DNA of 64,000 nt from Candidatus Helarchaeota archaeon (GTDB lineage: Archaea > Asgardarchaeota > Lokiarchaeia > Helarchaeales > RDOG01), in the NCBI GenBank assembly GCA_019058315.1, contig JAHPZH010000002.1, positions 1,229,910-1,293,909 of the forward strand, in the 5' to 3' direction. Shown here in pieces: positions 1 through 64,000 of this stretch; within the stretch, counting starts at the first letter, position 1, and each line of letters begins with the position of its first letter. The notes under the pieces were generated by a model that made no database searches, had not been told where the DNA came from, and was given only the letters and a program-made list of their open reading frames with translations. The position numbers were made by a program, and so were the translations under genes.

Positions 1-1975
1 TAAAAAGCATAAGGGGTTGAATAAAGAAGTTTTACAAGAAAATTGGAATGAGTATGTCTCTAATAATTTATTAACTCGGATTTTCGGATTTGAACTGATG
101 CTGATACCATATATGGTAGCTCATCTAAAACTTGGATTAAAATTAAGTGAAACTGGTTATAAATTTAAATCAAATGGAAACCTGAGAATCTATCTAGCAA
201 ATGCACTAGAAAATAAAAAAGATTATGATGGAGCTTTAAATTGTTCTATAATAATCGGAAATCCACCCTATTCAGGATTTCCTTCTAATAAGGGAAAATG
301 GATAACAGACCTTGTTAGAGATTATTATTACGTTGATGGGAAACGTTTAGATGAAAAAAATCCAAAATGGCTACTTGATGATTATGTTAAATTTATCCGA
401 TTTGGGCAATGGTGTATAAATCGAGCAGGATTCGGAATTTTAGCATTTATAACTAATCATGGATATTTAGATAATCCAACTTTTAGAGGAATGAGAGAAA
501 ATCTAATGAAAGATTTTCCAATAATATATGTTTGTGATTTACATGGTAATAGTATAAAAAAAGAAGTAGGTCCAGATGGTTCAAATGATGAGTGTGTTTT
601 TGATATAAAACAAGGAGTATGTATTAGTTTTTTTATTAAACCATTAAATAAAGTTAGCCAAAAACATGTTTATCATGTAGATGTATGGGGGTCAAGAGAA
701 GATAAATTTAATTGGTTAAAAACCCAAAATATTAATAAAATTAAATGGAATAATCTCTCTCCAATAACTCCATTCTATTTATTCGTTCCACAACAGAAAG
801 ATTTGTGGAAAGAATACCAAACAGGTATTAAGCTAACTGATATCTTTAAGATCTATTCTGCAGGAATTGCAACGGCTAGAGATCACTTTACAATTCAATG
901 GACTAGAGAGGAACTGCTCGATATATTAAAAGATTTTATAAAATTATCCCACGAAAATGCAAGAAAAAAGTATAATTTAAGAAAAGATGTTAGAGATTGG
1001 AAAGTAAAATTTGCCCAAAAAGACGTTATTAAAACAAATATTGACCCAAATCTTATCGTTCCAATTCTATATAGACCTTTTGATATTAGATATACTTATT
1101 ATACCGGAAGATCCAGAGGCTTTCTTTGTATGCCTCGACCCGAAGTTATGCAAAATATGTTATTAGGGAATAATATTGGTATTTCTGTTTCCCGATCAGT
1201 TCGTGGAGCTCCATGGAGAGATGTTTTCGTATCTACAATTATTACTGAATTTGGCTTGATTGCTACACGTCCAGGCAATACCGCACCTCTTTTTCCATTA
1301 TACATTTATGAAAAGAAGAAGAACAAGATTTTACGTAGCTCTAATCTGACAAATAAAGCGATTTCTATATTTTCGAAAAAACTTGGAATGAAATTTACTT
1401 ATAAGGAAAGAAATAATATAAATAATTCTTTTAATTCTGAAGATATTTTTAATTATATCTATTCAATACTCCACTCCCAGAAATTTAGAAAAAGATATGC
1501 CGAGTTTCTAAAAATTGATTTTCCATATATTCCTATAACAAAAAATATTGAATTTTTTAAGCAGTTAACTAAATTAGGTGCCGATTTAGTAGCTCTTCAT
1601 ACACTAAATTCAAATTCACTCCCTTTAAAAGATATAGTTCATTTCATAGAAGGATCTAATGGAAAGCAAATGGGAAAATTTAATAGAGATTGTTATAAGA
1701 ATGGAAAAATATTCATTGATTTGAATAGAAAAAATGATGGTTCATATTTTAATGGTATTCCAGAAGATGTATGGAATTTCTTTATTGGTTCATATCAAGT
1801 TTGTTATAAATGGTTATATAATAAGAGCGTAAAAGGAAAGAAAAAAGGTAAACTTTTAACAAAAAATGATATTCAATCTTTTAAAAAAATAGTAATTGCA
1901 ATAAAAAATACAATTCAATTAAGGGAAAAAATCGATAAATTAATAGATGAATACGGTGGTTGGCCAATTAAATAA
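1..1975 (+). CDS. Type ISP/IIG-like restriction-modification enzyme, C-terminal part (N6-adenine MTase + target recognition domain); 5'-truncated by the window
   Basis: Motifs GFELM..PY, IIGNPPYSG, DDYVKFIR, NHGYLDNPTFRGMR, YRPFD, LKIDFP and IGSYQV..KWL. The frame is open back to the window edge. Confidence 0.85.
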   Translation, partial: KKHKGLNKEVLQENWNEYVSNNLLTRIFGFELMLIPYMVAHLKLGLKLSETGYKFKSNGNLRIYLANALENKKDYDGALNCSIIIGNPPYSGFPSNKGKWITDLVRDYYYVDGKRLDEKNPKWLLDDYVKFIRFGQWCINRAGFGILAFITNHGYLDNPTFRGMRENLMKDFPIIYVCDLHGNSIKKEVGPDGSNDECVFDIKQGVCISFFIKPLNKVSQKHVYHVDVWGSREDKFNWLKTQNINKIKWNNLSPITPFYLFVPQQKDLWKEYQTGIKLTDIFKIYSAGIATARDHFTIQWTREELLDILKDFIKLSHENARKKYNLRKDVRDWKVKFAQKDVIKTNIDPNLIVPILYRPFDIRYTYYTGRSRGFLCMPRPEVMQNMLLGNNIGISVSRSVRGAPWRDVFVSTIITEFGLIATRPGNTAPLFPLYIYEKKKNKILRSSNLTNKAISIFSKKLGMKFTYKERNNINNSFNSEDIFNYIYSILHSQKFRKRYAEFLKIDFPYIPITKNIEFFKQLTKLGADLVALHTLNSNSLPLKDIVHFIEGSNGKQMGKFNRDCYKNGKIFIDLNRKNDGSYFNGIPEDVWNFFIGSYQVCYKWLYNKSVKGKKKGKLLTKNDIQSFKKIVIAIKNTIQLREKIDKLIDEYGGWPIK

Positions 1976-2001
1976 AAAAGTAGAATTTCAGTGACTTAAA
2001 A

Positions 2002-3063
2002 TTGGATGTAAATAAAATAATCCATTATGATTCAAGAAAATTAGAGGAAATAATTGATCAAAAATCAATTGATTTCATTATGTTTTCCCCACCTTATTGG
2101 AATATAAGAAACTATGGTTATGAAGGTCAGATAGGATATAAACAGAGCTATAATGAATTTTTAGAAAGCATGAAACAAGTAGTAAAAAAATGTTATGATG
2201 TATTAAAAGATGGAAGATTCATGGCAATAATTACTGGAACGGTAGTATCTAACCAAGGAATGAAATTCTTGGCTGGAGATTTCATTAATTTATGCAAAAA
2301 TGTTGGTCTTATATTTCGCAAAGACATAATTTGGAATAAACCAAGAGGAACTACAAAATGGCAAAGAGGTGCAACATTATTTACGCAAAATCCATATCCT
2401 CTGAAATTTAACACTAATATAAGTCATGAATATATCCTAATATTTTCTAAGGGCGAGATTGAAATATTGGATTATAAAAAATTGGCAGTTATGCCATTTA
2501 CAAGGGATTTTGTCCGAGCTGTAAGTTATAGTGTATGGGATATTAAGCCAGTAAATTCACCAATAAAGGATGAGGGTCATGTTGCTCCTTATCCTGATGA
2601 ATTATGTGAGATCTTGATAGAATTATTCAGTATGCCTGAAGAAATTGTTTTGGATCCATTTTGTGGTTCTGGAACGACTTGTAAAGTAGCCAAAAAAATG
2701 GGACGTTTATTTATTGGGATTGATAAGTCTAAAAAATACTGTGAAATTGCGAGAAAAAATGTTGATAATGTAGAATTTAACTCATATAAATCTCCCAATA
2801 TAGCAAATGAAAATTATTTAGATATGTATTACAATACTCAACAATTAGAGGGAGAAATAATAAGCATTTTAGAAAAAAATTCACTCACAAAAGATGAATT
2901 ATTTAAAAATCTTCAAAGATATTGCACTTTTAATAAATTAAAGAATACATTAGCAAGATTAAATAAGAAAAATATTATCGAGTATAATCGCAAAAATAAA
3001 AAATGGGTGTTAATAGAGACTAGTAGTGAAAATAAAAAGAAGAATCTAGGGGATTATTTTTAG
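2002..3063 (+). CDS. Beta-class N4-cytosine/N6-adenine DNA methyltransferase with C-terminal winged-helix-like extension
   Basis: SPPY (motif IV) precedes DPFCGSGTT (motif I); also HVAPYP. The C-terminal ~70 aa look wHTH-like. Confidence 0.88.
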   Translation: MDVNKIIHYDSRKLEEIIDQKSIDFIMFSPPYWNIRNYGYEGQIGYKQSYNEFLESMKQVVKKCYDVLKDGRFMAIITGTVVSNQGMKFLAGDFINLCKNVGLIFRKDIIWNKPRGTTKWQRGATLFTQNPYPLKFNTNISHEYILIFSKGEIEILDYKKLAVMPFTRDFVRAVSYSVWDIKPVNSPIKDEGHVAPYPDELCEILIELFSMPEEIVLDPFCGSGTTCKVAKKMGRLFIGIDKSKKYCEIARKNVDNVEFNSYKSPNIANENYLDMYYNTQQLEGEIISILEKNSLTKDELFKNLQRYCTFNKLKNTLARLNKKNIIEYNRKNKKWVLIETSSENKKKNLGDYF

Positions 3064-3332
3064 TTAAATGATATAAAAAACCTTTTTTCTATAAGATTAA
3101 GGTTTAATTAAATTGGATTTTATACTTATAAAGCATTTTTATTTATAAACCTTTTAAAAGGTATAAAAATATGTTGAACTCCTTTTGTTTTTAAAGTGAT
3201 TTCATATTTAAAGCCGACAAAAATAATATAAATGAGTTGTGCTGTTATAATAAAGTGTAGGGTATAATTTTTTGGATTTTATCAAAGAATTAAAATTAAA
3301 AAATTAACACCCAAAATTGGAAGTCGCAAGAA

Positions 3333-3671
3333 ATGAAAATTATGAATGTTTCAAATCCGCGACAGAGGAGCACTTCTGTGGTTGAATCTGATGAGATTAC
3401 TGTTGCTCCAGTTTTTAATATTGATGAAGCAAAAAGATTTGTTTCTTTCATTCAGAATTTTAAGAAAGAAAATGATTTAACTCAACTTTACATACGTATT
3501 CCTGGTAGTTGGCGAAGCGATGATGCAAGCCGGAAAATATTATTTGAGTATTTAAAAGAATCTCATGATTATGTGATAATTGAGACTTCTCCGGTCTTAA
3601 GAGCGTACTTTAAAACGGAATTAACAATTCGAGACGGTGATCCTAAAAAAATTCTAAAAGAGAGAAAATAA
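3333..3671 (+). CDS. Hypothetical protein (possibly STAS/SpoIIAA-like)
   Basis: 112-aa ORF in its own intergenic slot; the alpha/beta pattern is only suggestive. Confidence 0.55.
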   Translation: MKIMNVSNPRQRSTSVVESDEITVAPVFNIDEAKRFVSFIQNFKKENDLTQLYIRIPGSWRSDDASRKILFEYLKESHDYVIIETSPVLRAYFKTELTIRDGDPKKILKERK

Positions 3672-3693
3672 TATAGGGTTACAATAAAATTTT

Positions 3694-5151
3694 TTAGAGT
3701 TTTTCAACAGTAGGTTTAGGAATAATTTTAAATCCATGAGCTGGAGCGTCATCTAATTTTTCTGGTAGAGTTATTGCTAAATCTTCCCCTATTTGTTTCC
3801 AGCTTAGTTTTTTAGTATTACTGAGTAAATAAATTTGTGCATTTTTTTCTATATGAAGTGATTTTATTAGGATTTTCTCGGTTTTTGGAGTATCTAAAAT
3901 GATTACATAAAGTATATTCTCCTTCTGTGTGAATCGGATATCAAGACCATCATCAGTTTTACCTTCCGCTCTTATCCATGGTCTTGTTTCAAATATTGCC
4001 TCACCATTAGTTTCAAGCCACTTCCCTAATCCTAAGAGCCGCTCAACTTGCATTTCTGCAATAGTACCGTCTGCCATAGGTCCAACATTCAATAATAGAT
4101 TTCCATTTTTACTAACAATATCTACAAACATTCTAACAAGTTCAACAACTGTTATATGCTCTTTTTCTCCCTCTTCTCGGTTAAATCCGAAGGAATATCC
4201 TATCCCACGACAAGATTCAAACTTATCTTTTTTAATTTTATGATATGTCGCATATTCAGGAGTTCTATAATCATAATGAGGTGGTTTAAGAACATCTGCA
4301 CCAGCACCATCAGACACTTCTTTAGCCGCTTGTGTAAATCTATCTAAGTTGTCTCTAATAAGTTCTCTCATTTTTTTAGTAATTTGAAACCAACGGTCAT
4401 TGACTACACCATCAGGTATTTTGTTATAAAAATATGCAATTACTTCATAAGGATTTGCATCTGGTGGATAGCTGATATCGTTCCATATAATTGAAGGTTC
4501 ATATAAATCAATTAATTCTAGAAAATGGTTTTTAATATATTCATTATATTCTGGATCAAGTGGTCCATTAGTCACAAAACTTAAAAAATCTTGGATTGGT
4601 TCTTCATTAAAGGTCCAATCTAACCCTCCTGAATAATAAAAACCCATGCGCATTCCTCTTTCTTTAACTGCTTTAGTAAGCTCCCCAACAATATTTCTCT
4701 TGGCAAAATGATTCTTTCTTTTTGGATTTGGATATTTACTTGGCCAAAGAAGAAATCCATCATGATGTTTGGTGCCAAGAACAACGTAGCGGGCTCCAAT
4801 TTTTTTGAATAAATCTGCCATTTTATTTGGATCCCATTTTTTTATGGCTTGATTAAATTCAGGTATAAAGTCAAAATAAGTAAAATCCTTGCCATATACT
4901 TTATTATGATGTTTTTGGGTTGGGCTATCCTTAATTTTCAATGTGTTAAAATACCACTCAGCATATGGATTATTTTTAAAATGATATGCCTGATCTTTCT
5001 TCATTGTTTCGCTTATACTCCCTTGCGAAGTAGGAGCAAAAGCTGGAACCGAATATATCCCCCAATGAATGAATATCCCCAGTTTGGCATCATGGAACCA
5101 AGCAGGAACTTTATGTTTACGGACGGATTTTAAATTAGGTTCATATTTCAT
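3694..5151 (-). CDS. Alpha-L-fucosidase (GH29)
   Basis: Motifs WFHDAKLGIFIHWGIYSVP, YAEWY, KHHDGF, WND, VNDRW and VSKNGNLLLNVGP. Confidence 0.95.
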   Translation of the reverse strand: MKYEPNLKSVRKHKVPAWFHDAKLGIFIHWGIYSVPAFAPTSQGSISETMKKDQAYHFKNNPYAEWYFNTLKIKDSPTQKHHNKVYGKDFTYFDFIPEFNQAIKKWDPNKMADLFKKIGARYVVLGTKHHDGFLLWPSKYPNPKRKNHFAKRNIVGELTKAVKERGMRMGFYYSGGLDWTFNEEPIQDFLSFVTNGPLDPEYNEYIKNHFLELIDLYEPSIIWNDISYPPDANPYEVIAYFYNKIPDGVVNDRWFQITKKMRELIRDNLDRFTQAAKEVSDGAGADVLKPPHYDYRTPEYATYHKIKKDKFESCRGIGYSFGFNREEGEKEHITVVELVRMFVDIVSKNGNLLLNVGPMADGTIAEMQVERLLGLGKWLETNGEAIFETRPWIRAEGKTDDGLDIRFTQKENILYVIILDTPKTEKILIKSLHIEKNAQIYLLSNTKKLSWKQIGEDLAITLPEKLDDAPAHGFKIIPKPTVEKL

Positions 5152-5260
5152 TTTTAGGTCACCATATTCAACAATTAAAAATTTTAATTATCTAATAATA
5201 TTTACTTTTTTTAAATGAATAAAAAAAATCAAAAAATAATAAAAATTGGAGTAAATTAAT

Positions 5261-6280
5261 ATGCCAATTCCAAAAGCTTTGAAGCGTTATGCTGCCCAAA
5301 TTGGGTTTCCAAATTCGGAAACTATGGCTCGTATTTTTGAGATTCTTTTTGATGAAGAAGATGATTTAAAGATTGTCAAAGCATTATCCCGACCACGAAC
5401 AATGGAAAAATTAATCGAAAAATCTGGTTTGCCAGAGAAAAGAGTTAAGGAGTTAGTAGATAAATTAATGTCTCGTGGTGCTATCAGCCAACCTATGAAG
5501 GATCCTAACTTATATCGACTATATCCTGCCATGATTGAGCTTAGGGATGGTTCTTGTTTGAATCCAGATGCGCCTCAGGAACTTTTCGAACTCTGGGAAA
5601 AAATTGTTTATAAAGAACTTCCTCCACTTATATCCATGTTAGATAATCTTAAAATTCCGCCTATAGTGCGAGTAATCCCTATAGAAAGATCGGTAGAAGT
5701 GCAGAACTCTGTTTTAGATCCCGATTCAGCAAGAAAAATCTTCCGAGACGCGGAAATTGTCTCGGTTATGCCTTGTGTATGCCGTAAGGTAGCTCGTAAA
5801 AATAATCGAGGTCAAGACTGTCCTGCACCTGAAGATGCTGTCTGCATGCAAATAAACGGTTTTGCTAAAGCTGCCTTAAAAAGTGGGGTTGCTGAGCAGA
5901 TTAGTAATGAAGAAGCATTACGACGTATCAGTCTAGCAGAAGAAGCGGGCTTGGTTCATATGGTACGAAATAATATTAAGGAAGATATGTTTATGTGTAA
6001 TTGTTGTTCTTGTTGCTGCACAGGTCTATATATATCAAATCAAGTGGGATATCTTGAAGGTATAGCTCCTTCTCGTTTTAGAGTAAAGCTCAATGAAGAA
6101 GCTTGCGTGGGCTGTGGAACTTGTGAAACGAGATGCCAATTCCATGCAATCAGTGTAGATAATGTAGCTTCCATAAATCTTGAAAAATGCTATGGATGCG
6201 GAAACTGTGTCATTACTTGTCCCGAAGAAGCACTTGTCTTAGAGGAAATACGTCCTTTAGAGCATATCCGAGTGACATAA
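5261..6280 (+). CDS. 4Fe-4S dicluster protein with N-terminal HTH-like region
   Basis: Motifs CVCR and CNCCSCCC, plus two CxxCxxCxxxC motifs at the C-terminus. Confidence 0.85.
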   Translation: MPIPKALKRYAAQIGFPNSETMARIFEILFDEEDDLKIVKALSRPRTMEKLIEKSGLPEKRVKELVDKLMSRGAISQPMKDPNLYRLYPAMIELRDGSCLNPDAPQELFELWEKIVYKELPPLISMLDNLKIPPIVRVIPIERSVEVQNSVLDPDSARKIFRDAEIVSVMPCVCRKVARKNNRGQDCPAPEDAVCMQINGFAKAALKSGVAEQISNEEALRRISLAEEAGLVHMVRNNIKEDMFMCNCCSCCCTGLYISNQVGYLEGIAPSRFRVKLNEEACVGCGTCETRCQFHAISVDNVASINLEKCYGCGNCVITCPEEALVLEEIRPLEHIRVT

Positions 6281-6282
6281 TA

Positions 6283-7425
6283 TTAGGATTTTTCAGGTTG
6301 AGGATCATTTATACGACCCATGAATAATATGCCACCATTTTGTTTATCTAAGATGAAAAATAGAAAAGGATGATCAGCTTTAAATGTGGGAGAAGGAGGA
6401 GGAAGCCCTCCTGTAGGAGCCATTACTATTGCCGTAATAGCAGCTGCTTCAGTCCCTTCTTCATCTACTTTAATATAAGCTTTATGAATGATAAGATCGA
6501 TATAAAAGTCCTTTTTACCAGTCATACCAGAAAAGTCTGCACCTTCCTTTAAAAAAGCCTCCCTCATACCTAAATTATTTAAATTACGATTCAATTTATA
6601 TTCTGTCTCAAATTCAAATTTTGGCACATAGACTAATACTGACTGCAATTTAGACTCCTTTAACATGTTATCTAATTGATCAATGGTGAGTTGTTTTTCA
6701 AAAAATTCGAGATCCCTATTTGTTTTAGGTAATAAGATGACCATTGAAAATCTTGTGTTTTTATATTTCATTTCAAGCAGCTGAAAATTAGATCCTTCCA
6801 AATAGTTGAATCCCTTATGTTCAAACATCATTGGGACATCTTTTTTCCTTCCATCTTTCAAGGTGAATGGAAGATCTTTCGTATTATTTTTTTTAAAGGG
6901 TATAAGCCAAAGACCCTTGAAATAAATTACGTTAATAAGGACCAACTTGGTATTCGGATCTAATGAATCTGCAACTTTATCTATTTTTCCTTTAGTTTGT
7001 TCCTGTACCCAAGCATTAATTTGCTGAATGGCACTACCAACTAGAAAATTAACTTCAAATATATTTTCTCCATAATTGTCCTTTATAGTATTCAAGTAAT
7101 CATCTAGGAGTTTTAATCCAATTGCTACCCAGATAGAATTAGCGATATGTAATTCCAGCCCATCTCCTTTATCTTGAAGCTTCAAACTATTTAGATAAAC
7201 CTTATAAATAGGATGTAGTAAATCATTTTTTAATGATAATTTAAAAACATTCTTAATTTCGTCTGCAGTTTTTTCTGCTGCCCCAGCATATGCCATAGTT
7301 ACACAAGCGTGAATACTAAAGGGGCTAAAGAACAAATTTTCATCTATCATTCTCAATTCGTGTAATAGATCGAGAGCAAAGGTATTAATACCATTCACAA
7401 TATCTTTAATTTCGTTTTTACTCAT
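6283..7425 (-). CDS. Serpin (serine protease inhibitor family)
   Basis: Motifs NLFFSPFSI, NVIYFKGLW, hinge EEGTEAAA and FKADHPFLFFI...LFMGRI. Confidence 0.95.
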   Translation of the reverse strand: MSKNEIKDIVNGINTFALDLLHELRMIDENLFFSPFSIHACVTMAYAGAAEKTADEIKNVFKLSLKNDLLHPIYKVYLNSLKLQDKGDGLELHIANSIWVAIGLKLLDDYLNTIKDNYGENIFEVNFLVGSAIQQINAWVQEQTKGKIDKVADSLDPNTKLVLINVIYFKGLWLIPFKKNNTKDLPFTLKDGRKKDVPMMFEHKGFNYLEGSNFQLLEMKYKNTRFSMVILLPKTNRDLEFFEKQLTIDQLDNMLKESKLQSVLVYVPKFEFETEYKLNRNLNNLGMREAFLKEGADFSGMTGKKDFYIDLIIHKAYIKVDEEGTEAAAITAIVMAPTGGLPPPSPTFKADHPFLFFILDKQNGGILFMGRINDPQPEKS

Positions 7426-7629
7426 TAAACTTCACTTAGAATTATTTATCACTATCAAATGTTATATGAATTAGTTTAAAATTGATTGAAGATTTTTTAT
7501 TTAAATATTTACTCTCAAATAATGTAATTTAATAATTTTATGAATAAATTGAAATTATACAAAGATTTATTTCACTAATTATATTTTTAAACTATAAGAA
7601 CAATTTGAATCCAAACAGAAGAGATTTTA

Positions 7630-10062
7630 ATGATTGAACTCGAATTCTTATACAGAATTTTAAAAGCAGTTATTATTCTCATTGTTTTAATAGTCATTAT
7701 TTATTTTTCTATCCCATTTTTCTTTGATTTATTCGTTTACTCTGATGCAACCTACAAATATTCAAAGGATGATTTTAAAGCATTAAAAAAGGGATTTGAA
7801 GCATCTCAAATTCCATCACAAAATAATATTCCAGAATTGAGAATCGACCCTCAAACTGGGGAATATTCAATTATTTTCGGAGAAAAAAGGCAACTTATTA
7901 ATGGTCTTGTAAAAATTCACACTCAAAAAAAGTGGTTTTCATCAGTTATAACTAAAAATGGAGAACAAGATCTCAAATTAAAAGATTTTTTACAAGAAAA
8001 AGGTAATGATGATTTAGGTGGATTTAAAAAATTTACTCTAGTTTGGGAATTGGATGGAAAATTATCATTTAACACGAGTTTTTATCAATATCCAAATCAA
8101 CCATTTATTATTTTTGAACAAGAATTTCCAGATAAAATAAAATCTACATCTATTGGAGATTTTAATAAACCAATAACTTTATTTCCCTGTTTTAAAAATG
8201 AAAGCCCGAATACAAATATTTTTACTTTTAAGAATTCTATATTTTGCCCTCCCTCAAAAAAATTAGATCATACATCCGCCCCAGTCATGTTTTATGATGA
8301 GGGGCTTAATTCTTTTATTTTATCATCGATGAATAATTTTCTTGTTGGAATGATAACTCAAAACGAGACTATTAATTGTGGGATAGCGGGAGAAGTAGAA
8401 TCTATTCCTAAAGATTTTAAATTTCGATTCCTCATGTATTTCGGAAAAGGAATTAACGAAACTTTTAAAAAATGGGGTGATATTCTTCTAAAATTTCATC
8501 ATGCAGAACGTAAATCTGCCTATGCAGATCCAATCGTTTCTTACTTGGGATATTGGACTGATAATGGGGCACATTATTATTATAAAAAGGAAAGAAGGAT
8601 GAATTACCAACAAACCTATGAAAAACTTTTAGAATATGTAAAAAAAGAAAAAATTCCATTTGGGTATTATCATTTTGATTCGTGGTTTTATTATAGAGCT
8701 TTTTCATGGATGCCTGCATATATTGGAATGCTTATATTAAACGGTGGAATAAAGAAATGGGAATTTAAAAAACATGAGTTCCCAGAGGGAATTGAGGAAC
8801 TCCAAAAAAAGTTAGGAAAACCCATTAGTTGTCATAGTCGTTTTTTTCATGGTAGATGTGTATATGCTAAGAAATTTAAATTTCATAAAGTAGGTCGAAT
8901 AATTAATACCTGGGGTTTGCCACTTGAATTTGAATTTTGGGATACGCTAATGAAAATGACAAAATCTTGGGGTATGGCACTTTATGAACAAGATTGGATG
9001 AATAACCAATTTAGAAAATTCAAATATTTAAGGAATGATGTTGAACACGCACGCAAATGGCTTCTGGACATGGGAAATGCTGCAGCAAAATATGGGATTA
9101 CAATTCAATATTGTATGGCTACCCCTGCTATGTTTATGCAGAGCATTGAGCTCCCGAACGTAACAAATGCTAGAATGAGTGGAGATTATAACGCAAGGTT
9201 TCGAAAAACCTCATCCTTTCCACATTTCACACAAACTTCTATATTAGGTTACGCTTTAGGTATTTGGCCCTCAAAAGACACATTTAGGTCCTCCTCCCAT
9301 CCTGGTCATTTTTATATAGAGAAATTTCCAGAATTGGAGACCCTAATGTGTATTTTAAGTGCTGGAGTCGTAGGTCCTGGGGATCCAGTTGGTCATTTAA
9401 ATCGTGAGCTTTTAATGAAAACTTGCAGAGAAGATGGTTTATTATTAAAACCAGATGGACCCTTAACTGCCGTCGATTTCATGTTTAAAAAACATTCAAC
9501 TTACTATATTTCAAGCACTTTGTCGAAGAAAGATGAACTTGAGTGGTATTACATATTAGTAATGAACCTATTTCCAAAGAGAGTCAAAAATAAAAACTTT
9601 AAATTAAAGGATCTTGGAATTCGAGGAAATTATATTTTATACGATTTTGATAAGAAAACGTTCCAAGAGATTTCTATTGATGCTCAAATTTTCCAATCGT
9701 TGAGAAAGAATGAACATAAATATTACATCTTAGCGCCACTCATTAATCGGGATATCGCAATTATCGGTAACCCTAAAAAATTTGTAACTTGTAGTAATAA
9801 GCAATTTCCTTCTATTAAACAAACAGATACTGAAATAATCGTTGAAATTGAAGATTTACCCTCCTCTAAAATCGAAATTTTAGTCTTTTCTAAGAAAAAA
9901 CCAAACCAAATATCAGATAATGAAGGAAAACTTCGCGAATTTTCCTCTAATTCTGAATTAGATTCCAACAATAGGGGTTGGTATTACAATTCTTTAAAAC
10001 TTATGATAAAAGTTCAATTAGATTCAGATGGAAAACAGATTATTATTCTAAAATGTGTATAA
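7630..10062 (+). CDS. Membrane-anchored clan GH-D-like (GH36/Sip1-related) glycoside hydrolase
   Basis: N-terminal TM helix; motifs YWTDNGAHYYY, DSWFY, YEQDW (putative nucleophile), RMSGDY (putative acid/base) and GPGD.VG...DGLLLKPD. Confidence 0.6.
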   Translation: MIELEFLYRILKAVIILIVLIVIIYFSIPFFFDLFVYSDATYKYSKDDFKALKKGFEASQIPSQNNIPELRIDPQTGEYSIIFGEKRQLINGLVKIHTQKKWFSSVITKNGEQDLKLKDFLQEKGNDDLGGFKKFTLVWELDGKLSFNTSFYQYPNQPFIIFEQEFPDKIKSTSIGDFNKPITLFPCFKNESPNTNIFTFKNSIFCPPSKKLDHTSAPVMFYDEGLNSFILSSMNNFLVGMITQNETINCGIAGEVESIPKDFKFRFLMYFGKGINETFKKWGDILLKFHHAERKSAYADPIVSYLGYWTDNGAHYYYKKERRMNYQQTYEKLLEYVKKEKIPFGYYHFDSWFYYRAFSWMPAYIGMLILNGGIKKWEFKKHEFPEGIEELQKKLGKPISCHSRFFHGRCVYAKKFKFHKVGRIINTWGLPLEFEFWDTLMKMTKSWGMALYEQDWMNNQFRKFKYLRNDVEHARKWLLDMGNAAAKYGITIQYCMATPAMFMQSIELPNVTNARMSGDYNARFRKTSSFPHFTQTSILGYALGIWPSKDTFRSSSHPGHFYIEKFPELETLMCILSAGVVGPGDPVGHLNRELLMKTCREDGLLLKPDGPLTAVDFMFKKHSTYYISSTLSKKDELEWYYILVMNLFPKRVKNKNFKLKDLGIRGNYILYDFDKKTFQEISIDAQIFQSLRKNEHKYYILAPLINRDIAIIGNPKKFVTCSNKQFPSIKQTDTEIIVEIEDLPSSKIEILVFSKKKPNQISDNEGKLREFSSNSELDSNNRGWYYNSLKLMIKVQLDSDGKQIIILKCV

Positions 10063-10079
10063 AAAATGGGGTATCAAAA

Positions 10080-10781
10080 TTGGAAATAGATATCGAAAAA
10101 TGCACAGGATGTGGACAATGTGTTATGCTTTGTCCTGTCCAAGCAATTAAATTAATTGATAATAAAGCACACATCGATAAAGATCTTTGTGTAGAATGTT
10201 CTATTTGTTATAGAAATGCAGGATGTCCTGGTAAAGCAATTAAACCGAAACGTTTGAAATGGCCTAGATTAGTTCGAAATCCTTTTAGTGATGTTATTGC
10301 TACTCACAAATTAACAGGAGTTCCGGGGAGAGGAACTGAAGAAATGAAAACTAACGATATAACAAGTCGTTTTGGTGAAAATGAAATAGGAATATCAATT
10401 GAAATTGGAAGACCGGGAGTAGGAACTCGACTTAGGAATATTGAATTATTCAGTATTGAATTATCAAAAATTGGAGTAGATTATGAAGAAGCAAGTCCTG
10501 TCACTGCTCTCTTTGCCGATGATCATGGGTATATCAAGGAAGAAATAAAAAATGAAAGGGTGCTTTCGGCGATTATAGAATTTAAAGTGCCTATTAATAA
10601 AGCTACTCAAGTGTTTCAATTAATCAAAGAAGTAGAAAAAAAGATAGATACGGTATTTTCTGTTGGCGTTATTTCACGAGTTGCTGAAAATGGAACTATA
10701 CCTATCATAAATCTTTTATCTGAACAGGGATTTTCAATAAGACCAAATGCTAAAATAAATGTTGGATTAGGAAAACCTTAA
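10080..10781 (+). CDS. 4Fe-4S ferredoxin-domain protein
   Basis: Motifs CTGCGQCVMLCP, CVECSIC and GRGTEEMKTND. The in-frame TTG at 10080 avoids overlap with the upstream gene. Confidence 0.85.
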   Translation: MEIDIEKCTGCGQCVMLCPVQAIKLIDNKAHIDKDLCVECSICYRNAGCPGKAIKPKRLKWPRLVRNPFSDVIATHKLTGVPGRGTEEMKTNDITSRFGENEIGISIEIGRPGVGTRLRNIELFSIELSKIGVDYEEASPVTALFADDHGYIKEEIKNERVLSAIIEFKVPINKATQVFQLIKEVEKKIDTVFSVGVISRVAENGTIPIINLLSEQGFSIRPNAKINVGLGKP

Positions 10782-10802
10782 TTCTGAAGAGGTGAAAAGA
10801 TC

Positions 10803-11384
10803 ATGACTCATACTTTACATAGACAAGGAAATGAAGAAGCTCTAAAAAGTGATTATGCTATGCTCGCTATGGCAGCAGTAGGAATAAATGATAAAAAACC
10901 AGATACGCGAGATAAACTTGTTCGAATAGGAGAAATATTTCAGCAGCATAACCCCACAAATATTATGATGGAAAATATAAGGAGAGTTTCCCCAGCAATC
11001 ACAGCAGCTTTTACAAATATTGAAACTGTAAGAAAAATCTTAAAAACGTTAAAAAATGAGGATTTAGGCATTTCTATTGTTGTAAGTGGTTTAATTTCTG
11101 AGATTCAAAAAGTTGTGGAAGAAATTGGACTTAAAATGCATACAGTCCATCTTTCATTGGGTGTTTTTGGAAAAAAAGAACTTTTACCTTCAGAAAAAAT
11201 TTTAGAAATTACAACTATGTGCGGACACCACTGTGTATCTCCCCAGTCTGTAGAATCGTACGTAGATAAGATTAAAAAAGGGAAAACAACAATTGAAAAA
11301 GCTGCTGAAAAACTAGCAAAACCTTGTGTCTGTGGAATAGTAAACACTGAAAGAGTAAAAAATATTCTAAAAAAATTAATATAA
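10803..11384 (+). CDS. Conserved hypothetical Cys-motif protein, likely partner of the upstream Fe-S protein
   Basis: Starts MTHTLHR; motifs TMCGHH and CVCG; GAGGTGA ribosome-binding site upstream. Confidence 0.75.
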   Translation: MTHTLHRQGNEEALKSDYAMLAMAAVGINDKKPDTRDKLVRIGEIFQQHNPTNIMMENIRRVSPAITAAFTNIETVRKILKTLKNEDLGISIVVSGLISEIQKVVEEIGLKMHTVHLSLGVFGKKELLPSEKILEITTMCGHHCVSPQSVESYVDKIKKGKTTIEKAAEKLAKPCVCGIVNTERVKNILKKLI

Positions 11385-11740
11385 ATAAAATAAATTATTC
11401 TTTTATAATCTCATTTACTTAAATAATTTCCCTAATTGGTCTGAAAAATTAAACATAGCGTCGGTCTTGAAAAATGCAAAATATACTATTGTAACTAGGA
11501 TGAGGAATAAATTTACTCCAATGAATAAGATTGTATAAGCCTTATAATTTTCCATTTTTAATATTCCTTCTTCTTTACTTGTATAATATTATTTTTCAAT
11601 TTATATCTATTAATCTAACTGTTAGTAAGAATTATATATATAATTATTTATTTTAACATATTTTCTAGAATTTTAAAATTATTGTTAATTTTTCATCTTT
11701 ATTATATAATATTTCCTAGAATTTTAAGAAGGATCTTAAA

Positions 11741-13453
11741 ATGGACGAAAATATGGATGATAATATAATTAAAGAGGAAGTAAAACCAAAAATAGCTGAC
11801 GAACCTTCAAAAAAACTATCAAAAGAGGCAAGAAAAAAGCTTCGCGAAAAGAAAAGGGCTCAAACTGGTCCTTCAACTAAAATGACTTTATATCTTTGGT
11901 TTGTGCTCATTTTTGCTGGAGTTGTCACATTCTTCGATGGATGGTGTACTTTAGCAATTACTTTAGCTATGGGGGACGTCGGAATACAAGCTAATTTAAT
12001 TGAACAATTAACTAACCGCGGTCTATTCGACTATTTCGGCATTTCAAATAACCCTGTGATGATGGGTATAATTCTGAGCATAGCTGGCAGTGGAGTTGTT
12101 ATGGCAGTTTCATTTAAATATTTTGTGGATAAATATGGACGAAGACCTTTAACTCTTATCACTGCAGTTTGTTTTATTTCATTCTCCGCCTTAACTGGTT
12201 TAACTCCTCCTGGTGATACAGGCCTAATTATTTTTCTTATTTTAAGGATTCTGGCCAATTATTTCTTATCGGCTGATATCGTAACAATAATTATAGCAGA
12301 AGAAGCTCCAGATCATTTGAGAGGAAGATTAATTGGAGTAGTTTTAGCAACAAATACTGTCGGTGGTTTTATCTGTGGGATAATTCAAATGGTTGGAGTA
12401 ACAATAGAGCTACCTGGAGGTTACATTTTAAGTACTTGGCAGTCTTTATTTTTCTTATCCAGCCTTGGATTTATTTTCATAATTCCCATGTTCTTTTTCT
12501 TAAAAGAAACTTGGCGATTTGATGGTATGAAGAAATATGAGCAATGGCGAAAGAAAAGGGGGTTAGCCTCAAAAACTGGATGGGCTGTCCCTTTAAGAAG
12601 ACAATATGCGCGTGCCATGATCCTAGGCTGCATTATGGGTTTTCTTATTAACCTCATTTATTTCGCACAAGTCACATTTTTTGGAATTTACTTTGTGAAA
12701 GAATTAAACATGACTTCAAAATTTCTTGGTTTGGCATCGCTTCCATTAATGCTTTCTGCAGGAATTGGATACTATATAGCAGGCCCCTTAATGGATCGTT
12801 GGGGAAGAATTCCTACTATCCATAGATTCGGATGTACAACATTAGTTGGTGGCCTTATTTTTTCATGGCCCACGGTTTTTGTTGTTGGAGGCATTCCAAA
12901 TCCTTTACTTATGGCTCTCGTAATTGGTGGTGGAATGATGGGAATTCTATCACTTACAGTATTAATGACTGCAGCCGTACTTGTTCCGCTGGAAATGTTA
13001 CCAACTCATATTAGAAGTACTGCAATGGGTTGGATGGGAGCAATTGCAAGAGGTGCTATGATTGTATCTCCTTTCTTAATGATGTTCGGTTCTGAAACAT
13101 TAGGTGGTCTAGGACTTACCTATCAAGCCATGTTTGCACTTATGGGTATGCCCTTAACAACTCTATTGTTTTCAGCATATTTATTGGCTCCAGAGAGTAA
13201 AGGAAGAGTATTGGAAGAAATAGTTATGACAGAAATCTATACTAAACAGAAAAGAGTTGATAAAAAAGAATATAGGAGACCATATTATTATTTTGCAATG
13301 GGTATTACATCCTTCTTCTTTACAGGTTTAATTTACGGTAATACTGGTGATGGGATTTTTAAAAGTGTAATATTAATAGTAAGTATTTATAGCATAGTAT
13401 GTCTCGCTTGCTTCTTAATAGTGGTTTGGGCTCGTAATGTTATTTCAGAATAA
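11741..13453 (+). CDS. MFS transporter (paralog 1)
   Basis: Motif A loops DKYGRR and DRWGR, EEAP..LRG, PESKG; multiple TM helices. Confidence 0.9.
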   Translation: MDENMDDNIIKEEVKPKIADEPSKKLSKEARKKLREKKRAQTGPSTKMTLYLWFVLIFAGVVTFFDGWCTLAITLAMGDVGIQANLIEQLTNRGLFDYFGISNNPVMMGIILSIAGSGVVMAVSFKYFVDKYGRRPLTLITAVCFISFSALTGLTPPGDTGLIIFLILRILANYFLSADIVTIIIAEEAPDHLRGRLIGVVLATNTVGGFICGIIQMVGVTIELPGGYILSTWQSLFFLSSLGFIFIIPMFFFLKETWRFDGMKKYEQWRKKRGLASKTGWAVPLRRQYARAMILGCIMGFLINLIYFAQVTFFGIYFVKELNMTSKFLGLASLPLMLSAGIGYYIAGPLMDRWGRIPTIHRFGCTTLVGGLIFSWPTVFVVGGIPNPLLMALVIGGGMMGILSLTVLMTAAVLVPLEMLPTHIRSTAMGWMGAIARGAMIVSPFLMMFGSETLGGLGLTYQAMFALMGMPLTTLLFSAYLLAPESKGRVLEEIVMTEIYTKQKRVDKKEYRRPYYYFAMGITSFFFTGLIYGNTGDGIFKSVILIVSIYSIVCLACFLIVVWARNVISE

Positions 13454-13483
13454 AAATGGTGTATATTAAATAATCAAAATCAA

Positions 13484-14650
13484 TTATTCAATTTTCTTTT
13501 TTTGATTTGATTCATAATCAAATAATTCTAGACCTTTAAACAATTCCTTATTTAACATTTCACCTTGTTCTTTTAGAAATGTATTCAATGCATTTTCAGG
13601 AATATCTGCAAAACTCATACCCAATTTAGCTTTACCGATAGGGTGTTTACGTCTAATCTTATCATATTCCTGTAATGTTTCCATTGAAAAACTGGAAGCA
13701 TCTACTGCATCAACCGCAATATCAGCTGCCATTGCACCAGAAATTGCTGCTGGAATTATGCCATGATATCCAACTGCATCCCCACAGAGCATTAATCCTG
13801 ATAAAACACCAGTTTTTAAAGCCTCACCGAGCAAAAAAGCGTATAATCCCCCTCTTAAACCAAATTCTTGAGCATTCTTAAGTCGTTTTTTTAATACTGG
13901 ATGATTTTTTTTAACGTTTAAATAATCTTGATATGTTCCAAATCCAACCAGAGCATGCCCTTCTTCATCTAAATTAGATACAAAAGCATTAGCAATATGT
14001 TTATCAAATATAGAGCCAAAAAATATTTCAATTACACCAGGCTCAACATCTTTCATATTTAAGAATTCAACTTGGATACCTGGATAATATTTTCGTTCCT
14101 TTTTCTTGTCATATTTTAAAATTCCAGATTTTTCTGCAATTCCCATCGGAATAGATTTACTACCATCACATCCTATAAGAAGATCAGAGTAAATTTTTTG
14201 AATTTTGCCTTTCCTTTTAGCCACTATTCCTATAATCTTTTCATCTTCTTTAATAAGATCAATTACCTTGGTTCCAATGCTTAATTGAGAACCCGCTTGA
14301 ACTGCTTTCTGCGCAAGAAATTGATCAAATTTCACTCGATCTACAAAATAACCACCATTAAATTTCATTTCATAAGCGAATTCACCTTTAGGAGTCCAAA
14401 CACGCCAGCGATCGACTTTAGTAATGATTTTATCCCTTCCAAATTCATTCACAAGTTTCTCAGTATATGGACATCCATTTAGCCAACCAGAGCAATGAAC
14501 AGGAAGTCCAATTGTTGAGTGTTCTTCGATTAATAAAACACTTAATCCTTTTTCCGCAGTCTTTCTCGCCGCTAAAGAACCAGCAGGTCCAGCACCTACG
14601 ATAATTACCTCAAAATTTTCCATAATGCTCACAAATTCACTGATCTTCAA
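13484..14650 (-). CDS. Geranylgeranyl reductase-family FAD oxidoreductase
   Basis: Motifs VGAGPAGS, PVHCSG, DRVKFDQ, GCDG and GDAVG. Confidence 0.85.
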   Translation of the reverse strand: MKISEFVSIMENFEVIIVGAGPAGSLAARKTAEKGLSVLLIEEHSTIGLPVHCSGWLNGCPYTEKLVNEFGRDKIITKVDRWRVWTPKGEFAYEMKFNGGYFVDRVKFDQFLAQKAVQAGSQLSIGTKVIDLIKEDEKIIGIVAKRKGKIQKIYSDLLIGCDGSKSIPMGIAEKSGILKYDKKKERKYYPGIQVEFLNMKDVEPGVIEIFFGSIFDKHIANAFVSNLDEEGHALVGFGTYQDYLNVKKNHPVLKKRLKNAQEFGLRGGLYAFLLGEALKTGVLSGLMLCGDAVGYHGIIPAAISGAMAADIAVDAVDASSFSMETLQEYDKIRRKHPIGKAKLGMSFADIPENALNTFLKEQGEMLNKELFKGLELFDYESNQKKKIE

Positions 14651-14721
14651 ATTTAATAGAATTGATATTTAATCTAATTCCGAGATATAAACATTTAAAT
14701 ATGTATAATGTTAAATTTTAC

Positions 14722-14749
14722 TTGAATGTAAAAAATAGTTTACATTCAA
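14722..14749. promoter_or_regulatory. Perfect inverted repeat, putative XRE-family operator
   Basis: TTGAATGTAAA-aaatag-TTTACATTCAA (11-bp arms), 37 bp upstream of the HTH-containing gene cluster. Confidence 0.75.
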
Positions 14750-14786
14750 AAAATGTTTTACAAAATTAGGAGATGAATGAAGAAAA

Positions 14787-15647
14787 ATGTCTGAAAAATA
14801 TAAAATGGATCAAAAAATCGATAAATCATTGATAACTAAGGAAACTTTCAAAGCATTCATAATAGTAATCTCAATCTGTGCATTAGCATGTTTAATTGCA
14901 TCTTTCGTTATAGCTGGTGCATTTAACGATCCTGAAAACAATCCATTAGGTCATAATCTTCAATATATTTACATTCCAATTATATTAATTATAATTGGTA
15001 CAGTAGGTGTTTCATTACCATTTGTTGTAGTTGTTGTCACACGAGTTTACATGGGTAAGTATGTAAGCAGTTTTAAATACAAGTTGACCAATTCTGCAAT
15101 AGAGATTCGCCAAGGTGTGTTCACAAAGAATAAAGTCACCATACCTTATTCACGTGTTCAAAATATTAATGTCGTGAATGGTATCTTCGATAGAATTTTT
15201 GGACTTTATACCGTTTTAATAGAAACGGCTGGTATTTCAGGAGTACAAGCACAAGGAGGTAAAATCGGAAGACCTGAGGGTTATTTACCTGGATTAAAAA
15301 ATCCACATGAATTCGAAGCAGAATTAAAACAAATGTTAGACAAGTATAATGTGTTACCATCGGGATTAGAAGAAAAAATCTTCAAGCCTCAAGAATTAGC
15401 CTTTGATAATTTTATCTCTTATATACTTAGCAAAATGAGAGATAGAGATGATTTATTAAAAACGAATGTTAAAGACCTCAGGGAAAAACAAAAAATAACC
15501 TCAATAGAGCTTGCAGCAAAAATAGGAGTTAAAAACGAAACTATAGAACTTTTAGAAGCAGGAAGATACACGCCTTCATTAAGTTTGGCGTATAAAATTG
15601 CTAAAGAATTAAAATGCAAAATAGAAGACCTATTTCAATTCGATTAA
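14787..15647 (+). CDS. Membrane protein: 2 TM + bacterial PH (bPH_2/YdbS-like) + C-terminal XRE HTH
   Basis: IRQGVFTK..TIPYSRVQNI..GIFDRIFGL..IETAG, then ELAAKIGV...LEAGRYTPSLSLAYKIA. Confidence 0.85.
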   Translation: MSEKYKMDQKIDKSLITKETFKAFIIVISICALACLIASFVIAGAFNDPENNPLGHNLQYIYIPIILIIIGTVGVSLPFVVVVVTRVYMGKYVSSFKYKLTNSAIEIRQGVFTKNKVTIPYSRVQNINVVNGIFDRIFGLYTVLIETAGISGVQAQGGKIGRPEGYLPGLKNPHEFEAELKQMLDKYNVLPSGLEEKIFKPQELAFDNFISYILSKMRDRDDLLKTNVKDLREKQKITSIELAAKIGVKNETIELLEAGRYTPSLSLAYKIAKELKCKIEDLFQFD

Positions 15648-15687
15648 ATATTTTTTTAATATTTTAAAATAATAAAATGGTGCAATT

Positions 15688-16074
15688 GTGAGATTAAAAA
15701 CAAAATTAGTTTCCAAAATTAAGGAATTACGGGCGGAGAGTGACATTACTCAAGAAAAATTAGCTGAAGAAGTTGGTGTCACTCGCCAAACTATTTCCTA
15801 TTTGGAGAAAGGCGAATATAATCCCTCTCTAAAAATTGCTCATGATATTGCACAATATTTTGGAAAATCAGTGGATGATGTTTTTACATATGAAACAGTA
15901 TTAACTATTAAAAGAGAACAATTTAATCTCACTCTTGAACAATTAGCCACCCTGATTGGTATCAAAATTGAAGAATTAGAAAAATTAGTAAATGAGGAAT
16001 ATCAAAATCCTCCAGAATTTTTGAAAAAAATAGCAAAACAATTAAATTGTAAAATCGAGGATTTGGTTGAGTAA
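15688..16074 (+). CDS. XRE-family regulator with two HTH domains
   Basis: TQEKLAEEVGVTRQTISYLEKGEYNPSL, plus a second degenerate HTH (LTLEQLATLIGI). Confidence 0.9.
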   Translation: MRLKTKLVSKIKELRAESDITQEKLAEEVGVTRQTISYLEKGEYNPSLKIAHDIAQYFGKSVDDVFTYETVLTIKREQFNLTLEQLATLIGIKIEELEKLVNEEYQNPPEFLKKIAKQLNCKIEDLVE

Positions 16075-16105
16075 ATAGCTAATTATAAAAATAATTTAAC
16101 AGAAA

Positions 16106-17209
16106 GTGAATCATTTGGATAAACTAAATGAGTTTTTTGCCAAAAAATGGGCATTACCCCTATTATATTTTGTTTTAATTATTTTAAACGTGATCTTTCC
16201 TCCTATAACATCTAGAGGATATGCTGCTCAGGATACTGGAAGAGTAATATCAAGTTTATTAAATACCTCTATCATTCCTTATGTATGGTTAGCCCCTGTA
16301 TTTCATATTGCGACAATAATTTTAGTAATTATTATTTGGCGTCTAGGGGTCAAAGTAAGTAGAGTTTTTAGTTTATACATTGGTATAAATTATATTTTTA
16401 TAGGTCTTATCCAAAATTTTGGAGAAACATGGGAATTTGGTTTTGTTATATTAATCGGGACTATGATTACAGAATTCATAATAGGATTTTTATGGATATG
16501 GGATGCTTACGATCCTAAAACTGAAAGTAAATTTGAGAAACTTCCACTTTGGAGATATTGGACTATACCATTAGCGATTTTAGCATATTGGTGCCCAATT
16601 AACTCTACACAAAACATGGGACCCTATTTCAACCCACTATTTTTATTGATTTCGCCAGGGTATGGACTTACTTTTTGTATGACAACACCCGTGTTTCTAT
16701 GTATTTTAACCCTTTTCTATCCACATGTAAATAAACCCGCTCTTAAAATAACAGCTTGTGCTGGATTTATTATGGGAGTTTTGAATATGTTTAGTTTGCT
16801 CATCCCTTACACCTTTTGGATGGGTATATTGCATATTCCTTTATTGTCTATCTCAATTTATGTATTCATTTTACCTAAAATAATGAAAAATGAGCCAAAA
16901 ATTGTAAATCAAGAACTTGTAAAAATCCCCCATGTTCAAGGACGTCTTATTGGAGAAGTAAACATAGGTAAGTTAGAAGATTTTTTAATTGCAGAAAAAT
17001 CTACCGAAGGAGTAGAGGTAGGCGATATTGTTGAAATTATTGGGGGACCATTTAAAGGAGAAAAAGCAAAAATCACCCGAGTTGATACAACTGAAGATGT
17101 AGTTATTTTAGTATTATGTGAATCTACTCGCCCGATTCCAATTAAAGTTCATGCAGATTTTATTAAAAAGATAATCAGTAAAGAAAAAAGAAAGCCTGAA
17201 ATGAAATAA
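16106..17209 (+). CDS. Multi-pass membrane protein fused to the C-terminal part (KOW) of archaeal Spt5
   Basis: About 8 hydrophobic segments, then IPHVQG..GEV...LEDFL...VEVGDIVEIIGGPFKGEKAKITRVD...PIPIKV. Confidence 0.75.
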   Translation: MNHLDKLNEFFAKKWALPLLYFVLIILNVIFPPITSRGYAAQDTGRVISSLLNTSIIPYVWLAPVFHIATIILVIIIWRLGVKVSRVFSLYIGINYIFIGLIQNFGETWEFGFVILIGTMITEFIIGFLWIWDAYDPKTESKFEKLPLWRYWTIPLAILAYWCPINSTQNMGPYFNPLFLLISPGYGLTFCMTTPVFLCILTLFYPHVNKPALKITACAGFIMGVLNMFSLLIPYTFWMGILHIPLLSISIYVFILPKIMKNEPKIVNQELVKIPHVQGRLIGEVNIGKLEDFLIAEKSTEGVEVGDIVEIIGGPFKGEKAKITRVDTTEDVVILVLCESTRPIPIKVHADFIKKIISKEKRKPEMK

Positions 17210-17243
17210 TTTATTAAAAATCCAGTAAGCATAAGGTCTGGTA

Positions 17244-18935
17244 ATGAAAAAAATTGATAAAATTTCTAATATTAATGAAAAAAAAGCTATTTTACATATT
17301 AAGAAAGAATATTATTTAGATGAAACAGATTTTGAAATTGATAAAGAGGGACGAGTAGTTAAACTTCGATTACTAGAAAAATGGTTTGAAATTGCACCTG
17401 AAATTATAGGAAAACTCACTCATTTAGAAGAATTAGACCTTCAAAATAATGATTATTTTTATCCCCCAGAAGATGTTGATTCAAAAATTGGAAATTTAGA
17501 AAATCTTACCAAATTAAAAAAATTAAACCTCCATTTTAATTATCTTAAAAAAATTGAAGGTTTAGCGAATCTCTCTAATTTAAGAGAATTAGATCTTCAT
17601 ATGAATAAAATTGTAAAAATAGAGAACTTAGAAAATCTTCATAATTTAAATCACTTATACCTCTCACATAATCATATTGAAAAAATAGAGGGTTTAGAAA
17701 ATCTCACTCAATTGAAAACTTTAGATTTCGCATATAATCCAATTAAAAAAATAGAAGGATTAGAGAATCTAACTCAACTACAAACTTTAGATTTTATGCA
17801 TAATAAGATAACAAAGATCGAAGGTTTGGAAAATCTCCATAAATTGGAAGATTTAAATTTGTTTGGGAGTGTTATAAAAAAGATAGAAGGCTTAGAGCAC
17901 CTTACTCAATTAAAAAAATTAGATTTATACGGAAAAGAGATTAAAAAGATAGAAGGGTTTGAATGTCTTATTAATTTAGAAACGTTGTATTTATATGGAA
18001 ATCAAATTGAAAAAATTGAGGGGCTTGAGACTCTTTCTAAATTACAGCATCTATCTTTTAATAAAAATAAGATAAAAAAGATTGAAGGTTTAGATAATTT
18101 ATTGGAATTAGAAGGAATAAATATTTCTGAAAATGAAATTATAAAGATCGAGGGATTAGATAATCTCATTAAATTACAAAAATTAGATCTTGCCAGTAAT
18201 AAGATAAAAGAAATTAATGGTTTAAATAAATTAAATCAAGTGGAAGAAATAGACCTTTCCAATAATCAAATCGAAAAAATAATTGGGCCATTAAACCTTT
18301 CTAATTTAAAAATACTAAAAATTAAAAATAATAAGATCAAGCAAATAGAAGGGTTAGAAGAACTAACACAATTAGAGGAATTAGATTTATGTGAAAACAA
18401 AATAACGAATATTATGGGGCTAGACAGACTCGTTCAATTGAAATATTTGAATCTGGATAACAATCTAATCTATATGCTTGAAGGGTTAGATAATCTATCA
18501 AATTTAGAAAGTTTACATATTTCAGACAATAAAATAACAAAGATAGAAGGTTTAGAAAAGCTTAACCAATTAAAAAAATTAATATTAAGCTCTAATCTCA
18601 TTTCTAAAATCGAAGGTTTAGAGAATCTTCCTCAATTAGAAACTTTAACTCTACATTTTAATCAAATTAGAAAGTTGGAAGGATTAGATAATCTTATCCA
18701 TTTAACAGATCTTACCCTTGATTACAATCCTTTGGATGCAGAAGACCAAAAAATAATTAAAGAAGATATAAAAAAAATAATTTCTCATTATAAAAAGAGA
18801 GAAATAAAAGGGCTTGTTAAGCAATTGGAATTATTAAAGGCACAGTCTGAAATAGACGGACTGAATTTAGAAGATTATATTATTTTAAAAAGGAAAATAG
18901 AAAAAATTAGTAAAAAAATAAAAGATTTTAAATAA
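17244..18935 (+). CDS. SDS22-type leucine-rich repeat protein (~20 x 22-aa repeats)
   Basis: Repeated consensus IxKIEGLENLxxLxxLDLxxNx. Confidence 0.95.
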   Translation: MKKIDKISNINEKKAILHIKKEYYLDETDFEIDKEGRVVKLRLLEKWFEIAPEIIGKLTHLEELDLQNNDYFYPPEDVDSKIGNLENLTKLKKLNLHFNYLKKIEGLANLSNLRELDLHMNKIVKIENLENLHNLNHLYLSHNHIEKIEGLENLTQLKTLDFAYNPIKKIEGLENLTQLQTLDFMHNKITKIEGLENLHKLEDLNLFGSVIKKIEGLEHLTQLKKLDLYGKEIKKIEGFECLINLETLYLYGNQIEKIEGLETLSKLQHLSFNKNKIKKIEGLDNLLELEGINISENEIIKIEGLDNLIKLQKLDLASNKIKEINGLNKLNQVEEIDLSNNQIEKIIGPLNLSNLKILKIKNNKIKQIEGLEELTQLEELDLCENKITNIMGLDRLVQLKYLNLDNNLIYMLEGLDNLSNLESLHISDNKITKIEGLEKLNQLKKLILSSNLISKIEGLENLPQLETLTLHFNQIRKLEGLDNLIHLTDLTLDYNPLDAEDQKIIKEDIKKIISHYKKREIKGLVKQLELLKAQSEIDGLNLEDYIILKRKIEKISKKIKDFK

Positions 18936-19031
18936 TTGGTTTTTATATTTTATCAATTTGACTTTTTTTTAATTAAAACTAATGACTTAAATATGCTATT
19001 TGTTACTGTGTAGTACCTATGTCTAGCTGGA

Positions 19032-20738
19032 GTGCATGTGATGAAAGAAAAAGAAAAGACAAAAACTACCGATCTTGAAACTTTTAAAAAATTACCAAAG
19101 GATCAACGCAAGAAAATTCGAGAAAAAAGAAGAATCGAAGCTGGTTTGCCTACAAAAATGACTATATACCTCTGGTTTGTTCTCTTCTTTGCAAGTGTCG
19201 TTACATTTTTCGATGGATGGTGTACTCTCGCAATTACGCTGGCTATGGGAAGTTTTGCTGGAGGAGTAGATTTATTGGAACAATTACTTAATCCTGATCT
19301 TTTTACATATTTTGGATTAACATCTAGTCCGGTTATGATGGGAATTATTCTTTCTATAGCAGGAATTGGAGTCGTAGTTGCCGTTTCTTTTAAATATTTT
19401 GTTGATAAATATGGTCGTCGTCCATTAACTCTTATAACTGCAGTTCCGTTTATTACATTCTCAGTTTTAACTGCATTTGTTCCTCCTAGTAGAGAAGGGT
19501 TAATTTTATTTCTTATTTTAAGGATTTGTGCTAACTACTTTCTTTCAGCTGATGTGGTAACTATTATAATAGCGGAAGAATCTCCTAATCATTTGAGAGG
19601 TAGATTGGTTTCAATGGTTCTTGCAATGAATGCAGTTGGGGGGTTTGCTTGTGGAATGATTCAAGCGACGGGAATTAAAATTCCATTCTCTGGTGCTTGG
19701 GGACCAAGTTTAAGTACCTGGCAAAGTTTATTTTTCTTGACGAGTATTGGATATTTATTTATTATTCCACTATTTATCTTCTTAAAAGAAACTAAACGAT
19801 TTGTACAAATGAAAAAATATGAAGAATGGCGAGCAAAAAAAGGATTAAAAGCTAAATCTGGATGGTTTGCACCTTTACAAAAAAAATATGCACGGGGGAT
19901 GGCAACAGGAATGATCGTTGGATTTTTAGCACAATTAATATATTTTGCTCAAGTAACCTTCTTCGCACTCTATTTTGCTAAAGAACAGAATTTAACTCCA
20001 AAGGTGGTAGGAATTGTATCATTACCACTAATGCTTGCAGCAGGAGTAGGTTATTTTGTAGCTGGACCTATATTAGACCGATGGGGAAGACTTCCCACTA
20101 TATATAGATTTGGTTGCACAACTTTAGTAGGAGGTATGGTCTTTTCATGGCCTACAGTCTTTATTGTTGGTGACATTGCCAATCCGTTACTTATGGGCAT
20201 TGTTTTAGCTGGAGGTATGATGGGTATATTCTCTCTAACAATATTAGCTGCTGCAGGAACTATTCTTCCCATGGAAATGTTACCAACTCATATTCGAAGC
20301 ACTGCTATGGGTTGGATCGGTGCTATTTCAAGAGGTGCAACTATTGTGGCTCCTTTCTTAATGATGTATGGGGCGGAAGCATTGGGTGGATTAGGACTTA
20401 CTTATCAAGCTATGTTCGCACTCATGGGAATGCCATTGACAACAATACTGTTTACTGCCTTCCTATTAGCACCTGAAAGTAAGGGAAGAGATTTGGAGGA
20501 AATCGTAGCTACTGAAACTTACTCTAAAATGAAGAAAATATCTGAAAAAGAATACAGAAGACCTTATTACTACTTTGCAATAGCCATCTCTTCATTTTAT
20601 ATTACAGGATTAATTTACGGTAATACCTCTGATGCAAATTTCTTAAATGTATTCATTATCGCGACCTTCTACACGGCGTTATGCTTGGTTTGTTTCATAT
20701 TAGTTATTCTGGTCCGTAGAATAATTACAGAGAAGTAA
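19032..20738 (+). CDS. MFS transporter (paralog 2)
   Basis: Same motifs as 11741..13453 (FFDGWCTLAITLAMG, DKYGRRP, PESKG). Confidence 0.9.
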   Translation: MHVMKEKEKTKTTDLETFKKLPKDQRKKIREKRRIEAGLPTKMTIYLWFVLFFASVVTFFDGWCTLAITLAMGSFAGGVDLLEQLLNPDLFTYFGLTSSPVMMGIILSIAGIGVVVAVSFKYFVDKYGRRPLTLITAVPFITFSVLTAFVPPSREGLILFLILRICANYFLSADVVTIIIAEESPNHLRGRLVSMVLAMNAVGGFACGMIQATGIKIPFSGAWGPSLSTWQSLFFLTSIGYLFIIPLFIFLKETKRFVQMKKYEEWRAKKGLKAKSGWFAPLQKKYARGMATGMIVGFLAQLIYFAQVTFFALYFAKEQNLTPKVVGIVSLPLMLAAGVGYFVAGPILDRWGRLPTIYRFGCTTLVGGMVFSWPTVFIVGDIANPLLMGIVLAGGMMGIFSLTILAAAGTILPMEMLPTHIRSTAMGWIGAISRGATIVAPFLMMYGAEALGGLGLTYQAMFALMGMPLTTILFTAFLLAPESKGRDLEEIVATETYSKMKKISEKEYRRPYYYFAIAISSFYITGLIYGNTSDANFLNVFIIATFYTALCLVCFILVILVRRIITEK

Positions 20739-20844
20739 AATATGATTTTTTTAATAAATTTCTTTTTTTCTTTTAAATTATTTAATAAAAACAAGTAAGT
20801 AGGGACTATTTTTAAAATTTTTAGAATTAATATACTATAAAATA

Positions 20845-21321
20845 ATGAATAGCCTGATATTTAAAATGGAACATAAAAATAAACCTGAAAAAGAGCTATA
20901 TATAGAATTGGAAGAAAAAATAAAGAATATAAAAAGAGATAAAAGAGAATTAGCAATACAAATAAAAAATATGGAAACCTATTTAATAACATTATTTAAA
21001 AAATATGAATTAATCGAGGAGAAAATAGCAGCACGTAAATTAAAACTCGATGTAAAGGTCTTATCAAATTTAGAAGAAAAAACAGTGGATTTAGAGAAAG
21101 CAATTGAATTAACTAAAGAACAATATGAACAAACAAATCAAATTATAAATGAGTGTCAAAAAAAGTTAGAAGAAGCACGGGATGAAGGATTACAAGACCT
21201 TATTAAAAGAATTCAATTTCTTCAAGACAAAACTAAAATAAATGGACTTAAATTATCAGATCTAGAGGTTTTAAATAAAGAAATAGATGAAATTTATAAA
21301 AGAATAGAGAAAATTAAATAA
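20845..21321 (+). CDS. Coiled-coil protein
   Basis: Heptad-rich K/E/L sequence; its C-terminal 44 aa resemble the tail of the LRR protein. Confidence 0.75.
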   Translation: MNSLIFKMEHKNKPEKELYIELEEKIKNIKRDKRELAIQIKNMETYLITLFKKYELIEEKIAARKLKLDVKVLSNLEEKTVDLEKAIELTKEQYEQTNQIINECQKKLEEARDEGLQDLIKRIQFLQDKTKINGLKLSDLEVLNKEIDEIYKRIEKIK

Positions 21322-21333
21322 TTAATTCAAAAA

Positions 21334-24153
21334 TTGTTGATGTTTAAAATGAAATCCGATAATATAGTGATTGTACCGACCACCCACTGGGATAGAGAAT
21401 GGTATATTCCATTTAATGAGTTTAGGGCATATTTAGTGCTAATGATTGATAAGTTAATTGATATTCTTAATAACGATCCAAAGTTTAATAATTTTACATT
21501 AGATGGTCAGACAATTCCTTTAGAAGATTATTTAGAAGTAAGACCTGAAAAAGAAGACTTGATTAAGAAATTTGTTAAGGAAAGTCGACTTTCCATTGGT
21601 CCAATGTATATTTTGCCTGATGAATTTTTAATTAGTGGAGAATCTTTTATTAAAAATTTATTATTGGGGCATAAAATCTCCAGAAAATTCGGAAGAGTAA
21701 TGAAGGCAGGATATATTCCGGATCCATTTGGTCACATCGCCCAATTACCTCAAATATTAAGTGGCTTTGAAATACCTTCTGCATTATTCGCAAGGGGATT
21801 TGGAAATGAATTTAAAGAGAATAATTTAGATATGGAATTTATTTGGAATTCACCCGGAAACGCCGCATCGGTTATTGGAGTCCATTTAATAGGTGGCTAT
21901 TTTTCAGCAGCAGCTCTAAGTACGAAGATAAAGGAAGGTAAATATAAAAAAGCAATTGGTCAAATTAGAAGAGCTGTTAAACGATTTGAAGGATACACCT
22001 CAACGAGCATGGCTTTACTTAATAATGGATCAGATCATCTTTTTGCGCAACCGCATGTTCCAGAAATTGTAAAGCAATGGAACGAAGAATATCCTGAAAA
22101 ATTATTAGAAATAAATGATTTTGAATATTACATTAAAAAAGTATCAGAAAAAAATCCAAGATTAAAAATATTTCAAGGTGAATTACGGGGAGGAAAATAT
22201 ATGCCCCTTCTTTCTGGAGTTTTTTCGGCTAGAATGTGGATAAAACAGCAAAACACAGAAATAGAGTATTTGTATGAAAAATATACTGAACCTATATCTG
22301 CAATAACGTGGGCTCTTGATAAATACAATAGATTCAACTATCCAAAGGATTATATCTGGACAGGCTTGAAATGGTTATTAAAAAATCATCCTCATGATTC
22401 AATTTGTGGTTGTTCAATTGATGAAGTACATGATGAAATGAGAACAAGATTTCAGTGGTCAAAGCAAATAGGGAATGAAATTCTTAAAAATTCATTTATT
22501 TACCTTTCAGATTTAATAAAATTAGATACTTCAGATAAAAATAAGCATGCTGTTATAATTTACAACCCTCTTCCATGGAAGCGAAAAGATATTGCTTCAT
22601 TTGATTTAATTGTACGAAATCTAAAAGCTGGGAAGCATGATAATAAACCTATTAATAATATTAATTTAATTGATTCGGATGGAAATGAAATTGAATATCA
22701 ACAAGTCAGAATTAAAGAGCAACCAAGATATTTGGAGGAACAAAATTCAACAAATAGAATTAGTTTCATCGCAGATGTTCCAGCATTAGGTTATAAGGTA
22801 TTTTATATTGCACCTATAGAAACTGTGAAAGAATTCTCTACAGAAAATAACGACTTCAAATTAACAGAGAATTCACTAGAAAACGAATTTTACAAAATAG
22901 ATATTAAATTAAATGGACAAATTAACATTTTTGATAAAATAGATGGCATTTTATACGAAAATATTTGCCAATTCGAGGATGTTGGAGATTGGGGCGATGA
23001 ATACGATTATTCAGGACCCCATGGAGAGAGAAAAGATACCATATTTTCTACTAAAGATGCTATACACGTTAAGATAAAACCCTTTATAGACGGTCCTTCA
23101 GAAAAAGTAATCAAAATTGATCTAACACTATATTTACCCTCCTATTTATCTCCTGATCGTCTAACACGTGAAAAAAATCTTGTTAGAAATGATGCAAGTC
23201 TTTATATCTTTTTATATAAGGGGATAAACCGAATAGATTTCAAATTTGAAATTGAAAATGCTAGTAAAGACCATCGACTACGTATTTTATTTCCTTCTAA
23301 AATTAAATCAGAGAAAGTATATACAGATGGGCACTTTTATATCGTTCCTAGAGATGTAAATTTACCGAACGATGAAAATTGGGCGCAAAAAGCGTTACCT
23401 ACAAACCATCAAAAAGATTTTGTATGTGTTTTTGATAAAAACAAATGTTTCGCAGTTTTAAACAAAGGGTTACCCGAATACGAAGCAATAAAAGAAATTG
23501 ATGGCACAATAACTTTGGCTATAACGTTATTAAGGTGCATTGGGTGGCTTTCACGTGGTGATTTCGCAACAAGAGGAACTATTGCAGGTCCCGATCTAAA
23601 TACTCCTGAGGCTCAATGTCTGGGAAAGCATTCATTTGAATTTTCATTAACTATACAACATAAGAAAGGAGATTATCTGGATTCAGAAATTCATGTATTA
23701 GGAAAAGAATTTAACAATCCTCTAATGTCCATTATACCCGAGACCGTAAAAACCCCTATAAGGGCATTAAATAAGATTGTTCTAAGCCCAATAGCTGTAT
23801 TAGCAGTATTTAGAACTCCTCTTCGTAAAGAAATTGAAGAATTTTTACCGCCAACCTTAAGCTTTTTAGAAATTGATAATAAAAAAATCTTATTAAGCGC
23901 TTTAAAACAATCAGAAGCTGGAGATACATTAATTATTAGATTGTATAATTTATCTCCGAAGAAAGAATCATGTAATCTCAAATTTTTTGAAGGTATTTCA
24001 ATTAAAAATGTAGAAATTACCAATTTTCTAGAGGAAAAGCCAAAAAATGAAATAAAGGCAGATATTAAATTAATTAATAAGAATAATATAGATTTATCTT
24101 TAGAACCGTATGTTATAGTTACCATTAAAGTTAAAATCTTAAATAAAAATTAG
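21334..24153 (+). CDS. Alpha-mannosidase (GH38, MngB-like)
   Basis: Motifs THWDREWY, LDGQ, PDEFL, PDPFGH, NGSDH and HPHDSICGCS. A start at ATG 21349 is possible. Confidence 0.93.
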   Translation: MLMFKMKSDNIVIVPTTHWDREWYIPFNEFRAYLVLMIDKLIDILNNDPKFNNFTLDGQTIPLEDYLEVRPEKEDLIKKFVKESRLSIGPMYILPDEFLISGESFIKNLLLGHKISRKFGRVMKAGYIPDPFGHIAQLPQILSGFEIPSALFARGFGNEFKENNLDMEFIWNSPGNAASVIGVHLIGGYFSAAALSTKIKEGKYKKAIGQIRRAVKRFEGYTSTSMALLNNGSDHLFAQPHVPEIVKQWNEEYPEKLLEINDFEYYIKKVSEKNPRLKIFQGELRGGKYMPLLSGVFSARMWIKQQNTEIEYLYEKYTEPISAITWALDKYNRFNYPKDYIWTGLKWLLKNHPHDSICGCSIDEVHDEMRTRFQWSKQIGNEILKNSFIYLSDLIKLDTSDKNKHAVIIYNPLPWKRKDIASFDLIVRNLKAGKHDNKPINNINLIDSDGNEIEYQQVRIKEQPRYLEEQNSTNRISFIADVPALGYKVFYIAPIETVKEFSTENNDFKLTENSLENEFYKIDIKLNGQINIFDKIDGILYENICQFEDVGDWGDEYDYSGPHGERKDTIFSTKDAIHVKIKPFIDGPSEKVIKIDLTLYLPSYLSPDRLTREKNLVRNDASLYIFLYKGINRIDFKFEIENASKDHRLRILFPSKIKSEKVYTDGHFYIVPRDVNLPNDENWAQKALPTNHQKDFVCVFDKNKCFAVLNKGLPEYEAIKEIDGTITLAITLLRCIGWLSRGDFATRGTIAGPDLNTPEAQCLGKHSFEFSLTIQHKKGDYLDSEIHVLGKEFNNPLMSIIPETVKTPIRALNKIVLSPIAVLAVFRTPLRKEIEEFLPPTLSFLEIDNKKILLSALKQSEAGDTLIIRLYNLSPKKESCNLKFFEGISIKNVEITNFLEEKPKNEIKADIKLINKNNIDLSLEPYVIVTIKVKILNKN

Positions 24154-24360
24154 AAAAACCTCAATTTTTTTTCTTTTTTCTTTTTTTTGAAATCAATATT
24201 TTTTTAATTTTTTTATTGAAAGATCCGCAATCAACATCACACTTTTTTGAGAAAATCGAAAAACTTTTTAAAGGGATCACACAAGATTCTTATACTATCA
24301 TAAAACATTTGAAAAAATAAAAAAAATCAAAATATTAAAAAAAAATAGGAGTATAGAGAT

Positions 24361-24573
24361 TTGGGTCAAACCCGTGTAAAAGAAAATGGGGTATACAAAA
24401 TGAAAGTGATCAATGGAGGAGATGGGGTATTAACGGAGAAAGTTGGGCTAACAAACGAAATCTGCGAGAATCATGATATAATTACTTACCGAGGAATACG
24501 CGTATGCCAAAATTGTAAAACAGTTTTCGGCCCTTCCTTCAATTTAAATTCGTATAAAAAAGATTGCCAATAA
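24361..24573 (+). CDS. Small zinc-ribbon protein
   Basis: CENH...VCQNCKTV; GGAG ribosome-binding site upstream. Confidence 0.55.
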   Translation: MGQTRVKENGVYKMKVINGGDGVLTEKVGLTNEICENHDIITYRGIRVCQNCKTVFGPSFNLNSYKKDCQ

Positions 24574-24601
24574 AAGTAGTAAAATTTTTATTTTTCTTTT
24601 T

Positions 24602-26119
24602 TTAAACTATTTTCTTCTCGAGCTTATACTTATTTATTAGGAATTCAGCACATTTAAAACCACTATCTGCAGCTATTTGTGTCCCTATTCCATGAGTATC
24701 AGTTCCAGCACTATCACCGACTACAAATAGATTATCGATAGGTAACTGAGAGCTTATACGATATTTACCAGATTGGTCCTGTGTCAATGCAGTTCCTTCA
24801 ACAGAACAGTTACCTGTAAATATCGAAAAATTTGTTGTAACTTCAATTTTACCCGTTGTTGGAGACGGAGTAGAAACATCCATAAAAATCTTATGATCAT
24901 CAATTTCGGGGTGAAATTCTAAAATACTTTCATAATATTTCTTTATCCAAGGATCCCAATTTTGTTTTTCTCGAGTAGGTGGTCCAATGCTTCCACATAT
25001 AAGTAATTGCTTTCCTGGTGGTGCTAAATTCGAATCTATATTACTAGGTATGGGAACCATAAAAGCCGGTTTATCTGGAATTTCTCCTCTTTCCACTGCA
25101 TCGTATGCTTCATCTATAGATTTTAGTTGGGATGTGAAATCGTCTACATTGAATAAATGTACAGATGAAAAATTTGGAATAATTATTTTATCCAAAGCGA
25201 TTTTCAACACGATTGAGCTCCAAGATTCTTTCAAATTATTCACTTTATTTAAATAACTATTCTCAAAATATTTTGGTCCTACTAAAGTTTGAATTGTTTG
25301 TTTGATGTTTAAATTGCTAATTATAATTCTAGAATCTATCCTTGTTCCATCCTCCAGTTCAACCCCTGTCGCTCTATCATTTTCAATCACAATTTGTTTA
25401 ACTTTAGTATTTGTAAGCACGGTTCCACCGAATTTTTTAATACCTTCAACAAATGCACTGGGAATAGCGATACATCCACCAATGGGATATGAAGTATCAT
25501 TTTTAATCATCATTTCTTGATATGAACGTAGAAATTCACCAGCACTTGTGAGACGTGGGGGAATTACAAACATTAAACCATCAAACCAACTAAGAAAAGA
25601 TTTTATTCTATCCGATTCTGTCAAACTGTCAAGAAATGTATATAAACTAACTTTCTCATCTAGCATTTGGCGTATTTTTCTTTTAGAAATTCCTAACAAC
25701 TTAAATGATACTTTTAACATTTCTTCCTGCTCTTCAGAAGTAAATCCAAGCAGTTTTAAGTTTTCTTGGGCCTCTTCTGGTGAACGTTCCTCATTCTCAG
25801 AAACGCCCATTTTTATATAATCTGTATTTATTAATCGAATCGCAGAATTCGTAGCAATTCCAGTTGAGAACTTTAAATTCTGTAAACCACATCTTTTTAA
25901 TACTTTCCCAAAAATTCCCTTAAGTCCTACTGGAATTATATGACATGCTTGATCAATAATAAAACCTTCTTTATAATAAGAACTACATGCTCCTCCAACT
26001 TGGGCATTTTTTTCTAATATAAGTGTTTTGAAACCTGCTTGAGATAACAATGCTGCACAAATTGTTCCACCTATACCTGCTCCGATTACTATCACATCGA
26101 ACGATTCATCTTTAAACAT
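24602..26119 (-). CDS. Phytoene desaturase/CrtI-family FAD oxidoreductase
   Basis: Motifs VIGAGIGG, LEKN..VGG, YPIGG, PSNID.NLAPPGK and LFVVGD. Confidence 0.85.
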   Translation of the reverse strand: MFKDESFDVIVIGAGIGGTICAALLSQAGFKTLILEKNAQVGGACSSYYKEGFIIDQACHIIPVGLKGIFGKVLKRCGLQNLKFSTGIATNSAIRLINTDYIKMGVSENEERSPEEAQENLKLLGFTSEEQEEMLKVSFKLLGISKRKIRQMLDEKVSLYTFLDSLTESDRIKSFLSWFDGLMFVIPPRLTSAGEFLRSYQEMMIKNDTSYPIGGCIAIPSAFVEGIKKFGGTVLTNTKVKQIVIENDRATGVELEDGTRIDSRIIISNLNIKQTIQTLVGPKYFENSYLNKVNNLKESWSSIVLKIALDKIIIPNFSSVHLFNVDDFTSQLKSIDEAYDAVERGEIPDKPAFMVPIPSNIDSNLAPPGKQLLICGSIGPPTREKQNWDPWIKKYYESILEFHPEIDDHKIFMDVSTPSPTTGKIEVTTNFSIFTGNCSVEGTALTQDQSGKYRISSQLPIDNLFVVGDSAGTDTHGIGTQIAADSGFKCAEFLINKYKLEKKIV

Positions 26120-26130
26120 TAATTTCTCCT

Positions 26131-26628
26131 CTATAATTTTAGTTCTAACCTCATACTAACCATATCCCATATACCTTTATCAGCTTTTTCTAAAATTAAA
26201 CGTTCTTTAAACCCAATTTTTTTATAAAATGCAATTGTTCTGCCATAATTTTCATCAGCATGATGAGGAGCAACTGTTTCAACATCAATATATTTGCATT
26301 TTTTTTCTTTAGCATATAAAATAAGTTTTTCAACAAGTTTTTTGCCAATTCCTTTTCTATGGTATTTCTCAAGAACACCAATCCAACTTAATTCAAGCCC
26401 CTCTTCTTTTATTTTATAGGTAATAAACCCAACAACATTATCATTAACAATTGCAACGTATCCTCTTTGGTTAGGGAACTCCTTTTCCATTGTTTCAATT
26501 GCTTCTGGATCAAACCATTTCGATTCTTCTTTTTTATGCACTAGAGTTTCTGCGACTTTCAATGCTTGCTTTAAATTAATTTGGTCCATATTTTTGATTA
26601 TAATTTTATCCATTATCGTAACTTCCAT
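26131..26628 (-). CDS. GNAT acetyltransferase
   Basis: Motifs HRKGIGKKL and FYKKIGF. Confidence 0.85.
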   Translation of the reverse strand: MEVTIMDKIIIKNMDQINLKQALKVAETLVHKKEESKWFDPEAIETMEKEFPNQRGYVAIVNDNVVGFITYKIKEEGLELSWIGVLEKYHRKGIGKKLVEKLILYAKEKKCKYIDVETVAPHHADENYGRTIAFYKKIGFKERLILEKADKGIWDMVSMRLELKL

Positions 26629-26797
26629 GAAAAAATGATAAAAAGATTTTCAGGCTTTCAGACGCTTAAACCAATCGGAGAAAAATGCTAAAAGTAATAT
26701 ATTGAGTATTATTTAAAAAAATTATAAATTTAATTGAAGGGCAAAAAAATAAGCCTAACTTAAATGAATTACTACCTATAAGAAGAGGTATTATTAA

Positions 26798-27454
26798 ATG
26801 GAAATTATTGAAAAATTCACCCTCCAAGGGCATACAGATAAAGTGACTTCGGTTACGGTTTCCCCCGACTCCAAGTATATTGTAAGCGGATCATGGGACG
26901 ATACCTTGAGGGTGTGGCAACTGGATACGGGAGTGCTTGTTCTCACTCTCCAAGGATATATGGAAGTAGTGGGTTCGGTCTCCCCCGATTCCAAGTACAT
27001 TGTAAGCGGATCAGCTAACAATACTGTAAACATCTGGCAGATGGATACGGGAGCGCTTGTTCGTACCCTCGAAGGGCATACAGATTGTGTGCTTTCGGTC
27101 GCAGTCTCCCCCGACTCCAAGTACATTGTAAGCGGGTCAACTGATTATACCGTGAGGGTGTGGAGGCTGGATACGGGAGTATTTGTTCGCACCCTCCAAG
27201 GGCATACAGATGGTGTGAATTCGGTTGCGATCTCCCCCGACTCCGAGTACATTGTAAGCGGGTCAACTGACAATACCGTGAGGGTGTGGCGATTTGATAC
27301 GGGAGCACTTGTTCACACCCTCCAAGGGCATAAAGATAATGTGATTTCGGTCGCGGTCTCCCCCGACTCCAAATACATTGTAAGCGGAGGATGGGATAAT
27401 TCCGTGAGGGTGTGGAGGTTTGTGATGTCTGAGGAGAAAGGAAACAAAAAATAA
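26798..27454 (+). CDS. WD40-repeat protein, five highly similar repeats
   Basis: LQGHTD.V.SV.VSPDSKYIVSGS.D.TVRVW repeated five times. Confidence 0.93.
   Translation: MEIIEKFTLQGHTDKVTSVTVSPDSKYIVSGSWDDTLRVWQLDTGVLVLTLQGYMEVVGSVSPDSKYIVSGSANNTVNIWQMDTGALVRTLEGHTDCVLSVAVSPDSKYIVSGSTDYTVRVWRLDTGVFVRTLQGHTDGVNSVAISPDSEYIVSGSTDNTVRVWRFDTGALVHTLQGHKDNVISVAVSPDSKYIVSGGWDNSVRVWRFVMSEEKGNKK
26819..27420 (+). repeat. ~126-bp tandem coding repeats (WD40 units), GC-rich
   Basis: Recurrent 'tcccccgactccaagtacattgtaagcgg'; 31/60 G+C at 27121-27180. Confidence 0.9.
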
Positions 27455-27487
27455 AAGGCTAAGAGAAAAGAAATAGATCCAAAAAAA

Positions 27488-28561
27488 CTATGCTATTGGA
27501 TAATATCCATATGTTTCAATGGCTTTTGAAATTGCTAATATGTTTGGTAGTGGAACATTCCATGGTAAAGCACAGATTGGGCTAACCATGTATCTTCCTC
27601 CAGGTGCTAGATTAAGAATATTTTCTTTTACTTTTTCTTCGACATCTAAAGGTGTTCCAGTTAGTAATTCTTGACTTACATCTATTGTTGCTCCCATTAT
27701 AGTAACTTTGGGAAATTTTTTCTTAAAATCAACCCAATAATTGATGTCTAGCGGATGTGATCCATTTACAGCTATAAAATCAATTTCATTACAAATTTCT
27801 TTAAAGTAAGGTTTCATTCCGCAATTGTGAAGAATAAAAGGAACTCCTAATTCTTTTTGCAATCTATTAATAAATTGACCCTCGAATTTCATAGCATCCT
27901 CAAAACTCATCATAGTTTTATTAAATGAATATCCTGTATAAAAGATAGAAGGAATAGGACCAACTTCCTTAGTCCAATCATGATATAGATTTATTTGAGA
28001 TTGATAAATTTTTTCACATAGTTCCAATAATATTTCTGGATTTTCACGCATATCCTTAAATGCTTGAACTCCTCGTAACTGTTGAACAAGATTCCAAATA
28101 CCGAGACTTAATGCATGTCCAACTTTTCTTTTTTCACGCACTCGTTTTACAGCAGCAAAAGTAGTTTTCCATAATTTAATTTCTTTATGATCAGGAAGTT
28201 TTAAATTTTCAATATCTTCTACAGTTTGGCAGATTTTTCCTTGTTCGATAAAAATTGGGAGGTAATCGAACCATTTTATTACATTTTTTTTATCATTCGC
28301 CTCTGCAAAGGCTAATGCTTCACTTGGTCCTGCCCATGCAGTTGGGATATGTAAAGTATCAACGTTTAAAAATTCACTTGCCATTATAGTAGAATCTGCT
28401 AGGATTTTTGGAGAACTATATAATGTTCTGACATTAATTCCGGCTATACGAGTAATCATTTGTTCCATAATTAGAGCAAAATATGGAACTCTGTCAACTT
28501 TTCCAGCACCTAATAATGTATTTATGAATCTTTTACTTGAAGCTTTCCAATCATGTGACAT
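27488..28561 (-). CDS. Uroporphyrinogen decarboxylase-fold methylcobamide:thiol methyltransferase (MtaA/MT2-like)
   Basis: LHNCG and SPICAL provide Zn-ligand-like His/Cys/Cys residues; directly downstream of the corrinoid protein gene. ATG at 28561 preferred as start. Confidence 0.75.
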   Translation of the reverse strand: MSHDWKASSKRFINTLLGAGKVDRVPYFALIMEQMITRIAGINVRTLYSSPKILADSTIMASEFLNVDTLHIPTAWAGPSEALAFAEANDKKNVIKWFDYLPIFIEQGKICQTVEDIENLKLPDHKEIKLWKTTFAAVKRVREKRKVGHALSLGIWNLVQQLRGVQAFKDMRENPEILLELCEKIYQSQINLYHDWTKEVGPIPSIFYTGYSFNKTMMSFEDAMKFEGQFINRLQKELGVPFILHNCGMKPYFKEICNEIDFIAVNGSHPLDINYWVDFKKKFPKVTIMGATIDVSQELLTGTPLDVEEKVKENILNLAPGGRYMVSPICALPWNVPLPNILAISKAIETYGYYPIA

Positions 28562-28562
28562 A

Positions 28563-29228
28563 TTATAAACCCTCATTACTTTTTAACGTAACAAGTTTTT
28601 TTATTTTTCTAATCCCATCCCATCCATCAACGGCAAAGTCATCTGCGCCTATCATCTCACAAGATTTCTTTGATAAAATTCCTCCACCAATAATAATTTT
28701 AGATTTAATATTCTCTTCCTTAAGTAACATTACTGTTTCTTGCATTTTTGTTATGGTGGCAGTCAATAAACCACTTAATCCTATAACATCTGGATTTATT
28801 TCTTTTGCTTTTTCAACAAATTTAATTGGAGGAACGTCAGTTCCTAAATCAACAACATTATAACCTTGACCTTGTAATAGCGAATTTATTATATTCTTCC
28901 CAATAGAATGAATATCTCCCTCTGGGGTTCCTATTAATATAGTTCCTAAAGATTTTTGGCCATTACTTTTTTGTAAATGAGGTTTTAATAATTCTACAGC
29001 TGTAGTCATGACATCTGCAGATAACAATAATTCTGGAAGGTAAATCTCTGATTTTTCATATAAATTTCCAATTTCTTCAGCTCCCTTGGCTATCCCCTCA
29101 TTTAAAATTTCTTTAACATCTAATCCGGATTGTAATGCTTCTTTTATTGATTCAATTGCTTGGTCTTTATTTCCTTCCATAATCGATTTAATTAATGACT
29201 CTATATTATCTTGCATTATTTTTACCAT
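28563..29228 (-). CDS. Corrinoid (B12-binding) methyltransferase protein, MtaC/MttC-like
   Basis: Motifs YLPELL, EGDIHSIGK, DLGTDVP, GLSGL and IIGGG. Confidence 0.92.
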   Translation of the reverse strand: MVKIMQDNIESLIKSIMEGNKDQAIESIKEALQSGLDVKEILNEGIAKGAEEIGNLYEKSEIYLPELLLSADVMTTAVELLKPHLQKSNGQKSLGTILIGTPEGDIHSIGKNIINSLLQGQGYNVVDLGTDVPPIKFVEKAKEINPDVIGLSGLLTATITKMQETVMLLKEENIKSKIIIGGGILSKKSCEMIGADDFAVDGWDGIRKIKKLVTLKSNEGL

Positions 29229-29343
29229 CCAAATTACTAACTCGGTGAAGTGTTTTCAATATTAAATAAAAATTTAAGTGTTATTTTAAAAATTAATTGT
29301 TAGATGTAAAATATTGTTAAGAATTAAAATACTTTATACCAGT

Positions 29344-32031
29344 TTACTCCCTCTTTAACATATTTCTTAAAACTTTGTTTAATATTCCTCCATTTCTATA
29401 ATATTCTAGTTCAATTGACGAATCCAACCGAACTTTTACTTTAAATTTCTTATCTTCTTTATTTTTATCTTTAATTATTACTGTTGCTTCTCCCATAGGC
29501 TTAATTCTACTTATTCCAACTATGTCGAAATTCTCATGCCCCGTAAGTTCTAATATATTACAATTTTCTCCTTCTTTAAATTCAAGAGGTAAGACTCCCA
29601 TACCAATTAGGTTGCTCCGGTGTATTCTCTCGTAAGATTCAGCTATTACCGCCTTCACTCCTAATAATTGAGCTCCTTTGGCAGCCCAATCTCTAGAGCT
29701 TCCAGTGCCATACTCTCTTCCAGCTAGAACAATCAAAGGAACATTATTCTTTTTATAAAGCATTGCGGCATCATAAATAGGCATTTCTTCACCAGTTGGT
29801 AAATATAATGTCCAATTTCCTTCTTTATCCGGAACTAATTTATTTTTAAGGCGAATATTACCAAAGGTTCCTCGCATCATAACCTCATGATTCCCACGCC
29901 TTGACCCAAAAGAATTGAAATCTTTCGGTTCTACTCCTTTTGAAATTAAATAGTTACCAGCTGGGTCTTTGGGAGGTATGGCTCCTGCTGGTGAAATGTG
30001 ATCAGTTGTAATTGAATCACCTAATAATGCCAGAACTCGAGCACCTATTATATCTTCTATTTCTGGAGATTCAAGAGAGAATCCTACGAAGAAAGGTGGT
30101 TCCCGAATATATGTCGAATTGGGTTCCCAATTAAAAATTTTACTTTTCGGAATATTTAAATTAAGCCATAAAGAAGATCCCTCAAAAATTTTAGAGTATC
30201 GCTTCTTAAATATTTCTGGTTTTATAAAGTTGTTCAATACTTGTTGAATTTCTTCTTTTTTTGGCCAAATACTTCGTAGATAGACAGATTTACAATTTGG
30301 ATCCTCACCTATCGGCTCATTTATAATATCCATATCTACTGTGCCTGCTATAGCATATGCGACTACTAAAGGTGGGGAAGCGAGATAGTTAGCTTTAATT
30401 AATGGATTCAAACGCCCTTCAAAATTTCGATTTCCACTAATTATACCCGCAACAACTAGATTTTTCTCCATTATTGCTTTTGCTACTTTTTCTGGAAGAG
30501 GTCCACTATTACCTATACAAGTAGTACAACCGTATCCTACTAAATAAAAACCCAATTTTTCAAGATAAGGCAATAGATCTGATGCTCTAAGATAATCAAT
30601 AGCGACTGTCGAACCCGGAGCTAAACTTGTTTTTATGTGTGATTTAACTCTTAGTCCATGTTCAACTGCGTTTCTCGCTAAAATTCCAGCTCCTATTAAT
30701 AATGAAGGATTTGAGGTATTTGTACAAGAAGATATCGCGGCAATAGCTATTGAACCGTGTGTGAATTTCCGAAATCCTCCAATCAAATCCTGGTCCTCCA
30801 ATTTTACTCCAAATGTCTTTCCAACTGCTTCATGGAATTTTTCCTTCATTTTACTGAGAGGAATTCGATCTTGTGGTCTTTTAGGACCTGCTAGACTTGG
30901 TTCTACACTACCAAGATCTAAATCTAGAATCTCACTATAAAAAATGTCTAGTTCTTTATCTGTTGAAAAAAGGTCTTGTTCTTTGGTATACCATTCAATA
31001 AATTCTACATGCTCTTTTTCTCTCCCAGTTTGTAACAGGTATTGGAGAGTTTCTTTATCTGTAGGAAAGAAGCCCATCGTAGCTCCATATTCAGGTGCCA
31101 TATTAGAAATCAAAGCTCTATCTGGCAAGCTCAAATTACTTATACCTGGTCCAAAAAATTCAACAAATTTACCTACAACCCCTTGTTTTCTGAGCTTTTC
31201 AGTAATTGTAAGAACAATATCAGTAGCAGTTACACCGTCTTTAATTTCTCCACTAAGTCTAACCCCCACTACTTCTGGAATTTGCATATAATAAGGTTGA
31301 CCAAGCATAACTGCTTCTGCTTCAATGCCTCCAACACCCCATCCCAAAACTCCTAAGCTATTTATCATCGTTGTGTGGGAATCGGCTCCAAGAACGGTAT
31401 CTGGAAAGGCAACTTGTTCCCCATTTATATTCCTTACTTGAACGACGGATGCTAAATACTCTAGATTTATTTGATGAATAATCCCCTTACCAGGTGGGAC
31501 AACTTTAAAATTATCAAATGCGTTTTGTGACCAGCGTAAGAAGGTATATCGTTCACGATTCCTTTCAAATTCTCTTTTCTCATTATATTCTTTAGCAGAG
31601 GACTCTCCATAACAATCTACTTGAATGGAATGATCAATTATGAGATCTACTGGTATTAAGGGATTTATTTTATTAGGATCTCCGCCAAGTCTTTGCATAG
31701 CAGATCTCATAGCAGCTAGATCGACTATAGCAGGAACTCCAGTTAAATCTTGCAGAATTACTCGAGCGGGAATAAATGGTATCTCATTTTCGGACATCTT
31801 TCTCGGATCCCATCTAGCCACTAATTCAACGTCCTCTTTGGTGATAATCTTTCCATCTACTTGTCGAAGAATAGCTTCCAGTAATACTTTAATGGAGTAA
31901 GGTAGACGAGATATATCTGCTATTCCTAACTCTTTAAGCCTATTAATGCGATAGATCGTTATCTTTCTAGAACCAATCTCGATAACATCTCTAGCTTTAA
32001 AAGGATCCATGTTAAAACCCAAAAATTTCAA
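29344..32031 (-). CDS. acnA: Aconitate hydratase A
   Basis: Motifs LQDLTGVP, DHSIQVD, DSHTT, SCTNTSNP, GCTTCIGNSG, TDHISPAG and GSSRDWAAKG. Confidence 0.97.
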   Translation of the reverse strand: MKFLGFNMDPFKARDVIEIGSRKITIYRINRLKELGIADISRLPYSIKVLLEAILRQVDGKIITKEDVELVARWDPRKMSENEIPFIPARVILQDLTGVPAIVDLAAMRSAMQRLGGDPNKINPLIPVDLIIDHSIQVDCYGESSAKEYNEKREFERNRERYTFLRWSQNAFDNFKVVPPGKGIIHQINLEYLASVVQVRNINGEQVAFPDTVLGADSHTTMINSLGVLGWGVGGIEAEAVMLGQPYYMQIPEVVGVRLSGEIKDGVTATDIVLTITEKLRKQGVVGKFVEFFGPGISNLSLPDRALISNMAPEYGATMGFFPTDKETLQYLLQTGREKEHVEFIEWYTKEQDLFSTDKELDIFYSEILDLDLGSVEPSLAGPKRPQDRIPLSKMKEKFHEAVGKTFGVKLEDQDLIGGFRKFTHGSIAIAAISSCTNTSNPSLLIGAGILARNAVEHGLRVKSHIKTSLAPGSTVAIDYLRASDLLPYLEKLGFYLVGYGCTTCIGNSGPLPEKVAKAIMEKNLVVAGIISGNRNFEGRLNPLIKANYLASPPLVVAYAIAGTVDMDIINEPIGEDPNCKSVYLRSIWPKKEEIQQVLNNFIKPEIFKKRYSKIFEGSSLWLNLNIPKSKIFNWEPNSTYIREPPFFVGFSLESPEIEDIIGARVLALLGDSITTDHISPAGAIPPKDPAGNYLISKGVEPKDFNSFGSRRGNHEVMMRGTFGNIRLKNKLVPDKEGNWTLYLPTGEEMPIYDAAMLYKKNNVPLIVLAGREYGTGSSRDWAAKGAQLLGVKAVIAESYERIHRSNLIGMGVLPLEFKEGENCNILELTGHENFDIVGISRIKPMGEATVIIKDKNKEDKKFKVKVRLDSSIELEYYRNGGILNKVLRNMLKRE

Positions 32032-32164
32032 TTTATGTAAATATATTCTAACTGAGTATTAAGTTAAATTGTTATTGATGGTAGAAATTCTTTTTCTTTT
32101 TTATTATTTTTGATTGAATACAAGAAAAAAGATTAAAATAAGAAAAATTTGTCTTAATAAGTAA

Positions 32165-32656
32165 ATGATTAGAGAAATTGTGAGTAAGAAAGAACTTAAG
32201 GAAAGTGTTAATGTATTAAGAAAATCATTTCTCACAGTAGCACATGAGTTCAATCTAACAAAAGAAACAGTTCCCTCAAATCCTGCATTTATCACATTAA
32301 ACAGATTGGAAGAGATGCAGAATAAAGGAATAAAATTATTCGGATTATATAGCGATAAAGAACATGGAAAAAAATTGATAGGATTTATCGCAATAGAAAA
32401 AGCTGATGATTTTCTTTACTATCTTGAAAAGCTAGCAGTATTACCGGAATACAGACACCGCGGATATGGGAAAAAGCTATTGGATTTTGCTTCAGATTAT
32501 GTGAACAAGAAAATGGGGAAAAAAATCTCTATAGGAATAATAAATGAAAATTTAATATTGAAAAATTGGTATAAAAAGCATAATTTTATTGAAACAGGCA
32601 TTAAACTATTTGATCATTTACCATTTACTGTTTGTTATTTAGAAAAAGAAATATAG
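32165..32656 (+). CDS. GNAT acetyltransferase
   Basis: Motif LAVLPEYRHRGYGKKL. Confidence 0.88.
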   Translation: MIREIVSKKELKESVNVLRKSFLTVAHEFNLTKETVPSNPAFITLNRLEEMQNKGIKLFGLYSDKEHGKKLIGFIAIEKADDFLYYLEKLAVLPEYRHRGYGKKLLDFASDYVNKKMGKKISIGIINENLILKNWYKKHNFIETGIKLFDHLPFTVCYLEKEI

Positions 32657-32698
32657 AGTAAATTATATTTTATATGTAAAAATAATCGGAGAGATTAT

Positions 32699-33844
32699 AT
32701 GGTCCATACTTATGGAGAAATGCCAGATGATTTATATTTAAAACCATTTCTTCCCTTATTATCCTTTCTTTGGCGAGTATATAAAAAATTAGGTTGGGAT
32801 GGTGTTGATAATTACGAGAGAATAGGTGATGAGGGTATCTACGACTTTTTTGAAACCAGATTAAATGAATCAATTTATACATGTAAGGATGTAATTGATG
32901 GCAAAATAACTGAACCTGAGAAAGTTCTTTCATATATTATTATGATTCCGAGTCTCGTTATCCGCAGCGATCTGGTTATTGGAACCCAAAAATTATTCGG
33001 TGGAGATAGCGCAGATGTTACATTCGCGGTTGTGCATGATTATAATGCTGAACTTTTAATTTTACTTAATTGCCATATTGAAGATGGAATTCCTGTAGAC
33101 TGGTATTTAATAAGAGAACAAGACGAAATTTTAGACAGACGCCACATGAAATACGGCTATAAATTAAGAGAAATACCACGTCGAGCTAAAGACATGACGA
33201 AATCTGCAAATATTTTAATGGATGTTTTGAAAGATATCCGCAATGAAAGGACACCCCAATGGAGTGATGCCGATTACTATGTAGGATCTGTAATATCTAG
33301 CTGGGCGATTAATTTATTATGCATCCCAAGTAATTATGAGAGTGCTGGAGAAACATATGATGGCTGGGCATCTAAAGAAATTTACAAATTACCTGACTAT
33401 ACATTTACGCTCCATCCATATCCATCGGCTTTTAATATGTTTTTTTATAAAGGAAGAAAGGATTTCTGTAAAATAGTTGCATCACTCACTACGAATATGA
33501 ATTTTTATATACAACCCTTTGAACCTCGGAATTTAGAGTTAATAAGGACGAGAGTTCCCGAATTATTTGCGATATATCAAGATCAAGTTCTAAATGAAGG
33601 TGTTCCATACCCAATTCAAACAATTAATAGTCAATATCAAAATATAAAAAGCAAAGATCCTAATATCAGATTTGAAAAGAAGTATCCAAAAGGGGATTTT
33701 ATCACACCTGATGATATTGGGCTTGATTTTGAAGAATTTTTACAAGGGGTTTATTTAGACGTTAACCACGAGACACCCGCTAAAAAAATAGATGAATCAA
33801 AAATTCTTTCAACTGGTATTGGACGAAATACGATATTTAAATGA
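32699..33844 (+). CDS. Hypothetical protein
   Basis: 381-aa ORF with a GGAG ribosome-binding site; no recognised motif. Confidence 0.75.
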   Translation: MVHTYGEMPDDLYLKPFLPLLSFLWRVYKKLGWDGVDNYERIGDEGIYDFFETRLNESIYTCKDVIDGKITEPEKVLSYIIMIPSLVIRSDLVIGTQKLFGGDSADVTFAVVHDYNAELLILLNCHIEDGIPVDWYLIREQDEILDRRHMKYGYKLREIPRRAKDMTKSANILMDVLKDIRNERTPQWSDADYYVGSVISSWAINLLCIPSNYESAGETYDGWASKEIYKLPDYTFTLHPYPSAFNMFFYKGRKDFCKIVASLTTNMNFYIQPFEPRNLELIRTRVPELFAIYQDQVLNEGVPYPIQTINSQYQNIKSKDPNIRFEKKYPKGDFITPDDIGLDFEEFLQGVYLDVNHETPAKKIDESKILSTGIGRNTIFK

Positions 33845-33881
33845 AATCTCTCTATTTTAAAGATGAATAATTAAATATTAT

Positions 33882-33917
33882 TATAATAAAAAAGACAAGT
33901 ATAATAAAAAAGACAAG
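33882..33917 (+). repeat. Perfect 18-bp tandem duplication
   Basis: TATAATAAAAAAGACAAG twice, ending 6 bp before ATG 33924. Confidence 0.9.
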
Positions 33918-33923
33918 AAAAAA

Positions 33924-35033
33924 ATGCAATTTGGAAGTCTCTTTATCCCCTATCTAATATCGGGGATAATTTCAATGGTAATTATAATAATTGTATGTAT
34001 AACATTAATTCATAGCTATATTAAATCAAAAAACAGTACCACAATCTTTTATATTTTCTTTTTCATGATGCTCGGAGTGTGGGCATTTACAACAACTTTT
34101 TTTCCTAGTATGGATACAATTGATTCAGCTTTATTATTACAAATTATAGGAATAATATCCATTTACTTTGGGTTTTATTCACTATTTATATTCCTAGAAT
34201 TAATAAACTATGATAAAATAAATGTAGTTCGGGCTGTTTTATTTGCCTCAGTTATAATAATTTTTCTAATTGTGATTATTATCGCCCCTCCTTTATTAAT
34301 ACAATATGATTACCTTCCAAATTTCGGTTATGCAAATAAAACTGTTTTTTTAATTACAGTACTACAAGGTATACTTTTGATTGGAATTGGGATAGAATTT
34401 TTTTTAACAGCTCTTCGATTAAAAAAAATAGCAGAAACACCTGCTCAAAAACAGCAAGCACTATGGTTCATGGCAGGTCCAGCGATTGGAATATTTGGGG
34501 GTGCTCTTGCTCCCATTTTTAGATTAATTATTAATTTTCCAGGTTTATTACTATTATTCGCTTCTATTGGAATGGCTTTATCTGGTTTGGCTTTTATCAA
34601 AGACCCAAATGTTGCTTTTTTTTTACCATTCAGAGTATATAATTTGATGGTTATTAATACTGTAGGAATAAATATTTTCCATCAAAAATTTAGTGGTTCT
34701 AAAGAAGTTAATGAAGTTTTAGTTTCTGGTATGATTACAGGGATTTCGAGCTTTATGGAAGAAGCATTAGGAGTGAAATCACAACTACGAGCGATTATCT
34801 TTGGAGATAGATATGTTTTATTAGATCTAAGGGAAAAATTTGGTGCCTTTATTGATTCGGAATCAGCTTCCAAAACTCTAAAAATAGCTCTAGAAAAATT
34901 TGCGGATTATTTTGAATCGAAATTTTCCGAATATTTAAATAAATCATCCAAAAATGTAAATGTCTATAAGTCAGCAATTGCTGGAGTTGAAAAATATTTC
35001 GGATTTTTACCTGGTTCTTGGAAATCACATTAA
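33924..35033 (+). CDS. 7-TM membrane protein with C-terminal longin-like domain
   Basis: Seven hydrophobic segments, then a beta-beta-alpha-beta-beta-beta-alpha-alpha pattern (LMVINTVGINIF...LVSGMITGISSF...FESKF). Confidence 0.7.
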   Translation: MQFGSLFIPYLISGIISMVIIIIVCITLIHSYIKSKNSTTIFYIFFFMMLGVWAFTTTFFPSMDTIDSALLLQIIGIISIYFGFYSLFIFLELINYDKINVVRAVLFASVIIIFLIVIIIAPPLLIQYDYLPNFGYANKTVFLITVLQGILLIGIGIEFFLTALRLKKIAETPAQKQQALWFMAGPAIGIFGGALAPIFRLIINFPGLLLLFASIGMALSGLAFIKDPNVAFFLPFRVYNLMVINTVGINIFHQKFSGSKEVNEVLVSGMITGISSFMEEALGVKSQLRAIIFGDRYVLLDLREKFGAFIDSESASKTLKIALEKFADYFESKFSEYLNKSSKNVNVYKSAIAGVEKYFGFLPGSWKSH

Positions 35034-35074
35034 ACATTTAAATTACTTTTCAATATCATAGGATGTTTTAAGAT

Positions 35075-35416
35075 TTGAAAAAATGTAAGATATGTAAAAA
35101 ACCTCTTGTATATACAAAAATTATTGAAAAAGACAAAAAACTAATGATTAAAGCTGTCTGTAAAAACAATCATGAGAATGAAATAGAGGAAAGGATAAAA
35201 AATCGAACCCCATGGCTTAGAAAGCTTGCAAAAAATATTTTTACTTGTAAAGAATGCGGGAAAATATTAAAACCTGGAAAAAAAGATGAAATAGAAGATA
35301 CTGGTGACATGTTTAAAATTCCAGTTAGATGTCCAGCTGGCTGTAAAGATGATATAAGATTAATTGATAAAAAATTTATGACCTATCTTACATTATCGCA
35401 GTATGAATTACGATAA
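35075..35416 (+). CDS. Double zinc-finger protein
   Basis: CxxC...CxxxH and CxxC...CxxxC motifs. Confidence 0.7.
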   Translation: MKKCKICKKPLVYTKIIEKDKKLMIKAVCKNNHENEIEERIKNRTPWLRKLAKNIFTCKECGKILKPGKKDEIEDTGDMFKIPVRCPAGCKDDIRLIDKKFMTYLTLSQYELR

Positions 35417-35493
35417 GTATTAAAGTAACTATTTTTTTTAATCTAGCATTATTATTTGGAATCTTAAAGTTCTTCTTCTTTGTTGAAAATAAA

Positions 35494-36534
35494 ATGACGA
35501 TAGTAAAACATACATCTTATGAAAAAATGAGTGAGAGTTTAAACAAATGGAGACTCTCAAAAAGTGATTATGGCTTATTTAATAAAACAAAATGGGTCGT
35601 GACTGAAAAAATACATGGTGCTAACTTCTGTATTCATACAAATGGTAAAGTGATCGAATTCGCTAAAAGAAAAGAAATATTGCCAGAGGGAGAAGATTTT
35701 TTTGGACATACTTCTTTAAAAGAATATTTTAAACCAAAAATTTTCGAATTATTTGTGTTAATTAAAGAAAAAAATAAAGAAATTGTACAAATTTCAGTTT
35801 ATGGAGAGCTGTTTGGTGGTGAATATCCGCATCCAGAAGTTCTTCCTAATCCAAATGTGCAAGCTATTCAAACTGGAATTTATTATTCTCCAAATATCGA
35901 ATTATGTATATTTGATATTGCAATTACTGATAGCTCTGGAAATAGAGATTATTTAGAATTTAGCTTTCTTGAAAAATATTGCAAACAATTAGGTCTTTTT
36001 TACACCGAACCTTTATTTATTGGGAAATTTAATGAAGCTATTAATTATAAACTCGGATTTAAATCCACTATTCCGCGAAAATTAGGTTATCCACCTCTGA
36101 AAAACATTGAAAATAAAGCTGAGGGAATTGTAATTAAACCATATAAGAGCTTTTTTATAACAACCCACAAGGGCAAGTTAAGGCCTGTTTTGAAGAAAAA
36201 AATTCCTGAATTTTCTGAAGATAAACGCTTCCAACAAGCTCGTAAGTGGGATTATTCTCAAAAGCATAAAAAGAAACAGCAAATAAAGGTTGATGAAAAA
36301 TTTTTGGAAAACGAGGTAATCCCGTTAATTACAAGACAAAGATTAAATAATGCAATATCTAAAGTAGGAAAATTAACAAAAAAAAATAAGAAGAAAATTA
36401 GAATTGAACTATCAGAAGATATCTTAGAAACTTTAAATGATAATTTTAATAAATTCTTTGAAAATTTAGAGCAAGATAAAAAGGAAATGATTTTAGAAGT
36501 TATTAACAAACAAATTTCAAAGTTAATTAATTAA
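35494..36534 (+). CDS. ATP-dependent RNA ligase, Rnl2 family
   Basis: Motif I EKIHGANF, GELFGG, FDI, motif IV EGIVIKP, LKKK..FSE and a C-terminal RLNNAISKVG. Confidence 0.9.
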   Translation: MTIVKHTSYEKMSESLNKWRLSKSDYGLFNKTKWVVTEKIHGANFCIHTNGKVIEFAKRKEILPEGEDFFGHTSLKEYFKPKIFELFVLIKEKNKEIVQISVYGELFGGEYPHPEVLPNPNVQAIQTGIYYSPNIELCIFDIAITDSSGNRDYLEFSFLEKYCKQLGLFYTEPLFIGKFNEAINYKLGFKSTIPRKLGYPPLKNIENKAEGIVIKPYKSFFITTHKGKLRPVLKKKIPEFSEDKRFQQARKWDYSQKHKKKQQIKVDEKFLENEVIPLITRQRLNNAISKVGKLTKKNKKKIRIELSEDILETLNDNFNKFFENLEQDKKEMILEVINKQISKLIN

Positions 36535-36558
36535 AGACTTAAAATTTTAGGTGTTTTA

Positions 36559-37353
36559 ATGAGCAAAAATCATAATAAAAGGTTAATTAATAAAGTGGCA
36601 CTCATTACCGGAGCGGGATCTGGAATTGGAAGAGCTACAAGTTTGAGATATGCGAAAGAAGGAGCAAGAATTATTGTTGTTGATATGAATATCGAAACTG
36701 CTGAAGAAACAGTCAAAATAATAAAAAATGAAATAAATGGAGAAGCAGTTGCTATTGAATGCGATATCAGTATTAGAGAAACAGTAAAATCTATGGTAAA
36801 ACAAGCATATAGTCAATTTTCTCGAATCGATATATTATTTAACAACGCTGGAATTGGAACACTTTCATACGGGGAGTTAGTTAATATAAGTGAAATTACA
36901 TGGGATAAGGTTATGAATGTTAACTTAAGAGGGAATTGGTTAGTCTCAAAATTTGTTGCTAAAAGAATGAAAAAACAAGATCTTATAGGAGAATTACGCG
37001 GAAAGATAATTAATAATGCATCATTATTGGGAAAAAAACCAACTTCTCCAGTAGGGGTTTATTCGATTACGAAAGCTAGTTTAATTGCTATGACAAGGAT
37101 TTTTGCTCAAGAATTAGCACCTTATAAAATAACAGTAAACGCTATATGTCCAGGATTTATGTTGACAGGGATATTTATGAATGATGAAAGAGCCATAAAC
37201 GAAATGATTCGATTTTGGGGAAAACCAATTCTACTCGAACGGACAGGAACCGCCGAAGATGTAGCAAATGTTATGTTTTTCTTAGCTTCAGATGACTCAA
37301 ATTACCTAACTGGGCAATCAATTAGCTGTGATGGTGGTTGTACAATTGTATAG
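36559..37353 (+). CDS. Short-chain dehydrogenase/reductase (tandem copy 1)
   Basis: Motifs TGAGSGIG, NNAG and YSITK. Confidence 0.93.
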   Translation: MSKNHNKRLINKVALITGAGSGIGRATSLRYAKEGARIIVVDMNIETAEETVKIIKNEINGEAVAIECDISIRETVKSMVKQAYSQFSRIDILFNNAGIGTLSYGELVNISEITWDKVMNVNLRGNWLVSKFVAKRMKKQDLIGELRGKIINNASLLGKKPTSPVGVYSITKASLIAMTRIFAQELAPYKITVNAICPGFMLTGIFMNDERAINEMIRFWGKPILLERTGTAEDVANVMFFLASDDSNYLTGQSISCDGGCTIV

Positions 37354-37428
37354 AAAACCACAAAATTAAAAATAATAATTGAAAAAAATTAATTTGGTGA
37401 AAAAAATAACAAAATTTTGGGTGTTTTA

Positions 37429-38223
37429 ATGAGTAACAATAATAATAAAAGACTAATTAACAAGGTAGCACTTATAACTGGAGCTGGATCTGGAATTGGA
37501 AGAGCTACCAGCTTAAGATTTGCTAAAGAAGGAGCAAACGTCATTGTTACTGATGTTAATATAGAAACTGCTCAAGAAACTGTAAAATTGATAAAGAAGG
37601 ATTTTCAAGGAGAGGCAATTGCCTTTGGTTGCGATATTAGTAATAAAGATGATGTCAAATCTATGGTAAAACAAGTATCTGATCAATTTAATCGTATAGA
37701 TATACTATTTAATAACGCAGGGATTGGGACCTATTCACTAGGAGAGCTTACTAATATAAATTTAAAAATCTGGGATGAAGTAATGGGTGTGAATTTACGG
37801 GGGACATGGTTAGTTTCTAAATTTGTAGCAAAAAAAATGAAAAAACAAGATATTATTGGTGAGTTACGGGGTAAAATTATTAATAATGCATCGATGGCTG
37901 GAGTAATTCCTTCAACCCCATTAGGAGTTTATTCAATTAGTAAAGCTGGTGTAATTGCCATGACAAAGATCTATGCTCAAGAATTAGCACCTTTCAAAAT
38001 AACAGTAAACTCGATCTGTCCTGGCTTCCATGTAACTGGAGTGTATTTTAATGATGAAAAATTCATAGAGAAAGCCCTTGAGTACTGGGGAAGGTCAATT
38101 CCATTAGAACGTATTGGAACAGCTGAGGATGTGGCAAATGTCATGTTCTTTTTAGCATCAGAAGACTCTAACTATTTGACTGGTCAGTCAATTAGCTGTG
38201 ACGGTGGATGTACCGTTGCTTAA
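37429..38223 (+). CDS. Short-chain dehydrogenase/reductase (tandem copy 2)
   Basis: Motifs TGAGSGIG, NNAG and YSISK. The leader shared with copy 1 places the start at ATG 37429. Confidence 0.93.
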   Translation: MSNNNNKRLINKVALITGAGSGIGRATSLRFAKEGANVIVTDVNIETAQETVKLIKKDFQGEAIAFGCDISNKDDVKSMVKQVSDQFNRIDILFNNAGIGTYSLGELTNINLKIWDEVMGVNLRGTWLVSKFVAKKMKKQDIIGELRGKIINNASMAGVIPSTPLGVYSISKAGVIAMTKIYAQELAPFKITVNSICPGFHVTGVYFNDEKFIEKALEYWGRSIPLERIGTAEDVANVMFFLASEDSNYLTGQSISCDGGCTVA

Positions 38224-38260
38224 TAAATATAGGTTAAAAAATATATGATTTAAAATTAAT

Positions 38261-38560
38261 ATGGTGATGAATTTGAAAGAAGTTGAAATAGTTGAAATTG
38301 CTATAATAGGAGCAATAGTTTTTGGCATTTGTTTTGGAATATCTATTCTTATGTCTTGGTTAGATTATTTATTTAATTGGCCTCTTATTAGAATTCTCAA
38401 ATTTGTGCAATTTGAGTGGTGGCATTGGCTTACTTTTAGACATTTCTGGACTTACATATATGCCACTGACTTACCTGCATATCTAATGTACATGGCAATT
38501 TTTAGTGGTATCATAGCAGCTGTGTTTTTATTCTTCTATGCTGGAAGAGATTGGGAGTAA
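38261..38560 (+). CDS. Small membrane protein
   Basis: Two TM segments with a Trp/His-rich loop. Confidence 0.65.
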   Translation: MVMNLKEVEIVEIAIIGAIVFGICFGISILMSWLDYLFNWPLIRILKFVQFEWWHWLTFRHFWTYIYATDLPAYLMYMAIFSGIIAAVFLFFYAGRDWE

Positions 38561-38616
38561 TTTAATAATTTCTTATTTATTTTTAAAAATTCAAACACCA
38601 TATTGGAAGTATTTTT

Positions 38617-40023
38617 ATGCATATTTTAGATTATTTTTTTAAACCAAAATCCATTGCTATTATTGGTGCTTCTAAGAACCCAATGGCGTGGGGAAATTGG
38701 GTTTCACAAAGTGCACTTGGATATAAAGAAAAAGGGAATGTTTATTTAATCAATCCCAAGACTGAAAAAATATTAGGTGAAAAAACATTCCCAAATCTAA
38801 GTGTAATTGATGATCAAATTGATTTTGCTGCAATTATCTTGCCAATAAAAAGAGTCTCAAACGCATTAGACGAGTGCTTAGATAATGGAGTAAAAGCTGC
38901 AACAATTATAACTGCAGGATATGCAGAAACCGAAGAAGGGCGTCCTCTGCAAGGAGAATTAGAAAAATTTTCAAAACGTGGCATAAGACTCCAAGGACCG
39001 AACTGTAATGGTTTTTATAATGTTGCAATGGGTATAAATGTTAGCGCAATCCCTAATAAATTCTTAAGGGATTCGCCCGTGGCATTCGTAACGCAATCTG
39101 GATACATTGGTCATGCTTTGTCTTTATGGGGAGGTGCACGAAATTTATCCTTTGGAAAATATATTAGCGTAGGTAATGAAGCAGATTTAACAATTACGGA
39201 TTATCTAGAATATTTTAGTAATGATCCTACAGTTAAAGTAATTGTTCTTTACATCGAGGGGTTAAAAAATGGTAGGCGATTTTTTAAAGAAGCAAAAAAT
39301 GCAATTCAAAAACGACCAATTATTGTTTGGAAGACGGGAGAATCTAAGGCAGTTGCAAGAGCTGCAGGATCTCATACTGGAAAAATAGTAGGTTCGAAAT
39401 CTATTTTTGATGGTGTTTCAAAGCAAATAGGATTCATTCAAATAAAAGAACCGGAGCATATATTACCCCTATCTCATGCATTATTTAAACATCCTCCTCT
39501 AAATGGAAAAAGAATTGGTGTTATGACAATTGGTGCTGGATTTGCAGTAATTCTAACAAATGCAATTTCAGATAGTGGATTAATAGTCCCAGAATTTTCT
39601 GATGAGGTAAAGATAAAACTTAGAAAAGTCATAAAAGAATATAGGGCATCGATAAAGAATCCAATAGACATAGGAGCTGCTGGGAATTATGATCTTAACA
39701 CAATAATAAAACCTATGAAAATAATATTTGATGAAAATGCAGTTGATGCCATAGTTATGGCTAATATTGGAGAAAATGAATTAGTTATTAAGGAAGCAGG
39801 TATTATGGAAGATTATTTAGCAAAACAAATACAACTATTAGAACAAAAATATGAGCGTCCAATTTTATTATACACAATCATTTCTGAATTTGAAAGTTCA
39901 TCAGTTAAAAAAATTTCAAAAAGAGGTCCTATTTACCACAGTGCTTCGGAAGTAGTGACTGTTTTAAAAGGATTATATCAATTTCGCCAAAATGAACTAA
40001 AATCTTTAAAATTAATAGAGTAA
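38617..40023 (+). CDS. ADP-forming acyl-CoA synthetase, alpha subunit (AcdA-like)
   Basis: Motifs PKSIAIIGAS, QGPNC, TQSG, GNEAD, YIEG, AAGSHTG (phospho-His) and NPIDI. Confidence 0.9.
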   Translation: MHILDYFFKPKSIAIIGASKNPMAWGNWVSQSALGYKEKGNVYLINPKTEKILGEKTFPNLSVIDDQIDFAAIILPIKRVSNALDECLDNGVKAATIITAGYAETEEGRPLQGELEKFSKRGIRLQGPNCNGFYNVAMGINVSAIPNKFLRDSPVAFVTQSGYIGHALSLWGGARNLSFGKYISVGNEADLTITDYLEYFSNDPTVKVIVLYIEGLKNGRRFFKEAKNAIQKRPIIVWKTGESKAVARAAGSHTGKIVGSKSIFDGVSKQIGFIQIKEPEHILPLSHALFKHPPLNGKRIGVMTIGAGFAVILTNAISDSGLIVPEFSDEVKIKLRKVIKEYRASIKNPIDIGAAGNYDLNTIIKPMKIIFDENAVDAIVMANIGENELVIKEAGIMEDYLAKQIQLLEQKYERPILLYTIISEFESSSVKKISKRGPIYHSASEVVTVLKGLYQFRQNELKSLKLIE

Positions 40024-40125
40024 ATTTCATTTAATTGTGCCATTCTTTATTTGCATTGTTTTTTTGATTAAAAGTAACAACTTAAATATTAGATTATTAT
40101 AAACTATCTACAATCATTTGAAGGG

Positions 40126-41838
40126 ATGGCTTTGATAGAAAAAGAAAATACAAAAATTACTGATTCTGTGGAATTTAAAAAACCGTCAAAAGAAGAACGC
40201 AAAAAAATTAGAGAAAAGCGAAAAGCAGAGACAGGTATGCCTACTAAAATGAACCTATACCTCTGGTTCGTGCTTATATTCGCCGGGATCGTCACATTCT
40301 TCGATGGTTGGTGTACACTAGCGATTACCTTAGCTATGGGAAGTTTTGTAGGGGAATTAAATATTGTAGAACAAGTAAATAATCCAGATCTTTTTAATTA
40401 TTTCGGACTTGGAGCGTCGCCCATTATGATGGGAATTATTCTCAGCATAGCGGGAACTGGGGTAGTTCTCGCAATCTCGTTTAAATATTTCGTTGATAAA
40501 TATGGGAGACGTCCTTTAACTCTCATTACTGCCGTCCCATTTATTGGATTCTCCGTTTTGACTGCATTTAGTCCTCCTAATGGTTTAATACTATTTCTTA
40601 TTCTTCGAATTTTAGCGAATTATTTCCTATCTGCAGATATAGTTACGATTATAATCGCTGAAGAATCACCGGCAAATATTAGAGGAAGATTAGTTGCTAT
40701 AGTTCTTGCAACAAATGCTATTGGGGGAATGGCATGTGGGATAATTCAATCATTAGGATTTAGAATCCCAATCCCTGGTCCATGGGGATTTGCTGGATCG
40801 CAGGTAGGGAGCATGACGGTCTGGCAGAGCTTATTTTTTCTTACAATTATAGGATACATTTTTGTGGTTCCGTTATTTTTTTTGTTAAAAGAGACTAAGC
40901 GATTTACAGCTATGAAAAAGTACGAAGATTGGCGAAAGAAGAAAGGATTAAAACCAAAGACTGGCTGGTTTGTTCCTTTACAAAGGAAATATGCCCGTGG
41001 AATGGTGACTAGTATGATTGTGGGATTTTTAGCCCAACTTATATATTTCGCCCAAGTGACCTTCTTTGGCTTGTATTTCGCTAAAGAACTGAATATGTCT
41101 TCAAAAGCAATTGGGATGGTATCATTACCGTTAATGGCAGCAGCAGGTATTGGGATGATAATCGCTGGTCCTATTATAGACAGATGGGGTAGGCTCCCTG
41201 TTATCCACCGTTTCGGATGTACTACTCTTATTGGAGGTATGATTTTCTCTTGGCCTACCGTGTTTGTCTGTGGTGACATATCAAATCCTTTACTCACAAC
41301 TATTGCTGTGACCGGTGGGATGATTGGGATTTTCTCTCTTGTAATATTATCTGCTGCGGGTGCAATTATAGCTTTAGAATTATTGCCGACTCATATCATC
41401 AGCACAGCAATGGGCTGGATTGGAGCTATATCAAGAGGAGCAGTTATTGTAGCACCTTTCTTAATGATGTATGGGGCAGAAGCACTGGGAGGTTTAGGAC
41501 TTTCATACCAATTTATGTTCGTACTTATGGGAATGCCCTTAACAACGGTATTATTTGTAGCGTATTTATTAGTCCCAGAAAGTAAAGGCAGAGCATTAGA
41601 AGAAATTGTAGCTACTGAAGTATACACCAAAATAAAAAAAGCAGATGAAAAAAAGTATAAAGAACCGTATTACTTCTATCTGTCGGCTCTAATTTCATTT
41701 ATTGTTTGTGCTCCTATATATGGGCTTACTACTGATGGTTCTTTTTCAGCTATATTAGCCATGGTTGGATTCTATGGCAGTTTATGCCTAATTTGTTTTT
41801 TATTAGCAATTTGGGTTCGTAGAATGATTACAGAGTAA
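40126..41838 (+). CDS. MFS transporter (paralog 3)
   Basis: Same family motifs as paralogs 1 and 2. Confidence 0.9.
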   Translation: MALIEKENTKITDSVEFKKPSKEERKKIREKRKAETGMPTKMNLYLWFVLIFAGIVTFFDGWCTLAITLAMGSFVGELNIVEQVNNPDLFNYFGLGASPIMMGIILSIAGTGVVLAISFKYFVDKYGRRPLTLITAVPFIGFSVLTAFSPPNGLILFLILRILANYFLSADIVTIIIAEESPANIRGRLVAIVLATNAIGGMACGIIQSLGFRIPIPGPWGFAGSQVGSMTVWQSLFFLTIIGYIFVVPLFFLLKETKRFTAMKKYEDWRKKKGLKPKTGWFVPLQRKYARGMVTSMIVGFLAQLIYFAQVTFFGLYFAKELNMSSKAIGMVSLPLMAAAGIGMIIAGPIIDRWGRLPVIHRFGCTTLIGGMIFSWPTVFVCGDISNPLLTTIAVTGGMIGIFSLVILSAAGAIIALELLPTHIISTAMGWIGAISRGAVIVAPFLMMYGAEALGGLGLSYQFMFVLMGMPLTTVLFVAYLLVPESKGRALEEIVATEVYTKIKKADEKKYKEPYYFYLSALISFIVCAPIYGLTTDGSFSAILAMVGFYGSLCLICFLLAIWVRRMITE

Positions 41839-41882
41839 AAAAGTCATTGAATTAGAACTTTTTTCTAAATATCTTTTAATTT

Positions 41883-42824
41883 TTATTTTAAATAATAATT
41901 TCCATTTTCTTTAATGATTTTACCCTTATCCTCTAATCGTTCCAAATGTTTACGAATTCCAACAGTCTCCCAATTAAAAACCCAAGGATCTATTAAAAAT
42001 TTTGGTCCTCCATAAAGTAAGCCATAATCTCGTATTTGTTCTAATGTTAAAGGGCCATTTTCTAGTTGATTTAAAATCTTTATATCCCGTCTATCAATAA
42101 TTGAAAGATAATCTCTTAAATTCTCCCTAAAATCTTCCCGAGTTACAACTCCTATCTCATGAGCCGTGATAAAAAAATCTACATTAAATTTCGCTATCTT
42201 ATTGGCAGAATCAATAAAATCCTGAATATCTGAGTCCGTACCATGATACCAAGGTCCCCATAGAGTTAAATCGATATCACCTGAATAAATAGCCCCTTCG
42301 TTAGGAAATAATAAACAAGAAAAACCTGCAGAATGTCCAGGAGTTGCAATAATTTTCATTTCTGTCGAGCCAAAATTAAACACTTGTTCATTATGATAAA
42401 TCCCATCAAGTCGTTGTGTTGACAGAACCCATTTATGATTTCGAGAGGGGGAATAAGGTGTTTGTTCAGAATTTGGATCCTTTGTATATTTTAACCAGTC
42501 ATCTATTCCTTGTTGTCCTCTTACTTCATAAGCTCCTACTTTTTTAGGAATGTTAGTTCTATCTTTAAAACAAACACTTTCTATTTCATTTATGAAAATT
42601 TTTGATTTAGAGAACAGAAAATTATTACAAATATGATCAAAGTGATAATGTGTGTTCAAAACTATGTCAATTGTGTTATTTTTCAAAATATTTCTTAAAA
42701 TATTTTCATCAGCACCTGGATCTATTATAACTTTAGTTTTATCATCAATAAAAATTGTTCTGCAAGCCGGAAATCTAGAATATTTCTTCTCTGATAGAAG
42801 TTTTAAATTACCAATTTCTTTCAA
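41883..42824 (-). CDS. Metallo-beta-lactamase fold hydrolase with C-terminal wHTH
   Basis: Motifs THYHFDH, PGHS, GD and AH. Confidence 0.88.
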   Translation of the reverse strand: MKEIGNLKLLSEKKYSRFPACRTIFIDDKTKVIIDPGADENILRNILKNNTIDIVLNTHYHFDHICNNFLFSKSKIFINEIESVCFKDRTNIPKKVGAYEVRGQQGIDDWLKYTKDPNSEQTPYSPSRNHKWVLSTQRLDGIYHNEQVFNFGSTEMKIIATPGHSAGFSCLLFPNEGAIYSGDIDLTLWGPWYHGTDSDIQDFIDSANKIAKFNVDFFITAHEIGVVTREDFRENLRDYLSIIDRRDIKILNQLENGPLTLEQIRDYGLLYGGPKFLIDPWVFNWETVGIRKHLERLEDKGKIIKENGNYYLK

Positions 42825-42928
42825 TTATATCAACAATACGTATAAGATTTAATATTAGAAATTTATTGATTCATTTAATGTCAATGATGTAAAAAATCAG
42901 TTATTAGAAAATAATTGGTTGTAAATTT

Positions 42929-43720
42929 ATGAAATTAAGATGGTTATTAACTGCTGGTTTCGAAATTATTACTGATAATTATAAAATTTTAATAGATCCT
43001 TATATTTCTAGACCCCCAAATGCAGTTCCACAATTAAATATGAAGTTAGATGATATTAGAGACGCAGATGCAATTTTGCTATCGCATGGTCACTTCGATC
43101 ATTCTATTGATATACCAGAACTTGTGAAGCATTCAGAAACAAAGGTGTATTGTTCCGAACCTGTTAAGGAAATGTTTATTAAAAAATTCGGTGTAAATGG
43201 AGAAAATCTAGTTAAAGTCGATGCTGGACAAACCTTTAATTTCGATCCGGATTTTAAAGTTACCATAATTAAAAGCAAACATATAAGATTTAATTTAGGT
43301 TTAATTTTTAAAACACTTTTTTCTAGAAAACCATTTAAGGTAAAAAAATTAACAGGACTCCGCATTAGGGATATAATGAAATATAAAAAAGGAAAAGTAT
43401 TTGGTTATTTATTTGAATTCTCTAATGGAAAAAAATTGTTTGATCTCGGAAGCGGAGGATATTATAAAAAAGAGTTAGAAAAATTACCTAAAGATATAGA
43501 TATATTTCTAGCCCCAGTAGCTGGAAGAGAAGATTGTGATAAAGTTCTTGCAAAAATGGCTAATATTTTCAAACCAAAAATGATAATCCCACATCATTAT
43601 GATGATTTTTTTCCTCCAGTTTCATTTTATGCATATTACTGTTTTGATGAAGAAGTTAAAAAACTAGATCCAAACATAATAGTGAATAAATTAGAACCAG
43701 AGGTATGGTTTGAATTTTAA
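42929..43720 (+). CDS. Metallo-beta-lactamase fold hydrolase (UlaG/UPF0173-like)
   Basis: Motifs IDPY, SHGHFDH and IPHHYD. Confidence 0.88.
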   Translation: MKLRWLLTAGFEIITDNYKILIDPYISRPPNAVPQLNMKLDDIRDADAILLSHGHFDHSIDIPELVKHSETKVYCSEPVKEMFIKKFGVNGENLVKVDAGQTFNFDPDFKVTIIKSKHIRFNLGLIFKTLFSRKPFKVKKLTGLRIRDIMKYKKGKVFGYLFEFSNGKKLFDLGSGGYYKKELEKLPKDIDIFLAPVAGREDCDKVLAKMANIFKPKMIIPHHYDDFFPPVSFYAYYCFDEEVKKLDPNIIVNKLEPEVWFEF

Positions 43721-43753
43721 AATAAATGTAAACATTTAAATGATGGATTAAAA

Positions 43754-44521
43754 ATGGGAATCAGAATTGAGAAAAAAGATGTTGTTACAACTATAATAAT
43801 TGATAATCCCGAAGTGAAAAATGCTGTTGATGGTCCTACTGGCACAGCGTTGGCAAATGCTTTTAGAGAATTTGAAAAAGATAAAAAAGCGCAAGTAGCA
43901 GTTTTATGGGGAGATCATGGTTGTTTCTGCGCAGGAGCCAATTTAAAAGCGATGGTTGACGGATATCATAATCTTGTTAATGCTGATATGACTGCTGATG
44001 GACCGATGGGTCCCTCTAGGATGTTATTATCAAAACCTGTCATTGCAGCTGTTGCTGGTTTTGCAGTAGCAGGAGGGTTAGAATTAGCTTTATGGTGCGA
44101 TTTACGCGTAGTAGAACGTGATGCAATATTTGGAGTTTTCTGCCGCAGATTTGGAGTTCCTCTTATTGATGGAGGTACTGTTAGATTGCCCAGATTAATA
44201 GGTCTAAGCAGAGCACTCGATTTAATACTAACAGGACGGCCTGTAAGTGCCGATGAAGCATTAGCTATTGGTCTTGCAAACCGAGTTGTTGATGTTGGAG
44301 AATCAAGACCTGAAGCTGAAAAACTAGCACGTGAAATTGCGGCATTCCCACAAACTTGTATGAGGGAAGACAGATTATCCGCTTATGAACAGTTTGACTT
44401 AGATTATGATAAAGCAATTGAGAACGAATTTAAACACGGTTTAAAAACTTTATTCAGTGGTGAAACTCTAAAAGGTGCCAAACGTTTTAAAAAAGGCGAG
44501 GGTAAACACGGACAATTCTAA
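43754..44521 (+). CDS. Enoyl-CoA hydratase/crotonase family protein
   Basis: Motifs FCAGANL, AGGLELALWCD and GVPLIDGG. Confidence 0.93.
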   Translation: MGIRIEKKDVVTTIIIDNPEVKNAVDGPTGTALANAFREFEKDKKAQVAVLWGDHGCFCAGANLKAMVDGYHNLVNADMTADGPMGPSRMLLSKPVIAAVAGFAVAGGLELALWCDLRVVERDAIFGVFCRRFGVPLIDGGTVRLPRLIGLSRALDLILTGRPVSADEALAIGLANRVVDVGESRPEAEKLAREIAAFPQTCMREDRLSAYEQFDLDYDKAIENEFKHGLKTLFSGETLKGAKRFKKGEGKHGQF

Positions 44522-44697
44522 ATTAGTTTAAAAGCAAAAATTTTAGAAAAGAAATTGATAAATTAATCCTATAGCTATTATTATGAAAATTATAAGAGGA
44601 ACTAAAACCATTATTTTTGTTTCAAAATCCATCATATAATTCTATATCTATACTTTTAAAGAAATTAAAATTTATCACTTAAGAGAGAGTTAGAAAA

Positions 44698-46158
44698 ATG
44701 GAAGAATATAAAGACTTAACAGAATACGCGCTTGAATATGCACGCGGAAAAAAAATCGAATATGCAGAGGTTCGATTTGAGACTAACAACAGAGATTCTC
44801 TAGTTTTTATTAATGGAAAAATGCATATTGGCAAATTGCCCTTTGAACTCGTCACTGATGCATTTAGCCGAAAAACGGGGGTGAATATCCGTCTGCTCGT
44901 AAATGGGGGAATGGGAATGGCTACGACTAATAATCTAACAAAAAATTCTATCCGAAAAAGCGTAGATCAAGCTTTTAAAACCGCTAAAAGAAGTGGAGAC
45001 CAAAGAAAGACCCCTATTAGGATGAGTGAAGAAAAAGTTCATGAAATCAAATGGAAAAGTAAATATAATATTAATCCAATGGATATTCCCTTAGCCGAAA
45101 AAATTGAATTCATTCAAGATTTTATAAATATTTTTTCTGAAGAGAAATTTCAAGTCAATTATATTCATTTTTTTGTTTTAATTAATGAACAACGAGATAC
45201 ATATTTTATAAATAGTGATGGAGCGAAGATTTCAGGACATGTCCCTCGAATAGCTTTTATTCCCTTTATTATAGGAACCCAACCTGGTGGAAAAAATGAA
45301 CAATCGATGAGTATGTTTTGTACTACAGCTGGTTGGGACGATTTAATATCCCAAAATTTAAATGAAAAAGTAAAAGACAAGATAAGGGTAATTGGTAATG
45401 TCATTATAAATGCAAAAAAACCCCCAAAAGGAGAAATGGACTTAGTTCTTGGACCATCCGTCACCGGAATTATATCTCATGAAAATTGTGGACACCCTCA
45501 CGAAGCTGACCGCATTTTGGGACGGGAAGGTGCCCAGGCAGGAGAGTCCTATCTAAATCAGCACAAAATAGGTTTCAAAATTGGAAATGATTGTGTTAAT
45601 GTGTTTGAAGATCCTACAATTCCTGGCTCTTATGGCTTCTACTTATATGATGATGAAGGTGTTAAAGCCAGAAAACGAGAATTAATTAAAAATGGAATTT
45701 TTAATGAAATGTTACAAAATAGGGAGACAGCTGCTGTATTCAATATTCATAGTAACGCTGCTGCAAGAGCCATTGCATATGATAAAGAACCACTTATAAG
45801 AATGGCAAATACATATTTTGCTCCGGGAGATTTCTCGTTTGAAGAAATGATAGAAGATGTTAAACTGGGGATTTTTATGAAATCTTTTACAGAATGGAAT
45901 ATTGATGATAAAAGACTACAAGCAAAATATGTAGGACAGGAAGCTTATTTAATTGAAAATGGGGAAATTACCAATTTAGTATTAAGACCCATCCTTGAAA
46001 TTTCAACACTTGGATTATTTGGTAGTATCGATGCCCAAGGAAAGAAAGATACTATTGAATGGCAAGGAGGCTATTGTGGTAAATCTGACCCAGCACAAGA
46101 ATGCCCAGTTTGGATGGGAGGCTCAACAATTAGATTAAGGAAAGTAAGGTTAGGATGA
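44698..46158 (+). CDS. tldD: TldD family metalloprotease
   Basis: Motifs HENCGH..E.DR, YDDEG, RMANT and CGK. Confidence 0.9.
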   Translation: MEEYKDLTEYALEYARGKKIEYAEVRFETNNRDSLVFINGKMHIGKLPFELVTDAFSRKTGVNIRLLVNGGMGMATTNNLTKNSIRKSVDQAFKTAKRSGDQRKTPIRMSEEKVHEIKWKSKYNINPMDIPLAEKIEFIQDFINIFSEEKFQVNYIHFFVLINEQRDTYFINSDGAKISGHVPRIAFIPFIIGTQPGGKNEQSMSMFCTTAGWDDLISQNLNEKVKDKIRVIGNVIINAKKPPKGEMDLVLGPSVTGIISHENCGHPHEADRILGREGAQAGESYLNQHKIGFKIGNDCVNVFEDPTIPGSYGFYLYDDEGVKARKRELIKNGIFNEMLQNRETAAVFNIHSNAAARAIAYDKEPLIRMANTYFAPGDFSFEEMIEDVKLGIFMKSFTEWNIDDKRLQAKYVGQEAYLIENGEITNLVLRPILEISTLGLFGSIDAQGKKDTIEWQGGYCGKSDPAQECPVWMGGSTIRLRKVRLG

Positions 46159-46167
46159 GTTGATCAA

Positions 46168-47541
46168 ATGAATGAGAATAAATCTGAAATATTACTGGAT
46201 ACTTTAGAATCTGCAAAAAAATACATTGAAAACTTTTGTACTGATTGGGTTATAAAAGGAACGATAAAATCAAACAATCAAATTCGTTTTTCTGATAGTC
46301 AAATTGACATTAATAAGAATTGGGATGAAATTAAATTAGATCTATTTTTAAGTAAAAAAAGAAGGACTACAGAAATAACAATCTGCGATCTGCGAATACA
46401 AACCATTGAAAATACTTTAAATTATTGTGAAAAATTGTTAAATGTTGTTAAAAAAAATGCTGATTTTAGAAGATTGCCCGAGGGACCATATAAATACAAT
46501 GGTAAAATTCAGATTTATGATAATAAGGTAATCAGTTTAGGAGAAAAAGCAATTGATTTAATTGAAGAGAGTAAAGAGGCTGCATTAGGTCAAGGGGCAA
46601 AAAGAGTAGCAGGATCATTTTATTTCGGCAGTTCGGAGAGTATTTTAAAAACAAGTTCAGGTCTAGAGGGGAAATATAAGAAAACAAACTTAAATTTCCG
46701 AATTAGGGCATTTGCCACAGACATGTATGCTACTGGAGAAAGTATCTCATGCTCAACTCATTTAGAAAAGGAGTTCGATCCTAAACAAGCTGGAGATGAG
46801 GCTGGAAAAATTGCCAAAATGGCATCGAATGGGAAAAAAGGAAAACCTGGGTTATATAATCTTATTATATACCCGAAAGTATGCAATGAGTTACAAGCCC
46901 CAACACCTGCTTTAGCTATGAATATTTATGCGAAAAAAATGGGATTATCATGGTTACTTGGAAAAAATGTAGGAGATAAAATAGCTAGTGGACTAATCTC
47001 TGCTTGGGATGATGGAAGAATTAATTACGGTTTAGGTAGCTCCCCTTTTGACGATGAAGGGGTTCCTACAAAAAAAACATTACTTATTGATAAAGGAATC
47101 ATGCGTCAATATTACACCAATACATCTTTTTCTAAAAAAGGCCAAGAATCCACAGGAAATGCAGGAATCATTATACCCAGACCTTCTAATACAGTATTTT
47201 CCACAGGAACCCATACACTCGAGGAATTAATGGAAATCTCTGAAAAACCAACACTTATTATCACATCCACATGGTACACTCGTTACCAAAGTTATGCTCC
47301 TCCAGCCATATTTTCTTCACTTCCTAAAGATGGTATGTTCTTGGTAAAAAATAGAGGAAAAATTCTCGAACCAGTTAGAGAACTTCGAATTAATTCTAAT
47401 CATCTTCATATGTTAGAACATGTTCTAGCATTGGGAAAGGAGTTAAAACAAGTCGCACCTTGGTTAATTTCTAGTGGGAAAGCTATATTTGCACCATTTA
47501 TGCTTATTGAAGATATAAGAATGTCAACTGGAACAAAATAA
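46168..47541 (+). CDS. TldE/PmbA family protein
   Basis: Motifs FDDEG and STGNAG, no HExxH; directly follows tldD. Confidence 0.85.
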   Translation: MNENKSEILLDTLESAKKYIENFCTDWVIKGTIKSNNQIRFSDSQIDINKNWDEIKLDLFLSKKRRTTEITICDLRIQTIENTLNYCEKLLNVVKKNADFRRLPEGPYKYNGKIQIYDNKVISLGEKAIDLIEESKEAALGQGAKRVAGSFYFGSSESILKTSSGLEGKYKKTNLNFRIRAFATDMYATGESISCSTHLEKEFDPKQAGDEAGKIAKMASNGKKGKPGLYNLIIYPKVCNELQAPTPALAMNIYAKKMGLSWLLGKNVGDKIASGLISAWDDGRINYGLGSSPFDDEGVPTKKTLLIDKGIMRQYYTNTSFSKKGQESTGNAGIIIPRPSNTVFSTGTHTLEELMEISEKPTLIITSTWYTRYQSYAPPAIFSSLPKDGMFLVKNRGKILEPVRELRINSNHLHMLEHVLALGKELKQVAPWLISSGKAIFAPFMLIEDIRMSTGTK

Positions 47542-47802
47542 TAAATTAAATTTTAATTTTTGCATTTAATAACACTATGATTAAAATTATTATCGTAAAA
47601 TATCATTTAATAAAAAATTTCTTTTAAAATTAGAAAATTATAAGGAGAAAATTAGGAATCAAATATTTGAGTAGAAGTTTTTGTTATTTTTGAAAGTTTT
47701 TTATTCATTTTTTCGTTTTTTTTAACAAATAAGTATTTTTAGGGATAAATACAATAAAACATATAGTAATATATCACTGTAATATTCGAAGGAATGATCT
47801 AG

Positions 47803-50193
47803 ATGGTAAAAGATCCTGTATGTGGAATGACTGTAGATAAAAATAAAGCGTTATCGGCAGTTATAGACGGTAAAACTTACTATTTCTGCAGCGAAACTTG
47901 CCTAAGAACATTTCAAGACCCAGAAGGTGAGCTGAAGCTTTTAAAGAAGAGAGTATCTGTAGCATTATCAGGTGCGGTATTTTTCGCTATATTCAGAGCT
48001 TCGCTAGCTTTAATACCGGCATTTCTTACCTTATACTTAACTTTCACTACGGAATGGTACTTTATTTTATTCTTAATTGCAACTCCAATAACTTTTATAG
48101 GTGGCTGGAGTTTTTTCAAAGGTGCCATTAAGTCTCTTAGGAATAAAGCAATAAATATGGATGTTTTAATAACTGTTGGAGTTCTAACAGCTTGGACTTA
48201 TAGTACAATTGTAACATTTCTACCATTCTTTGAACAAATTCTAAGAACCTTTCCTTGGCAATATGTATTGGAATGGGACTATTTGCTTATTCCTAAATCT
48301 ATGAGAAGTGCTTTTTTTGATACGGCTGCTATTATCGTTGCATTCATCTTGTTAGGAAAGTTCTTAGAAGAGGCAATTAAGAAAAGAAGCTCATCTGCAA
48401 TTAGAAAATTACTTGATTTAAAACCAAAAATGGCAACTGTTATACGAAATAATCAAGAAATGGTTATACCTGCAGAAAAAATAGAACTTGATGATATTGT
48501 TATTGTCAAACCTGGAGAAGCAGTACCAACTGATGGTGTAATTATCGAAGGCCATTCTGCAATAGACGAGAAATTAATTACCGGTGAAAGTATACCTGTT
48601 GAAAAAAATCCTAGTGACGAAGTTATTGGTGCGACGATTAACAAAACAGGCAGTTTTAAATTTAAGGCTACTAGAGTTGGAAAGGACACGACACTAATGA
48701 AGATAGTGCAAATGGTGGAAGATGCACAAGCCTCATCTGCACCAATTCAAAAAATAGCAGATAAAATTGCTTCATTTTTTGTTCCAGCAGTAATAGGGGC
48801 AGGGATTTTTGCATTCTTCTTCTGGTTAATTTTTTATCCTTATGCAATTTTCCCCGACTTAAGAAATCCTGTTCTTTCAATTTACACATTTATTGCAGTT
48901 ATGATCGTTGCTTGTCCTTGTACTTTGGGAATTGCTACTCCAGCTGCATTAATGGTGGGTGTTGGAAAGGCCGCTGAATATGGAATACTAATTCGCGGAG
49001 GAGAATTCTTACAAGAAGCTCAAAAATTAGATACTATAGTTTTTGATAAAACTGGTACAATAACTAAAGGTGAACCTATGGTTACGGATATTCTTAATTT
49101 CAATTCGTTAGGAGAAGATGAAATTTTGAAATTTGCTGCTACTGCTGAAAAAAATTCAGAACACCCTTTATCAGAAGCGATATTAAAAGCTGCTAAAAAT
49201 AGGGGCGTCGAAATTTTAGATTCTGATGACTTTGAAGCAATTCCAGGTCATGGTATAAAAGCTTCAATCGATTCTAAAGAAATTTTACTGGGAAACAGAA
49301 AGATTCTAAATAAATTCGAAATAGACTTTGAAAAATTTGAACCAGAAATTAAAAAGTTAGAAAATGAAGGAAAAACCATAGTTATTTTAGCAATTAATAA
49401 TCAGATTGAAGGAATCATAGCTATGTCCGATGTTATTAAGAAGAACGCAAAAGAAACCATTCATGCACTTAAAAAAATGGGAGTAGAAACAATTATGCTT
49501 ACTGGAGATAATAAGCTAACTGCTGAAGTTGTAGGTAAAAAGATTGGTATTGATAAAGTCATTGCTGACGTATTACCTGATGAAAAAGCAAATGTTATAA
49601 AAAGTCTTCAAGAAGAAGGAAAAGTTGTGGCAATGGTTGGTGATGGAATAAATGATGCCCCTTCATTAGCTCAAGCAAATATTGGCATTGCGATTGGTTC
49701 TGGTGCTGATGTAGCTAAAGAAACAGGTGGTATTATCCTAATGCAAAATGATATTCATGGTGTTTTAAATGGTATAAAAACCAGTAAAGCTACTATGAAA
49801 ATAATAAAACAAAATTTCTTTTGGGCATTTATATATAATTCGCTATTAATACCATTAGCTGTGTTAGGTATCATTCATCCAATTCTAGCGGCTGCTGCTA
49901 TGTCTCTAAGTTCGCTAACAGTTATTTCTAATTCTGCCAGATTAAAATTTTTTAAAATTAAAGGAGAAATTATGATAGAAGAAAAAAAAGGAGATGTTAT
50001 AAAGAAAATGGCAAAGCCTGTTCTAAAATGTAGTGAATGTGGAGAAGAAACTGATGTTCCCATGCATTGTGGAAAACCTATGCATCCCGAAGTTGTAGAT
50101 GGCACTAATTGCTTAGTATGTTGGATGGGACCGGGATGTGGAAAACAAAATTTTCCTGAACATCATGGTAAACCAATGAAATATAAAGCTTAA
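47803..50193 (+). CDS. copA: P1B-type Cu(I) ATPase with N-terminal YHS/TRASH domain and C-terminal Cys/His domain
   Basis: Motifs DPVCGM...YYFCS..C, TGES, CPC, DKTGT, SEHP, GDGINDAP, YN and MSLSS. Confidence 0.93.
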   Translation: MVKDPVCGMTVDKNKALSAVIDGKTYYFCSETCLRTFQDPEGELKLLKKRVSVALSGAVFFAIFRASLALIPAFLTLYLTFTTEWYFILFLIATPITFIGGWSFFKGAIKSLRNKAINMDVLITVGVLTAWTYSTIVTFLPFFEQILRTFPWQYVLEWDYLLIPKSMRSAFFDTAAIIVAFILLGKFLEEAIKKRSSSAIRKLLDLKPKMATVIRNNQEMVIPAEKIELDDIVIVKPGEAVPTDGVIIEGHSAIDEKLITGESIPVEKNPSDEVIGATINKTGSFKFKATRVGKDTTLMKIVQMVEDAQASSAPIQKIADKIASFFVPAVIGAGIFAFFFWLIFYPYAIFPDLRNPVLSIYTFIAVMIVACPCTLGIATPAALMVGVGKAAEYGILIRGGEFLQEAQKLDTIVFDKTGTITKGEPMVTDILNFNSLGEDEILKFAATAEKNSEHPLSEAILKAAKNRGVEILDSDDFEAIPGHGIKASIDSKEILLGNRKILNKFEIDFEKFEPEIKKLENEGKTIVILAINNQIEGIIAMSDVIKKNAKETIHALKKMGVETIMLTGDNKLTAEVVGKKIGIDKVIADVLPDEKANVIKSLQEEGKVVAMVGDGINDAPSLAQANIGIAIGSGADVAKETGGIILMQNDIHGVLNGIKTSKATMKIIKQNFFWAFIYNSLLIPLAVLGIIHPILAAAAMSLSSLTVISNSARLKFFKIKGEIMIEEKKGDVIKKMAKPVLKCSECGEETDVPMHCGKPMHPEVVDGTNCLVCWMGPGCGKQNFPEHHGKPMKYKA

Positions 50194-50230
50194 TAGAATT
50201 TCTTTTTTTTTATTTTTAAGGTGATAAAAA

Positions 50231-50593
50231 CTGAATATAACATTTTCAAAAAGTGCTGAAGAATTTTTAGAGAAAGAATATACTAAACATAATAAAAAAC
50301 TAAATTTAGTATTACATGCTAAACAAATTGATAAAAATTGTTATCAGAAGTTAGAACCTACAATTTCATTTGAAACTGATAAAAATTATTTAGAAGGAAT
50401 TGATAAAATCTCGGAATGGAACAATAAAATTGATATTTTTATAGATCCCGTTATAGAACCTTTATTAAAAGACAAAAATGACATTAGAATTGATTTAAAA
50501 GGTAAAATTTTTAAAAATTTAAAAATCCTGGATGGAAAAACACAGGTAAAACTCGGAAGTTGTGCTGTTACATTTAAAAGACCACAATTTTGA
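50231..50593 (+). CDS. Unannotated 120-aa protein with CTG start (weakly HesB/IscA-like)
   Basis: GGTGA at 50220-50224, in-frame TAA at 50225, CTG at 50231, then an open frame (M)NITFSKSAEEFL...GSCAVTFKRPQF. Confidence 0.7.
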   Translation: MNITFSKSAEEFLEKEYTKHNKKLNLVLHAKQIDKNCYQKLEPTISFETDKNYLEGIDKISEWNNKIDIFIDPVIEPLLKDKNDIRIDLKGKIFKNLKILDGKTQVKLGSCAVTFKRPQF

Positions 50594-50686
50594 TTTGTAA
50601 TATTTGTTTTTTATAAAAATAGTTTTTACTAATTTTAATTTTCTTATAAAAAAATAAGAGAAAAAGGATTTGAACTTTAAAATTTT

Positions 50687-50941
50687 TTAATTTCTATCGT
50701 AGTGTTTATAATTGTCTCTAACTAGAAGGTAAATCAATAGTCCAACTATATTAAAAATCAATATTATTATGATCCATGTTTCAGGATTAGATATGTTCCT
50801 ATTTAACGCGTCTTTATGTACAAAATAAGTCATTAATACACTAATTGTCACATAAATTCCAATTCCTATCCAAATAAAAATTGAACCATACCAAGGCCAT
50901 CCCATAAATCCATCAAAAAATCCACCAAAATGATGCATCAT
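50687..50941 (-). CDS. Small 2-TM protein with Met/His-rich N-terminus
   Basis: Starts MMHHFGG..MGW; contains KDA..R..W.....GLLIYL; GGAAGTGA ribosome-binding site. Confidence 0.75.
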   Translation of the reverse strand: MMHHFGGFFDGFMGWPWYGSIFIWIGIGIYVTISVLMTYFVHKDALNRNISNPETWIIIILIFNIVGLLIYLLVRDNYKHYDRN

Positions 50942-51189
50942 CTATAATCACTTCCTTTATTAAATAGATTCATTAAATCACTAAATGTTACTAATGAAAT
51001 CATTAAAAAAAACATTATTTCTTTATTTCTTAGAATAATGGTTCATTTTTTCGTCGTTTTTTAAAAAAAATTGCTCACTTTTTTAATTTATTAAAAATTT
51101 TTACATTTCTTTCTAATTAAACTAAAAACCAGGTTTTTAATCAATAAATCGATAATTTATATAGAAGATAAAGTATAAAAGATGAAAAT

Positions 51190-51402
51190 ATGTATTATAA
51201 TTTTGAAAATTTTAATAATTTTGATTTAACTGGTATAGGTACACTTGATCCTATTTCAATATGGATTGGTTTAGCTTTTTTTATAATTATTTGTTTAATC
51301 AGTCTTGTGATTTATTTAACAGATCATAATAAAAATAATTCAAATGAAGAAAAGAAGAACTCCGATGTCCTTGATGACTGGTATGATTGGAATTGGATCT
51401 AA
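51190..51402 (+). CDS. Small single-TM protein
   Basis: One TM segment and an acidic/Trp tail. Confidence 0.5.
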   Translation: MYYNFENFNNFDLTGIGTLDPISIWIGLAFFIIICLISLVIYLTDHNKNNSNEEKKNSDVLDDWYDWNWI

Positions 51403-51620
51403 TTTTATTTTAATTTTTTTGACAAAATTAGTGAAATATTTATTTAATTAAGTTATGTATTGATATATTTTTTAAATGAAATCAGAAATATCATAATTAA
51501 TTGTATTTATTGTTAATGGACTATGTTATAATAACTTTAAATTCGAGAAGGAGTGAACTAATTAGATTTTTAGTCATTTTGACTTCTAATTATTTATAAT
51601 ACTTTTTTAAATGAATAATA

Positions 51621-52238
51621 TTACATCTTATTCTTTTCAATTCGGTCCATAAACACTTTTGCACAAGTATTACAACAAAAATAATACTCTTCATTATCCA
51701 CAATTTTTTTTATTGGTGTTCCTTTTATTTCAGCGTGACAATAATCACAAGTTATTTTAAAACCAAATCCTGGTCTTAAAATATTTGGATTAGCTTTATT
51801 TTTTACGGTCCTAAGAATAGATAGTGCTTGAAATTTTTCTATATCTTTAAATTTGGATAACTCAGCTGTAATAAAATGATTCAGTTCTTGATTATCTTCA
51901 ACAAATAATTTTAAAATTATATTATTTTTATCTAAACTTGTATATATACCCTGAATTATTTCAATCCCTTCCAATTCTTCCACAATTTCATTTATTTTTT
52001 GAAATTTTGCTTCTATTAAAATAAATACAAAATAACCTTTCTGAAATTTATCAGGATCTAATATTACTGAAAAATTCTTAATCAAACCTCTTTTTTTTAA
52101 TTTATCTACTCTATATTTAACTGTGGGGGGACTTATATCTAATTCATTTGCTATTGTATTAAATGAAATTCTTCCATCCTCTTCTAATCTTTTCAAAATA
52201 TTTACGTCAGTCTCATCTAATTCTTCCATTTTGATCAT
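51621..52238 (-). CDS. Lrp/AsnC regulator with C-terminal TRASH domain (CopR/CopT-like)
   Basis: HTH LDETD..IL..L..DGR; C-terminal CDYC...YYFCCNTC. Confidence 0.9.
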   Translation of the reverse strand: MIKMEELDETDVNILKRLEEDGRISFNTIANELDISPPTVKYRVDKLKKRGLIKNFSVILDPDKFQKGYFVFILIEAKFQKINEIVEELEGIEIIQGIYTSLDKNNIILKLFVEDNQELNHFITAELSKFKDIEKFQALSILRTVKNKANPNILRPGFGFKITCDYCHAEIKGTPIKKIVDNEEYYFCCNTCAKVFMDRIEKNKM

Positions 52239-52361
52239 CGGATTAATTTATGTTATAAAATATTTCCAGATTTATTCCATCATCTTTAATTTATATAATA
52301 AATTTTTTAGTTCTTAAAAATAAAGTTAAAAATTTTACAAAAAATTATTCTTAAAAACTTC

Positions 52362-52811
52362 TTATTTTTTTAAAATATCTTTAAATAATTCTTTTAATGC
52401 AGTTTTAATCCCATCACGAACTTTTCTAAATATTTTTATTATTTCCTCTTCAGAACCTTTAGCCCTTGCAGGATCTGTAAAACTCCAATCTAATTTCTGT
52501 TTTGAATTCCCAATGAATAAAGGACAGATTCCTCCGGGGTCCCCTGTACATAAAGTAATCACATAGTCAAAATCTTGTCCATTGAATTTTGTAACTAATT
52601 TACTTTTTTGATTCGAAATATCAATTCCAATTTCTTTCATAACTTTAATAGCAAGAGGGTGAACTTCTGCTGTTGTAGCACCTGCACTAAATGCTTTAAT
52701 TTTATCATTCCATAAATTATTTACAAGTCCCTCACTCATTTGGCTTCGACATGAATTACTTCCACATAAAAATAAAACTCTATATTTATTGACTTTTGTT
52801 GATTTGACCAC
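52362..52811 (-). CDS. arsC: Arsenate reductase, LMW-PTP type
   Basis: Motifs CGSNSCRSQM, TLC......CP and DP. Confidence 0.88.
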   Translation of the reverse strand: MVKSTKVNKYRVLFLCGSNSCRSQMSEGLVNNLWNDKIKAFSAGATTAEVHPLAIKVMKEIGIDISNQKSKLVTKFNGQDFDYVITLCTGDPGGICPLFIGNSKQKLDWSFTDPARAKGSEEEIIKIFRKVRDGIKTALKELFKDILKK

Positions 52812-52989
52812 ATTAAAAACTCCTTAAGTTTTAAAAATATATTAGACTATGAATATTTAAATCTGGTTAGAGGAAAATTAAAAATTATTCATTTAATGGG
52901 CTAAAAAATTGAAAATATTTCAATAAGATATTATTTTAACCAAAAATTTTTATAAAAAATATAAAAAAAGAGTAAAATAAACTGTTATC

Positions 52990-53973
52990 CTATTTAAAAC
53001 CTTCTACCTTAATACTTGTTACTATACCCGCATAATCTTGTATGGTTTCTTTCGTTATGCCTAGTTTTTTAATAACTTCATCTACAATTGGATCATTTAT
53101 TATGAAGTCAATTGGAAAGGTAGTTTCACCTTTAATATTAACATTCTTAAAACCTGCATTTTTTATAGCATCAAGATACTCATTTTTTAATACTGCACCA
53201 GCAACACAACCAACATAAGCTTCTACGGAGTTTCTGATGAAATCAGGGAGCTCTTTCATTAAAACAATATCTGAAATCATTATTCTCCCTCCAGTTTTTA
53301 AAACTCTATAAGCTTCTTTAAATACTCTTTCTTTATTTGGAGAGAGATTTATTACACAATTCGAAATAATAACATCAACCGAGTTATCAGCTAGTGGTAA
53401 ATTTTCAATTTCTCCAAGTCTAAATTCTACATTTTCATAATTGCCTTTTTTAGCATTCTCTCTGGCATTATCAAGCATTTCTGGTGTCATATCTACACCG
53501 ATAACTTTTCCAGACTTTCCAACTTTATTGGCCGCAAGAAAACTATCGAATCCGGCACCTGATCCTAAGTCAAGAACGAATTCTCCTTCTTTTAAAGACG
53601 CCAAAGCAGTAGGATTTCCACAACCTAATCCGAGATTTGCACCTTCAGGGACAGATTTTAATTCTTCATTAGAATATCCTATTTTTTTACTGATTGTTTC
53701 TGTTAATTGGTCTGTTCCACAACAAGATGTAATTTTAGATTTTCTTTCACCTGTAGCGGTTTTAGCATAACTTTCCCTAACCATAGATCTTATTTCGCTA
53801 TCTTTTAATTTATGAATGTTCTCATGTTTAATCTTATCAACTTCTACATCGTGTGTGTGTCCACAAGTATTTGTAGGTCCACAGCAAGACCCCATATCTT
53901 TAAATTCTTTAAAGAATTTTTCATATAATTCTTTGTCTTTTTTCTTTTCTTCATCTTCATTCATATTTTTCAC
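52990..53973 (-). CDS. arsM: Arsenite S-adenosylmethionine methyltransferase
   Basis: Motifs [30 protein letters not shown] and GCVAGA. Confidence 0.93.
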
Positions 53974-53981
53974 CTCAGATA

Positions 53982-54272
53982 CTATTCAAATAAACCTTTC
54001 ATAATTGGTCCTAGCAAATTTTTTGCTCCCTCTAAAAAATATTCTGCTTTGATTAATGTCAAACAACAAACTTCTCCTTCAGATTCCCCGCTAATTAAAA
54101 CAAATTTTTCTCCTGGTTTTAAATTAGCTTTCTCCCTTACATCCTTCGGAAGAAGAATCTGCCCTCTCTTATCAACTTCCACAATTGCGTCAACTTTAAC
54201 ACACTTAGAACCGTTAAGCATCTTGCTAGTTTCACAACAAGCATTATTTATTTCATTTTTTTCCTTAGACAA
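53982..54272 (-). CDS. AbrB/MazE-type DNA-binding protein with Cys pairs (HgcC-like)
   Basis: [17 protein letters not shown], with CC motifs near the N-terminus and in VCCL. Confidence 0.85.
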
Positions 54273-54315
54273 TGTTTCACCTTCAGAGAGGATAAAGAAA
54301 TTTTTTATATAAAAC

Positions 54316-54363
54316 TTTCGGAAAAATCAGATATTTCTGAAAAATCCACATTTCCGCAAAATT
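54316..54363. promoter_or_regulatory. Three spaced TTTCnGAAAAATC-like repeats, putative operator of the ars operon
   Basis: tttcggaaaaatc (54316), tttctgaaaaatc (54334) and tttccgcaaaatt (54351), next to a TATA-like ttttatataaa. Confidence 0.55.
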
Positions 54364-54440
54364 ACGAAATTTATAAAAACGACATGCTAATTAAATTGAA
54401 AATTATTACATATTTACATCTGAGAAGTTGAGGATAAATT

Positions 54441-55538
54441 ATGAATTTAATAATTATAGAGGACCCATTAAGAGAATTAATAATTGGCATAAACTATTTC
54501 ATACAAATATTAATATTTCAAATGGGTTTATTATTTATTAAACAATGGAAAAGCGGATTTAGAAAACAATCCCATAATAGAGTTGTTCTAAGTTATGGTT
54601 TTTATTATATCTTTTTAGCTATAAGTATTTTCTTCAATACTTTTTTCTACTATCAAGGACTCTCTAATCTTGCTTATGATAGGGTTCTTATCCTTTCTGC
54701 TTTCATAAGAGGAATAGGTGGAACATTATTTTCAATTAATATAGAAAATTTTATTCAAAAAGTTTTAAAAACGAGGTATTTATTTTCAATTTTCTTTATT
54801 ATTATATTGTTTGTAGTTCCATTATTTCAAAATAACCCACTTCTCTATCAAACCTTAAATTTCTTTAATTTATTCTATTTTTCGCTTCCATTTATTTTTA
54901 CATTATTTTTTATAAGAAATACCTTTGATGAAGTTAGGAAAAAATTAAAAATTTCCTTGTTTGGGATCGTTTTATTATTTTTAGGCATCTCTTTTTCTAC
55001 AGAAACACGCTTAGAATGGATCACAAGTATAATTCCTAATATTTCTCTCGTTAAAATTATTTTTCAACTAGTATCTGTTTTCGGAATTTTCCTTTTCTCT
55101 TATGGTGTTGCTGGATATTCATTTTCTTTAGAATTACAGTGGCAAAATAATTTGATATCTTTGTATATTATCGATATAAAAAGTAATTTCTGCCTTTATA
55201 ATAAAAATTATCTTGAGAGTGAGATTAAAAGTGAGCAAATATTTGCTGGGGGAATTGCTGGAGTTATAAAAATTATTAAAAAATTCACGAGTTCGCATAA
55301 AAACCTTGATGTTATTCATATAGAAAATAAATTTATTTTAATAGAATTCGGAAAGAATATTATTACAGCAATGATAATTAAAAAGAATTTATTAAATGCA
55401 AGATATATTTTGAAAGAAATTACAAGAATGTTTGAGTTCTATTTCTGGGATTATTTAGAAAATAGAGATTTAATAGCTGATAAATCAGAAATTTTTAAAC
55501 CAATGGAAATTATAATGAGAAATCTAATAAAATTATAA
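54441..55538 (+). CDS. 7-TM + longin-like protein, type A (pair 1)
   Basis: Seven TM segments; IRGIGG; C-terminal LYII...FAGGIAG...LIEFGK...FEFYF. Confidence 0.75.
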   Translation: MNLIIIEDPLRELIIGINYFIQILIFQMGLLFIKQWKSGFRKQSHNRVVLSYGFYYIFLAISIFFNTFFYYQGLSNLAYDRVLILSAFIRGIGGTLFSINIENFIQKVLKTRYLFSIFFIIILFVVPLFQNNPLLYQTLNFFNLFYFSLPFIFTLFFIRNTFDEVRKKLKISLFGIVLLFLGISFSTETRLEWITSIIPNISLVKIIFQLVSVFGIFLFSYGVAGYSFSLELQWQNNLISLYIIDIKSNFCLYNKNYLESEIKSEQIFAGGIAGVIKIIKKFTSSHKNLDVIHIENKFILIEFGKNIITAMIIKKNLLNARYILKEITRMFEFYFWDYLENRDLIADKSEIFKPMEIIMRNLIKL

Positions 55539-55551
55539 TTAGGATTCAAAA

Positions 55552-56622
55552 ATGACGTCTTATCCAATATTCGGACATTATAGAGGAATATTATTACCTC
55601 TTGAAATAATTATGACTGGTATAATTCTGGAAATCTCGGCATTTTTTTTCCTCAGATATTTAAAAAATAGAAAAGAATCGAGACCATCTGTGGTTGAACT
55701 AAGTTGGGGAATTCTCTTTTTAAGTTTTGGAATAGCATATGTAATTTATATAATTGGTGATTTCTTTTTTGTAAGTCGTGAATTTTTTCTTCTTCTTGCA
55801 TATACTTCTTTAACTATTGGTGGATTCCTCTATGCATATCAAGTTGAATCTTCTAAGATCATAAAAACAAAGTTTTTCTTCACTGGATTTACACTTCTTG
55901 TATTATTTCTATTTTTTTTAACAGTATTTATTGCTCCAACCTGGATTCAAACAGTCGCAAGCATAGCAGTTTTCCCTGCATATTCAATATTATTGATATA
56001 TTTTATAAAAATATTTCAAAAAATATGGGTTAGATATAAATTACACATAATAGGTCTATTTGCTGGTTTCTTTCTTTGGTTCTTAGGGTACACAGCAGTC
56101 TCAGATACGTCGATTGCACTTTTTAATACTTTAGATATCCGAATTTTTGGGGATTTTATAATTATAATTGGAATGATAATACTTGGTTTATCCTTAAATG
56201 CGATTCCTTCTTTGAATGAAATCGGATGGTCAGACCAGATCAAATATATTCTTCTAATCCATCAATCTGGAATCTGTTTATATAATGAAAATTTTAAGGA
56301 AAAGAGAGAAATAAATCAAAATGTTTTGGGAGGTGCTTTAGCAGCAGTAAAATTAATAATGGAAGAAAATTTGAAAAGAAAAGAAAAATTAAAAATGATT
56401 TCTAAGGCTGGGGATGTTTTTTTAATTGAAGAGGGTGAATATACTATTGGAACTTTAGTAGTTTCCCAAGAATTAGAAATTTTAAAATATTTTCTAAAAA
56501 AGGTTATTCAGCAATTTGAAGATTTTTTTAATGAATTTTTAAAGAAATGGGATGGGAATATAAAGGTATTTAAACCAGCGAAAGGGATCATTAATAAAAT
56601 ATTTTCAATTGAAAAGACATAA
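55552..56622 (+). CDS. 7-TM + longin-like protein, type B (pair 1)
   Basis: N-terminal YPIFGHYR; TM7 RIFGD; PSLNE; HQSGICLY...GGAL...WDGN. Confidence 0.75.
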   Translation: MTSYPIFGHYRGILLPLEIIMTGIILEISAFFFLRYLKNRKESRPSVVELSWGILFLSFGIAYVIYIIGDFFFVSREFFLLLAYTSLTIGGFLYAYQVESSKIIKTKFFFTGFTLLVLFLFFLTVFIAPTWIQTVASIAVFPAYSILLIYFIKIFQKIWVRYKLHIIGLFAGFFLWFLGYTAVSDTSIALFNTLDIRIFGDFIIIIGMIILGLSLNAIPSLNEIGWSDQIKYILLIHQSGICLYNENFKEKREINQNVLGGALAAVKLIMEENLKRKEKLKMISKAGDVFLIEEGEYTIGTLVVSQELEILKYFLKKVIQQFEDFFNEFLKKWDGNIKVFKPAKGIINKIFSIEKT

Positions 56623-56645
56623 ATTATTAAATATTTCGAAATTAT

Positions 56646-57086
56646 TTATTTGGATATTCTTTTCATTCTCCCTTTATTGAGAATTGCATAAACTCCTTCA
56701 CCTATAGCACAAACAACCCCCTCCCTGTTAATAACTTCTGAAAAGAGTCTAACTTCCTTTTTATTCTTATTTTTCACTTGGGACTTAATAGTGATCCTCT
56801 CGTTAATAAAAATCGGTCGTTTAAACTTAACATTCAACTCTTTTGTTACACCAACTAAATTTGCTATATGTAGAACGGTCCAACTCATTGCTTCATCCAT
56901 GACCGAGCTAATTATTCCTCCATGGACTAATTGTTCCCATCCACAAAGTTCCTTTTTAGGAGTGAATTCTGTAACTATAAAGGAATTGTCCTCTATAAAG
57001 AACTTTAGTTTTAAACCGATAGGGTTATTTTGACCACACACGAAACAATAACTTTCACCATTTCCAGATGGGATTTCTTTTCGCAT
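56646..57086 (-). CDS. PaaI-family hotdog thioesterase
   Basis: Motifs CFVCG..NPIGL and HGGIISSVMDE. Confidence 0.9.
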   Translation of the reverse strand: MRKEIPSGNGESYCFVCGQNNPIGLKLKFFIEDNSFIVTEFTPKKELCGWEQLVHGGIISSVMDEAMSWTVLHIANLVGVTKELNVKFKRPIFINERITIKSQVKNKNKKEVRLFSEVINREGVVCAIGEGVYAILNKGRMKRISK

Positions 57087-57205
57087 TTTATTAAGCTCAC
57101 ATTAACATTTTTTTATAATCTATATAATTTCGAAATAATAAGCTTTTAATTCTATAAATAATTAATATTCTGAAAATATCCAACTTTATAGAATTGGGAA
57201 GTCAA

Positions 57206-58309
57206 ATGGAATTATCTTATCGAGATCCTTTCAATGAAATCTCTATTGGTTTGAATTACGTAATTGCCGTATTCCTTCTGGAATTGGGAGTAATATTTAT
57301 TAAGCAATGGATTTTTGAGAGAAAGAAACAAGTAAAAAACGAATTTGGACTAGGTTATGGAATATATTTTTTAACTTTTTCAATAAGCAGTTTTCTATAT
57401 TTTTACATTATCGATCATGATATGTCTAAACAAGTTTTCGATTCATCTTTCATCTTAAGCATATTAATAAGAGGGATTGGTGGATTATTTTTTGCAATTA
57501 ATTTAGAATATCATGTTCAAAAGGTGTTAAAAACAAGATATCTTTTCTCGATTTCATCGATTATTTTGTTACCTATCATTACTTTTTCTTTAGATACCAC
57601 TTTCTTTTATCGGGTTCTAGATATATTTGATATTTTTCATTTGATTCTTCCTATTTATTTTACTAGTTATTTTATAAGAAATGCATTCGGTGAGATAAGA
57701 CAAAAGTTGAAATTTTCAGTATCGGGGTTCCTTTTATTTTTCATAACTTTGACCTTTTCTTCAAAATTACGTATAGAAATAATCGAAATTATATTTTCCT
57801 TTGCAAATATTATAATTTTTCTTTCTAAATTAATAGCAATATTGGCGATTTTTTTTGTTCTTTATGGTTTTACAGGATATTCATTTTATTTGGAAACACA
57901 ATGGAAAAATAATTTGATCTCCATACATATAATTAAAAGGAAAGAAAGAGTTAGCTTATATAATAGGAATTTTTTAAGTAGTGAGATACAGAGTGAAGCA
58001 TTATTTGCAGGTGGAATCACAGGAATGGTAAAAATAGTTAGTGATTTTACAGATTCCAATAAAACTCTCCAAGAAATTAATGTAGAGGATAAATTGATTT
58101 TATTAGAATTTGGGAAATACATTATTACAGGAATGATTATTAAAAAAAGGGTGTTAAATGCTAGATATATTTTAAAAGAAATAACTTCAAAATTTGAGTT
58201 TTATTTCCGTGAATATTTAGAAAATTACGAATTATTTTCTAGTTCATATACCCAAGCAGAACTATTTCGACCAATGGAAATGGTCATTAGAAATTTAATA
58301 AAAATGTAA
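57206..58309 (+). CDS. 7-TM + longin-like protein, type A (pair 2)
   Basis: Paralog of 54441..55538 (IRGIGG, QKVLKTRYLFSI, NARYILKEIT). ATG 57206 preferred as start. Confidence 0.75.
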   Translation: MELSYRDPFNEISIGLNYVIAVFLLELGVIFIKQWIFERKKQVKNEFGLGYGIYFLTFSISSFLYFYIIDHDMSKQVFDSSFILSILIRGIGGLFFAINLEYHVQKVLKTRYLFSISSIILLPIITFSLDTTFFYRVLDIFDIFHLILPIYFTSYFIRNAFGEIRQKLKFSVSGFLLFFITLTFSSKLRIEIIEIIFSFANIIIFLSKLIAILAIFFVLYGFTGYSFYLETQWKNNLISIHIIKRKERVSLYNRNFLSSEIQSEALFAGGITGMVKIVSDFTDSNKTLQEINVEDKLILLEFGKYIITGMIIKKRVLNARYILKEITSKFEFYFREYLENYELFSSSYTQAELFRPMEMVIRNLIKM

Positions 58310-58322
58310 TTTAGATGGTAAA

Positions 58323-59396
58323 ATGGTTGATTTTCCGATAGTTGGACCATATAGGGACTTACTGATGGCATTGGAACTAATTATTATATTCATTGTATTA
58401 CAAAATTCGTTATATTTTTTTCAAAAATATCGTAATAATAAAAAAAATGAAGTTCCTTCGTTTGTTGAATTTGATTGGGGTATAATTTTTCTAACATATG
58501 CGATAACGAGTATTGCTTATATTTTCAGTGCGTTTTTTTATGTTATTCGAGTTCATTTTCTTTTCATCGGTTATATTTCTGTAGCAACTGGAGGTTTAAT
58601 ATTTTCATATAGTGTAGAATCAACAAAAACTGTTAATACAAAATATTTCTTCACGCTTTTTACTACTTGTGTTATAATCCTACTAATAACTATTTTTGTA
58701 GTTGCCGAATCATTATTGCAAACATTTGCATATTTAGCTATGGGTCCCGCATTTACATTATTATTTTTCTACTTTTTTAAAGTGAGTAAGAAACTTTGGA
58801 CTGGATATAAACTGCATTCAATAGGTTTATTTCTCGGAGTTACTCTATGGTTTGTAGGATATATGGGAACTTCGGATGTGGCAGTTGGATTATTTGGGGG
58901 GTTATATATTAGGGTAATAGGAGACCTAGGAATAATATGTGGAATGCTATTAATCGGAATTTTCTTGAATTATATACCCTCCTTGTCTGAAATTGGTTGG
59001 CAACAAAAAATCAAATATATTCTTATATTAACTCATTCAGGAATTTGCGTATATAATGAAAACTTTAGAGAAAAAAGAGAATTACGCGAAATTATTTTAG
59101 CGGGAGCTCTATCTGGTATTAAATTGTATATGGAAGAAACTCTAAAAAGTTTTCCAAAATTAAAAACGATTTCCAAAGAAAATGAAGTGTTTTTATTAGA
59201 AGAGGGTAAATATATTATTGGAGTTTTAGTAGTTGAACAAGAATTAGAAATTTTAAAATACTTTTTGAAAAAAATAGTGTATGAATTTGAAGAATTTTTT
59301 CAAGATATCTTAAAAAATTGGAATGGGGATACTAATATTTTCAAACCTACTAAAAATATCGTCAATAATATCTTGTCTATTGAAAAATATATTTAA
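58323..59396 (+). CDS. 7-TM + longin-like protein, type B (pair 2)
   Basis: Paralog of 55552..56622 (FPIVGPYR, RVIGD, PSLSEIGW, QELEILKYFLKK). Confidence 0.75.
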   Translation: MVDFPIVGPYRDLLMALELIIIFIVLQNSLYFFQKYRNNKKNEVPSFVEFDWGIIFLTYAITSIAYIFSAFFYVIRVHFLFIGYISVATGGLIFSYSVESTKTVNTKYFFTLFTTCVIILLITIFVVAESLLQTFAYLAMGPAFTLLFFYFFKVSKKLWTGYKLHSIGLFLGVTLWFVGYMGTSDVAVGLFGGLYIRVIGDLGIICGMLLIGIFLNYIPSLSEIGWQQKIKYILILTHSGICVYNENFREKRELREIILAGALSGIKLYMEETLKSFPKLKTISKENEVFLLEEGKYIIGVLVVEQELEILKYFLKKIVYEFEEFFQDILKNWNGDTNIFKPTKNIVNNILSIEKYI

Positions 59397-59434
59397 TTTC
59401 AAAAATTTACTTTCAAAATCAAATACTATCAATA

Positions 59435-59460
59435 ATTTCGCTCTAGCGAAATCTTTTTTT
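59435..59460 (+). terminator. Hairpin followed by T-tract
   Basis: ATTTCGC-tcta-GCGAAAT followed by C and a T7 run, between pair 2 and pair 3. Confidence 0.5.
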
Positions 59461-59517
59461 GATTAATAATGTATTTGAAAACATGATAAGAAATTCAAAT
59501 TATGGGAGTTAATTCAA

Positions 59518-60588
59518 TTGATACAATTTCCAATTCAAGGTTCATTTAGAGAGATTATATTAATGGTTGAGATGATTATTGTTGTTTTGAATATTCAATT
59601 TGCGATAATATTTTTGAATCGGTATCTAAAACAAAAAGGGGTTAAAAATAATATGTATATAGCTTGGACAATACTATTTTTTTGCTTTGCAATTACTTAT
59701 TTCCTATTTATATTAACTGATTTCTATGTTTCTCCCAACGATCGCCCATTTTTTTTAAATATTAGCTATATTTTTATAGGTTCTGGTCAAACTTTATTAT
59801 TTTACAATATAGAAAGAGAAATGAAATCAGAAAAATATATTTTTACAAAGATTGTTTTAGGAGTTTTATCTTTCTTTATTATCAATACTATTTTTAATTT
59901 AATATATTCAACTCCCTTCTCTACAATTTATTGGGGGTTATTTTTCGTTCTTTTAATCATTTTTGGTAATAAATATTTAACCAGAATTAGACAAACTTGG
60001 AAATTGAATATATATGGCTTCATAATAGGGGCAACATTAACAATTATAGGGTGGGGGGGAATATCTGATTTAGGTATGAGTATTTTAGGTATAGAATTTC
60101 GTTTATTTGGTGATTTGTTTATAATTACCGGAACAAGTTTAATGACCCTATTTTTCGTTGGTTTACCTCGTCTATCTGAGATCGATTACTTCGAGAAAGT
60201 TAAAAGGATTTTTATAATGCATAATTCAGGAATACCAATATTCGAGCAAACTTTTAAAAAAGAACAAGATTTTAAAGAAACTGATTTAAGATCTTCACTA
60301 TTTGCGGGGGGATTGACCACAGTATCACAATGGATTACGGATTTAATCCAAAGTAAAGGTCACTTGGAGATAGTCGATCATGGAGATGTAAAAATAATTT
60401 TTGAATATGGTAAATATACAATAAATGTTTTAATTGTTGAAGAAGTGCTTAATATTTTAAAAAACAAATTGAAAACAATCACAAATGAAGTTGAGAATCT
60501 ATATCAAGACATTCTTCCAACTTGGGAGGGAGATATGTCTCCGTTTGAATTGTTAAAAAATATAATTCAACAAAATTTTGAAATTTAA
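59518..60588 (+). CDS. 7-TM + longin-like protein, B-like (pair 3)
   Basis: Motifs FPIQGSFR, RLFGD, PRLSE, HNSGIPIF, FAGGL and WEGD. Confidence 0.75.
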   Translation: MIQFPIQGSFREIILMVEMIIVVLNIQFAIIFLNRYLKQKGVKNNMYIAWTILFFCFAITYFLFILTDFYVSPNDRPFFLNISYIFIGSGQTLLFYNIEREMKSEKYIFTKIVLGVLSFFIINTIFNLIYSTPFSTIYWGLFFVLLIIFGNKYLTRIRQTWKLNIYGFIIGATLTIIGWGGISDLGMSILGIEFRLFGDLFIITGTSLMTLFFVGLPRLSEIDYFEKVKRIFIMHNSGIPIFEQTFKKEQDFKETDLRSSLFAGGLTTVSQWITDLIQSKGHLEIVDHGDVKIIFEYGKYTINVLIVEEVLNILKNKLKTITNEVENLYQDILPTWEGDMSPFELLKNIIQQNFEI

Positions 60589-60616
60589 TTTGGTTTAATT
60601 TCCTAAGTGAAGTAAA

Positions 60617-61735
60617 ATGTTACAATTACTATTAGAAAGAATCCCACCACTAATCAGAGAATCAAACTTCCCTTTAGAAGGTCTATTTAGAGAGCCACTT
60701 TTAATTCTTGAAGGAATTATTATTCTTTTAACATTTCAATATGGAATTTATTTCTTCTATAAATTTGCAAAAGAAGAGAGGGAAAAAAATTATATGATAA
60801 GAGCTTGGGCTACTTTCTTTCTAAGCTATACCTGTAATATTATCTTTTTTCTTATTAGCGATTTCTTTTCAACTATATATTATATTCGCCAAATATATAT
60901 TGACTTTGGATATATTATATTGGGACTTGGAGCGTTATTCTTTTCATATAATGCAGAACGTGAAATGCAGCAAAAAAAACATTTTTTCACAATAATTCTA
61001 ACAATATTATTAGGCCTACTCATTTTAGATACAATTTTATTAGTTGCTCCCCCTGGCGTTATAGCATTATTTGTGAATATACCATTTATTTTTGTATTAT
61101 TACTATATATTATAAAATTTACATCCAAAATAAAAGAAAAATGGAGATTAAATATATATGGTTTTTTAATTGGTATGTGCATCTGGATTTCTGGATATGC
61201 ACTTGTTACAGATCTAATGGTTAATTCATTTGGTACAATTGCAAGATTTATTGGAGATATTTTAATTATAATTGGTATAAGCTTAATATCACTTCTATTC
61301 ATCGGATTGCCTAGTCTGACAGAGTTTGAATGGCCAAAAAAAATGAAAAAAATATATGTAATGCATAAATCGGGAAAATATATCTCTGATTACAATTTTC
61401 AAGAGAATTTAACTGGAACTGAAGAATACAAAGATTTACCCAAATTAATCACAGGTGGATTGACAGGTATAAATAAATTAATTGATGAAATTGTCCATAG
61501 CAAAGAAGGTTTAAAAATTATGGATCATAAAGATGTAAAAATAATTTTTCAATACGGAACTTATCTTATAGCTGTGATTATCGTGGATGAAGCATTAGAT
61601 ATATATAAAACAAAACTAAAGAAAATGATAGATTATTTAGAAATGCTCTACGAGACCTATCTCCCCACTTGGGATGGAGATTTAACCCAATTTCTAATTA
61701 TTAAGCCTATAATAAAACGCTTCTTTACATTATAA
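60617..61735 (+). CDS. 7-TM + longin-like protein, B-like (pair 3)
   Basis: Motifs FPLEGLFR, RFIGD, PSLTE, HKSG, ITGGL and WDGD. Confidence 0.75.
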   Translation: MLQLLLERIPPLIRESNFPLEGLFREPLLILEGIIILLTFQYGIYFFYKFAKEEREKNYMIRAWATFFLSYTCNIIFFLISDFFSTIYYIRQIYIDFGYIILGLGALFFSYNAEREMQQKKHFFTIILTILLGLLILDTILLVAPPGVIALFVNIPFIFVLLLYIIKFTSKIKEKWRLNIYGFLIGMCIWISGYALVTDLMVNSFGTIARFIGDILIIIGISLISLLFIGLPSLTEFEWPKKMKKIYVMHKSGKYISDYNFQENLTGTEEYKDLPKLITGGLTGINKLIDEIVHSKEGLKIMDHKDVKIIFQYGTYLIAVIIVDEALDIYKTKLKKMIDYLEMLYETYLPTWDGDLTQFLIIKPIIKRFFTL

Positions 61736-61786
61736 TTCTTTATTATTTAATTGGGATAATGATTAATTTAATTCAAGAGTTATTAA

Positions 61787-62317
61787 TTAAACAGATGTTT
61801 TACTCAAAATTATTTTTGCAAAGTTATAAAAGGCTTCGTTAATCATAATATCAGCTTTTGCAGAGGTTTCAAAAAAACCATCTGCTTGCAGCATTTGTGC
61901 TAATTGTTCTCCCTCTTCCTTGGTAATTTGTCTGCTATCTTCTAAATCAACTTTATTCCCAACAATAATGAAATGAGCATCATTTGTGAAAGATTTTAAA
62001 TCGCTATGCCAATTTGGTATATTTTCAAAAGAATCTCTATCTGTAATTGAATAGACTAATAATGCAGCTTGAGCACCTGCAGCATATTTTTTTCTCAATT
62101 CCTTAAATTGTTCTTGACCTCCAATATCAAAAATTACAAATGTAACAGAATAATCGCCACTTTCACTAATATCAATCTGTCTTTCATAAACATTATATCC
62201 CAAAGTTGATAAATATTGACCCTCAAATCTATTGTTAATATATCGCTCAACTAACGAGGTCTTACCAACCGCAGCGTTGCCAAAAAGTACTAATTTGAAT
62301 TTATATGAGGCCGCCAT
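61787..62317 (-). CDS. Rab-like small GTPase
   Basis: G1 GNAAVGKTS, G2 STLG, G3 DIGGQ, G4 NKVD, G5 ETSAK. Confidence 0.95.
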   Translation of the reverse strand: MAASYKFKLVLFGNAAVGKTSLVERYINNRFEGQYLSTLGYNVYERQIDISESGDYSVTFVIFDIGGQEQFKELRKKYAAGAQAALLVYSITDRDSFENIPNWHSDLKSFTNDAHFIIVGNKVDLEDSRQITKEEGEQLAQMLQADGFFETSAKADIMINEAFYNFAKIILSKTSV

Positions 62318-62546
62318 CTTTACTCTTCCTATAAAATTTTTTGACTTTCATTTTTTAATAGATTAAAGTAGATCTTATTAACTTAGGATAATATGTAGTT
62401 AAATTTTTTTAAAAATCTGATGAGAATTTATAATTAATAATATTTAATTATAAGAAATATGTAAAAATTTAATTTGAAATCAAAATTTGAGATTTAGACC
62501 TTTTAAATTTTACATCTAATTTGATGTTGGCTTTTTATATCAAAAT

Positions 62547-63056
62547 TTAACCCACAAGTACTTTAGCAAATGTCAAAAACGCGTGATCAATCCCTATATT
62601 TTCCTTTGCGGAAGTTTCAAAAAAACCATCTGCAAATAATTCCAATGATAAATCTTCCCCTTCTTGAATGGTAACAACCCTTTGATCTACTAAATCAACT
62701 TTATTTCCAATCAAAATAAATCGAGCACCATCAGTGAATTCCATTAAATCATTATACCAATTTCTAACATTTTCAAAAGAATCTCTGTTTGTAATGTCAT
62801 ACATTATAAGTGCTGCATTAGCTCCTTTCGAGTATTGCTTTCTCAATTCTGTAAATTGTTCTTGTCCACCAATATCAAAAATTAAAAATGATATTCGATT
62901 ATTACCCATTTCGATAATTTTTTCTAGCACATTATATCCTAATGTAGAAATATAATCTTCTTCAAATTTATTATTAACATACCTATTAACTATCGAAGTT
63001 TTTCCGACTGCCGCATTACCATATAAAATAATCTTGAATCTATAAGTAGGCTCCAT
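62547..63056 (-). CDS. Rab-like small GTPase (paralog)
   Basis: G1 GNAAVGKTS, G3 DIGGQ, G4 NKVD, G5 ETSAK. Confidence 0.95.
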   Translation of the reverse strand: MEPTYRFKIILYGNAAVGKTSIVNRYVNNKFEEDYISTLGYNVLEKIIEMGNNRISFLIFDIGGQEQFTELRKQYSKGANAALIMYDITNRDSFENVRNWYNDLMEFTDGARFILIGNKVDLVDQRVVTIQEGEDLSLELFADGFFETSAKENIGIDHAFLTFAKVLVG

Positions 63057-63133
63057 TATGATTACTCTCTATAGACTTTTTTTCCGTTTGTATTAGATTT
63101 ATTGTTAATTTAAATTTTTAGATAAAAAAGCAG

Positions 63134-64000
63134 TTATTTTGATAAAAAATGTGAACTAAATTTTTTCAATCCCTTTAGAGCAGAAAGTTTTACCTTTTTA
63201 TTTAATTTTAAATCTGATATTACGGATTCCAAATATTTTATTGAATTATCCATCTCTTTTCTATCAATGGGGTATGGTTCACCATCTTTTCCACCAAATG
63301 CAAGAGCGTATTTAACTGGATCTCGAAATTTAATCTCTTTATCAAAAATCACAGAAGATACAAAGGATAAACCTCGAATCATCCCTGGACCAACTCCTTT
63401 AGTAGCCACAAATTCTTCATAAGTACGAGGTTGAAATTCGTATAAATTTTTTAGAACTTTCCATTTAACACGACGAGGTATTAGTTTATAATAATATTTA
63501 AATTTAGGAAGCATGCTCCCCTCTTCAAAATAAGTCGATAATGTTGTTTGACCTAATTCAGAACGCAATTGAATGGAATTAAAAAGATTTAACGTTTTTT
63601 TGGGTCTTTCTTTAATTAAATCTAAAGTGGTTTGCCGAATTTCCTCATTTTGTCTATAAGTTAAATCCAATACATCTTGATGTTTAATCTGGCTTAAAAT
63701 CTCCTCTTCTGGTTCATCTATGAAATCTGTGACATTATTAGAATACCAATGATATCTACGAGACATTCTATTATCTGGATTGAGACCTTGTTGAACGATG
63801 GTCCAGTTACCCTCTTTATTCACAAAAAAAGTATGAATATATAAATTATAACCATCTTGTATTACCGAATTATCTACTTTTGCAATAATTTTACTAATAT
63901 ATTTTAATTTATTCAAATAATCTTCTGAAAATTCAAATTTTTTTGAGATTTTATTCAAGTCTTCTAATGTTTGTAGGCTACGTTTACCCTTTCCACCAGC
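63134..64000 (-). CDS. DUF763-family protein, 5'-truncated by the window
   Basis: The frame continues to the edge (AGGKGKRS); motifs AKVDNSVIQDGY.LY.H, VQQG, RRYHW, GVGP and FGGKDG.PYP. Confidence 0.85.
   Translation of the reverse strand, partial: AGGKGKRSLQTLEDLNKISKKFEFSEDYLNKLKYISKIIAKVDNSVIQDGYNLYIHTFFVNKEGNWTIVQQGLNPDNRMSRRYHWYSNNVTDFIDEPEEEILSQIKHQDVLDLTYRQNEEIRQTTLDLIKERPKKTLNLFNSIQLRSELGQTTLSTYFEEGSMLPKFKYYYKLIPRRVKWKVLKNLYEFQPRTYEEFVATKGVGPGMIRGLSFVSSVIFDKEIKFRDPVKYALAFGGKDGEPYPIDRKEMDNSIKYLESVISDLKLNKKVKLSALKGLKKFSSHFLSK

Follow-up and report, generated by a model that had tools for sequence, protein, structure and literature searches.

The window, a 64,000-nt stretch of DNA from an Asgard (Helarchaeales-like) archaeon, contains an uninterrupted open reading frame in which a multi-pass membrane protein is joined to a piece of the transcription elongation factor Spt5 (Table 1). 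Its GTG start lies 31 nt past the end of the upstream HTH gene. An earlier note on this stretch had described about 260 residues of membrane sequence followed by the end of the NGN domain, the linker and the KOW domain of Spt5. This description is correct in detail, as judged from hydropathy, the TIGR00405 and PF00467 profiles and Spt5 structures in the PDB.

Table 1. Features of the chimeric locus and of the donor gene. Positions are those of the window unless another contig is named.
Feature	Position	Strand	Remarks
bPH-TM-HTH gene	14787-15647	+	syntenic with L025
Tandem-HTH gene	15688-16074	+	syntenic with L025
Whole chimeric ORF	16106..17209	+	367 aa plus stop, GTG start, uninterrupted
Membrane part, aa 1-262	16106..16891	+	about eight TM helices; unnamed family of ~260 aa
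5' junction zone, GAGCCAAAAATTG (E-P-K-I)	16892..16904	+	crossover not placeable more precisely
spt5-derived insert, 306 nt, 102 codons, aa 264-365	16895..17200	+	corresponds to own spt5 codons 55-156
NGN remnant, aa 264-294	16895..16987	+	last 31 of 78 NGN residues
KOW beta-barrel, aa ~299-359	17000..17182	+	pLDDT 90-95; best Foldseek matches are archaeal Spt5 KOW
Pfam KOW motif, aa 305-334	17018-17107	+	PF00467
Post-insert segment, ATGAAATAA	17201..17209	+	compare ATAGAATAA in L025 and ATGGAATAA in L037
LRR-repeat gene, 563 aa	17244..18935	+	34 nt 3' of the chimera; also 3' of the KOW piece in L037
MFS transporter gene	19032..20738	+	in L025 directly 3' of the unfused membrane gene
True spt5	L002:1330-1968 (G000 contig C5, ~1,129.3-1,129.9 kb; outside the window)	-	tail donor

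Hydropathy and an AlphaFold model place about eight transmembrane helices within residues 16-261 of the chimera, and residues 1-262 are modelled with pLDDT >90 (AF2 model, alignment of 40 homologues). Given an N-in start, the predicted cytoplasmic loops all hold the positive charges, as the positive-inside rule demands. Since these charges fall on the loops that are cytoplasmic under such a start, an N-in/C-in topology is predicted, with the KOW tail in the cytoplasm. No second copy of the membrane gene was found in a search of this genome; the fused gene is thus its sole representative of the family.

Residues 1-262 are homologous from end to end with standalone proteins of 255-280 aa encoded by Asgard archaea, other archaea and bacteria. 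The closest homologue (P0003; 263 aa, 85% identity, E 2e-146) is encoded by an Asgard MAG (contig L025), and the membrane part evolves with omega 0.15 relative to this orthologue. At least 40 further standalone homologues were retrieved from a search of 5.8 billion proteins, and 231 representatives of the family were counted at E<=1e-10 among 1.84 billion representative proteins. Alignment of the family contains 12 invariant columns. C-termini of the homologues differ in both length and sequence.

Structural comparison gave clusters of similar size (261-267 aa) in the ESM Atlas with TM scores of 0.88-0.92; all Atlas fold matches were 'hypothetical protein' clusters. DUF6064 (PF19540) is carried by only 11% of members of the structurally similar Atlas clusters, and the membrane part may be distantly like this family; the part itself has no Pfam match at E<=1. 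Foldseek search of the PDB retrieved nothing at E<=0.001. Two candidates proposed by VIA-align, a designed cage (Z 6.6) and otopetrins (Z 6.2 at rmsd ~5), were set aside as helical-bundle noise. Consequently, Foldseek against the PDB, VIA-align and the Atlas yielded no fold match that names a function for the membrane part.

The C-terminal 109 residues match the NCBIfam profile of Spt5, TIGR00405, over positions 51-144 of 145 (E 3.9e-22, 78.8 bits, cutoff 69.95; overall 76-79 bits and positions 49-144), and the tail also scores above the cutoff of the Pfam KOW profile PF00467 (34 bits for the same residues, overall 31-34 bits, cutoff 22.3). Its best PDB matches are archaeal Spt5 structures, led by 9bct_G (E 4.6e-19) and followed by 3qqc, 3p8b and 4zn1 (to 2e-15). 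The note had named uL24 as a KOW family whose better match would count against Spt5. The tail reaches 13-16 bits against the uL24 profiles TIGR01079 and TIGR01080 (cutoffs 48-54), and uL24 in the PDB is matched only at E 1e-3 versus 5e-19 for Spt5, so that the Spt5 assignment holds. Profiles of the paralogues RfaH, LoaP and UpxY were likewise rejected (13-20 bits, NCBIfam cutoffs 100-145).

The NGN domain is largely missing. In the genome's own Spt5 it occupies residues 8-85 (PF03439); the chimera keeps residues 55-85 alone and lacks the first 45-47 of 78 residues (58% of the domain), the portion that contacts the RNA polymerase clamp and Spt4, and it gives no PF03439 match at E<=1. When modelled with an Spt5 alignment, the region of the remnant (aa 255-295) has pLDDT <56 and is predicted to form a flexible linker of about 40 residues ahead of the KOW barrel. 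The long E/K-rich C-terminal extension of Spt5 is absent as well. With most of the NGN gone, the chimera can neither take the place of Spt5 on RNA polymerase nor partner Spt4, and it is not an elongation factor. This job is still performed by the intact spt5.

The true spt5 is found on the contig of the chimera at a distance of about 117 kb, in the context ftsZ-secE-spt5-tmk, and encodes an intact protein of 212 aa (NGN 8-85, KOW 96-127). It is the one other match to the tail in this genome. Comparison of the two, proposed in the note, gave a clear answer: the insert is 87% identical to the genome's own spt5 in DNA and 83% in protein, far beyond chance, and contains no indels. Residues 262-365 of the chimera align without gaps to residues 53-156 of Spt5, residues 298-329 (the KOW core) are identical in both, and DNA similarity ends abruptly on either side. 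As for the donor protein itself, its KOW domain is followed by an E/K-rich extension of about 55-60 aa, which terminates in a run of lysines and TKFVL. Spt5 of related Helarchaeota (P0043, P0056-P0058, P0081) has comparable tails that finish in a like manner, and spt5 open frames of more distant relatives in the class measure 245-295 aa. Typical archaeal Spt5 stops at about 145-155 aa.

The contig encoding the closest homologue of the membrane part shows what the locus looks like without the insert. Gene order in L025 is the same as in the window: an FAD oxidoreductase gene on the minus strand, the bPH-HTH gene, the HTH gene, the membrane gene and the MFS transporter gene. Its membrane gene is unfused (263 aa), and the locus contains neither a KOW domain nor the LRR gene. 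Since the genes upstream of the chimera are syntenic with L025, the gene row must be older than the KOW insertion.

Two of the upstream genes deserve separate mention. The HTH gene of the window encodes a tandem double HTH_3 protein of 128 aa (15688-16074) and its counterpart at L025:2673-2876 a single HTH of 67 aa, which suggests internal duplication of this gene in the window's lineage. The bPH-TM-HTH gene is 69% identical in nucleotides to L025:1571-2437 (dS 1.67, dN 0.25); its flanking neighbours are 85-88% identical to L025, with dS of about 0.6.

Presence of the LRR gene downstream of the chimera, and its absence at the syntenic L025 locus, would be explained either by a second insertion in the window or by a loss in L025. 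The LRR family is very large in this genome, with 64 DNA matches of 64-76% identity on several contigs; no close paralogue of the LRR gene is among these 64 matches. We treat it as a neighbour of the chimera.

Comparison of the three sequences delimits both junctions. The unfused gene in L025 terminates with GAG CCC AAA ATA GAA TAA. In the chimera, GAG CCA AAA ATT GTA leads into the spt5 piece, and the gene ends with CCT GAA ATG AAA TAA; spt5 at the 5' junction reads GAA CCA CAA ATT G. Here the end of the unfused gene (GAGCCCAAAATAG in L025) and spt5 (GAACCACAAATTG) agree at 9 of 13 bases, and a match of this grade to the membrane-gene end is found for only 3 of the 706 13-mers in the scanned spt5 stretch. 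At the 3' junction, six of nine bases are alike between GAA CCT GAA of spt5 and GAG CCC AAA of the membrane gene. The predicted peptide that spans the fusion is IMKNEPKIVNQELVK. The membrane-to-KOW (5') junction was seen in this assembly alone.

A related arrangement was detected in a second organism. A 65-aa match to KOW only (P0077) led to L037, a Logan contig of 1,165 nt (run SRR10836662). The spt5 piece of the window recurs on this contig (dS 0.20 between the two), which also has the 3' breakpoint, the spacer and the LRR gene in common with the window, the breakpoint being identical. The two LRR genes are 82% identical in amino acids over the 268 codons present on the contig. The first 12 nt of the contig (L037:1-12, CTTCCGATCT) are presumably an Illumina adapter remnant, and real sequence begins no more than 2 nt from the 5' junction, which leaves the membrane-gene side outside the contig. 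This start could be due to chance or to a branch in the assembly graph, for instance if fused and unfused alleles were present in one sample.

Past the 3' junction, the chimera reads ATG AAA TAA TT..TATT and L037 reads ATG GAA TAA TT. Both resemble the last two codons, stop and 3' flank of the membrane gene (ATA GAA TAA TTAATTTATT). The final nine nucleotides of the chimera thus probably belong to the membrane gene, whose last two codons and stop resume past the insert.

We propose that in-frame copying placed a 306-nt piece of spt5 (codons 55-156, encoding the last third of NGN, the linker and the complete KOW) among the final codons of the eight-TM gene, where it would have come to lie between the codons for E-P-K and the final two codons plus stop. 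Both junctions contain the short imperfect homology GARCCNNAA, which suggests a mechanism guided by microhomology; templated repair or insertion at such sites would produce the observed arrangement. The product would be the normal membrane protein of the family with a cytoplasmic tail, composed of the flexible remnant and then an intact KOW barrel.

We wondered if the tail is under selection, as the note had suggested should be asked of the KOW part. Pairwise maximum likelihood codon fit of the chimera and L037 tails gave omega 0.29 (likelihood ratio test against omega=1, p 0.004); the same approach gave 0.015 for the genome's own spt5 and that of another Helarchaeota member (P0043). In a three-branch model, omega was 0.16 on the L037 branch (p 0.029), 0.46 on the window branch (p 0.22 against 1) and 0.024 on the spt5 branch; values of the window and L037 branches do not differ significantly, and all these tests on the tail are weak, comprising 102 codons in three or four sequences. 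Parsimony with outgroups assigned 15 nonsynonymous and 6 synonymous changes to the window tail since its split from L037, and 0 and 11-12, respectively, to the true spt5 branch. Changes of the window branch in the barrel include charge reversals and E-to-V; no nonsynonymous change falls in the KOW core (aa 298-329). Constraint is therefore demonstrable across the two copies, where it is relaxed in strength and yet detectable as purifying selection, but it could not be proved for the window copy, whose branch taken by itself is indistinguishable from neutrality. Because purifying selection is detectable across both copies, the tail is probably translated and kept folded.

What such a tail might do is suggested by its relatives. 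The KOW domain of archaeal Spt5 touches the FttA/aCPSF1 dimer, with an interface of 1,024 A2 in T. kodakarensis (PMC11616081). A KOW-only fragment gave no stimulation of termination in the same study (PMC11616081). If active, the KOW tail of the chimera may serve as a tether or a decoy for a KOW partner at the membrane. It is quite conceivable, at a little under even chances, that the tail has an accessory role, most plausibly by engaging at the membrane one of the usual partners of KOW, FttA/aCPSF1 or the ribosome; we regard it as just as conceivable that the tail is a tolerated passenger.

In the stricter form of the latter reading, which we consider possible though somewhat doubtful, the KOW domain has no role and is heading for loss, its insertion having been tolerated because the C-tail of the family is variable and cytoplasmic. 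Variable length and sequence of homologue C-termini fit this well, and so do the excess of nonsynonymous changes on the window branch (15 versus 6), where omega=1 is not rejected, and the failure of searches to find the fusion elsewhere (see below). Neutral decay is less easily reconciled with omega of 0.16 (p 0.029) on the L037 branch and of 0.29 (p 0.004) between the two copies. Moreover, neither copy has acquired a stop or an indel, even though a stop would restore the ancestral protein.

That the tail is kept adaptively, as a decoy or anchor that recruits or sequesters FttA/aCPSF1 or the ribosome, had been raised in the note. We judge this rather unlikely. It is true that the tail has an intact KOW barrel, modelled with confidence and predicted to be cytoplasmic, that its core has stayed constant despite diverged synonymous sites, and that the domain is known from T. 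kodakarensis to bury a considerable surface on FttA (the above 1,024 A2; PMC11616081). Reading frame and boundaries are preserved in two lineages (omega 0.29, p 0.004), and a neutral frame of the tail's length stayed open after 26 random substitutions in only about 17% of simulations. All this has to be set against omega of 0.46 on the window branch, not significantly below 1, many surface changes that alter charge, occurrence of the fusion in one or two organisms only, and the inability of a KOW-only fragment to stimulate FttA termination (PMC11616081); selection might also merely oppose a tail that misfolds. Less probable still is a working tether that would hold FttA/aCPSF1 or ribosomes at the cytoplasmic face and so titrate termination or couple translation to the membrane.

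To estimate when the piece was copied and from which gene, synonymous divergences were compared. Three flanking or host genes differ between the window and L025 by dS 0.57-0.61, and the chimera tail differs from the genome's own spt5 by 0.41-0.44. Since 0.44 is lower than about 0.6, the copy appears to postdate the separation from the L025 organism and would have arisen in this lineage. The ancestral unfused state retained in L025 fits copying after the split. The corresponding value between own spt5 and the Helarchaeota spt5 (P0043) is 1.10; the tail is at 0.95 from the latter, and its range to spt5 of the two relatives compared is 0.68-0.95. Donation of the fragment by another organism's spt5 rather than by the own gene is very unlikely on these figures: the tails of the chimera and L037 do share G79 with Spt5 of the L025 organism (P0098) and not with own Spt5, but no known full gene is closer than own spt5 (0.41-0.44 versus 0.68-0.95), and no nearer Spt5 emerged from the search of 5.8 billion proteins.

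Searches were performed for the same fusion in other genomes. Among 40 relatives none was found; matches span either aa 7-266 or aa 223-366, never both parts. It was likewise missing from the search of 5.8 billion proteins, which covered both near and shorter lengths, from the best 150 matches listed among 1.84 billion representative proteins, and from JGI metagenome contigs and GTDB genome contigs. The only short match across the junction region (P0324) turned out to be a membrane fragment of 66% identity, and a JGI contig 78% identical to the tail (L040) contains an ordinary spt5 with tmk downstream. In this contig the spt5 frame breaks past the NGN (L040:1-420), for which a frameshift introduced by sequencing is the probable cause. 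Among the papers searched, none joins KOW domain, transmembrane, NusG and domain architecture, and membrane-fused forms go unmentioned in a NusG review (PMC7819879). The fusion looks real and very rare, and it is confined to this lineage.

Misjoining of an spt5-like piece to the membrane gene during assembly or binning is scarcely credible: contamination of the genome is estimated at 6.6% and L037 breaks off at the 5' junction, but a 13% difference from the genome's spt5 indicates that the piece is a locus of its own rather than a collapsed repeat, the contig measures 1.4 Mb, the flanks form one locus syntenic with L025, so that misjoining would take two precise in-frame errors in the space of 310 nt, and an artefact is made less likely still because L037, from a different sample, repeats the 3' junction.

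We therefore consider it likely, though not certain, that the gene is a real, young and lineage-restricted chimera, in which a piece of own spt5 has been copied in frame into a membrane gene. A recent gene chimera was one of the readings offered in the earlier note, and it is strongly supported by the present analysis: both parents are identified, a close relative has the unfused allele, the junctions contain short homologies, and dS makes the copy younger than the split. The arrangement of KOW piece and LRR gene occurs in a second organism. The locus offers an unusually clean Asgard case of domain accretion, in which one can see the two parent genes, the allele as it was before insertion, both breakpoints and a relative time-scale. 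Should the tail bind FttA or ribosomes, it would provide a natural handle on archaeal KOW-partner interactions; should it bind neither, the gene would be a textbook case of a young chimera, and its functional importance would be limited. The working tether, if true, would put the universal Spt5 KOW to a new use, observed soon after that use arose.

To our knowledge, Spt5/NusG is the only transcription factor common to all life, and we know of no described paralogue that is not soluble or that does not keep the polymerase-binding NGN. A partner-binding KOW alone on a polytopic membrane protein is an architecture that very large searches did not turn up elsewhere.

The first half of the chimera can be compared with its unnamed family of about 260 aa, for which there is no solved structure. 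Motifs FHIAT, YGLTFC.TTPV and LHIPLL of this family are retained within residues 1-262. Unlike the chimera, no other member was found with a KOW or any other C-terminal domain.

The second half is a direct copy of residues 55-156 of an archaeal Spt5 (TIGR00405; 3P8B, 4ZN1, 9BCT). Archaeal Spt5 has a complete NGN and a secE-spt5 neighbourhood and is soluble; the chimera has none of these and is fused to eight TM helices. Rates of evolution differ correspondingly, with omega of 0.015-0.03 in archaeal Spt5 and 0.3-0.5 in the chimera tail. RfaH, LoaP and UpxY resemble the chimera in that each is an extra NusG/Spt5 copy beside the housekeeping gene, and the KOW of the chimera could serve as a module for binding partners. 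These paralogues are soluble and have an NGN that binds RNA polymerase, whereas in the chimera the NGN is destroyed and the KOW is tethered to the membrane. The chimera is thus an Spt5-derived paralogue that lacks a complete NGN and is membrane-tethered, and its main value lies in the transparency with which domain accretion can be followed.

Follow-up and report, generated by a model that had tools for sequence, protein, structure and literature searches.

In a 64,000-nucleotide stretch of a Candidatus Helarchaeota genome (contig JAHPZH010000002.1; hereafter the window), six genes encode proteins in which a predicted seven-helix membrane domain is followed by a longin domain, and this array converges on two genes for Rab-like small GTPases. 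The best reading of the locus, in which we have moderate confidence, is a membrane-fixed longin dimer platform for the neighbouring GTPases. Each protein would hold its seven-helix domain in the membrane with the N-terminus outside and a single longin in the cytoplasm, and the two partners of a pair would join via their longin domains, by analogy with eukaryotic longin pairs (Mon1-Ccz1, Fuzzy-Inturned, TRAPPC1-C4). The membrane-fixed longin dimer would then dock the adjacent Rab-like GTPases. These lack a lipid anchor, so docking would bring them to the membrane and would probably also control their nucleotide state. We infer the dimerisation and the binding, as well as any exchange or GTPase-activating effect that docking may have.

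The first-pass annotation had placed all eight open reading frames, the six paralogs and the two GTPases, correctly (Table 1), and its description of six co-oriented paralogs of ~360 aa with seven hydrophobic segments agrees with their lengths and with the seven helices of the AlphaFold2 (AF2) models. The six plus-strand paralogs (54441-61735) align over their full length and form three tight A/B-type pairs with intra-pair gaps of 13, 13 and 28 bp; P0003 is 48% identical to P0001 and P0004 is 51% identical to P0002. The TTG start of P0003 has an ATG four codons downstream. As a correction to the first-pass annotation, a minus-strand 4HBT gene splits the array. This 146-aa gene recurs at the equivalent position in other assemblies (L071, L073 and L085) and probably lies outside the 7TM-longin/GTPase system; orthologs of P0005 (354-356 aa) and P0006 (372-385 aa) also occupy equivalent positions in the same three. 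As had been noted, 51 bp separate the end of P0006 (61735) from the GTPase 1 reading frame (61787). The array and the GTPases converge on opposite strands and are therefore not co-transcribed. Upstream of the GTPases and on their strand lies a DUF763 gene, and it is conserved in this position in L071, L072 and L073.

Table 1. Genes of the 7TM-longin/GTPase locus and its flank, in window coordinates
Feature	Coordinates	Strand	Product and basis
7TM-longin protein P0001, A-type	54441..55538	+	365 aa; longin ~residues 230-365 (domain HMM match); A clade support 0.98
7TM-longin protein P0002, B-type	55552..56622	+	356 aa; longin ~residues 221-356; B clade support 0.98
4HBT-family thioesterase	56646..57086	-	146 aa; Pfam 4HBT E 1.7e-10
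7TM-longin protein P0003, A-type	57194..58309	+	371 aa from TTG; longin ~residues 232-371
7TM-longin protein P0004, B-type	58323..59396	+	357 aa; helices residues 10-216; longin 226-351 (AF2 models, fold searches)
7TM-longin protein P0005, B-derived	59518..60588	+	356 aa, TTG start; longin ~residues 219-356
7TM-longin protein P0006, B-derived	60617..61735	+	372 aa; longin ~residues 234-372
Rab-like small GTPase 1	61787..62317	-	176 aa; G3 motif DIGGQ; without C-terminal Cys; Pfam Ras 2e-48
Rab-like small GTPase 2	62547..63056	-	169 aa; G3 motif DIGGQ; without C-terminal Cys; Pfam Ras 7e-48
DUF763 gene	63134..64000, extends past the window to 64270	-	378 aa; Pfam DUF763 3e-117 (full ORF)

Structural modelling supports a longin fold for the C-terminal domains, which comprise ~135 residues in each of the six proteins. 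The AF2 model of the isolated domain (pLDDT 82, pTM 0.80) consists of elements E9-16, E21-26, H35-52, E59-64, E67-73, E77-83, H88-110 and H116-130; this is the longin order strand-strand-helix-strand-strand-strand-helix-helix, and the same order appears in the full-length model. The domain fits solved longins at Z ~12-13 with an rmsd of 2.6-3.6 Å over 114-126 residues, among them Fuzzy (7q3d_C, Z 12.8-13.2), Sec22 (3egd_C), VAMP7, synbindin and sedlin; Trs23 matches at Z 12.9 and a Lokiarchaeota longin (8yqg) at Z 11.9. Roadblock chains match below the longins, at Z 8-9.7 over ~87-107 residues. Foldseek also ranked longins above roadblocks, its top matches being delta-COP, Trs23 and AP sigma with a probability of 1.00, and the longin assignment of the first-pass annotation is upheld in these fold searches. 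A roadblock/LC7 topology, with a helix ahead of the first strand and no more than one at the C-terminal end, was rejected: the models have nothing but a 4-residue helical turn ahead of strand 1 and carry two to three helices after strand 5. At the level of sequence, the six proteins gave no match at E<=1 to the longin families of Pfam (Sybindin, Fuz_longin_1, Intu_longin_1, Longin), and 50 family members gave weak signals to Sybindin (4/50, best 1.8e-4), Fuz_longin_1 (4/50, 1.1e-3) and Intu_longin_1 (4/50, 1.6e-3); the sequence match to Trs23 is also weak (E 0.045). The motifs originally quoted for the domain hold in part: W.G[DN] is absent from the two A-type proteins, and E[FY]G reads EEG in two proteins.

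For the membrane domain, AF2 was run on P0004 with 30 homologs (mean pLDDT 82). In the model, seven long helices span residues 10-216; two strands, one helix, three further strands and a final two to three helices come next, and the linker between the membrane and longin domains is ~10 residues long. Lysine plus arginine counts were 10.6 in loops assigned to the inside vs 3.1 in those assigned to the outside, a pattern found in 30/30 sequences. This excess fits an N-out/C-in topology, and the C-terminal longin is predicted to be cytoplasmic, as the first-pass annotation had expected. In a Pfam search of the six proteins, the membrane domain had no family match at E<=1, transporter families included.

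The two GTPases are 60% identical to each other and ~40% identical to animal Rab8A. Their top solved relatives are Rab23, Rab8A, Rab21 and Rab3 at ~1e-31 to 1e-33, together with a Thorarchaeota Rab at 1e-30; for GTPase 1 the closest are Rab23, Rab8A and Rab21 (~1e-32 to 1e-33). The earlier assignment as Rab-like is supported by these relatives and by the Pfam Ras matches. Both proteins stop a few residues past the last helix with no Cys there, and they carry no lipid-anchor motif, having neither a Cys tail nor an N-terminal amphipathic extension. Since Rabs are closest but the C-terminal Cys prenylation motif is missing, we call them Rab-like.

The 7TM-longin proteins belong to an unnamed Asgard TM-longin family with 238 cluster representatives at E<=1e-30 and ~40 copies in the Helarchaeota genome; the proteins are annotated only as "hypothetical" in public records and ESM Atlas clusters. 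The block of DUF763, GTPase and GTPase followed by a converging TM-longin pair was found in three other assemblies (L071/L072, L073, L085), where the counterparts of GTPase 1 are 89-70% identical. A second cluster in the same genome (C11:127048-132965), orthologous to L074 and L087, contains two GTPases and two A-then-B pairs, and these are the closest paralogs of both GTPases and of the A and B proteins in the window. The A and B proteins of both clusters form exclusive clades (support 0.98 each), and their GTPases, four in all, make up a clade with 100/100 support within the genome's 43 short GTPases. GTPase linkage is confined to the A/B subfamily with its GTPase clade. Across the genome, where GTPases are dense (104 ORFs in 5.8 Mb), 4/31 TM-longin clusters lie within 1 kb of a GTPase vs 2.0 expected (P 0.13), which is not significant for the family as a whole. 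The recurring linkage foreseen in the first-pass annotation stands for this subfamily, in other assemblies and in the paralogous cluster. In loci from other genomes, 31/40 have no GTPase in the fetched flanks (up to ~8 kb, less on short contigs), including the four best-scoring matches from other genomes in this genome search (L031-L034). Tandem TM-longin pairs with gaps of ~6 to 125 bp occur in 16/20 loci, 15 of them from family f2, which belongs to the same class as the window's genome; in f2, TM-longin pairs also adjoin other GTPase subfamilies (L035-L039, L060, L061). The three block-sharing assemblies share unrelated flanking genes as well (4HBT, MazE-like, methyltransferase), so inherited synteny could account for part of the block conservation, and a segmental duplication could yield the second cluster without a functional tie. 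According to Tran et al. 2024 (PMC10933270), the GTPase genes of strain MK-D1 do not as a rule share operons with genes for roadblock or longin proteins.

These last observations bear on the most serious alternative, which we consider possible but less probable than a platform: the longin-like domain may be a cytoplasmic regulatory, dimerisation or small-molecule-binding module of a membrane transporter, channel or enzyme that does not act on the neighbouring GTPases, and its adjacency to GTPases may be inherited synteny in a GTPase-rich genome. Most family members have no nearby GTPase. The same longin domain also occurs in fusion with an MFS transporter (540 aa, MFS_1 3.5e-18), TPR proteins and winged-helix proteins, the behaviour of a general-purpose module; the longin fold is part of a broader PAS/GAF-like group (Dey et al. 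2016, PMC4917890), and conserved charged residues lie within the membrane helices. However, no transporter family is detectable in the membrane domain, and the GTPases and the A/B proteins have duplicated together and lie together in two clusters, both of them kept in other assemblies. Three proteins of this genome have a domain of the same family joined directly to a Ras-type GTPase domain, and the differing GTPase subfamilies next to TM-longin pairs in f2 likewise speak against this alternative. A role in trafficking or coats, with the longin acting in membrane fusion or cargo sorting as in SNAREs (Sec22, VAMP7, Ykt6) or the small subunits of AP/COPI and not in GTPase control, seems very improbable. 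Longins of Sec22, VAMP7, AP sigma and zeta/delta-COP do rank high in the structural searches (Z 10.6-12.8), but Z values across the longin classes are tied within ~1-2 units, so that the ranking does not single out the trafficking class. The order of domains is opposite to that of longin SNAREs, with the membrane part first and the longin last; the short linker leaves no coiled-coil SNARE segment, and adaptor large-subunit genes were not found nearby.

The first-pass annotation had gone further and proposed a "GPCR-analogous" system, in which the 7TM domain binds an external ligand and the longin catalyses exchange, a GPCR-like relay without heterotrimeric G proteins. We regard this ligand-gated receptor-GEF as unlikely, and equally unlikely the related proposal that the A/B pairs are receptors in which an external or membrane-borne signal alters the longin dimer and so loads GTP onto the GTPases. 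The predicted seven-helix N-out/C-in arrangement stands, and GPCR bundles are the top structural matches of the membrane domain, but the best of them, ADGRL3 (Z 11.8, rmsd 4.3, 201 residues aligned), falls under the Z ~13 that the search tool gives as common for helical bundles. CD97, GPR156 and GABA-B follow at Z 9.5-10.7 and a non-receptor, ACER3, at Z 11.0, all under the same bar, and Atlas feature scores are <0.9. Acidic residues are conserved inside helix 1, and the best longin matches include the Rab exchange-factor subunits Fuzzy, Trs23 and Mon1-Ccz1; yet GAP or plain scaffold roles are as frequent as GEF roles among longin/roadblock platforms (Levine 2013, PMC3747258; Tran 2024, PMC10933270). 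In each duplicated pair the membrane domain has diverged faster than the longin (40 vs 61, 45.5 vs 61 and 34 vs 43% identity), which counts in favour of a receptor, but quicker divergence of a membrane domain is expected even without sensing. The absence of any Pfam match for the bundle also weighs against a receptor, and the AF2 model has no extracellular domain and very short outside loops. If the receptor proposal were true, the locus would hold a relay with receptor and exchange factor in one polypeptide, in the lineage of archaea nearest to eukaryotes, and the tandem pairs would form a varied set of receptors that signal to two common switches.

The platform that we favour has its nearest counterparts in the heterodimeric longin Rab exchange factors, Mon1-Ccz1, Fuzzy-Inturned (CPLANE), HPS1-HPS4 (BLOC-3) and TRAPPC1/C4 (Bet5/Trs23). 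They have the longin fold in common with the 7TM-longins, Fuzzy and Trs23 being the best matches; both involve two diverged paralogs, here encoded as a gene pair, and the Pfam signals of the family, although weak, are to Fuz_longin_1, Intu_longin_1 and Sybindin. The best solved relative of the GTPase here, a presumed client, is Rab23, on which Fuzzy-Inturned acts. The differences are also clear: factors of the tri-longin Mon1-Ccz1 type have three longins per subunit and the 7TM-longins one, no Bet3-type subunit was seen near the array, and the eukaryotic factors are soluble and recruited by lipids or proteins, whereas here one polypeptide carries both the longin and the seven membrane helices. 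The SRP receptor offers another parallel: the SRX longin of SR-alpha binds the small Arf-like GTPase SR-beta at the membrane, and SRX chains match at Z 10.5-12.0; there the GTPase is anchored and the longin protein soluble, and we propose the reverse, a longin protein as anchor for a soluble GTPase.

Ragulator-Rag and MglB-MglA likewise use a dimeric platform of the roadblock/longin superfamily, which holds a GTPase at the membrane (Ragulator) or switches it (MglB), and the matches to LAMTOR and MglB chains lie at Z 8-11. Unlike the longins here, these show the roadblock arrangement, which includes an N-terminal helix; the membrane anchor of Ragulator is lipidated LAMTOR1 instead of transmembrane helices, and the clients are Rag or MglA GTPases instead of Rab-like ones. 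Actinobacterial conservons combine a membrane sensor kinase (CvnA), a roadblock protein (CvnB), CvnC and a Ras-like GTPase (CvnD) (PMC13621833, PMC13343842). They differ in being separate proteins with a histidine-kinase-type sensor and a roadblock, whereas membrane part and longin form one polypeptide in this Asgard archaeon; membership of this class was rejected, as no kinase or HATPase domain is present in the six proteins or their neighbours. The longin/roadblock proteins and longin-GTPase fusions already described from Asgard archaea (Liu et al. 2021, 10.1101/2020.10.19.343400; Tran et al. 2024, PMC10933270; PDB 8yqg) are part of the same lineage-specific longin expansion; the Helarchaeota genome likewise encodes fusions of longin and GTPase domains, as well as proteins that combine an NPRL-like longin with a winged helix. 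Neither of these two papers mentions a transmembrane fusion in its main text, where the word "transmembrane" occurs 0 times. In the literature we found no published description of a 7TM-longin fusion.

Asgard archaea possess Ras-superfamily GTPases by the dozen, with longin and roadblock proteins in comparable numbers, and the longin is the fold by which Rab GTPases are docked and switched in eukaryotes. Which regulator serves which Asgard GTPase is a question raised by Dey et al. 2016 (PMC4917890), and the matching is largely unassigned because the genes of GTPases and longin/roadblock regulators rarely lie side by side (Tran et al. 2024, PMC10933270). The locus described here is a defined and conserved match of one Rab-like GTPase clade with one clade of paired, membrane-integral longins. 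For GTPases that lack a lipid anchor, it suggests a simple answer to the anchoring problem, in which the platform doubles as the anchor. Should binding be confirmed, the locus would offer biochemists matched partners to express, and it would represent a membrane-tethered longin-Rab module that predates eukaryotic organelles.

The six membrane-longin paralogs and the two Rab-like GTPases described in the first-pass annotation were confirmed as open reading frames. The window corresponds to G000:C5:1229910-1293909, on a 1.4-Mb contig of a 5.8-Mb Asgard genome (G000). Homologs are labelled Promethearchaeota and Helarchaeota. Internal gaps of 13, 13 and 28 bp divide the six genes into three tight pairs. 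A minus-strand 4HBT thioesterase gene interrupts the array, and a 4HBT gene beside 7TM-longin pairs is also kept in three loci of other assemblies (L071, L073 and L085). Of the genes upstream of the array, L071 has counterparts of both the MazE-like gene and the methyltransferase, and L085 has one of the MazE-like gene.

Coordinates of the features discussed (window positions for the locus; contig positions in G000 otherwise)
Feature	Position	Strand	Size	Remarks
Six paralogous 7TM-longin ORFs (P0001-P0006)	54441-61735	+	356-372 aa	Alignable over full length
4HBT thioesterase gene	56646-57086	-	146 aa	Splits the 7TM-longin array
GTPase 1	61787-62317	-	176 aa	3' of array; starts 51 bp past last paralog
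GTPase 2	62547-63056	-	169 aa	3' of array
DUF763 gene	63134-64000, continues to 64270	-		Pfam DUF763 3e-117
LMWPc phosphatase/ArsC-like, SAM methyltransferase and MazE/AbrB-like genes	within 52362-54272	-		1.4e-20; Methyltransf_31 1.5e-42; 2.6e-6; upstream of array
Five tandem 7TM-only paralogs	C5:1294330-1298550 (L076:1431-5651)	-	~258 aa	64-87% identical; just past window
Second cluster of GTPases and pairs	C11:127048-132965 (L077)			Two GTPases, two pairs
MFS-longin protein	C5:824007-825629			MFS_1 3.5e-18; another is P0033
TPR-longin proteins (examples)	C11:691678-695091; C3:1294819-1307814; C3:1340278-1349016		~1130 aa	C-terminal longin-like domain
Longin/winged-helix proteins	C5:554591-555673; C1:523201-524286; C5:730038-731138		~360 aa	N-terminal longin
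Longin-GTPase fusions	C5:543256-544224; C3:142046-143026; C3:143156-144130		~322 aa	N-terminal longin-like domain

None of the six proteins has a Pfam match at E ≤ 1, and when solved structures were searched by profile, the matches were no more than marginal (Trs23, E 0.045; a chemotaxis-receptor helix, 0.014). The AlphaFold2 model of P0004, one of the six (30 homologs, pLDDT 82), has seven long helices at residues 10-216 followed by a compact domain that runs strand, strand, helix, three strands and two to three helices; the identical order was obtained when the C-terminal domain was modelled alone (50 homologs, pLDDT 82, pTM 0.80). In an exhaustive structural comparison, the best matches of this domain were solved longins, namely Fuzzy, Sec22, VAMP7, synbindin, sedlin and the SRX domain of SR-alpha (Z 12.8-11), and a Lokiarchaeota longin (8yqg) scored 11.9, while roadblock proteins aligned over fewer residues with Z 8-9.7. 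Foldseek agreed in ranking longins first, and weak sequence matches to Sybindin, Fuz_longin_1 and Intu_longin_1 were each found in 4 of 50 family members. The predicted model, both structural searches and the weak sequence signals support the longin fold that had been proposed from the sequence.

The helix count was taken from the AlphaFold2 helices and charge counts, as a simple hydropathy scan was too noisy. The loops of one side carry 10.6 Lys and Arg residues and those of the other 3.1, with the same bias in 30/30 sequences; this asymmetry predicts an external N-terminus and, as anticipated, a cytoplasmic longin domain. Pfam has no match for the membrane domain, and a feature search of the ESM Atlas gave scores of only 0.81-0.86, below a useful level. 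In structural comparison it matched GPCR bundles (ADGRL3 with Z 11.8, then CD97, GPR156 and GABA-B), and the ceramidase ACER3 was also among the best matches (Z 11.0), but the tool warns that values of this order are common for helical bundles. We take the likeness to reflect a seven-helix arrangement in common rather than homology.

Both window GTPases match Pfam Ras at about 1e-48 and have Rab23, Rab8A and Rab21 as their nearest solved-structure relatives; their G3 motif is DIGGQ, and they lack a cysteine at the C-terminal end. Directly upstream of them on the same strand, after a 77-bp gap, is the DUF763 gene, whose place is conserved in L071, L072 and L073. Further upstream, and also on the strand of DUF763 and the GTPases, is the 7TM-only array, and genes of this kind occupy the equivalent place in L071 and L073 in two or three copies. 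The 7TM-only paralogs have no Pfam match, and no kinship with the 7TM-longin membrane domain was detected (hhalign probability 2%), so that they are treated as a separate family. With this array opposite the 7TM-longin array, multi-copy seven-helix arrays stand on both sides of the GTPases.

The block of DUF763, two GTPases and a converging membrane-longin pair was also found in three other assemblies, with one or two pairs as against three in the window and with counterparts of GTPase 1 that are 89% (L071/L072), 71% (L085) and 70% (L073) identical. A second cluster in G000 has the order GTPase, B, A on the minus strand and GTPase, A, B on the plus strand, and has orthologs in two of the three block-sharing assemblies (L074 and L087). 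Because one GTPase precedes a pair on the same strand at a distance of 99 bp, co-transcription is more plausible in this cluster than in the converging layout of the window. In a comparison of the 43 short GTPases of G000, the four from these two clusters group as one clade (support 100/100), and the membrane-longin proteins form exclusive A and B clades (0.98 each). A precedes B in four pairs, and the third pair of the window consists of two B-derived proteins.

How far do these arrangements reflect a functional association? G000 holds 104 GTPase ORFs, and adjacency alone therefore means little. Per gene, 20.5% of the TM-longin genes lie within 2 kb of a GTPase against a background of 7.8%, a figure inflated by the counting of tandem copies; per cluster, a GTPase was found within 1 kb in 4 of 31 membrane-longin clusters where random placement predicts 2.0 (P 0.13), and clustering across the family in G000 was dropped on this count. 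A GTPase within about 1 kb was present in 7 of 40 loci from other genomes. The proposed link to the neighbouring GTPases accordingly is supported for the A/B subfamily, with its recurring block, second cluster and clades, and is not significant for the family as a whole. Even within the subfamily, conservation of the block may partly be inherited synteny, since the conserved blocks share unrelated flanking genes too, and the second cluster could have arisen through segmental duplication. In f2, a family in the same class as G000, pairs of the 7TM-longin type adjoin GTPases of other subfamilies (33-46% identical to any GTPase of G000), and these differing neighbours suggest that the association arose more than once.

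Tandem pairs were present in 16 of 20 loci, 15 of them from f2. In eukaryotes, the longin platforms that serve Rabs each combine two paralogs in a heterodimer, as in Mon1-Ccz1, Fuzzy-Inturned and TRAPPC1/C4 (Levine 2013, PMC3747258). On this pairing and this analogy, we consider it most likely that each A/B pair would form a longin dimer with fourteen helices as its membrane anchor, and that this dimer would dock the anchor-less Rab-like GTPases next to it. The first-pass annotation had hypothesized a receptor-GEF mechanism, with the 7TM-longin proteins acting on the GTPases; this reading is still a hypothesis and is given low odds. In each duplicated pair, identity is lower across the membrane domains than across the longins (40 vs 61%, 45.5 vs 61% and 34 vs 43%), a difference that would be compatible with varied inputs into a common output, but also with relaxed constraint on membrane helices. 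GTP loading, faster hydrolysis and mere tethering, as possible effects of the predicted dimer platform, look alike at the level of sequence. A complex prediction of the P0005 and P0006 longin domains with GTPase 1 fell short of its mark (0.27, mark 0.32) and counts neither way.

The profile of the six proteins matched 2399 cluster representatives at E ≤ 0.001, and at E ≤ 1e-30 the number was 238; nearly all of the 150 top matches listed are colinear and 340-400 aa long. A match at E ≤ 1e-20 was found in 87 of 201 genomes from the phylum. The full architecture recurs (TM ~0.75) in two ESM Atlas clusters, one with 313 members, mostly Promethearchaeota, and one with 65, mostly Thorarchaeota, and "hypothetical protein" is the sole name carried by either.

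G000 has 117 ORFs with the longin-like domain, of which ~40 are membrane-longin proteins of 340-400 aa; its other fusion partners there are MFS transporter, TPR, winged-helix and Ras-type GTPase domains. In MFS-longin proteins the longin domain is C-terminal, and among the other genomes searched in the phylum, variants of ~550 aa are frequent. The TPR proteins number ~12 paralogs, several close together on contig C3. Each of three genes for proteins with a C-terminal winged helix has a GTPase gene 15-680 bp away; the one protein scanned (C5:554591) gave weak HTH_NPRL3 and HTH_47 matches, and these proteins resemble the NPRL2/3-like proteins of Liu et al. 2021. In three further proteins a longin-like domain is followed by a GTPase domain of the Ras family (9e-50 to Pfam Ras in the one scanned).

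Earlier work describes how longin and roadblock domains have expanded in Asgard archaea, and their fusions to GTPases and signalling domains (Liu et al. 2021, preprint; Tran et al. 2024, PMC10933270), and Asgard 7TM proteins and a class C GPCR-like cluster are listed among eukaryote-like families (2026 preprint, 10.64898/2026.10.28.762692); no mention of a transmembrane-longin fusion was found in the texts searched. The nearest prokaryotic analogue of the locus is the actinobacterial conservon, but its membrane sensor kinase, roadblock protein and Ras-like GTPase are separate proteins (PMC13621833). We classify the locus as a putative longin platform for small GTPases, in which paired genes each encode the longin as part of a seven-helix membrane protein.

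Follow-up and report, generated by a model that had tools for sequence, protein, structure and literature searches.

A conserved pair of seven-helix, longin-bearing membrane proteins in Lokiarchaeia, probably a heterodimer that would dock or regulate an adjacent Ras-like GTPase

Eukaryotic longin GEFs act as heterodimers. In the TRAPP core Bet5-Trs23 (TRAPPC1/C4), Mon1-Ccz1, BLOC-3 (HPS1-HPS4) and Fuzzy-Inturned (CPLANE), two related subunits meet at their longin domains, by way of helix alpha1 and strand beta3, and the resulting platforms serve small GTPases. These factors are soluble, and those of the Mon1-Ccz1 type (also BLOC-3 and CPLANE) carry three longin domains per subunit. MglB, the GAP of MglA, and other Roadblock/LC7 proteins have a related alpha/beta fold; like the Asgard roadblock/longin proteins, they form obligate dimers and have GTPase partners. 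The known proteins of both kinds, including the solved Asgard examples (Tran et al. 2024; PDB 9jue, 7f8m and 8yqg), are soluble homodimers without a 7TM domain. Among seven-helix proteins, the class C GPCRs, e.g. GABA-B (GB1/GB2), are obligate heterodimeric receptors.

Asgard archaea have many eukaryote-like small GTPases and longin and roadblock proteins. Matching these regulators to their GTPases, and to the signals that they receive, is an open problem in which genome layout rarely helps; according to Tran et al. 2024 (PMC10933270), the GTPase genes of MK-D1 do not as a rule share operons with genes for roadblock or longin proteins. In this work, we describe a family of membrane proteins, here called 7TM-longin proteins, whose genes are by contrast enriched beside GTPase genes. 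A search of the literature found no paper describing this family. The locus, from a Lokiarchaeia-type Asgard archaeon, lies in a window of 64,000 nucleotides, the whole stretch of DNA that was analysed, and has the following features.

54441-55538, + strand: gene A, A-type 7TM protein with a C-terminal longin-like domain, 365 aa (open reading frame, structure model, A-type clade)
55552-56622, + strand: gene B, B-type 7TM protein with a longin-like domain, 356 aa (open reading frame, structure model, B-type clade)
56646-57086, - strand: 4HBT-type thioesterase, between B and A' (Pfam 4HBT, E 1.7e-10)
57194-58309, + strand: gene A', the other A-type gene, 371 aa if read from TTG 57194 (A-type clade)
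58323-59396, + strand: gene B', second B-type copy, 357 aa (B-type clade)
59435-59461, + strand: hairpin (7-bp stem) and T7 tract, CTTTTTTT, within the 121 bp that separate B' from C
59518-60588, + strand: gene C, B-type by sequence and phylogeny, first of the C-D pair, 356 aa
60617-61735, + strand: gene D, B-type, 372 aa, separated from C by 28 bp
61787-62317, - strand: Ras-family small GTPase 1, convergent on D (Pfam Ras PF00071, E 1.9e-48)
62547-63056, - strand: Ras-family small GTPase 2 (Pfam Ras, E 6.5e-48)

The six open reading frames A, B, A', B', C and D all lie on the forward strand where an earlier, sequence-only reading had placed them. Its view that the first two pairs are a duplicated two-gene cassette is borne out: A and A' share 48% of their residues, B and B' 52%, and the DNA of the two cassettes is 66% identical, no exactly matching stretch being longer than 23 nt. 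These values indicate that the duplication is old, without recent homogenisation. The "identical 13-bp gap" of that reading is identical in length, and it is also 13 bp in the orthologous A-B unit of a relative (L001), while the sequences of the two gaps differ (TTAGGATTCAAAA versus TTTAGATGGTAAA). The likelier start of A' is an ATG at 57206 rather than the TTG at 57194; gene C starts with TTG, both here and in L001.

All six products have seven predicted TM helices and a C-terminal longin-like domain. The AlphaFold models of B (pLDDT 82) and A (pLDDT 78) each show seven TM helices followed by one longin-like domain, at residues about 220-356, whose elements run in the order bb-a-bbb-a-a to form a five-stranded sheet sandwiched by helices (in B: E230-237, E242-247, H256-273, E280-285, E288-294, E298-304, H309-331 and H343-352). 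Longin structures, i.e. VAMP7, Sec22, Trs23/Bet5, sigma-adaptins, Fuzzy, Mon1-Ccz1 and a Lokiarchaeal longin, align to B residues 229-356 over 116-128 residues with Z 11-12.8; for the eukaryotic heterodimer platforms the values are Z 10.4-12.8 over residues about 225-356. Together with the models, these matches uphold the "7-TM" and "longin" labels given before any structure had been modelled. Roadblock structures such as MglB match the fold core (Z 10-11.7, 95-106 residues) and end near residue 330, so the two C-terminal helices that are covered by the longin matches are left uncovered; for these modelled helices, longin appears the better fit.

A profile of B finds a single match among PDB sequences, the TRAPP longin Trs23 (E 0.005). 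None of the six proteins matches a Pfam longin family (Sybindin PF04099, Longin PF13774 or Intu/Fuz longin) up to E 1. Among 33 B-type members no longin, roadblock or GPCR family reaches threshold, the best sub-threshold matches being Sybindin (E 0.04, three members), Intu_longin_1 (0.008, one) and Fuz_longin_1 (0.016, one), with Roadblock/LC7 PF03259 also sub-threshold at E 0.005 in one member.

The membrane part of B (residues 7-221) matches GPCR-like 7TM structures over about 200 residues with Z 10-12.9, the best being adhesion and class C GPCRs, with similar scores for the ceramidase ACER3 (Z 11.8) and rhodopsins (Z 10.2); values under about 13 are, however, common among helical bundles, unrelated ones included. 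Pfam 7tm families have no match in the six proteins. Basic loops follow TM1, TM3 and TM5, which by the positive-inside rule would put the N-terminus outside, the C-terminus inside and the longin domain in the cytoplasm.

Is the pairing of A and B a local accident? For comparison we took 46 related loci, each selected through its B gene, from about 33 genomes of Lokiarchaeia. In 42 of these, across five families of the class, the gene immediately upstream of B on the same strand is an A-type, and tandem family genes are a median of 14 bp apart; both A-B and A'-B' have this arrangement. The A and B types form separate clades (SH-aLRT 92 and 97, respectively) whose trees mirror each other. Across 34 pairs the Mantel correlation is 0.87, against a permutation maximum of 0.37, and nearest neighbours agree in 20 pairs where one is expected. 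Five genomes have several pairs, and in each of them the true pairing is ranked above every other. Each strong A match abuts a strong B match, one to one, in five well-assembled genomes, and these contain no strong solitary A or B. Within the class, then, the gene pair is a conserved unit, and relatives do not as a rule carry A and B singly, which would have spoken against the pairing. Departures from the plain pair include a solitary B (L031), two A-B-B triples (L034 and L037) and a truncated A (L040).

The third pair, which the sequence-only reading had grouped with the others, is of a different kind. We considered C-D as a cassette of the A-B type and rejected it, since both genes fall inside the B-type clade. 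There they form sister subclades, and their arrangement is kept in L001, L023 and L013; by its sequences, C-D appears to be a younger pair. In other Asgard classes the homologues are mostly undifferentiated and solitary (12 of 14 loci), and the source genome itself has eight solitary genes and one triple of the undifferentiated type. The architecture therefore does not always need a differentiated partner, as L031, the two triples and the truncated A also illustrate.

The sequence motifs reveal a marked asymmetry between the two types. Every motif reported earlier is found in the translations: DP..E..IG.NY and IRGIGG in A and A', and [YF]P[IL]xGx[YF]R, RxxGD and PxLxE in B, B', C and D, with the TM7 Asp of the B-like proteins aligned to Gln in A and Lys in A'. 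The B motifs are well conserved in relatives (P5 in 26 of 27, G8 in 24, R/K11 in 22, R197 in 26, G200 in 23, D201 in 20, P219 in 26 and E223 in all 27). Those of A are specific to the lineage, with only the acidic E/D12 kept across relatives (26/29). Identity over the TM domain is 32% for B and 23% for A, and about 16 positions of the TM region are conserved in B versus two in A. B is thus the conserved subunit and A the variable, fast-evolving one.

A model of the A+B complex reached an ipSAE of 0.62 (0.55-0.62 between runs, which had at least 92% of contacts in common and a partner pLDDT of at least 75), whereas the best of three controls gave 0.00. Of 80 solved complexes 58 attain the mark that it passes, as do 2 of 110 mismatched pairs, rates that apply only roughly here as our alignments were self-made. 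The modelled interface consists of TM1-TM1 contacts and, between the longin domains, of helix alpha1 and strand beta3, the usual longin/roadblock dimer interface, and A-E12 touches B-R11, both being type-conserved residues. The heterodimer proposed by the sequence-only reading therefore passes a binding test, of a kind that near relatives of a true partner pass as well, so that A-B and A-A or B-B dimers are not told apart by it. The pass may also reflect likeness to the longin/roadblock dimers that are well represented among solved structures.

Ras-like genes are frequent neighbours of the family. One lies within about 4 kb at 17 of the 46 loci. In the source genome 11 of 44 family genes are at most 3 kb from a GTPase gene, compared with 7.4% of other ORFs, a 3.4-fold enrichment. 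This is a genome where the roadblock/longin superfamily, greatly expanded in Asgard genomes, accounts for 119 ORFs. The pair-adjacent GTPases, four from the source genome (including GTPases 1 and 2 near D) and two from L001, form one clade (SH-like 99) that stands apart from the other 44 short GTPases; its four source-genome members, out of 48 short GTPases, are all beside pairs. Across lineages the pair-adjacent GTPases fall into at least three clades.

On balance we favour an explanation in which A pairs with B, and A' with B', in a heterodimeric membrane complex that most likely serves to dock or regulate a GTPase. Each subunit would have a seven-helix bundle, N-out/C-in, and after it a longin domain in the cytoplasm. 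TM1-TM1 contacts and alpha1/beta3 of the longin domains would hold the two together, making a two-longin platform as in the eukaryotic GTPase regulators, with B as the conserved subunit that has invariant charged residues in its membrane part and A as the fast-evolving one. The ancestor would have been a single gene, presumably homodimeric; the A-B unit may date from the base of Lokiarchaeia, or close to it, and have been passed on and duplicated as a cassette from then on, with C-D a younger pair derived from two B-type copies. The architecture, the kept pairing and order of the genes, their co-phylogeny and the enrichment of GTPase neighbours are observed; from these we infer that A and B physically heterodimerise. 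The complex would dock or regulate a dedicated Ras-like GTPase at the membrane, as a GEF, GAP or anchor, perhaps in response to something that the 7TM part senses. Both the regulation and the sensing are speculative, as are the receptor role and the ligand or GTPase specificity of each pair that the sequence-only reading proposed.

The A and B proteins could instead be independent paralogous membrane proteins, homodimers or monomers whose tandem layout reflects duplication and shared regulation, rather like an array of related sensors that differ in specificity. We regard this as unlikely. It would sit well with the undifferentiated solitary genes, the solitary B of L031, the A-B-B triples and the B-type make-up of C-D, and the complex model is neutral between the two. 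Adjacent genes are also inherited and duplicated together regardless of whether their products touch, so that co-phylogeny alone is no proof of binding. Against this, loss, relocation or duplication of one gene without the other should have been far commoner among independent sensors than the kept adjacency, order and spacing of A and B in five families, their mirrored clades and the five genomes with neither type alone would allow, and the uneven conservation of A and B fits a division of labour within one complex.

A heteromeric complex with no connection to small GTPases, e.g. a transporter, channel or membrane enzyme, is somewhat less likely again. The longin domains would then be dimerisation or regulatory modules, as longin domains have non-GTPase roles elsewhere, e.g. 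in SNAREs (PMC10933270), and GTPase neighbours would be incidental in GTPase-crowded genomes. At 29 of the 46 loci the fetched stretch holds no GTPase, B has invariant charged residues within the membrane (E18, E27, D70, R76, E99 and R197) as a transporter or enzyme might, and the score of the alkaline ceramidase ACER3 is close to that of the GPCRs. Yet the conserved positions of B include no His of the PAQR/ceramidase type, and an incidental neighbourhood does not readily account for the enrichment, for its restriction to one specific clade in the source genome, or for the locus C11, where there is one GTPase per pair.

A bolder version of the heterodimeric reading is doubtful, about as improbable in our estimation as the independent paralogues. 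Here A-B would combine receptor and GEF in an archaeal seven-helix complex, and its fused longin platform would directly switch a Ras/Rab-like GTPase of its own. Such a prokaryotic route from a 7TM receptor to a GTPase would prefigure both the eukaryotic longin Rab-GEFs and GPCR-style signalling; A would set ligand or partner specificity and B carry the transducing core. The likeness to class C GPCRs lies in the seven helices, the N-out/C-in topology and a GABA-B-like design of one conserved and one divergent subunit, with GTPase signalling a possibility. There is no sequence relationship, the Z values are in the range of unrelated helical bundles, A-B has no large extracellular ligand-binding domain, and its output would be a small Ras-like GTPase reached through the fused longin domain instead of a heterotrimeric G protein. 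With the eukaryotic longin heterodimers A-B shares the fold, the pairing of related subunits through alpha1/beta3 (predicted for A-B), a sequence-level match in Trs23, and GTPases as partners or, for A-B, as genomic neighbours. Unlike these soluble factors, each A or B subunit has a single longin domain, fused to a seven-helix domain of its own. The resemblance to MglB/Roadblock-LC7, over about 100 residues, likewise extends to dimers and GTPases, as far as the modelled pairing goes.

The 7TM-longin family offers a concrete regulator-GTPase candidate, a membrane-embedded platform of two longin subunits conserved across Lokiarchaeia and repeatedly found beside one specific clade of Ras-like GTPases. 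Should the pair bind and regulate this GTPase, Asgard archaea would have their first defined input-to-GTPase module, and the longin-heterodimer GEF design of eukaryotic Rab activation would be seen at a membrane-tethered stage. The family is also a clean natural case of the emergence of a paralogous heteromer, from a solitary gene in other classes to the A/B cassette of Lokiarchaeia, and on to cassette duplication and a secondary B-B pair.

Two further features of the locus are worth describing. The hairpin and T-tract said to precede the third pair is present, and the end of a transcript between B' and C is plausible from its sequence, though such terminator-like sites (two in 8.2 kb, this being one) are no more numerous than the 2.5 expected from shuffles. 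The thioesterase gene, a conserved neighbour with no shown link to the 7TM-longin pairs, has a 4HBT-type counterpart at the same position in L001.

Genes for seven-transmembrane (7TM) proteins with a C-terminal longin-like domain occur as conserved pairs across the Lokiarchaeia, a variable upstream gene (A-type) being followed by a conserved downstream gene (B-type). We refer to such an adjacent pair as an A-B cassette. The observation of paired 7TM/longin genes, originally made from the nucleotide sequence alone, is confirmed as a whole. The genes concerned and their neighbours in the window are as follows.

54441-61735, all in the same orientation: A, B, A', B', C and D, six genes of 356-372 codons
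56646-57086, minus strand: 4HBT-type thioesterase, between B and A' and directly after B, opposite in strand to the six genes
61787-62317 and 62547-63056, converging on D: two Ras-family GTPase genes (Pfam Ras, E about 1e-48)
63134-63958, minus strand: DUF763 gene after the two GTPases, likewise present in the close relative L001 (78-80% identical; L001:7257-8420)

In order to examine the pairing beyond the window we gathered 46 loci that surround B-type homologues, drawn from public contigs and from about 33 genomes representing five families of the class, and assigned each family gene in them to a type by means of A-type and B-type profiles. Only B was used to pick the loci, which makes the presence of A a real test. 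The 46 loci are not independent of one another: some share a genus, and some are a single sequence present in two assemblies. Profiles made from 29 A-type and 33 B-type sequences recovered A-type genes in five loci (L008-L011 and L044) that HMMs of the six window proteins alone had missed. In 42 of the 46 loci the B-type gene is immediately preceded, on the same strand, by an A-type gene; one of these A genes is ended by a contig edge and another is shortened to 257 aa. In the latter (L040, on G053:C6) about 90 profile positions of the transmembrane part are absent and the B gene that follows is intact. A very divergent pair (L045) has the same layout as A-B, two loci (L013 and L023) hold pairs of the C-D type, and a single locus (L031, on G083:C91) has a B gene without an upstream A in the 2.1 kb examined. 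The A gene always precedes B, and tandem family genes are separated by a median of 14 bp. Some variations on the cassette were also seen, e.g. A-B-B triples from a recent duplication of B (L034 and L037, in genomes G122 and G029) and an A-B-A-B double cassette (L039, in G116).

The sequence-only reading had named A and B genes occurring singly in relatives as evidence against its proposal. In five well-assembled genomes from five genera, each strong A-type match adjoins a strong B-type match and none stands alone. The window's own genome (5.8 Mb, 30% GC, 12 contigs) has four A-type genes, each directly upstream of a B-type gene; its six B-type genes are these four partners together with C and D. 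A further 11 relatives in this genome are undifferentiated, eight of them solitary genes and the rest one triple. The closest database proteins to the window's genes come from MAGs of Promethearchaeota, Lokiarchaeota and Helarchaeota, which places the genome within the Asgard class Lokiarchaeia.

The evolutionary history of the two genes is mirrored. In an IQ-TREE phylogeny of 98 sequences all A-type genes form one clade with the upstream gene of the divergent pair (SH-aLRT 92), and all B-type genes form a second with its downstream gene (SH-aLRT 97); a FastTree of 137 sequences agrees on both clades. The patristic distances of 34 A genes and their B partners are correlated with r 0.87, against a maximum of 0.37 in 2000 permutations, and in 20 of 34 cases an A gene and its B partner have nearest neighbours that are themselves partners, where 1.0 is expected. 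In each of five multi-pair genomes the true A-B assignment comes out ahead of every other permutation, narrowly in three. As the two clades mirror each other, the cassette has been inherited and duplicated as a unit, and the co-duplication for which a phylogenetic test had been proposed is borne out.

The second cassette of the window is evidently an old duplicate of the first, since A-B and A'-B' share 66% DNA identity and no long identical tracts. The same figures, with a longest identical run of 23 nt, rule out recent gene conversion between the two. At the L001 locus A-B, C-D, the thioesterase and the two GTPases are present but A'-B' is missing, through either a loss there or a gain in the window's own genome. 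The thioesterase directly after B is a case of conserved synteny in L001, with no evident tie to the 7TM-longin proteins in the two loci compared.

The third pair had been counted with the other two as a candidate heterodimer. Its genes are indeed adjacent members of the family; however, both are B-type, which makes C-D a different kind of pair. C and D form sister subclades within the B-type clade (support 99-100), and the C-then-D order recurs in L001, L023 and L013, the last ended by a contig edge. C-D therefore stems from a B-type gene that was duplicated within the order, and is not a third A-B cassette.

The gaps within the three pairs (13, 13 and 28 bp) are too short for a promoter and the 121-bp spacer between B' and C is long enough for one, so that A-B, A'-B' and C-D as three transcription units would be the simplest reading. 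The two 13-bp gaps had been described as identical; they are equal in length and differ in sequence. All other sequence details reported earlier are present in the window genes. The hairpin and T-tract noted ahead of the third pair is present (59435-59461), although terminator-like sites are no more common in the region than in shuffled sequence (2 versus 2.5 expected). A sigma-70 promoter scan, whose model is uninformative for an archaeon, returned 55 sites against 57 expected. A 140-aa open reading frame runs antisense inside gene D (60880-61302, minus strand); it is probably spurious, as the genome is AT-rich and the frame lies within a conserved gene.

AlphaFold models based on alignments of the 33 B-type and 29 A-type sequences (pLDDT 82 for B, 78 for A) each have seven long helices followed by a C-terminal domain, in the order beta-beta-alpha-beta-beta-beta-alpha-alpha in both. 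In an exhaustive structural search longin domains align with residues 229-356 at Z 11-12.8 over about 120-128 residues, among them VAMP7, Sec22, Trs23/Bet5, the sigma-adaptins, Fuzzy, Mon1-Ccz1, BLOC-3 and a solved Lokiarchaeal longin. The Roadblock/MglB/LAMTOR structures reach Z 10-11.7 over about 100 residues, with alignments that stop near residue 330. The TRAPP longin Trs23 (E 0.005) is the sole PDB sequence match of the B-type profile. Foldseek found no PDB match at E <= 0.001 and its weak rows were all longin or roadblock; Pfam gave no sensible family for the six window proteins at E up to 1, and for 33 family members only sub-threshold longin and roadblock hints, with no family over threshold. 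On the fold matches and the Trs23 hit, yet with no Pfam family over threshold, 'longin-like' is a fair name for the fold. The closest clusters in a feature search of the ESM Atlas were all unnamed archaeal 'hypothetical protein' entries.

The best structural matches to the membrane part (residues 7-221) are adhesion and class C GPCRs, at Z values of up to 12.9 that are common among helical bundles; ceramidase and rhodopsins score nearly as high. The modelled membrane part is a GPCR-shaped seven-helix bundle without an assignable family. Basic loops follow TM1, TM3 and TM5, so by the positive-inside rule the N-terminus would be outside and the longin-like domain in the cytoplasm.

The two types differ in how strongly they are conserved. 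Mean identity in the membrane part is 32% for B versus 23% for A over the same 26 loci, and about 16 positions in and around this part are conserved in at least 85% of B sequences, against two in A. The conserved B membrane positions include E18, E27, D70, R76, E99 and R197, and an E-x-x-W motif immediately C-terminal to TM7 is kept in both types. The B motifs of the sequence-only reading ([YF]P[IL]xGx[YF]R at the N-terminus, RxxGD in TM7, and PxLxE) hold across the class. Its A motifs (DP..E..IG.NY and IRGIGG) are present in A and A'; beyond these, only the acidic position 12 is conserved.

We modelled full-length A with B, using custom alignments, in three runs and three controls. The A+B runs gave ipSAE values of 0.62, 0.55 and 0.62, against 0.00 for the best control, with at least 92% of contacts in common and a partner pLDDT of at least 75. 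Among reference cases the same ipSAE mark was attained in 58 of 80 solved complexes and in 2 of 110 mismatched pairs, and these counts are only rough here. Two caveats weigh heavily: solved dimers resemble A+B, and close cousins of a true partner also pass. Two interfaces are predicted, one between the TM1 helices (A 9-24 and B 11-38) and one formed by longin helix alpha1 and strand beta3 of both chains (A 261-297 and B 254-290), which corresponds to the classical dimer interface of longin and roadblock proteins. The N-terminal motifs specific to each type fall in the predicted TM1 interface, where A-E12 is predicted to contact B-R11. The model supports binding of A to B but falls short of showing it, and is also compatible with homodimers. 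On the question of which dimer forms, the model leaves room for both, and the conserved pairing and co-phylogeny speak for the heterodimer. Taken with the model, this comparative evidence leaves the proposed A-B heterodimer well supported; the receptor, ligand-specificity and GEF roles attached to it are hypotheses.

In 17 of the 46 loci there is a Ras-like gene no more than about 4 kb away, often directly adjoining, and over half of the loci show no GTPase. The own genome has 79 Ras-like GTPase ORFs, and 11 of its 44 TM-longin genes lie within 3 kb of a GTPase, compared with 7.4% of the remaining ORFs of 200 aa or more. It also has a second, divergent two-pair locus:

C11:127048-132965 (contig C11 of the own genome), divergent: GTPase, B<, A<, GTPase>, A>, B>

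Here one Ras-like GTPase precedes or flanks each A-B pair. The four pair-adjacent GTPases of this genome, those of C11 and those of the window, cluster with the two of L001 in a single clade (SH-like 99), which stands apart from the other 44 short GTPases. However, the pair-adjacent GTPases of the f4 genomes fall in other clades. A single orthologous partner throughout the class is therefore not supported, with pair-adjacent GTPases in at least three clades of a shallow FastTree. The GTPase link is statistical and lineage-specific.

In other Asgard classes full-length homologues are solitary in 12 of 14 loci, with no GTPase within 3.5 kb, and form a clade of their own (SH-aLRT 96), separate from both A and B. 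The tree sets no order of deep branching among the A, B, other-class and undifferentiated groups, and does not establish A and B as sister clades. The simplest history would be a single-gene ancestor, followed by A/B differentiation at or near the base of the Lokiarchaeia. Since longin and roadblock domains dimerise, the ancestral protein was presumably homodimeric.

The nearest known systems are the longin heterodimers that form the core of GTPase regulators in eukaryotes (Bet5-Trs23, Mon1-Ccz1, BLOC-3 and Fuzzy-Inturned), followed by prokaryotic MglB/roadblock dimers and by soluble roadblock and longin proteins of Asgard archaea (Tran et al. 2024, PMC10933270). Unlike in those systems, each longin subunit here is fused to its own seven-helix membrane domain, the A/B cassette is differentiated, and there is enrichment beside GTPase genes; no such enrichment was seen beside the soluble regulators in MK-D1 (PMC10933270). 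A 2026 preprint mentions Asgard '7TM proteins' and GPCR-annotated structural clusters, with no longin fusions and no pairs (PMC13734099), and our full-text searches found no paper on a 7TM-longin fusion or its pairing. The A-B pair would be a membrane-fused, heterotypic longin platform.

The longin-like domain is found more widely, in 119 ORFs of the own genome. At least 14 paralogues of about 1110-1140 aa carry it at the extreme C-terminus, and several of these lie clustered on contig C3 beyond the window (e.g. C3:1294819-1349016). In another genome two adjacent open frames of about 560 aa (G052:C13:285046-287503) both match the family profiles over the end of the transmembrane part and the longin domain; this longer architecture, too, occurs as a tandem pair. 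Within the window a 369-aa protein (33924-35033, plus strand) combines a hydrophobic N-terminal part with the same longin-like C-terminal domain; it is solitary and belongs to a distant subfamily.
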